Positions 1-64,000 of a DNA stretch of 64,000 nt are shown piece by piece. This stretch comes from Curvularia clavata. Its lineage: Eukaryota. The position numbers and the translations under genes were made by a program. The notes under the pieces were generated by a model. The model did no database searches, was not told where the DNA came from, and saw only the letters and a list, made by a program, of their open reading frames with translations. Location: the NCBI GenBank assembly GCA_023920165.1, contig CP089275.1, positions 2,976,001 to 3,040,000 on the forward strand. The letters are read 5' to 3'. Numbering within the stretch: the stretch's first letter is position 1; each line of letters opens with the position of its first letter.

Positions 1-80
1 ACTCAACCTCCACTCAACCAAACCAAACCAAACATTCTCCCCCATTCTACAATTTCCCCTTGCTACTCAACCTCGATACG

Positions 81-296
81 GTATGTTCTCTTCCGTTGGA
101 CCCTTTCGTTGCGCTTCGTCTAGGCCATGGCCTCATCACTGCCTGTCCACTCTGGAACATGTCTGGCAACCTGCACCTGGTCTGGTACCTTTTGCAGCTG
201 GACCTACAACTGTTTCATTGTCTCGTCTGGGATTTTCCAGCCTCCTCACTCCTGCACCACTGCCATTGTTCTTTTCACTGACTCCCCACCTTTCAG
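81..296 (+). other. Probable 5'UTR intron of the Myb gene
   Basis: GTATGT donor at 81, CTGAC branch at 278-282 and TTTCAG acceptor ending at 296, upstream of ATG 388. Confidence 0.5.
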
Positions 297-387
297 CCTT
301 CTGCCAAGTATCGAAACAGAGTCCTAGTTCGCATTCTTCCTTTACTTCTCTTCCTCATCTCGTCTTCCTTTAACGGAAGTCATCACA

Positions 388-1596
388 ATGGTTGCTCATC
401 GACGCGGCCCCTGGTCGCAGCACGAGGACCAGTGGCTTGTCAACCTGGTAGCCCGCAATGGACCCCACAACTGGGTACGAATTTCACAAGAGATCGGTTC
501 CCGATCACCAAAGCAGTGCAGAGAGCGTTATCACCAGAACCTGAAGCCCTCATTAAACCACGACCCAATCACCAGTGAAGAGGGTGAACTGATTGAGAAG
601 ATGGTGGCCGAGATGGGTAAGAGGTGGGCCGAGATTGCTCGACGGTTAAAAGGCCGTAGCGACAACGCTGTCAAGAACTAGTGGAACGGTGGCCAGAACC
701 GCAGAAAGCGAAACCCAGAGCGTCCTGATCAAAGATCCCGCGACCACATGCACCACGCTCAGCCCGGTTTCCATTACCCACTCCCCCACAGCCTTCCTCA
801 CCACGAGGAGCACCACCACATGCAACCCCGCCACGACCAACAACGACACGACTCACACCGACCGTCGATGCACTCACCACACTCCCTCAAGCTCCCCCAG
901 CCCCAGCGATTTGAGCCTTACCCAGCACCCCGACCACAGCCCCTCGACCTCGCCACCTATGGATCCCACGCAGCTGTCCGGGCACGAGGCTTTGAAACGC
1001 CCATGCCCTCACCTTCCGGCTACTCTATTGTATCGGCTGATGGTGCTCCTTCGCTCATCACTGACACTGGCTCAGAGTCAAGGTCTCCCCGAGGCGCAGC
1101 ATCTCCTCCAGAGATGACACTCGCCCCTCTCGTCGGCAGTCGGGACGAGCGTAAGAACTCCAGCACCCGCTATCTCCCCACGTCTGGCTTCGCACCCGAG
1201 GACGACTCTGCTAGCGATGCGTACAGACGCCGTGGTTCTCTGCAGCTGCCTCCTCTACACCGCAACGATACCCCCTCCTCCAAGACAGCACCCACATTTC
1301 GTGAGCCCAACTACGAGCGCCCGCAGCCACCACAACTCCTCACACAGCCTACTCCTCAGCTTACACACCACCACTCAATGCCTCAGTCTGCGCCCACCAG
1401 TGTTCCACAGCGGCCACTGCCTCCTTTCCACTCGCTTGCCGAGCCAAGGCTGCCTCTACCCCACCCCAACAGCGCGAGTACCAGTCCAGCCTCGAGGCAA
1501 CTGCCCTCCCCTTACGCACTGCCGTCAATGCCGGCAGAAGCAAGGAGCGCACCTGTCTCACCAAAGGACCGAATGTCTCTGCGGAACATCATGTAG
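388..1596 (+). CDS. flbD: R2R3 Myb transcription factor, FlbD-like, interrupted by one in-frame TAG at 679-681
   Basis: HRRGPW...NWVRIS...RSPKQCRERYHQNLKPSLNHDPI...WAEIARRL..RSDNAVKN*WNG matches FlbD-type Myb repeats (normally KNWWNG). ORFs 388-681 and 748-1596 are in the same frame with no other stop, giving 402 aa if read through. Confidence 0.85.
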
Positions 1597-3376
1597 GCTG
1601 CTTGTTTGTTTCAGCTTGCTTGTCATTTCCTTTCTTGTCCATAAAGTCACGTGCGCCACTTCACATATTCCTATTAATTGCCGAAACGTCAGCCTTCGGC
1701 ATCGCTTGTTCTACTAGTCTTCTTCACATGTCACATTTACTTGTTTTGTATGAAACCATCAAGAGAAACCATGTACACGATTGGCGGGATACCCCATGCA
1801 GCGTCTGTAAGCAGAAGGGGCGGGCTTTCACACTTGGGAGGATGTATCATCTTGCTTCTATTTCGGCCTTTTGCGGCCACGTCTTTAGCATTCAGTGCGT
1901 TAAAGTTCGAAACGCTACTTTTTCTATTCGTCCATCGGCGCTCTACCGGGCGCGAGTCATCTGTATATTTGCGACCAAAGTCTTTTGTCGCTAGCGATAA
2001 TACCCAATAGTGTGCGAACAAAAATCAGCACTTGTTTAAATTCGCTCATTTTGCGATATCCAACCAAATACAAATCGTATTCCAATCACCTGACAAAAAA
2101 CCCCCCTCTCTGTCTCTTGTCTACAGCCCACCTGACTCGCACCGTTTCCTTCCCTCTCGTTCCACATGTCCAACGATTCAGTAGCCGAAAACAACACACC
2201 TGCACCCCGTCCCCCCCTTATCACCAACGATCGGCAAACACTAGGCCTGATCCCACCCCCTTCTTCTCTCTGTCTAAACCGGCAACTTCTCACCGCCCCA
2301 ATGATATGTCGTTCCTCACTCACTCCCTCAGGTTCCGGGTACCCACTCGGTTTCTCTCTCTGTCTCTGACCTCTCGAAACAGGGCTGTGTACTCAACTAA
2401 GCCCCACCCAAACACACATACATGGTCTGGACTCTGCAACTCGCGATCCACGCAACCAATGCTCTACCGATCGGGGAGCTTGCTGCAGACACAGACGTTT
2501 TGGAAAACGGGGAAAGGGGAGACGGGCGCGGATGCCCAACGTTTTTTTCTCTCTTTTCTCTTCGGCTAATGGGCGTGTGCTATTGGGTGTTTTTTCAATT
2601 GATGTACGTACATATGTCATGTATGTGCCCTCTTTTTTTGGCCTGGGATCATCTTGCCCAGCCGGTTTATTCTGACTGGTTGGATGTCCACGGAAGACCT
2701 TTATTTTTTCCCTTTCTTGCGGGACAATGGCTGGCTGAAGCTGGAGCTGGGGCTAGAAGGAAGGAAGGCGAAGGGGGGCAATGTAAGCAAACAGTGTGTA
2801 GTGGGACACTGGCTTGCAGGTAGGTCAGGACATGGGTAGCTGTTCCTGTTTGAGGTCGATGTGCAGGTTACTGCAGAGAGGGGAGAGAGGGAAGACGGCG
2901 TCTAGACTGAGGAACGTATGTAGCACCTTGTTGCTCATTCCTTTCCCCCACTCTCTCCCCTCCTATGCCTCTTGCTCACAGCTACGCATGTCCCTCTCTC
3001 CCCACCCCAGAATCCTACATACGTACCGGAGCAAGGTTCTTTTCTTGAATCTACGTACACACACACCTACCACTCAGCTGAAATACGTGTCTGTCATATG
3101 TCCATGTCTCGTTTGCCGAACCCACATGCCGTGTCTACATACATCATCACTGCCACACCTGAACTGATCACTCACTTACCCTCTGCTCCCCGTGTGCAGT
3201 GCCACACGGAGTAAATTCGTATAGTGCTATTAATTAATCATGCCTTACTTTCTCGCTGGTAAACCCGAGAGAGTACAACGTTTCGCCTTCGAATCACAGC
3301 ATCGGCTTTCTCCCCGCCCGACTGGCGGATGACGGACCGGGCTGCGGGCCCCCAAAAGGCATGTACACCTACCACC

Positions 3377-3416
3377 GTGTGTCTGTGTCTGTGTCTGTGT
3401 GTGAGAGTGTGTGTGG
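3377..3416. repeat. (GTCTGT)n/(GT)n microsatellite
   Basis: gtgtgtctgtgtctgtgtctgtgtgtgagagtgtgtgtgg read directly. Confidence 0.8.
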
Positions 3417-6400
3417 ATGAGCGTGAATGTGACTGGACGACACACTCAAAAACGTTCCGGATGCGGAATCACTCCACCTACCAGCCTCAGCCATTCAACG
3501 TTTTTTGCCTCGCCCCCGGCCGCCCATCCGTCGTCGTCGTCTTCGTCGCTCAATTTACCCTCTTTGCCTTACTCCCCACTCTTTACCAGAAACGTCACTT
3601 GACAGTACGCCATTGGAAAAAAAGGGTCGCCGACTACAAACCACGCTATCCATTACCCACACCAAGGTTAAGACTAGTTGAGTAATGGCAGGCAAACGAC
3701 GACATTCCCAAGAAGGTAGAGACTCGATCATGTGCCCCGTTAACGATCCAGCCTTCTTTTCGGCTATTAGACTTTGGGGCGGCGATTTGGGGGGGGGGAT
3801 CGTCCTTTTGGATTAGCGCCACAATCTATGGCGCCAGCCAGCGGTGCGAGTGAGCGAGCGATTGGGGGGAGCAAAGGGCGCTACGTAGTGTGTATGTGCT
3901 GCACAAAAGGGATGGGGATAGCAGAAATCTGCTGCAAGGCGTTTGCATTGACAGAAAGGTACAGGCGTGGGTGTTGATCTTTTCTCGCTGTCTTTCTTTA
4001 CGGCTGCCCAGGGGTGGTTACCATACGGCCGCTGTCCGAGGACTATTTCTTCTGGTACCCTAACGCCCTTCGCTCGCCTTTACCTATCCCATGCCATGCG
4101 CTGAATTCGATAGTGCGGGCTGGCCTTCCCGCACGGAAAATGACCTTTTCGCGCGGGTCTTTTTTTTCCTTCCCGGCCTTCTAGCTACGCTTTCTGCTTC
4201 CGTCGGATCGGGCGTGTCCGCTTTGGGCCTGTCTTGTTTTCATGTCTCAATTCGTTCGACGGCGCTAGTTTTTCGATCTGGCGGGCTTGCGGCCATGAGA
4301 TCGTTTCTGGCCTTTTTCTTGCTAACTAGACTAGCTAATGCATGCGCCGGTCTACCAACGGCGGCGGCCAGTTGAATGGGCCGCCGCCGTCCGCCGCCCG
4401 TCCATCTGGGCTTTTTTCCCTTTCTTCCTTTTTCTTTCTTTGGGCAAAGGGAAAAGGCTACTTGGTTCGTGACCAGTCTGTCGGGTCGGGTCCGATATAC
4501 GTCGGCCAGAGGCTAGGCTTTTTACTCAGTGTCATTTGCAGTAGGCGTACACCTATGGCACGGTATCCGGGTACGCAGGCGCCCGAAGGACCGATGTTAT
4601 CATGGGGCTCACATATTTGTGTTCTTGTTCATAATCAAATAAATCCTGTTATGCGTTCTGTCAGTAGGGCTTATGACTTCGGCGCTTCAAAGTCCAATGC
4701 CATCACTTCACTTGTCATGAGTCCAGCGCCTTCCGCTTTGCTCATAGTTTCTTCTTCTCACCAGACACTCTGTATTTTCTCTATCATCTCCGGTCCCATG
4801 TCTCTTTGGAACCAGCGTGCCCCTGTCAATCTGCTGTACCGGCAGCTCCATCGACCGTCTGGCCCAGCATCGCAGTGTCACGTCGAATCGCATATGCAGC
4901 CGAGTGCGCCCCGCATAGGACTCAGACTCTTGTTTTTCTGCCTGACTTGTTACGTAGTGGTACCGAGAAAAGGCCCCCCATGCCGTGTTGCATAGATATG
5001 TGGACAGGATCATGGCTGTCCAGACAGTGTTGCCAGGATGGCGTGGCTTATCAGTGAGGGATTGTGCATGAAACACGTAGCCACCAGAGCAGAGGCCATG
5101 TCCGTCAGTAAATATGCACGAACCGTCAAATCGAGGTGGCAGACGAGATTGATGTCGGTCCCAGACTTTCTGGGACCGTAGCACCGTTGCGGGTGGCTCT
5201 AGTGAAACGCACAGGTTGCTGCGGTTGAACGTCGATCAGTGCTCGAGCTCGAGCTTTCGGCGGTTGATGCGCAGCAAGGGTGTCTGGGCTGTCTGTGCCG
5301 AACTACATGCGGTGAAGACGTTGGTAGGTCAAACGCCTTTGTGGAGTCTGCGTCTCTCTCCGACCGGAACAGTGCGGAATGTGCTGGCAAACGTCCTCTG
5401 GGACCGAGTTATGCCACCTTTTTCTTTCTTTCCCTTAGCCCAAACGGACGTGCCCTGCGACTCTGGTAGCTGTCAGGGCAAGACACTGTAGTCAATCCCA
5501 CTTGCAGGACACGTTTCTCGGTTGCTCTTTGTGTGGTTCAGCTACGGAGCATCGCGCCCACTTCCCCTTTTTCCCTTACCCCTTGGAAAAATGAAATCTG
5601 CATGTACATGACATGTACTCTGACTTGGTGTACCAAGCAAAAAAATACCTACGTATCACGTCGGAGATACATCCCCACAACACGAAAGGCTCAAGTGGAG
5701 CCGTACTTCGCAGCAGAGCCAAAACACTGAGCCCAGCCTCGATCCACAGATCTGCCCCTCCGTCGCCAAACGATAGCGCGATTACCAGCTGACTCCATCA
5801 TCGCTTGTCTCGCCCAGTGTCTCATTTTTTCTGGTTCCTGCATGACCAACGGGCCCGGCCATCGAGCTGGAAAAACCGGCAGTGCATGTATCCACCAGGG
5901 CGCTGGTCGCTTGGATGTATGACGGTATCCAAGAAATCAGAGACACAGGTACTGGTCGCCTTGCATGCGTCCTTCACACCAACCCGCCGATGCGACGCTG
6001 CGCTACGAGCGGCGGCCAGTGTCCTTGAACGTCTTCTGCAGCCAGGTGTATGCCGGTTACGCGTGCGCAAGAGGAAGCCATCCACCAGCAATTTCCGTTG
6101 GTCCGTGTGATCAGCACAACTCTTGACTTCATATCCTCAGCATTCTTGCATCTAGGGTGTTGACATGACGCATCTCGCTCGTAACCTCAGTGCATGTTCT
6201 GCGGCCGTCGACTGTCGTCGTCGTCGATGACGGACACGGGTGATGTCACTCGCTTACCGGGTTGCAGGTAAAGGCGCCGGTTGCCAGCATTGCGGGTTTC
6301 GGTACTTTGCGGCTGAATACCTTACCCTCAGCTATATGATCCCGTGTTATTAAGTCCCTCGTGTAAGACCACCCAGCCCTGTCTTAGATACAACCAACTT

Positions 6401-6896
6401 TTGCGCATCTACGGGCGTATAGTGGCAGCGCAGCTGGTGTGTCGTTTGATCAAGATACGAGCGGCATCGGGCCTTTTTCCACTGGGGACGGCAGATGGGC
6501 CAGATGACACGCACACATGGTGGTGCAAAACCGGGTGTTTGTCTCCTTCGTGACGGGATTGGGATGTTAACTGGATTGGGATTGGAGGGAAATAAGAAGT
6601 CGATGGGTCACGTGATGACGCTTCTCCGTCGCGTCTTTGCCCCATGGGCCGTTCCCCAGCCGAACGGGCCCAACCGCCTCCAAACGAACATCATCTTATC
6701 ACAACTCATCAATCAACATCATCAACTCACCTCTTGGCATCTGTGTACAGACGCATCAAGGTGCAGATTGGAGCTATCTGAAGATTTACATTGCTATTAC
6801 TTGTCGCGGCTTCTTCGGCTCCTCTGGCCGCTGCTGGTGCTACCACAAGCCGCGCTACATCCCGCAGATTGTTGATGTCTGCGTCTGCCGGGAGGA

Positions 6897-9033
6897 ATGT
6901 CGGGTAATGGGCTGTATGACCCGGACCAGAATTCCGTGAATACGCGGTGGGTGCAGCCCTGGAGTGAGGCGTTTAGGGTGAGTCGCCCGCATATACTGCA
7001 TGTGGTGTCTGCGCGCTCCATGCTGGGTCGGTATCCTTGCATGCCTTGGGCCAATGTTGCCTGCGCGTGGTTTTGCAACTCAATACATTCAATATGTGAA
7101 ATGCGTAGAGTGCTGGGTTCAATTGTGACGGTGGCTGACTGCATAACAGGCACAACGAGATGTTGGACTTCGCGTGCCCATCAACTTCCAGACTACACCG
7201 GGAGTTTCATTGACAACAGCTTGCTTCAATGCTAATAGGTACGAGCATAATGCCTTTCAGAAGTGCTTCTCCAACTTGTTAGCCGTGGGATTTCGAAAGT
7301 TCACGGTCGACGCTTATTGGGATCCACTGCGGCAAGTATGGAGTTTGTGCCCTGTCCAGCTCCCTAGGTCAGATGGGGGCAGCTCGAGTAATGGAGATGC
7401 GCCGGTCAGAACAGGGCAGACGATAGTGCCATCTAGTGATACTGTGATGGCACAAACACCACAGTCAACAGTACCTCTTCCTCCAGGAGCGCAGAAGCGC
7501 CAGGAGACGCAAACATCGACGCCAGCAGCCGTTGAGCCGTCGTCCGTAGCATCTTCATCTGTTGTGGGTGTTTCATCTTCACCGACTTCTTCAGTAGCAT
7601 CCAGTGCAGCAACTCCCACTATTATCGACTATCCCAATCCGAGTGGGCCTCCTCTCTTGCAAATCGGCAACTACAATTGCACTTCTCTCACGACATTGGA
7701 TCTACTTACGGGCATACTGGCTGATTTCTTAGAATCAACCGATACTACTACCGGCGCTGCATTGACCTTGTTTGCCTTCAACGTACATGCTGCATCTTCC
7801 ATTGCCGACCCCAATGGAGTAGCGCCTGATGTTTCTCAAGACCAGTTGCCAGGCCAGGGCCAGCTTCTTAGTGACTTACTAAGAGGTAACCTCTCGGACG
7901 ATATCTATAAGCCTAATCTCTTGTCCGATCAGCGTGCAAACCTGAACGACTCTTGGTACAACGTCGACTGGAATAACCGCCCACTGGAGGGATACTATCA
8001 AGTGTCGGAGAATGCTCAAGGAGACCTGTATACGGACAGTGGGTGGCCAACGGAGGCTTTTGCGGAGTTCAAACAGCTCTTTCGTCTACTCGCTAGCTAC
8101 GGCAACATCGACACCCAAATGAAAGCATACAACGTGGCCGCCGACTCCGAGTATATTTTCCCTCCAAACACAACATTCAGTCAGAAAGCGATGACGGTGG
8201 GTTCGGATGGCCGCGTGACATCAGGTTGCTTGTTCAATCCTTCGGACCAGACCATTACGTCTGCAACGAACTCCTCTTGGGCTGTCTCGACCGCCCCAGA
8301 CTTAGATGTCAGTTCGAATTCCGACTTTACGTCGCCCATCGCATCCATCAGCAACCTCACTGCATGCGGCACCACACCCTGGCTTAACCAAACCCTCGCT
8401 GGCATGACCGCCGACCTCAACCCCTTACCTTACGCCGCTTTCGTGCAATCGACCCTCTGGACCTTTGCCCCCGGCGAGCCCCTCAATGCCACCCAAGGCG
8501 ATGACGAACGCACCATCAACCGCTGCGTCGTCATGACCAAATCGCCGTACCCCAGCCGCTGGCGCACAACCGACTGCCGCGAAACACACCGCGTCGCCTG
8601 CCACGACCCTTCCTCCCCCTACGCTTGGCGCATCTCCAGCGACTCCTCCACCTACGCAACCGCAGATACTCGCTGCACGCCACCCTACAGTTTCAGTGTT
8701 CCGCACACAGCCCTCGAAAATGCCCACCTCTTTGCTGCCTTTGAGGCCCTGCAGTCTGATAATAGTGACGACGACGTCTTGTACCTTAATCTGAATAGTA
8801 TCAATACCCCCGACTGCTGGGTCGTCGGCCTCAATTCAACGTGTCCATATCTCCCTTCTACCGAGACGGACCGCACGAAGATTGTGGTTGTGCCGACGGT
8901 CGCGGCAGTCATTATCTTCCTGCTAGCTGTTATGACGTTCTTTCTGAAGTGTGCGGCGAATCGGCGGGAGAATAAGAGGGGTAGGAAGAGGCGGCTGGTT
9001 GATGGGTGGGAGTATGAGGGTGTGCCTAGTTAG
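6897..9033 (+). CDS. MTC6: Mtc6-like type I membrane protein with C-type-lectin-like C-terminal region
   Basis: Exon 6897-6977, intron 6978-7149 (GTGAGT..CTGAC..CAG), exon 7150-9033. Motifs AQRDVGLRVPINF, LLAVGFRKFTVDAYWD, WSLCP, GWPTE and a C-terminal TM helix (IVVVPTVAAVIIFLLAVMTFFLKC) followed by a basic tail and WEYEGVPS. Confidence 0.8.
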
Positions 9034-9486
9034 GTTTGGGTTTGCGTGTTTGGGTAATAGTGGAAAAGAATACTCTGTAAAGGCTTGGAAATCAAAAGTT
9101 TGAGCATGTTGTGGTAGGAAGTAGAAGTTGGAGTTTGGATAAGGGTGGTATAGGAATAATCTATTTTTACTAGATAAATAGAAAAGGAAATTGCCGACCA
9201 GATCTTCGAAAAGAAGTGTGTGAAATGAGAGGTTCTCGAGGCATTTTGAACAATGCGATGCAACCTGATGTAGAACGTGTGGAGGGTTTCGACGTTTCCA
9301 ACAAAACAATACATCTCTTTTCGATTGCATCAGAATTTCTTCCGTGCTGAGTGCTTCCTAGCAACCACTTTTTATGCTGTTGAATCATGTACTGGGTATC
9401 TGTGTACCATGCATGGCCAAGCACCGCAATTTACGTTTTAAACGTTGATACTACCCTAATGAGGGAGCCGTCGGATCAGCATGACT

Positions 9487-10599
9487 TCATGCACCATCAA
9501 CTGGCGTTTTACGCTTTGTCTTCGAGCCTTTGGGTCGGCCGCTATGGTTTTTGGGGGTGAGTGGAACCAAGCCTCCGCGTGGATTGGGCATCTTCTCTGC
9601 ATAAACTTTTGTCGTCCCCTTGGGCCGGCCTCTGGGCCTTGGTGCAACCACTTTAGCAACTTCGGTGGCTGGTTTGTTCTTGGAGCCTTTTGGACGGCCT
9701 GGACGCCGCTTCTCCACAGTAACAGCAGTAGGGGGCTGGTCAATTGCAACATAACGCATAAGATCAAGCGTCTCCTTCTCCAAATCTTTTCTCATGGGAA
9801 AAATAGGTGAGCCCATCCATGTTAACTGGATATCCCTCCTTGTGCCTGCGTTTTTGAACCTGGCCAAACTCTTCTTCGGTATGTTGGAGCCAGCTGGCTC
9901 GGTCTCATGCTCGGTAGCAGACAATAAAACACGTGGTGTGTGCCTCACTGTAACACCCACACCTTCTAGTCCTTGTTCAGAGGCGGCACGATTCCAAACA
10001 AACTGTTGGACTAAGCCTTCCCTGGAAACCAGAACGAAGCCCATAGGCCAACGGCTGTGACCTAACGCTTCCAGTACTCCTTTGGTAGCTTTTTTCGTCG
10101 TCACCAGCAATCCAAACACAACCTTGTTCTTCCAATCAGGTGGTGTCCCTTGGAATGAACCCTCGAGTTCGCGGATGTGGCTGGGGTTGACTGAAATCTT
10201 GCGCGCTTTGCATTGGATGATGACAGGCAGCGGCTCCCTCAATGGTGCCAATACCCAATGCCCGATGAGATCAATGCCAGCATCCCACGTGCGGCCTATA
10301 CGTAGCAGCGAAAAGCCCAGGCGCATGAGGGCCAGCGCGGATGTGTACTCATAGTGTGTACCGACAAAGTGGGGAGAGCCAGGGTCCAGATTTATACGTT
10401 TTGCATAGTCTAGAAAGGTAGGCAGTGAGTTGTGATGTGGCGATCCAGGCGCAAGTATCAATTTAGGGAGATCAATTGGTGTCGCGTTCTGGGCGCAAGT
10501 GGTTGCGATGCGACGAGGGACGCGATGCGGAGTCGCTCGGGGAAGCCAAGCAAGTAACGAAGTGTGTCTGGGCCATGTCGGGCGGAGGGAAGGTCTCAT
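9487..10599 (-). CDS. RRG7: Rrg7/DUF2034-like mitochondrial protein (Mrr-type PD-(D/E)xK fold) with C-terminal GRP repeats
   Basis: Arg-rich presequence-like N-terminus; GTHYEY, DAGIDLIGHW, VIIQCKA, IRELEG, QFVWN motifs. Confidence 0.75.
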   Translation of the reverse strand: MRPSLRPTWPRHTSLLAWLPRATPHRVPRRIATTCAQNATPIDLPKLILAPGSPHHNSLPTFLDYAKRINLDPGSPHFVGTHYEYTSALALMRLGFSLLRIGRTWDAGIDLIGHWVLAPLREPLPVIIQCKARKISVNPSHIRELEGSFQGTPPDWKNKVVFGLLVTTKKATKGVLEALGHSRWPMGFVLVSREGLVQQFVWNRAASEQGLEGVGVTVRHTPRVLLSATEHETEPAGSNIPKKSLARFKNAGTRRDIQLTWMGSPIFPMRKDLEKETLDLMRYVAIDQPPTAVTVEKRRPGRPKGSKNKPATEVAKVVAPRPRGRPKGTTKVYAEKMPNPRGGLVPLTPKNHSGRPKGSKTKRKTPVDGA

Positions 10600-10862
10600 T
10601 ACGGTATCCTAGAGGCAACCAGGAGGCGGGACATATTTACAGTGGACAGCAGTGGTTGAGGCGGGTGCGGACGCGACGGTTGACGGGCGGGGTTTCTTAA
10701 TACTGGATGTGGGTGCGGTGAGGATTCGCGGGTATCCATAATTTTGAGTGACGCGCTAGGCTAGCTCCGCCTTGGTACCTGCACTCCAACAACCCCACGC
10801 GCTTCACTCTCCCACCTACAACTTACACATTCACGACCTGATTGACTACCGCTTCCAAAACA

Positions 10863-11382
10863 ATGCACGATATTCTCACTCAAATTCAAGATGAGCTGGA
10901 CATGGTATTGCAACATACAGAAAGAAATGACGAAGACAGCGTACTGATCAACACAGCTCCTCAATCAAATGGCAGCAGCCCTCCGCCAAATAAGAGAGAA
11001 TGCTCCCCCAAGCGTACCCCCAGGGCAACAGCGTCTCGACAGCTTCGCAGAACTTGAAGCTCGTGAAGCCGCCCAGCATAATGCCTCTACGGATCCCTCT
11101 CAACCACCATTCGTGCCACCCCCAAAGCCTTCTCCAGAGCAATTCCAGGCGGACATCAAAGAGCTGGCAAAGGATATCACACTGAAGGAGCAGCAGATTG
11201 AGAAGCTGATTGCGCATCTGCCGGGTCTGAACTGGAGTGAGAAGGATCAGGTGGAGAGGATGAAGGAACTAGAGAGGCAACTGGAAGACTTGGAAGAAGA
11301 CAGGGTCAAAGCGGTCAAAGAGAAGGAGATGCTAATGAAGATGGTCGAAGATAAAATTGCAGGTGTAGGGCGGGGGCGCTGA
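10863..11382 (+). CDS. MED21: Mediator subunit 21 (Srb7)
   Basis: MHDILTQIQDELDM, intron 10905-10956, then ELAKDITLKEQQIEKLIAHLPG and a coiled-coil C-terminus. Confidence 0.85.
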
Positions 11383-11712
11383 GTCTGCTGCTCGCAATAT
11401 CTCGTATCGCTAATGAGACAACTGGACGAACATCTGCTGGGTTCTCTATAGGACATTTACGTCAAACCGGCGACTTTCCACTGTTCACGACTGTCTCGCG
11501 GATACATTGCAACCAAAGAATCGGAGAACCTATCTCCGTGTGAGAAAAAGGTCCTATCAGTTCGCCCAAACGATTTTACCCGGTCCAATCGCATTCCTCC
11601 CAAGGCCAACAATGCCTATGAAGGAGCAGATGACGATGAAAATAGACCTCCCGCCAAACTTGCAGGTCAAACTCATTCCAGGCACTTGGTACCATTAATT
11701 CCCGTCGAACTG

Positions 11713-12174
11713 TCAATTATCTCTCAGAATAAAGGGCTTGGCCACGATATGACAACCTCCCGGATTGTCGCTTTTGATCCTGATCATACCGCACTCTTTC
11801 AACCACAGACTCTCTACCGCCCCTGTATCCCAACCCCTGTTCCGGTACGTATTGGGGATCTCACCCCTGTTCTGGTACATAGGGGCCTCTCCCCGCATGA
11901 CCTGGCCGTTCACGGCAATCGCAATCCCTTTGGACAGGTCCTCCTTTGAATCATCGAAACGCTCAAATCCTTCTCTCTTATCGGTTCTGTGAAGCACCTT
12001 TGCGAACAAGTGCGATAGCTTTGATTCCGATGGTTTCCTTCTGGCAATGCGCTCCGCCATCCTTGCTTCCTTGGTGGTCTGCTGCAATTCATGTACCTCG
12101 GTGCAGTATGTGTCGTCAACATCGTCAAAGAGGCCGCGCGACCCACTGTGATTGATCCTGCGTTCTTTGGCCAT
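11713..12174 (-). CDS. Hypothetical protein (~153 aa)
   Basis: Open frame from ATG 12174 (MAKERRINHSG...) with protein-like composition; no family recognised. Confidence 0.5.
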   Translation of the reverse strand: MAKERRINHSGSRGLFDDVDDTYCTEVHELQQTTKEARMAERIARRKPSESKLSHLFAKVLHRTDKREGFERFDDSKEDLSKGIAIAVNGQVMRGEAPMYQNRGEIPNTYRNRGWDTGAVESLWLKECGMIRIKSDNPGGCHIVAKPFILRDN

Positions 12175-13524
12175 TTTCGTTGTTTTGGTGGTTCGTTGCT
12201 CGAGGGAAGCGATCGTTTGCGACTGACTCGGACAAAAGGGTATATCGAGCCAAGCAAGCGAAGGAAACAAATGGCGGAAAAAAAAAGTAACGATTGTCGA
12301 AATCTCGTAAGGGGGATACGCTGAATTTTGGGCTTTGTCAATCCGCCAGGGACTGATTTGTTGGGTCGTGTGTCTAACCCAACGACTTGCCGGAAGTCAG
12401 ATAGGCTTCGGTGCTATGCGTGCCGATCACCAACTGCCGCTCAGTTGGTTAAGGAAAAATAAATAATCACCGCACACGGCCCGTATATGGCAGATTGACG
12501 AATTCTCCAGGAATCGTTACTCCTCTCTAACTTGCGCCTTCCACTTCGCTTTTTATATGTACTGACGCCCGCGCGTCCTTTTTCTTGGCTTCTTGTTGCC
12601 CACTTATAGTCCGTTGTGTCATATACCTTCCGTGCACCAACTCCACTCTCGACCCTCAGTGACCTGCCTCATTCTTAATAAACTTTATGCCTACAAAATC
12701 CCCATGTTTCACACACCCCTTTTTTTTCTTTGCGCATCTGTTTCTGCGCTACTTTCCACTGCTAACATGGGTAAATAACGTTGAGTTCTTCCACCGGGCC
12801 GTTTGGTAAAAGGCGAACTATATATTTATCGAACTAAATTATCGCTGCACATAAGCATGTGGCTCCGGCCTGCGCCGTCGGTCGGTCGCATGCAGAGGAC
12901 GAAAGCGTAAAATGCGCCGTAGATGGGGGAAAAGGGAAATTAAGGCGATATGATGAGATTTAAGACGTGGAGTAGACGAGGATTCGAGTGCGGATGTGGG
13001 GGAAGGGGGCGCATAGATTGCTGTCGATCTGCGATGATGATGTGCATGCCTGTAGAATCTCATTTCGTTCACATTCCTCTTTTGGTATCTTTGGACCGGG
13101 AGGAGATTTTGACGCGCTTCTCTTGTTTACCTGCCTGTCACGTCTCAGAATGGGAAAAGTGTTGGTGTTCAAACATGCGGTGCGCGTCCGTGGAAGGCGC
13201 TTAGAAGAAATACTGAAGCTAATTTGAGATGACAAGGGAAACTGTCATGTTTCTAAATACGACTCATGCAGCACAGAAAAGCAACACAAAAGAAAACACG
13301 CGCACTACCTTGATGAGAAGCGCGCCTTAAATTCTTACTCATTTCAATGCAAAGCGATTGCGAGCGGATTACCAGCCGCGCCTAAACTCCGCCATGGACT
13401 GAAGCAAGTTTTAAAAGTACATACATACATGCATACCCAAGTATCAACTCTAACGTCTAGACTGGCGCAGCATTTCTACTAAGATCTGCCAGACCTCAAC
13501 CTGCGCTTCGGCCTGTCTGCACAA

Positions 13525-15132
13525 CTAGTAGTCAAATCGATCTGGCAGCACAAGCGGAGCCACCAAGGTCCACGTATAGATGCCGTAACAGACCCAGGCA
13601 CTGATGATCTTAGCCCAACTGGCCCAGTAGGTGCGACCAACGGGCACGAAGCTGCCAGACACGTCTTTCTCGTCAAAGTTTGTAGTGAGCAGAGTAGCGA
13701 CCCATGTGGTGCTGAGGAAGAAGATGATGTGGAACAGGGTGTAGTTGTACTGTGTGGCATGGCGCTCATCGTCACGTGGGTTCTTCTTGTTGGAGGGCTC
13801 GTCATCCTCATCGTCGCTGTCAGAGTCATCGAGTGCTGAGGCAGGTAGGGAACCAGACTCTATGGCGGCTCGGAGTGCAGCCTGGCGCATCTCACGACGA
13901 GACTCGGGCTGCTGGGTAACAAGGCCATGTTCGTAGTCCTCAGTGCCAACTTGGGCGTAGCCATTTCCGTGGGGGTTGCCCTGGGCACCAAGAGCGAGGC
14001 CATATGTCGCTGCACGAGTGGTGGTGTATGCTACGGTGACAAAAGTGACAATAGCGCCAATGACAATAGTCGCCTTGCGGGTACCACGAGCGCGAATAAG
14101 CGGGTTGCATTGATGATCATCGGGTTCCATGCCTACGGCAGACATGGTGAGGTAGGTGCAGTAAATGGCGACAATGGCAGATTGCGCAAGACCGGCGCGC
14201 GGGTTAACATCCTGTACCGCAGGGTGGATGGAAGCCACAGAAGAGATCAAAAGCAAGATGAGGTTAATCTGCAAATGTTAGTTGTGCTTTACATTGTGGC
14301 CAAGACTGGACGTACCGTAATGGCTGCCTGGTTCATTCCGCATCCACTCTTGGCAAAGTAGATGTACATGACAATTGTCATGGCAAATGAAGCAAGGTAC
14401 ATGAACATGGCGCTGCCGACGAGCATTCCAGTCCAGACGCGCGACTCGGTGGTCTCAATCTTTTCCTGGCAGTACTCGGCCCAATTGTGCGCCAGGTCCA
14501 CAAGCAGAATCAGTCCGATGAGAAGGAACAGGCATGCGCCGACCATGGCAAAGTAGTTACCCCACACGATGAAGAACGAGTTTGGGATGAAAAAGGTAAG
14601 AACGATCATGCCAATCCAGCCAAGAATCTTGGGCAACCAGAAACCGTTTTGTATAGTCGCACGCGGGTCCTTGGAAGTCTGCACTCCGATGAGCATCAGG
14701 GCCATGATGACATGGAAAAAGCCGAGCGCAAAGTTGATGCGCTGCACCGCGACGTATCCATAGCACTCCTCGCCGAGGCACTTGATGTCGACGTAATCGA
14801 GGGTGAGGTGGGCCAGCTTCTTCATAGCCCAGTCCGTGAGCATGATCCATGAAACAATCGAGTTGACAAGGAGAATGAGCGCGTATGCGATACGGGTGGC
14901 GATGCTGCAAACGATCAGTACATGCGCAATACAGCTATGCATCTCCACTCACCTGTTACCGCACTTCCCTCCGCAAGAGCCCATGACAGCGCTACATGTT
15001 GCAGCGCCACAGCAGGAGGCGGCGAGGCTCCAGACCTGGCAACGTTAGCAGCGCGCAACAGAGACGAGGCGCGTGACGTACTGTGCCCATGGCGGGCATG
15101 GCCATGAAAGGGACGGATAGTAATGCGCCCAT
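13525..15132 (-). CDS. TMS1: Serinc/TDE family membrane protein (Tms1)
   Basis: MGALLSVPF start, Cys-rich SCCGAATC exon, IATRIAYA, CYGYVAVQRINFALG, IQNGFW, YNYTLFHIIFFL, WTLVAPLVLPDRF; several GT-AG introns. Confidence 0.9.
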
Positions 15133-15548
15133 GATAGTGGTGGTCCCTCGAGTCGCGTATGGGGAGGTGGTGTGGTGTGGAGAATCTGGAGAAGAGGCAC
15201 GAGGGCGAGGCCGGTGACGTTCCTGCCCAGCAGCCGCTACAACGCCAAGCCCGCCAGCCCATCTTATCTCCGACGGCTGTCATTCATGCATTCAGCCTCA
15301 ACACTCCCATCCTCACGTATATGTCTGTTGGTCGAGCGTCAAAGGACTCGCCTGGCTGTTGAGCAACTAGCGCTGTAGGCTGTGTACACGCTGCACCTTG
15401 CTTTCATCTTATCTTCTTCTGTACATCTTTACCGCGCCCCTGGCTCGCCTCGGCTGAACAAGTGCCGACTATCAGCATTGCGCAACTCGTTATATCCCGC
15501 ATTTCATGACCTGCAAGCTGCAATAACACCTCTCCTCCACTGGCCAAG

Positions 15549-17419
15549 ATGGTCGGCGATGCGGTCCCTCTCACGCACAAAAAGACGCGTATCACATCTG
15601 TTGTCGCTGCCACTGCAATTGCGCTAGCATGTGGTACAAATGTACGGCTTTGTCACTGATAACGACCACGATGCTGACGACACTCAGTATGCCTACTCAG
15701 CGTGGGCGCCGCAGTTCGCCGATAAGCTTCAACTCTCTGCAACCCAGAGCAATATCATAGTACGCTGCTCCTAGTCCGATACAGGATGTATACCCTTTCT
15801 TACAATGCTAGGGAACCGCCGCCAACCTAGGCATGTATGCGGCTGGCATACCCATGGGAATCATAACGGATCGGAAGAGCCCAAGGCTTGCTGCTGTTGT
15901 TGGCATGTTTGCGCTCTTCGTGGGTTATTATCCAATCAAACTTGGTATGCCACCTCGGTCTTGGTTGCTTGGATCGTGTTTGACTGTTGCCAGCGTATGA
16001 TGGAGGTCCCGGCTATATGAGTGTGGCTCTAATATCCTTTTGTTCTTTCTTGAGCGGCGTGGGCAGCTGTGCTGCCTTTCAAGCCGCTTTGAAAACCGGT
16101 CCGTTGACTCTCAACTCCTCGTGGATCAATACTGACTGGAATCAGCAACTCTCAACTGGCCAACCCATCGTGGATCGGCAACGGCATGTCCGCTGGCTGC
16201 TTTCGGACTGAGTGCCTTTTTCTACACACTCATCGCCGGCATTGCGTTCCCGGGGAACACCTCCGGACTTCTCACGATGCTGTCTTTCGCAACTTCGTTT
16301 CTCGTACTCGTATCAATACCCTTCCTCATTGTTGTTGACCACAAAACTGGCACTGGTTATGCTGCAGTACCCACCAATGATCGCCCCAGACGCGACTCCA
16401 ATGTGCTCCACACGACAAAGCCCAGCGGCGTCAAGTACAAGTCCTCTGCTCTTCCCCAAGAGGAGATCAGTAAGCAGCCCTTTTCTTACCCATTCATGCT
16501 TCCTTCCCCTGTCACCTGCCAACCACTTCTAGCAGCCGAAGAAGAACAGGACGGTCCTTCGACCGAAGTATCATCCCTCCTGTCGTCTGGGCCTGGCGAC
16601 ATTGTCGACGATGACAGCGACGCCAAAAGCAAGAAGTCGACTCACTCTTCGACAGATATCACTGGGCTAGCCCTGCTGAGCAAACTGGAGTTTTGGCAGC
16701 TCTGGGTCCTCATGGGCCTCTTGTCGGGGGTTGGCCTCATGACCATCAAGTATGTTCACTTATGTCTGCGTGCTATTGTTATCGCTAACGTGATTAGTAA
16801 CATTGGCCACGACGTGCAAGCGCTCTGGAAACACTGGGACCAGGCCGTCACTGACGAATATCTCGCCCACCGCCAACTGTGGCACGTGTCGATAATCTCG
16901 CTTTGCTCTTTCCTGGGACGACTATCTTCTGGTATCGGTTCAGATTTCATTGTGAAGCGGTTGAACCACTCGCGCTTCTGGTGTGCTGCAATTGCGGCCA
17001 CAATCTTTGCTTTTGCTCAAATGGCGGCGACCCAAGTTGAGAACCCCCACTTTTTGTGGGCTGTTTCTGGGCTTTGTGGTCTGGGGTATGGTGTCCTGTT
17101 TGGCGTTTTCCCAGCACTGGTTGTGGATGCTTTCGGTCCAGATGGGTTTGCGGTCAACTGGGGGTTCATGACTCTTGCGCCTGTGGTCACCGGCAACATC
17201 TTCAACTTGTTTTACGGTGCGGTATACGACTCCAACTCCGTGGTGGAGCCCGATGGCCAGCGTGGCTGCGAACTGGGACTGGCGTGTTACCGTACCGCAT
17301 ATTATGTCACCCTCACTTCAAGCGTGTTGGGTATTTTTGCATGTTTCTGGGGAATCCACGGCGAGCATTCCAGGAAGATGCGGGAATTAGAGGAACACGA
17401 GGGCCACCGGGATGTGTGA
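15549..17419 (+). CDS. MFS transporter, Mch1/nodulin-like
   Basis: Spliced LACGTN/YAYSAWAPQFADKL, ATLNWPTHRGSATACPLAAFG, EFWQLW, SFLGRLSSGIGSD, NWGFMTLAPVVTGNIFNLFYG; multiple TM segments and about 5 introns. Confidence 0.85.
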
Positions 17420-18202
17420 TTGGAAGATTTGGTTCATTTTGATTCGTGAATATTCCCCTAGATATAGACATTAGAAGACCTGGTGGGCGTTGCATACTTG
17501 CAGATTGCTGCAAAGATATCATGTTACATTTTACAACCTTACAGTCCAATTGCAACTTTGACGGAAAACATTCGTACCATTCCGGGGTCTATGAGATGCG
17601 CCGCTATTTTCAATTAATACCATAGTCGGTGCCTGGGCTGATCTCACACCAGAGAATTATGAAGATGGCATTGATTGAGAGTCGGTCCCTGCTTTGTGGC
17701 GGCGAAAGCCTGCACAATCACCTATACTCCTTAGGTGTAGTGTCTCTGCATAAGCCCAAGTCACGGCATCCTGGCAAGATCGACAAGCCTCTTCTATTGC
17801 TTCGCAAAGGGTTCGACAAGACATTCCAGGACCGCGTCACCGACGCGTACGTAACTTCGAGTTTACTATACTGAACTGATTCGGAACGCGTAGTCAAGAC
17901 AGACTACTGCGGGGCGAAGAGGATTACACAGCGCGGGATTAGCGCATGGCACGCGACCCCGCCAAAGCCGCCCGACGCCCTGCATATTGGTTTGCTGCTG
18001 CTGCTGTGGCTGTGCAGGTGGCGACGGCCTGACAACCGCCCGATCACTCCATTGTCTTCTGGTCCTCGAGTCCTCCTCCTCTTCTCCCCCTTTGGTCGGG
18101 AAGCGACAAAATATATTTCTTCAACTTTCACCCTTTCTTTGCGTTCTTTCTCTGCAACATCACCTCACACAGCAGCGCCTGCTGTTCTGGTAGTTTGCGA
18201 AG

Positions 18203-19502
18203 ATGCCTGCGCCACTGGCCAAAGGTGAGTGACACGCTCCGCTCTCCACTTATGCACGCCTTCCGTCGTGTTCCCCATATGGGCCACGATAATTCTCCCT
18301 GTCCTCCACATCTCCTTCGTATTTCCTAGTCTTCTGCCAACCTGCTTGCAGGCAACGGCCCACGCTCCACCTCCCCTAGCCGCGGAGCTGCCACCCCACC
18401 GTACCGTCCTAACCACCCCTTGACATCAGGCCTCATAATCGCCGCATCCGTTATTGTCGCCGCCGGAATCGCCATCTACGAGTCTCCCCAGGTCCGACAA
18501 TGGGCTGACCAAACTCGCCGCAAGATTGCTATCGCGCTGCATAACCTTGGTGACGACATTCAGCCTCGTCGCCCTAGTGAATCATCGGATGATTTCGAGG
18601 ACCGGAAGCGGAGGAGAGAGGAACTGATCAGGAGGAATAGAAATGAGCTTATCAGGAGAGCGAGAGAAGAGGGAATTGCTGTGGATCTAGACGAGCTGGC
18701 TAAGATTGGGGCTGAGACTGCTGAGGTTGCCGCGAAGAGATCCAGGGCCGATCGGAGCAAGAGCTTTGACGACATGGTTGGCAGCGACGGTACATTGAAG
18801 AACAAGGCAAACACTACTGGAACAGACACTGCGAAGCACGACATCAGGAGACGCGGAGCTGCCGGATTTGCTGCCGGCTCTGCTGCGGCTGCTGTTCTTG
18901 CAAACCCTTTTGACGACGACGCGACTCTACTGGATGACAACCACCACAACGAAACACCTTCCCCGGAACCTTCCGTCTCTAAAGAAGCCGACACTCGTGA
19001 GAGCTCTGCGACTATCGAGGCTGATGCCGTCTCCATCCCGCCTACCGGTGCCCTCGTTGACCTGACGCCCGCTCCCGAAACTTCTTCCTCTCCCGCGCCT
19101 CCCCAACCCGACGAAGCAGACCAAGCTGCCCAGTCTTTCTACTCCTTCACCTCCGCCGACTCGCACCCACCCGTCCCGCGACCTGAATCACCCATCCCCC
19201 TCTCCACCGGCACCCTAACCCCCCGCTCCGACCGCTCTATGACCCTCGCCTCTGCCTCCTCCCCCCGCCCAGACCACGACATCCTCAGCATGCAAAATGA
19301 CACTGACCACGATGCTCGCTCTGAAATCTTCTCCGAGGGTGGCTTCACAGATGCTTTTTCAGAGGGCGGTTTCAGTGAGTTCGAGGCTGAGAGCAGAACC
19401 GGTATCATGACGCCGAGTGAGTGGTCGCATATCGGCAGTGATGATGACAGTGAGTGGGGTGGTGCCACGGGCGGGAATGGACATGTTAGTCAGCTGCATT
19501 AG
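18203..19502 (+). CDS. Fungal hypothetical protein with N-terminal membrane anchor and acidic disordered tail
   Basis: Exon MPAPLAK(G) 18203-18224, intron 18225-18429 (GTGAGT..CTAAC..CAG), then GLIIAASVIVAAGIAIYESPQVRQW in a long open frame. Confidence 0.75.
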
Positions 19503-19892
19503 TGCTTGACTGCCTTCTTTATTCCTTTCTTCTGCTGTTTTTAGCTATGGGGAATTTCTTCTCGCTTCTTCGTGAGGCTGGAGAGGAAGATGTTGCGTTG
19601 TTCTCACTTTGGATGCATAAAATGGTTAAATTATCTCATACTGGGGGGGTCTTGGGTCTGGCGTTTTGGGCATTTTTCTTTCCTTCCCTATGTTGTTTGG
19701 GCTTGGTAGGGATGGCACAGGTTAGGTATAGGTATAACATGGCTTGGAGAAATACATGCGCCTGAAGTAGCTGGCCTTTTTCCACTATCGATGGGTTTAT
19801 TTGACAGTGGGGTTCGATGGGTTCTTGAACAAGTGATAGCGTGACTGGTTTTGCGGAAATACGAACGTGAACCTAGTAGCGAAGAGAGGGAT

Positions 19893-20011
19893 GAAGGTAG
19901 AAATAGAAGTAAAGGCGAAGGCAAAGGTAGAGAAAAGGTAAGATAGAGGTAAAAGTAAGGAAAAGGTAGAGGTAGAGGTAAGGTAGAGGTGAAGCTAAAG
20001 TGAAGGTAAAG
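19893..20011. repeat. Degenerate purine-rich hexamer tandem repeat (consensus ~RAGGTA)
   Basis: gaaggtagaaatagaagtaaaggcgaaggcaaaggtag...aggtagaggtagaggtaaaggtagaggtgaag with 6-nt periodicity. Confidence 0.7.
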
Positions 20012-20822
20012 CGGAGTATATATGGCACGTAAGAGCAAATACAGCTACTAGGCAAACACAAACCACGCTAGTTTGCGTTTATGCATATGAACGGACAGCA
20101 TCACCTTCACCTCGCGCAGCTGGGCATGCCACTAGCTGGCTATGTTAGTGCTAACGCCGAAACATAGTCCCTGCCTAAACCTGTACAACCTTTCCTCCTA
20201 CAATACATTTCAACGTTTCAACCCGTCGATACTCCATTGCGCGACAGTCAACATACACCGTCGTCTCGACTAGATTGATATATACCAAATTTCAGCTTTT
20301 ACATCATAATATAGTACGCGAACCTTGAGTGGCCTAAAATGACCTTTTCTGGATCCCTACTCACCCACATCTAGTACAGCCGGAAAATCAAAAACGAGCT
20401 CACCTACGAAGACAACCTATCGTAAGTGATAAATAACTCTCAAGAGTAGGGTGGCTTAGTAAGCTGTACGAGAGCCCCATGTTCCCATGCATTACCGGCA
20501 TTAGTCTAACACTCCTAGATTACTCGGCCTCATCAGACACGTTGGCACATGAGCGCGCGAAACGCGCAGTCGAAGTAGTGACTCAAGCTTCGAGTTCTGC
20601 GTTTTTGAACCAAGGAACTTGGTACGTATCTAGATGAACCCTGGCTACATTGGGATTATAGAACGCGGGCAATATTATAACTAATGGTAATGAATGTGTG
20701 CTCGACACTACAAAGACTTGCCTCCCTCTCCCCGTCCATCCCAGAGCACCAATAGCAATACTAACAGCAGCAGCAGCAGCAACACTATCAAGGTCGCTTC
20801 TCCAGAACTGCCGACTGCCACC

Positions 20823-21152
20823 ATGTCCGATAACCTGAACGATGAAGAGTATGCCGCACTCCAAGAGCATAGGCTCATCGAACGGATCAACCCAAACCAA
20901 CGCAAGATCAGCTCCAGTTACCTGTCACCACCAGCCTCTTCAGCAGGCAGTCCCTCGAGCTCGGCATCTTCGGTCGGGCGCAAAATCTTTGCAAGCTGGG
21001 CATCTCGGCCGGTGACTTCACCTGACTTGTTGTACCCTGCGTTGCCACTGAGCATAGCAACACTGGAGTTTATTGGCCTGAATCGAGATGCCCCGCACCA
21101 TATGATCGGAGCTGCTAAACGATCCCATCATACAGGACTCATTCATAGGTAG
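20823..21152 (+). pseudogene. Probable truncated gene fragment
   Basis: MSDNLNDEEYAALQEH...LYPALPLSIATLEFIG reads as protein-like, then degenerates and abuts the HET-like relic. Confidence 0.3.
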
Positions 21153-21169
21153 GTTTTTTGATAACGTAC

Positions 21170-21406
21170 TGCGGCTATCGCTGCGTTTAATGGTCTCTCG
21201 TGCCAGTCGTGTTGGTATGGTGTCAGCAAGCAACAAAGGGAGATTTGATCCGCGTACTATATGGTTATAGTGTTCCTTTACTACTGCGCAAACTTGACAA
21301 TTGTGAGGGATTTGTTTTTGTGGGAGAATGTTTTCTCGAAAACTACATGAATGGGCAAGCTCTAGATGAAACAGACTTTCTAGTGCAAATATTTTGTCTT
21401 CAATGA
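21170..21406 (+). pseudogene. C-terminal relic of a HET-6-like heterokaryon incompatibility protein
   Basis: GDLIRVLYGYSVPLLLRK...FVFVGECFLENYMNGQAL matches the GDxIxVLxGxxxPxxLR...VGECYxxGxMxGE tail of HET-domain proteins. No upstream HET domain or start is visible. Confidence 0.65.
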
Positions 21407-21541
21407 TAAGGTGGTTTTACTAGTGCAAATTTAACACTACATATTCACAAATGTAATAAGGAAAAGTGTTCCATGTAGCGTTGTGCAACTCCAAATCCTC
21501 ATCGCTCCAAGTCATCGTCTCGACTCGAAACACTACCTCGA

Positions 21542-24500
21542 CTAGATTGAGCACATGCCTCCTCTCAAGTCATCCACAATATCGAGCTTGCTCTTCACCG
21601 GTCCCAGACTATCGTATTCTGACTTCTTCATCCCTCGCCTCGATTTCGCCGCACTCCTGAACCCACCCCGTCCTACTCCCGCACCAGCAAGAGCGCTAAA
21701 GACAGTCATGAAAGCGTTGTCTGGATCCTTAACTACGCCATACACGGTAACTGCAACGTCTCCTACCGTGCCGATAAGCCTGGCAATGGTTCGGATGGCA
21801 GTGAGGCCGGCTGCGGCTTCGCCAGCAAAAGGAATGAAGAACAGGAGACCCATGATGAAGTTGAGGATAAACTCTTCGCGCTCCGCCTTTTTGATTTCAT
21901 CGGCCTTTTGTACAATCTTCTCCATAGCTGAGATGGCTTCCTCGGTAGAAAAGGCTGGTAGCGACATCGCATCGACGAGGTCGGATTCGGTGATTTGCTC
22001 GTCCCAGATACCTGCAATCGCCATGTCTTGGAAACGGTACAGCATATCCTGGGCCTTTGGGTATGAATCGCCAATGATATCCTTGGGGTTGTAGATTTTA
22101 ACCTTGTCTCCGTTCATCAAGGGGTAGTTCTTGAAGTAGTTGTTGTTCCATTCGATGCAGTTCTTGACGTTCTCGCCGGCATACTGACAGCCGTTGTTGA
22201 TGCGCATCAAGCGCTTGCCCATCATGATCCACTCTTTTTCGATGCCCCAGGTCTCGGCGAGATCGTTGTAAAAACCATTCTCATCCTTCAAGGTGAAAGT
22301 TGCGTTGGGAATATAGTCGCTGCTGATCGTGCCTTTCTCAAACTCCATCTTAGGACACTTATCCATGGGATACTCGCCCTTTCCGCCCTTGCAATCGGAT
22401 CCCTTGATGCAATTCTCGATACAGGTAGCATATCGGCAGTCCTTGCAGCACGTTCCTTGATTCTTGTAATCCGAGCAACTGAAGTACTTGTCAACTTTAT
22501 CGCTTGCCATGAAGTTGTTGATCTGATCGGGAATCTGGTCCTTCACGTATTGGGCATAGATCTTGAACTTGTCGTCATAACCCTTGTCGACTAGATCCTT
22601 GTACTTCTTGAGTGCTCCATCGAGAACGGATATCTGGACGTCTGTGATGTACTGCTCCATGCAATGGCTGGGAATCGATCCTTTGCGGTCTTTCAACTGG
22701 TCCAGCGAGTTGTACTGGCCCTCGCAATCAGCCCAGTAGTTTTCGTCGATAGGCATTTCGTAGTCCTCGGGCTCATCCGTTCTATGATGGATTAGCAATG
22801 TTCAAAGTGACAGTTGGTAGAGAACTTACCCATGCCAATCTTGCAGATCCACTGCCCAGTCTGTGGTTCCGGCGAAGTTGTACGAGTCATAGAACTTCGA
22901 TCGAGACTCCTTCATATCGTTGTCCATCCAGGCGACCCACTCTGTGTTATTAAAGACCATGATGTTTGAACCTTCCTTTGTGTATTTCTTGTTGACGTTA
23001 CCCGTATCAATGATCTCTTGAATCTCGGCGTTGGAAATGTAACCACCGGTGTTGGTGCATCGGCCTTTGTAGGCATCGGAAACTCGAGGCGATCCAGTGA
23101 ACAAACAGCTCTCGCCGTCACATCCAGCTTGTGCCATCTTGAACGACCGACCATAACTGGAAACGCCGACGACCTGTATATATGTCAGCGTGATTGTCTC
23201 TATGTCACCTGCCACAATATTGCTTACCACTTTGCCGGAGTCAGCTCCAGCTTTAGTAATCATTGAGAGCGCGTCCTTAGTCTCAGTCTCATTGACATGA
23301 GATCTCAAGCAATTTCCGGTCTCACATCCGGGTGAAGTCCATTTGTTACCATAATCCCATTGGCCGTGCAGATCGTACGTCATGTATACGATGTAGTCGA
23401 GGGCCTTGGCCATATCCTTGATAGGGAAGGATCTCAGGTACCAGTATGATGCGGGTGCAGCAAACGAGACCGACTTGGAAGATCCAAAGGAAGTCTTGAG
23501 GCTAGAAAGTAGACGGTAATAGTTGACACCATTGACAGGGTCATCTTTCGGAATGTCAGGAATGTCAGGAGCCTAGAAGTCATCATGTCAGCATGTTCAT
23601 AATAGCGATTGATCAGATACTTACTCCGGGGTATTCCCAGTCAAGATCGACTCCATCGAGCCCATGCTCGTTAACGAAGCTGATGATGTTGTTCTTGAAC
23701 GTGTCGCGGTTGGCTGGTAGAACGGCCTCACGTAAGATCTGGAAGGTTCCAGGCTCAGTACTGAAAGCCCAACCACCAAAGGAGATGATTCTTTTGACGT
23801 TTGTGAGCTTTTTGAAGCTTTCAAACTCCCTCAAAGTCTGCTCATCGGTAATTTCAGGCTTGTATGTTCCTCGCGTAACGTTTGCGAAGGCAAAATGAAC
23901 GTGCGTGTACCCCTCGGGAACGGATGTGACTGGCATGTTCAAGCATGGACGATTGTAATTCCAGCTCTCGTAGTATGCGATTTTGATCTTTTTCGCCGGT
24001 GCGGTACCTTTGATGATGTCTCTACCGCAGTTGCTGATACCTAACGACAGTCAGTATGTTTTGTAAAGTACAGATGGGGCGAGTTACATACATCCGTTCT
24101 TGCCAGGGGCAGATGTTCCCGGAGCACCAGTTTCAGACTTGCTCACAACGCAAAAGTCGTCTGTCATACCACACTGGCCCCAGACGTTGCAGCAAACGTT
24201 CAATGGACAAGGGTTTAGCATGCTGATGTTGAAAGACCCGGATGGCTGTACGGTTCCATTCTTTGTGGGTCCGCAGACAGCGTTCTGTGGCGTTGTGCAT
24301 TAGCAAAAGAAGTAGGTATGCAAGCGTGAATGGAGAAAATCATACCGGAACAATGGCCGGCATGGGTGGTGTGCCCTTGCTGACACACATCAAAAAGTTC
24401 TCATAGAACACCTCCGGTTTGCAGCCATTCCAACCCCAAGTGTTCTTGTTGAATTCCATAAGATCGTCAACGGTGAGATCGCGAGCGACGGCAACCTTCG

Positions 24501-49078: not shown

Positions 49079-50668
49079 GACCTGGGATGGTTTAGATCGG
49101 TTTTGCGGGAAGAGGTGTAAGCACGAACGGAATGTATATAGGATCCGTTGATTGTTTCTCTTGGGCAAGTACGCTGTTATGTCCGAGTTGATTGCTTTTC
49201 ACCTTGGTTCACCTGTTTTCTTTACGGAGGATTGGAAAATGTGAGGTCGATAGTAACGTAGGTAACTACACGGACGACTTGATCCACTTACCACTTCGCG
49301 CACCAGTATATCCATGCACAAGCAGCAACCCACTCGTATACATACTTTCCCCCAGTCCGCAAATCTCTCCGTCCCCGCGGCCTCGGTAAACCTGCACAGC
49401 AAAGCATCTACACAACCTAGCAGTAGATCCACATCCTTGCTAATAAAAGCGAAAAAAGAACGGAACCATCAGCGATGCCATCACATACTTGCAGTAAATC
49501 AGACTATCTACCTCGCTTGCATGCATAACGAACTAGTGGAGTATCCTCGGCAGAATGTTACACCCCTAATTGACTTAGACGATGCGGCGCTTGGACACTG
49601 GGGCCCGTATATCGTGCCGTGTCGCCTCGTATCGTGTCGGGGAAAAGACGGTGATCATGCCTTTTGGCGATTCCGAGGGGAGCTGTGAACGTGATACGCA
49701 GCCAGGCTGTTGATTGGACGAAAGTAAGAGCGAGCCTTGGCTTGTTACTAGGAAGGAGTCTCTGGTTTTTCGTTGCTGTTACGCACGGCTATGGTACTTT
49801 ACATTTGCTAATATGCTTTTGTGAAGGCGCGAGAGGAGATTAAGAGGTGCAAGAGATATCATTTCCGCGGCGAGAGATGGTTGCTTCGTACTACATATAC
49901 AAAACTGTGGGTGGAATCACTGATGCAAATTCACCGAAGCACTACCGAACCCGTTTTGTTGCGAAAAAATATGGCCCCGGCCCTATCTTCCGTGTCTCTT
50001 CCCCCGGCCTGGGTCCTGGGTCCCTACCCAACAGCCCAGATTCAGGGAATGTTTGCCGTCGAGGCGCAAAATCGGCTCCTTGATGTTCAGCCATGACCCA
50101 TCTGGAGGTGGTGCTGCAGCCCTGTTTCTGGAGCACGGAGAAGAGCGGGCTGATACGGTGGTGTGAGGTCTATGGAGCAGTGAGGCGATGTGTGTCAGTG
50201 TCCAAGGGCATAACGTTTATCGCCATGAGATGACGTATAGGGCATTGTCGAGCTCAGATGCAGAGGTCCATTGGGAGGTGGAATTGAAAACAAAGTGGAA
50301 TATGGTGTTTGTTGAACCAACGGTGCTCCACATTGCAGCTTTTCAAGCTGCCTTCCAGCTCTTACATTTCATGACGATCCCTCAGGCACCCATGAAGTCG
50401 ACTCCAGAGGGACGTAGTAGGAGAGGCCAAGGGCATCGAACGGTGATTCGGTAGCGACAATTTCCCCGCATGGAAAATGTAGCTATGAAGATATTGAGTG
50501 CCTCGCGAATATGGCGTGCGGAATGGAGATTCTGCTGACGTCTGCTATGACATGGGTTTACTTCGACAAGCAGCAGCAGAATGTGAAAACTGCTGCTATC
50601 CTGTAGCCCCGCTGGAGAACTCTACTTCAAACTTAAATTTTCGATTGTGTCCAACTCTTTCTGCTCTC

Positions 50669-52310
50669 TCATGAAGGTTCATCGCGGGTTGAAATAGGCG
50701 CTGTTGGGTCACTAGTGCGTATAAACTCCTCGGAATACGATCGGTCGGACAAACACCCAATAGAGGATAAAGACATCACCGTCACAACAGATCTGTCGCC
50801 TTCGTCAAATTGCGAAGAGTGACTGCTGTTGCGTTGGGCCGTGGGTTTGGGCACCGGAAGCAGCTCCATGGTATTATGTTCAAGGTCGTTGTCCTTCTGG
50901 TCATTAATCGACATCCAGCTGCGACCGCGCGGCTTGTACCACTCGTGTTGCGATTGTGTTGGCGGTGTAAAGACGGGTAGTTTTGCGTGCCGGCCAGTAC
51001 CATTTGACCGGCCAGACCTGTTCGATGAGTTGGTGACACGAGAAATGAATGCTTTGAAGCTTGTAGGTAAGCATCGGCTGGCTAGTATTCGGATAGCTGG
51101 AAGGGATGCGCAAACGCAACCTGCTGCAAGCTCCAACCCGGTCCAGGTAGCAACTGGAGCGTAGTCCCAAGTCGGATCGAAAGAGATGTTGTAAAGAGTC
51201 AACGTGTGCATCCGAACAATGGTCGCGATGCATCCGAAAGTGCCAGCAGCAAACATGAAGCCGACAGCGATCTTACGCCAGCGATTAACTTGCAGGTTCC
51301 GGATATACACTAGAGGGAGGACGAGAAGGATGATGTCTTGGACGATGGCGCTGGCTGAGTTTGCATAAGACACGTTCCTCGGACTGATGCACTTTCCCTT
51401 GATATCCCTATTCCAGAACGACTCAATAGGCGAGCAAAGAAAGACGGATAAGAAGAATATCGTGGTCGTGCTGATGACGATGGCGGCCATCGTAATGTAG
51501 GCGAGCAATCGAAATCGTCGATCAAAGAAGATATTCAAGTACGACAGCAGCAGAACGACCTTGATAAGTCCGAGTACGACGCCGTACACTGCACCGGCCA
51601 TGTAAACTAAAGGATGTCAGTCATATGAGAAAATGTTACTAAGAACCCGGTCAAACATACACAGTCGGAGAATAGGCATCAAGGCGCCGTCCTTGAGGTT
51701 CCAAAGATGGTTACCGAACCCGATTTTGGCCACTGGACTTGATTAGCTCGCAATCCAAGAGCAAAATGTAATTCACGTACTCTTCAGAGCACATCCCACT
51801 GGCAAGGCAGCCAACAGGAACGTGCCAACCAAGATGTAGTCATCTATTGTGATCCGTTTCGACACCACTTTACCAGCAGTCCTGGCGGCCACGAACACAA
51901 AGCATATGACATAAACAATAATGGTAAGCACAAAGACCTGGTGGCTTTTGGAGTCGTTGGGCAAATGGCATATCGCAGCCTGTACCCTGGCAGTATCCAG
52001 GCTATCCTGCATGGTGCAGTTTGCAACCATACAGCTGCCTATGTGCATCACGAGGTGCTTGTCGCTACATATGCATTCGGTGTCCCCGAGAGAGCAATCG
52101 CTGTCGGGAATTGCTGATAACATGCAAAGAAGCTACTAAATGGTCAGCACATCAGACTTAGGGGAAAAAATACGTGAAGCTAGAACGAACCCCGCATGTT
52201 GGGATGTCCTCAAGGCCTAGTTCCCTCGACTCAGTGCCAGGTGCTGCGGCGCGTGCGTGGCCAATTGTCAGCAGGGTGCATAAGACGGCGAGGAGCAGGC
52301 GAAAATGCAT
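50669..52310 (-). CDS. CFEM-domain PTH11-like receptor
   Basis: Signal exon MHFRLLLAVLC..., CFEM Cys pattern (CSLGDTECIC...CMVANC), DDY, GFGNHLW, CSPIESFW, DIILLVLP, CASLP; multi-exon. Confidence 0.88.
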
Positions 52311-53927
52311 CGGTGCGAAGTCTGCACTCTGAGGAGGAGAGCAGCAAACATGCAGTCGGGCGTATTTGGGAAGTATCCATTGTAATACAATCGCAACCCG
52401 GTCGTTGCGAGTCGTGTTAGCGGGAACTGACAGAGCGGCTTTTCAACGTCGGCGACGCATCCCTACTAGAGAACTTCCAGAAATTCTCGTCTTGGCGAGA
52501 TTGTCGCCAATGACATGACATGGTCATGACACCGCATTGCGACGTTCGCTTCTATTTCCTCCTGTCAGGGCTCGTAGTCCCAAGCCCATCAGCAATAAGG
52601 GACATGTCAAAAACATGTCTAGGTGCACACATGGCTGCTGCCCGTTGGTTAGTGCGCCCCCTATAAGCTCTATTCGGGTGGTCGTAGCAAGGGAAACCAT
52701 GTACGCAAGTGCTCAAAGTGGATCCCGGCTCGAAACGCTGGTGCCAATCTTTCTGCCGTCGCGACGCTACAAATACGATCTATTATGACAGATCGGCATG
52801 CGATTGTGAGGCTATGCGCCGCGCAGATTGGACTTGGCCGCAGAAACGTACGTATGTCTATCATGATTTTGGTACGTCTCGTGGGTGACCTCCGGGGTAC
52901 AGCTTGAGCTGGGTATCTTGCATCATCCAGGATCTCGGGCCATTCGTGCCAGCACGTTAAACTATCTCTCTGCTTGCGTCGATCAAGAAAGTAAGCACGT
53001 GTCAGAAACAGGCTGAATTGATGTAGTCTTGCTGTTTACTGACTTGCTAGAAGGCTTGTACTAATGCGAGTATCTAGAAGCGAATTTTCAGAGCAACTAG
53101 CTCTTCCACGTCCAAAGACTGATAACTGCTAGAGCGATATGCATTTTCGTGCGATCTTCGGATGTGCTACGTCTCCTTCCGTTCGTATCGGCGGAAGCCC
53201 GGGTAGGGCCGATTGTTAGCAAGCCGATCACAGCATCAGCTGGCCAGAACGTGACGGCTTCGGGATATATTGGGGCCGAAGTGAAGTGCCATCTGACTCT
53301 TGAAAGCTAGAACGTGTTGTCAACACAATAAGTGGTCAGGTAGAAAGATACACTGCTCATTCTTCTCACGTGATCATCATCATTCACTTCAGCTAGGTCA
53401 TTCAAGATAAAGACCCACCTTGCAGGAATCGCGCCCTTATTCTCTTTATTCGCACCAATACTGTGTAGAAATCAGATTCTTTAGATGCCAAACGCATCAT
53501 CTGGCATAAGATGCATGCGGACTAGGTCCGTTTACGTCATGTTTACTTCGCGCAATGTCTTCAGCATGTATACTATTTTCTCCTCTTTAGAAAATCTATC
53601 GATATTGGTCGATATTATTTGTTTCAGCTGAGGGTTTTCGATATGCTGTCTTAGCCTTCTTGGAGGGATGTCGGCGGTGTGATTCGGCGTCGGAAGCAAA
53701 AGTATCGTCTTTCTCTTTTGTGGTGCTGGGTCTTTTGAGCGACTGAGAGTTTATTCTTAGAGTTTCTGGGTGACTGGTTAGGATTGCTAAAGTGTAGGCT
53801 AGAGTATACTGAGTTTAAAATTCAGTAGCTTGCCTTTTCGTTCATCATCAGAGCAGGGAATCATGGGACGCTTTCGTATTCGTCTTCCTAATGATGTTGG
53901 ATCGTTTGATCCAGCTACAGCCGACGT

Positions 53928-54365
53928 CTAGGTAAGGCTACTTGTTCTCCATTGCTTCGAAGTGACGTTGCTGGCCTTGAAGGATTCTCTTGAATCGTCG
54001 GCTAGTGGGTGTTTTTCACCCTCACTGCCCTCATTCTCCTCGCCCTTGTTACCATCCTCTTCATTACTAGGGAACAATTCCCTGAATCTGGAAATCCTCG
54101 ATTTGGTTGCCAAACTATTAATTCGATCAAGTTGAGCTGCTGCAACACGGAGACCATCCGTGGTTGGCCCATCCCGCTTTTTCGGGAGCGACTTCGCTTC
54201 CGCCGCAGAGAGGTGAAGGTGAAATGGCATCCTTGATAGGGTAGTGCGCAACAGCAGACAGATCAAGGGCAAAGCCTCGTGCTGGCAGGGCTTGGTAATC
54301 CAGTAACACAACTTTGCCGGATTGGGCGTGTGTGTAGAAGGCTGAGGTGACGATGATATTGGCAA
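53928..54365 (-). other. Possible coding exon or degenerate gene fragment
   Basis: Protein-like stretch (CQHEALPLICLLLRTTLSRMPFHLHL...); gene structure unresolved. Confidence 0.3.
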
Positions 54366-54822
54366 TGTAAAAATTAAGGTATGTAACCCTCACAAAGTGG
54401 CAGTTATCAAAGTCACAATCAATAAGTGATGTGTCGGTGTGGCATGGGGTCTTGCTATGTGGCGTTTGCTCGCAAGACACAGGTGTTTAGTCTGAGAAAT
54501 GTGGCATAACACATGAGATATAGCAGTAGAAGACAAAGAGTGCAGAAAAATTGCGCGTGCGCTTGTCGTATGTTTCGGAAATCGATATCGAAGTTGAGGT
54601 TGTAATGAATTTTGTGTGGGGCAAAGTGAGTGCCTCAGCTTGTTGCCGTCCAGCATACATCTACTCTCTGATCCTTTGACTGTATATCTCGGAAGATACC
54701 CTGATTGTATTTTAATTTCGGATAAGCGTTTGAGCCTCTGATCAAATCCTTCAAAGCTCCCGTGTTCTGATCAACAGGCCTCTATTTCGGAATTGATTTC
54801 AACGTCGAAGCCGCGCTTGCTC

Positions 54823-56345
54823 TCAAATCATACTATAATTCCGTCTCAGTAATGCTCTCTTTTTGCTTCCAGTATAGCAAGTAATATCCAATTCATGAGA
54901 TTCATCGGAATCCAGGACGTACTCCATCACGTTGTCAGCCACTATAAAGTCTCGGTCACTGCTTGTTTCTCGTGTACTGAGACGCTGCGAAGAAGAAACT
55001 TTCAAACGCTTTGCAGTCGACCGCGAGCTTGTTTCGCTCGTCTTCGTGGGCTTCGGCTTTTTTAATAGAGGCAAGAGACTACTGTCTGTGGCTTTGTTTC
55101 CGAGATTTGATCTTGGACGGGCCTTCAAGGTTGGGGCTGATCGGGATGCTGGGTCATCGTCATCCCACTCAAAGGCAAGGTTACTCGGATCTACTTTGAC
55201 CACGACATCTTCAGAATAGCCATCTTCATCGTTTTTATCGCCTTCTACGATGTTCCGTGAGTGCCCGAAGGTTGACGGGGTGAATGTATGAGCAGCGTAT
55301 GGTGCCTTGCTCGTAGCTCTGGCCCTCTTCTTGGCTTGAGCCATACACCCTTCGCTATCGATGACCAGATGATATAATTCTATGATAGGCAGCGCTGGGG
55401 CCACAGCCATCAACTGCGCAACTTTGCTTCTTAACTCAAAGTCATCTATATCCAGCAACGTCATGTCTTTCTGATTATGGCCCATTGCTTCGCTAGTTTT
55501 GCTTAATCCTTGTGATGGTGGGATATCCAGCTCAGGAGGGGCAGTAGAAAACTCTCTTTGACCCTTTGAATTAGTCTGGAGGTGGCGATACTGCCACGGG
55601 CCGGGTGTTTTGCTTTTGGTTCGCGAGAAAGTCCCTGCATACCTCCCATAGCGCATGTTAGTTGGACGGTCATTGCGTATTTCGGATGTGGATTCACGTT
55701 GATCAACCGCGTGGCGGTGCCTGGAGATCCTGGAAAGACTCTTGGGTTCATTTCCCGTTGTTGCATGTCGCGCCATGCATGCTGACCCACGGCGGCGCGT
55801 GGCTGATTTACCAATAAGTGAAGTTTCACGCTCAGAAGACGAGGACTTCGGCGAATGGAGCGCATGCGCAGGTGGTGATTCGCATAAACTAAAGCCAGAC
55901 GAGACGTAACTGTTCTGGAGTGGAGTCACACTCAAGCTTCTTTGGCGAGAACATGCCGATTGATTTTGATGTTGATATGGAGATTGGCCTAGATCTGTGC
56001 CAGAGATGGCAGGACGGACAGGACTGGAAGCGAGTCTATGATAGTTAGTTGCTCCATCTTTTCACATCTTAGTACCAGCAGAAGTGTCTAATGGGTTGTT
56101 TACCCTCGGTCGCTGCGCCGCTTAGTGTCTGAACTGACTGATGTCACGGACTGGCTTGAGTCGCTGTCAAGCGTGATCGGCATGTCACGAGAAGCGCCCA
56201 AGCGAAGATTGGTCTCCGTGTTGAGGGTATTTCTTGTTCCACGCCTGGATACAGAATCATTTTTCGAGGTTTTTGATCCAGACGTGGATGGCTTGCGTCT
56301 TTTTCTCGGGCGGCGATAGTTTTCTCTGCTGTTCTCTAGAACCAT
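54823..56345 (-). CDS. Hypothetical basic, Ser-rich protein, probably nuclear
   Basis: ATG 56345 MVLENSRENYRRPRKRRK (NLS-like), GTAAAC donor near 56100, 370-codon ORF with a helical LRSKVAQLMAVAPALP segment; exon structure uncertain. Confidence 0.55.
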
Positions 56346-57632
56346 ATCGACTATTGGGTTGTTATTTTTGGACTCAATGCCACTCGTCTTGCTTTTTTCG
56401 ATTCGAAGATGGTGATGTGCAGTGGAGGCAGTAATTGGTGCTGCTAGGGGAGGCAAGGTCGGGGTGTGTGAATGAGATGGCTCCAACAATTCGGGTAGAG
56501 AAGCGACTCGGAAACACAATGGCCCATGTCTTCTTGGTGTATTTTTGTCCGCTCCAACGAATGATTTATGCTCACTACTCAAACCGTATGGCAAGAGTAT
56601 GGGCAAACGCGCACCCATGGGGCTAGACGTAAGCGCGCGGCGAAGAAACTGGACGAAGCTTCAGCTCATACGAGCTGGAGAACGATCGAGTATTCAGCAG
56701 AGAATACAACAGCGCATAGTCTCGTTGTGCAAAAGTGAGTGCAATGTGAGAGCGTGCTAGCCGTTCCTCGGTGGGGCACGTGTGGCGCAGGCGGTGGTAC
56801 TGGGGCGGGGAAACGCCTCATGTGGCTGGTGGCCGGTGGCTGGTCTACTCTCAACGGTACCGCACGGTCTACAACATTCCTTTTCCTCTCAACTATTATT
56901 CATCCAGAACAGATGTGCGTGATCTTCGACCTCATCACTTGATGATCAACTGGCAGTGGCCAACGAGCGACCAATGAGCGAACCGTGACTGAACAGGGGG
57001 CAGCCAGTGAGCAGCTGAGCTGATCGCCCGGGGACTGAGGGGAAGTGCATGCTAACGTGAAAAGTAAGCAGAAAAAGGAACCATGTGCGATCCCCCAGGG
57101 GCAAAGGAGGTTGGGGCAAAGAGCCCAAAGGCACTCAGACGGGGTGAAGAATGCCTACTGAAGACATGTGATATTACCCTGGGCCTGGCGAGGATGAGGA
57201 GGATGCCTGCATGATGGACTCCACTATATGACAAGAAGCCAGGAGAAAGGGAGCCACGAACGCACAAGATAGCAAGCAGGGCCAACAAAGCGCATGGTGC
57301 GACAGCGGTTATGTAAGGCCAGTCAGCCAGAAGACGTTGTTCTCGGTGTGGGGCCGAGGACGACTGGCAGAGATACAATAGACGGGAATGCCCCTGGTCG
57401 CGCTACGGCACGACACGAGGTCGAGCCAGCCCCAGCCATCTCCACTCAGCACGTCGACAGCACGGCGACAGCATCATCAAGACAACACACTGCCTCCACC
57501 CCAACGTCTTGACCGCTCTTCTCACACGCGCCAGTCGCCTTGCATTTATGAGCGCCCCCGTCGCGCCGTATGGGGCAAGTTCCTAGAGTCTACCACCGTG
57601 ATTTCGCCATTCCAGGTTCCACCCGCTCGCGA

Positions 57633-59773
57633 ATGGCTTCTGGTAGCATAGGCCATGTGCCCGCCTCGACCTTTGCTGAGTATGTAGACGACCCTTTTCT
57701 CGACCACATTCGCGATGGAGAGGATGCATCGCATACATATACCCAAGACGAGACCACTTTGATCCATGGGGCGCCGCCTGCGAGGGCGCCGCAATGCACG
57801 CTGGCGCAACAGTCGCAGCCGCCCTCGCAGTGCGTCTCAGTGCGCCCCGCCCTGTCGCACCGCCTACACTCCCATCAACTACACGTACGAGCAAAAGCTA
57901 AGCTACAACGTGATAGACTTCTTTCCGGACCCATGATCGATATCTACGTAGGCGAATCGAAGCGCCACTGGGCGCTGCACCGCAACCTGCTGTGCCACCA
58001 CTCCGAGGCTCTAGAGAATGAGCTGCTCGGCGATGCAAACGGCAACACGAGGAAGGACCGCCTCGATCTGCCCGAATATGACCCAGCCGGCTTCGAGCTG
58101 CTCGTCAAATGGCTCTACCAAGGTAGTCTGGACGATGTCTCCGACATGGCTGATGAAAACCAAAAATACGACTACGCTGTGACCTGTCACAAGCTCTATC
58201 TTCTTTGTGAACGCTTCGACATGACCCAGCTAAAAAATGTTGCCATGGACCAGTATAGAAAAGGCCTCAACGAAGCCGAATTGGTCCCCGACGCCGAAGA
58301 GATTGACGACATTTACCGTAAGAGTCCAAAGGGCTCGCCCTTCCGTCTGCTGATGACCCGCATCGCGGCACGCCAGATCATGGATCCTGCCAGTGAGCGT
58401 GATGTCGAGACGTATCGCGGATGCTTCGCAAATAATCCCGATTTTGCCATTGACTTGGTCAAGGAAATCAGGTCTGGCACTGGTGGTGTGCTGTTTAACG
58501 ATCCAACAGAAAAGGGAAACGAGTGCCTCTATCATGATCACGAAGCCGGGCCCAACTGTTACACCAAAGATAAACTAAAAGGGAAACAAGGTGTGTAGCT
58601 CTGCTTTGTTTGCAGTCCATTTCCAGCTCCGCCGCATTTCGCTCCCCTTATTAGTTTCGCAACCCACGTAGTAACTTCGATTAACCAGCAAAGAAGAGGG
58701 TCGGCCGCTCATCCGCCAAATCAATCCCCTACATAAGCTCCGACCAGCGCAGCCGCCCTCCCCTCCCCCATCTCCAGACAGAGCCTCCCCCAGCGCCTCC
58801 TCTACCAACTCGCCCACGCGAGAGGAACCCTCTCCGCCGCTGCCTGACAAGTCCGGTGAGTTCGACAGTTGGCACATCGAAGGAAATGGCAGTGGCTACT
58901 CAGCCGCTCAAGGAAGCCCTCCGAGACAGGGAGAAGGACATAGAAAGGCTGCGCAAGGTGTCTCCCCCGGAGAGAAGACGCCTAGGTCCAACCCAGATCA
59001 ACGGGACGAAAACCCACGAGTCACACCCAGCCCTCGACGACCACCACCGAAGCTCCGAAGACACGTATCGCCCAGTGAAGGATAGCCAGGCTGCCAGTGG
59101 ATCTGATGGCGAGGGTGAAGGAGGGCCTGTGCAGCCATTACAAACCTCCTCACGCCGAGGTATATGGGAATGGGCTAAAGCAGGTACTGGGAGATTGGGC
59201 ATGATTGGAAGTATACCTGAAACTCAAGAAGACGGCTTCGATATTTCGGCCGCCATAACTTCCGAGAAGAGTGACGTGCAGCCGGATGAGCAGACCCCAC
59301 CTTCCAAGGTCACAGTCTTTGGATTGTCTCATTCAAACATCGCTCCATCACCCTCATTCTCGCAGACAAAACGATCCTCTGACGAACTCGTCGCTGCCTC
59401 ATCGACCACGACCACCCCCGCTACTCTCAATCGCCCCACTCAGTCATGGACAAGCGGCAAGCAAATCACGCCAATGCCTATAACCGAGCACAGTCCTCCT
59501 CTCACGCCCGAGACCCCAACACCGCCACAGCGCCGACGAGACACGCCAGTCGATACCAACGGTACAACAACACCACCACCACCCAAGAACACACCAGCTG
59601 TTGAGAACGCCTCCGCTGCTAAATCACAATCGAACGGCGCTTCACCAACCACAGCTAGCCCGGCAACCCAGACTGCATCTGGCTCGAAGACTCCTCCAGT
59701 CCGAAAGTATAAGATTGTCCTCAATCCAAACATGATTTCGCCTGGTCGGAGTAGTCCCAGCATGGCGAAATGA
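57633..59773 (+). CDS. BTB/POZ domain protein with long disordered C-terminus
   Basis: MIDIYVGESKRHWALHRNLLCHHS...LPEYDPAGFELLVKWLYQG...KLYLLCERF..LKNVAMD; intron ~58592-58689 links to ORF 58856-59773. Confidence 0.85.
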
Positions 59774-62336
59774 TGTATCCCCAGCCATTTCGGTCACGGT
59801 TTTAATGAAAGAAAAAGATACCCAACATATATATACATGACGTAGCGCTTTGTGCTTATTATAATTAGATTTCGAAATGATAGTTTTATGAGATTGAGAT
59901 GTATTGTGCTTTTCTAATGATCTGGTTCATCTGGGACCGGCCTGCACTTGATCGCGGCTTTAGTTATATCATGGTTACTGCTAAAAGGTTTTTATCTAGA
60001 TTAATACACGGGTTGATTAAGTCTAAAACCTCTCTTTACTTTTGTTCGTGCAGCATACATAAAGATATGTAGGAGCTAGCATACTTTTCCCAAAGGAGAT
60101 TGTATTGAGTGATCGATCAGACTAGCAGAATGATCAAACTGTATACTACTACTTCTACATACCAAGGCCTGACACCAAGATCGTGTATCCCACTATACCG
60201 TTGCTTGCACCTAATATTCATCTTCCCCTTGTGCCTGTCGAGCCACCATTCTATACTTTCCGAATTATCATGCTTGACGTGGTCGTCTCAGGATACGCCG
60301 TCGAGGACTGCCATCATCTCTTCGAGCTTGTTGATATGGGCTGTTCATTCTCAATGATTGCCATAGTCTCGTCCAGAATTTCCTGCAGTTCTGCTTCCTT
60401 CTTCAGCCTTCTTTTAATGCTTGTTCGTAGATAAATCCAGAAATGCTGTTGTACAAATTTCCAGCACGGAGTATATAGGTTTCAGTAACGTCTGTACGGC
60501 CTGGTAGTCGAACCTTTGAGTTATAGCGCGCGTATGAGGGGGTGGCGCGCACGAATATAAACCATTCACTCATGGAAAGAGACTATAGCTGAGCTCTGGA
60601 AGCGTATAGGTGAAATCGTAGGGACTATATGGCATAAAATCCATTGAGATGAAGAAGTAGGCATGTGTTACGCCAGTGCCGGCAAACTTCTCCCACGGAT
60701 CGCATGGCGCAGATTCATAGGGGATATATACGCTGCGGTCGAAGAGAGGTCATTACTAGATGAGAATGATGTTAGTAACGTGTCTAGCCCGAAGAGTATC
60801 AAGAGTAAAACGTACTATATTTGCCGATTTTCCGGTTTGGAGGATTGGAACAGAAGATGGGGTGATTGCACCTCCCATCTATTATGGTAGCACCCAGAGC
60901 CTTCTGTTTATGTTGGCATGAAATACTGGGGTACTGCAGCGCTCTCTCCTTCAGCACTAGGCTAGCGACTGGACGTGAATTTGGTTGTAGCAATCTGAGG
61001 CGCAGGCCGGGTAGCGACACCATGTAAATCTATTCAATCATCGAAGCTACTCATAGCTGCGACATGACTGTTAAGTATAGTTTTCCGTGTCGTGACTTAT
61101 CTCTCTATAAGATTGGCAGACTTAAAGCTGCTGGATTCTTGCGTTGCCCTGGCTGGACAGACCTGCACGTTCAGCATCGGCGCTTGGCTTGCATATCTGA
61201 ATCAGGGCGATAGCATCCTCGATCACCGTAATTCCGATAGCGACACATTTACCCATGGGAAAGCCTCATGGTGATCTTGAGGGCGTATTATAACTATAGA
61301 GAAGACGGTGGGAAGGTGGTTGAATAAGCGAAGAAGTTTAGATGTGTTGATGAGTGAAGAATAGTGAGGTAGATTTGTGGGTTTATATGGAAGATGGCCG
61401 TGTAAGAACGACAAGTTCGTGACGTGCTGGAATCAAGGCAAACGCTAGAAGGTGAAAGTGAGGAGAGAAAAATCTAGAATGGGAGAATTTGGGGAAAATA
61501 GGTGGATGACCGCCTAGGTAATGGGGAATGTACTGAAACTAGGAATAGAACAGCTAGATGTAGTATGCATAGAACTGTAGTTACAGCCTTACTATAGAAA
61601 TACAGTTTGCGGAGGGAAACTAAACCTTAGAGAGGAGAATGCGATGGAACGGTTCTGTTACCACAAACAGGCGGCGAGTAAGATCTAGAATGCTATTAAA
61701 CCTGGAGGAATGTGTTCGAGGAGCTTCATTACAAACATTCGCTATCAAACTGTTATTCTTGTTTGACATAGACTGACGCACATGGCTTCCCTAAGAAATC
61801 GTTCATTCGGAAGACACCACAACTCGGGGATATGGCGTGTTGATAATCGGTCATGCCGGTATACGGTCATGCCGGAAGCACGTAACTAGGCTCCAGGAGA
61901 TCTTGGCTAGGAAACAAGAGAAGAAAAGGCGACAGCTCACGAGAGCAGAAACGAACGGTAATAAACCCAAATGCGACAACCCCCGCCCGGAGGAGAGCTA
62001 TGTTTGGGAGCGCAATAAGCTAGCGCTCGTCTGACATGCAGACGCAGCGCGCCGATGGCTGCGTGGGCATTACAGAGATGGCGCCTATCGGCAAATACAT
62101 TTGATGCAAACACATGCAGAGTACATGGATCCCCAGACCGGGGTCGTGGCGCAGAGGAACCTCATTGGTATTGAACGCCTTGAAAACAAGCACCGCCCAT
62201 CATGATATCACGGCGAAGCCGAGAGACAAACTTGTGCAGTTCAAGTCCAGAGGATACCTTTAAGCCAAATCTCGACCGTTCGGGATTGAGATGGCAAGAT
62301 GCATTTCACTTCCTTCGTCACTTTTCCATTTAAAGC

Positions 62337-63570
62337 ATGGCGATGGCGATGACCACCCCAGCTGTCGCTCTACCAACCGGCCCTGGAGGCATCCCCACGT
62401 CTTTGTGGAGTTTGCCGGCGATGCCACCACCTGCTGGTCGAACGCCAAATTTTGAAAATCCGGAAAATCACGGCAGAGAGTTGATTGTATTGAACGCTGT
62501 ATTCTTGAGTATTACGCTGATAGCGTTGGTGTTACGTTTCACTGCACGCTGCAGCTCTAAAGAAAGACTTGGTTGGGATGACTGTAAGCTACTGTGTCTG
62601 TGTATTCTATTGGCGCTTATATGGATTAGTGTTTTGTGTCCTCGCGACATTCACCTCGGTCGCCCACAGTGGACTCATGATCTCCAGTGAGTGACCGGCC
62701 TACTGCGTTGTTCTGGTATGGCTCTAACCAGAGCGCCAGGTCTCAATATCGGCTATGGCAGGCATTTATGGGACATTCGTGCGGTGACTTTGACACATTC
62801 AAGAGTTTTGGTGCGTTTCTCTTCTATGAACATCTGCCGTTTCTAACCTACTGCAGCGATTCAGTCAGTTATCCACATTGTACATTATCGGCATCTGCTT
62901 TGCGAAACTATCCGTCTTGTTGATGTACCTTCGATTCTTCGAGGTTGTCGACTTCACACGCCATCTGATCTACTTCGGCATCTTCTTGACTCTCTTTACG
63001 TCTGCGGCATTTATCGGCCATGGGATCGCGCAAACAGTGGTGTGCATAAACGTTTCGGCTGTGACGAACAAATTTTGTCAAGCCGTCAGCAAGGTCGTCA
63101 TTGCTCAAGCAAGTGTCAATGTTGCAATGGAATTTTACATCTTAATGATCCCGCTTCAGCAAGTCTACAAACTCAATATGGACTCACAAAGGAAGCTCGG
63201 ACTTGCTGCTGTTTTCGGAATAGGTCTTGTGTAAGTCATTCCGCCCAAGACACAACTGAATAAGTCTAAACTAAACGTAACAAGAGCCTGCATTGCCAGC
63301 GCTCTTCGCTTGGGGTGGTCAGTGAGGAACCTACACGAGCCCGATATCTTATGGGCGGCTGCTCTGATCTCGGAAATGTCCATTGTGGAGATGAACACCG
63401 CCATCATCGCGCCATGTCTTTGTCTTTGTATCTGCTACTACAAAGCACAACACCGGCGAAATGTCCCGCCTACAATTGTTACCGATGAGGAGCGGACAAA
63501 AAGCTTCATCGGAAGACTTCTATTCTGGACCACATCACACGGGCGCACACTGCAAGATACAGAACCTTGA
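62337..63570 (+). CDS. PTH11-like integral membrane protein without CFEM
   Basis: PPPAGRTPNFENP, LRF..R....LGWDD, GYGRHLWD, AKLSVLLMYLRFF, YILMIPL..V.KL, EMNTAII; four introns. Confidence 0.85.

Positions 63571-64000: not shown

Follow-up and report, generated by a model that had tools for sequence, protein, structure and literature searches.

A premature TAG codon in an FlbD/BZcon1-type Myb regulator gene of Curvularia clavata is very probably a recent, strain-private nonsense allele

Background

FlbD of Aspergillus nidulans, reportedly characterized by Wieser and Adams in 1995, is said to be an R2R3 Myb protein that acts as an upstream activator of conidiophore development. Among the Pleosporaceae, a described member of this family is BZcon1 of Cochliobolus carbonum (Bipolaris zeicola), which was cloned by mapping and, according to the available part of the report, comprises an ORF of 1209 bp that encodes 402 amino acids and is intron-free by cDNA; BZcon1 knock-out strains produce no conidiophores or conidia, whereas growth and mating are normal (PMC4132175). 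The same report describes a C. carbonum field isolate, S129, that is aconidial and in which a 126-bp promoter deletion silences transcription at the BZcon1 locus, the coding sequence being identical (PMC4132175). FlbD is also required for peridium formation, whereas BZcon1 is dispensable for mating (PMC4132175).

A different kind of fungal gene with a premature stop is represented by the PSC genes of Fusarium graminearum, such as PUK1 and AMD1, in which a genomic TAG stands at an ancestral TGG within an otherwise intact ORF. In the available portions of the literature, these stops are described as fixed in the species, often conserved across species, and connected with the sexual stage in Sordariomycetes (PMC10776026, PMC5496914, PMC11156358). 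One of these studies deleted the 63 premature-stop genes that remained out of a total of 71 and, as far as the accessible text goes, found all of these mutants normal in asexual stages; 18 of the 71 genes have roles in sexual development (PMC10776026).

Here, we describe an interrupted gene of the FlbD/BZcon1 type in a 64,000-nucleotide stretch of the Curvularia clavata genome (assembly GCA_023920165.1, contig CP089275.1, positions 2,976,001 to 3,040,000 of the forward strand), hereafter the window, to which all coordinates refer. Like BZcon1, this gene belongs to a member of the Pleosporaceae and consists of a 1209-bp, intron-free ORF for 402 amino acids with two N-terminal SANT/Myb repeats; unlike BZcon1, which is intact in sporulating strains, the window copy is stopped at codon 98. 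The likeness to A. nidulans FlbD is one of family and of names, close homologs having been named FlbD by JGI. As in S129, the locus carries a loss-of-function allele of natural origin, in a strain taken from the wild or kept in the laboratory, but the S129 lesion is a promoter deletion, whereas that of the window is a nonsense codon with a phenotype that is predicted only. The lesion is closest to that of the non-sporulating C. carbonum field isolate, with a different mechanism, and is a known kind of natural loss-of-function allele. Like the F. graminearum PSC genes, the window gene has a TAG in the place of the ancestral TGG, with the ORF otherwise intact; in contrast to them, its stop is private to one sample, the gene acts in asexual development, and the host is a Dothideomycete. 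We conclude that the TAG very probably reflects a very recent G-to-A transition that converted Trp98 from TGG to TAG, is private to the strain from which the window comes, and presumably constitutes a null allele of the FlbD/BZcon1-type regulator.

Methods

Contigs built from public reads (Logan) of four samples, designated X1, X2, X5, and X9, were compared with the window over positions 1-2400. The same search of public runs also brought up X3, X4, and X13 from other organisms (0.79-0.87 of words shared) and the metatranscriptome X14 (0.62). Read-derived contigs drop rare variants and show presence, and the nuclei of X1 or X2 may be mixed for A and G at position 680. Related loci in metagenomes were searched for with six patterns, one of which contains WW and favors TGG, and the other five of which are independent of codon 98. 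Because these five patterns lie elsewhere in the protein, a TAG form would have been found.

Results

An FlbD/BZcon1-type Myb gene interrupted at codon 98

The gene and its parts are arranged as follows.

81..296, plus strand: 5'UTR intron of 216 nt, GTATGT..TTTCAG, with a GT..AG joint from 79 to 296 (cut +1) in the RNA contigs X5 and X9; the DNA contigs X1 and X2 are unspliced here.
388..1596, plus strand: flbD/BZcon1-type Myb regulator gene, a 1209-bp intron-free ORF interrupted at codon 98; the RNA contigs X5 and X9 are unspliced across the ORF.
403..702, plus strand: R2R3 Myb DNA-binding domain, residues 6-105, delineated by Pfam and by alignment to c-Myb (1H88, 1H8A, and 1MSE).
679..681, plus strand: premature TAG at codon 98, with A680 as the mutated base; relatives have TGG (Trp).
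1594..1596, plus strand: natural stop codon, also TAG, behind the C-terminus ...SLRNIM that is common to all full-length homologs aligned.

Positions 673-690 of the window read AAG AAC TAG TGG AAC GGT, and the TAG at 679-681 is in the same frame as the ATG at 388 and the natural stop. The stop-to-stop ORFs 328-681 and 682-1596 adjoin in this single frame, and reading the TAG as Trp yields a protein of 402 residues (P0002), near the N-terminus of which Pfam PF00249 matches in two stretches, the two Myb repeats (E 9.3e-26). Residues 6-105 of this protein match R2R3 of c-Myb in 1H88 with an E value of 2.7e-27, and the alignment places DNAVKN-W98-W99-NGG of the window on DNAIKN-H-W-NST of c-Myb. 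Judged by this alignment, the premature stop cuts the third, DNA-reading (recognition) helix of the second Myb repeat, one residue ahead of the conserved Trp. An earlier note on this DNA, made from the letters alone, had reported an in-frame TAG in the Myb recognition helix (K-N-stop-W-N-G) between two halves that are intact and in frame; the sequence, the Pfam match, and the c-Myb alignment confirm the former, and the abutting ORFs, which give 402 residues with both Myb repeats once the TAG is taken as Trp, bear out the latter. A functional member of the family has an intact ORF, which the TAG at codon 98 denies to the window copy; this copy is a broken member of the FlbD/BZcon1-type family.

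Homologs and selective constraint

The 402-residue protein aligns without gaps to a Bipolaris zeicola protein of the same length (P0130), with 375 of the 402 residues identical (93%); from its species and length, we infer that P0130 is the BZcon1 protein. The top full-length homologs are Pleosporales proteins of about 400 amino acids, including those of Bipolaris sorokiniana (93% identical) and Stemphylium lycopersici (90%), and many close homologs carry the JGI label "Myb-like DNA-binding protein FlbD." A Trp occupies codon 98 in all 11 aligned homologous proteins that cover this position. The comparison of the orthologous codon that the earlier note had called for gave the same answer at the nucleotide level: codon 98 is covered in 79 of the 80 related metagenome loci and is TGG in 79 of these 79, and G is also found at position 680 in X2, X5, and X9 of the same organism.

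The closest metagenome locus (L001), which is 98% identical to the window at the amino acid level and 90% at the nucleotide level, reads TGG. Between the window and this locus, dN/dS is 0.026 for the whole gene, 0 for the part ahead of the stop, and 0.033 for the part after it. Since the ratio is about 0.03 behind the stop, this part of the gene shows no decay and, to judge from the substitutions, the same strong purifying selection.

Several further sequences were encountered in these searches. Two Logan proteins, P0131 and P0132, were considered as the intact form from the same species and rejected, as their identity to the window protein is no higher than 93% and 91%, respectively; at the majority of variable positions, P0132 goes with an Exserohilum protein (P0123). 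A 258-residue JGI model (P0086), which starts at Met145 on a 1374-nt contig, differs from the window protein at 3 positions (99% identity); its DNA is absent from the 80 metagenome loci, and its upstream part might hide the same stop. The metagenome that contains L001 also holds a second gene (L054, 3001-3306) with a Myb domain that is 82% identical over residues 1-102 only; this gene probably encodes a Myb regulator paralogous to L001 in that fungus. An exact look-up in the protein collection returned the public 376-aa model only, and the 97-aa N-terminal product, two products from later Met codons, and the read-through 402-aa protein were all absent from that collection.

The base at position 680 in public reads

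From the DNA sample X1 (organism A), a contig of 46,733 nt was obtained at a depth of 89.8 that is identical to the window at all 2400 bases compared, including A680. X1 may be the source of the window itself, in which case it proves that the assembly is faithful to the reads, not that there is a second TAG-bearing sample; the A allele is represented by one sample. The DNA sample X2, from another study of organism A, is identical to the window at positions 1-1923 except for A>G at 680; the description of X1 and X2 as near-identical is valid for the 2400-base stretch only. The X2 contig retains the 5'UTR intron and has much the same depth in the gene (47.7) and in the intergenic sequence (44.6), both of which identify it as DNA. 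Thus, at position 680, where the earlier note had wished to see genomic reads mapped, the read-derived contigs give A in one sample and G in the other.

Two minor features of the X2 contigs were observed. At the C-run at 2211-2217, the X2 contig is one base shorter than the window and X1, which is either a real difference or a homopolymer error. At 1894-1978, X2 is represented by short broken contigs, with minor variants at a depth of 3.5-5.5 beside the main depth of 54-56; these are either errors or a minor subpopulation.

The samples X5 and X9, from two further studies of organism A, have G680 at depths of 165.3 and 209.7, respectively, and are identified as RNA by splicing at 81-296. Besides G680, their main pieces differ from the window in 8 (X5) or 10 (X9) other letters; the six other coding differences are all synonymous and in the third codon position. 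The differences other than G680 fall into several classes (A>G, T>C, C>T, G>A, and C>A), which indicates that X5 and X9 are of a third lineage and that their G680 is a genomic allele, not a product of editing. The RNA contig of X9 (3170 nt) covers the entire 3' flank past position 2400, and that of X5 stops at 2004; the extension of X9 past the gene could be a long 3'UTR, read-through, or an overlap with a neighboring transcript.

Taken at the level of samples, the stop is present in the X1 reads and absent from the near-identical DNA sample, from the third lineage, and from all relatives examined. The suggestion in the earlier note that the TAG might be a strain-specific null allele is supported by this distribution, with TGG in the relatives and in near-identical DNA of the same organism. 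The mutation could have originated either in nature or during culture.

Alternative explanations for the stop codon

The RNA of X5 and X9 is that of a TGG lineage, and editing, readthrough, and cryptic splicing in the TAG strain are argued against rather than observed to be absent. Five explanations other than a strain-private nonsense allele were weighed on this basis.

If the TAG were a sequencing or assembly error, the strain would truly be TGG, and two observations are compatible with this: X2, a possible source of the window DNA, has G680 and is otherwise identical over 1-1923, and X1 may consist of the very reads behind the assembly, in which case it is not independent of it. However, the Logan contig was built separately from the X1 reads, and it carries A680 at the mean depth of 89.8, with no other letter in the 2400 bases. 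At this depth, a substitution error is very unlikely, and the assembly error that had been raised as one of the initial options is accordingly an improbable explanation.

Correction of the stop by A-to-I editing, such that UAG becomes UGG in the mRNA at some developmental stage and the regulator is made only then, was the reading that the earlier note favored. If editing did operate in the TAG strain, it would mark the first case of a stop corrected by editing in a Dothideomycete, and it would have been caught as a harm-permitting mutation emerges in the population. In line with this proposal, the TAG stands in place of an ancestral TGG, a U precedes A680 at -1, and fungal ADAT-based editing is described, in the available part of a 2024 review, as preferring UAG (PMC11156358). 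Every UAG, however, has U at -1 and G at +1, so the fit to the motif, which had been cited in support, is uninformative. On the DNA side, the proposal failed: TGG is found in all relatives examined, and the stop is not fixed, with G in the near-identical DNA sample and in the third lineage of the same organism. Nor do the RNA contigs speak for editing, because G680 in X5 and X9 is accompanied by other changes (C>T, T>C, G>A, and C>A), as expected of a strain allele.

The local RNA structure and the role of the gene also speak against editing. In the folds predicted for 61 nt and 101 nt, A680 pairs with U669 in a stem, and in the 31-nt fold it would be unpaired, in a loop; the fold z-scores of +0.58, -0.11, and -0.07 are no better than those of shuffles, and these models suggest no special hairpin. 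As covered by the accessible text of the review, A-to-I mRNA editing has been described from Sordariomycetes and one Pezizomycete (Pyronema) and was not found in A. nidulans or Botrytis cinerea, and that text makes no mention of Dothideomycetes (PMC11156358). A literature search on A-to-I mRNA editing in Dothideomycetes, conducted on the parts of publications that were available, yielded no report, only work on Fusarium. Finally, BZcon1 is required for asexual sporulation but dispensable for mating; a correction restricted to the sexual stage would leave the gene off where it acts. Altogether, editing appears to be an extremely unlikely explanation of this stop.

A further possibility is that the stop is spliced out, and this is how the gene is treated in the public annotation.

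604..681, plus strand: "intron" of the public model, 78 nt, GTGGCC..CTAG, corresponding to the absence of V73-W98 from P0133; judged to be an annotation artefact.

The deposited Curvularia clavata protein USP75509.1 (P0133, 376 aa) matches the window protein exactly save for a 26-residue gap, V73-W98, which corresponds to bases 604-681, so that the model removes a 78-nt segment that ends exactly on the stop. Splicing at these sites would produce that 376-aa protein, with 26 residues fewer, and the sites themselves exist: GT at 604 and AG at 680-681 are 78 nt apart, and the frame is kept. The AG acceptor is created by the G-to-A change itself and is present only in the TAG allele, so that the RNA contigs of TGG strains cannot serve as a test; X5 and X9, both TGG and without this acceptor, have the 5'UTR joint only and none at 603/682. 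Against splicing, the donor is poor, GTGGCC being far from the fungal donor consensus GTAAGT/GTATGT, and a better donor, GTAAGA at 617, would lead to a 65-nt skip, a frame shift, and a stop after 16 codons. Moreover, V73-W98 makes up the greater part of the second Myb repeat, and a product lacking these residues would be deprived of FlbD-type DNA binding; in the orthologous BZcon1 cDNA, the ORF is intron-free. The statement in the initial description that intron signals are lacking is therefore roughly right with regard to the poor donor and the absence of supporting RNA, although it overlooked the AG acceptor that arises from the mutation and is used by the public model. Functional rescue by splicing is, in our assessment, exceedingly improbable.

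Readthrough of the UAG, if it yielded enough functional full-length protein, would also restore the regulator, and a low level of readthrough is possible at any stop. To our knowledge, however, the UGG AAC that follows the stop matches no recognized readthrough context, and where UAG is decoded by near-cognate tRNAs, the residue inserted is usually Gln, Tyr, or Lys, not Trp. An allele that is private to one sample also argues against a programmed mechanism, and we consider sufficient readthrough to have very little likelihood.

The proposal that the change is a footprint of RIP, which was suggested by the minus-strand change from CpA to TpA, the dinucleotide change that RIP prefers, can be given hardly any credence, because RIP targets duplicated sequence, in which it leaves numerous transitions, whereas there is a single change in 1923 bases compared with X2, GC is 0.549 in positions 1-2000, and every 2-kb bin of the window has a GC of at least 0.455.

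Predicted consequences of the nonsense allele

Under the preferred explanation, a strain-private nonsense allele, translation would end after 97 residues, and the product would lose one half of the recognition helix in the second repeat together with the whole 304-residue C-terminal part. Such a 97-residue product would be expected to be unable to bind DNA. The stop lies about 915 nt ahead of the normal one, and the mRNA would probably also be lowered by nonsense-mediated decay; a truncated product combined with the probable loss of mRNA would render the allele null. By analogy with the BZcon1 knock-out, which is aconidial, the TAG strain is predicted to form few or no conidia. A literature search on the strain name retrieved a remark on assembly completeness only and no description of a phenotype.

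The surrounding window

The rest of the window is an ordinary fungal chromosome, with genes for MTC6, RRG7, Serinc, GH18/LysM/WSC proteins, Sec5, a mitochondrial carrier, and others; a tRNA scan of the window found no tRNA genes. A group of ORFs at 21542-32743 encodes GH18 chitinase, LysM (two), and WSC domains, an arrangement that is frequent in fungal chitin-related or effector loci. The homolog of the exocyst subunit Sec5 (33468-36375, minus strand) is contained in two adjoining ORFs in different frames that match Pfam positions 28-613 and 620-837, and this split is better explained by a short intron at about 34220-34233 than by a break.

Conclusions

With this mutation, the natural lesions known at the BZcon1 locus in the Pleosporaceae are of two kinds; the value of this finding is mainly practical, and no new biology is implied. 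The well-assembled public genome of Curvularia clavata is that of a strain with a presumed null allele of a master regulator of asexual sporulation, and its annotation hides the stop in an invented intron, resulting in a 376-aa protein without most of one Myb repeat. Caution is warranted in the use of this strain and its protein set in studies of development, in inoculum production, and in comparative genomics.
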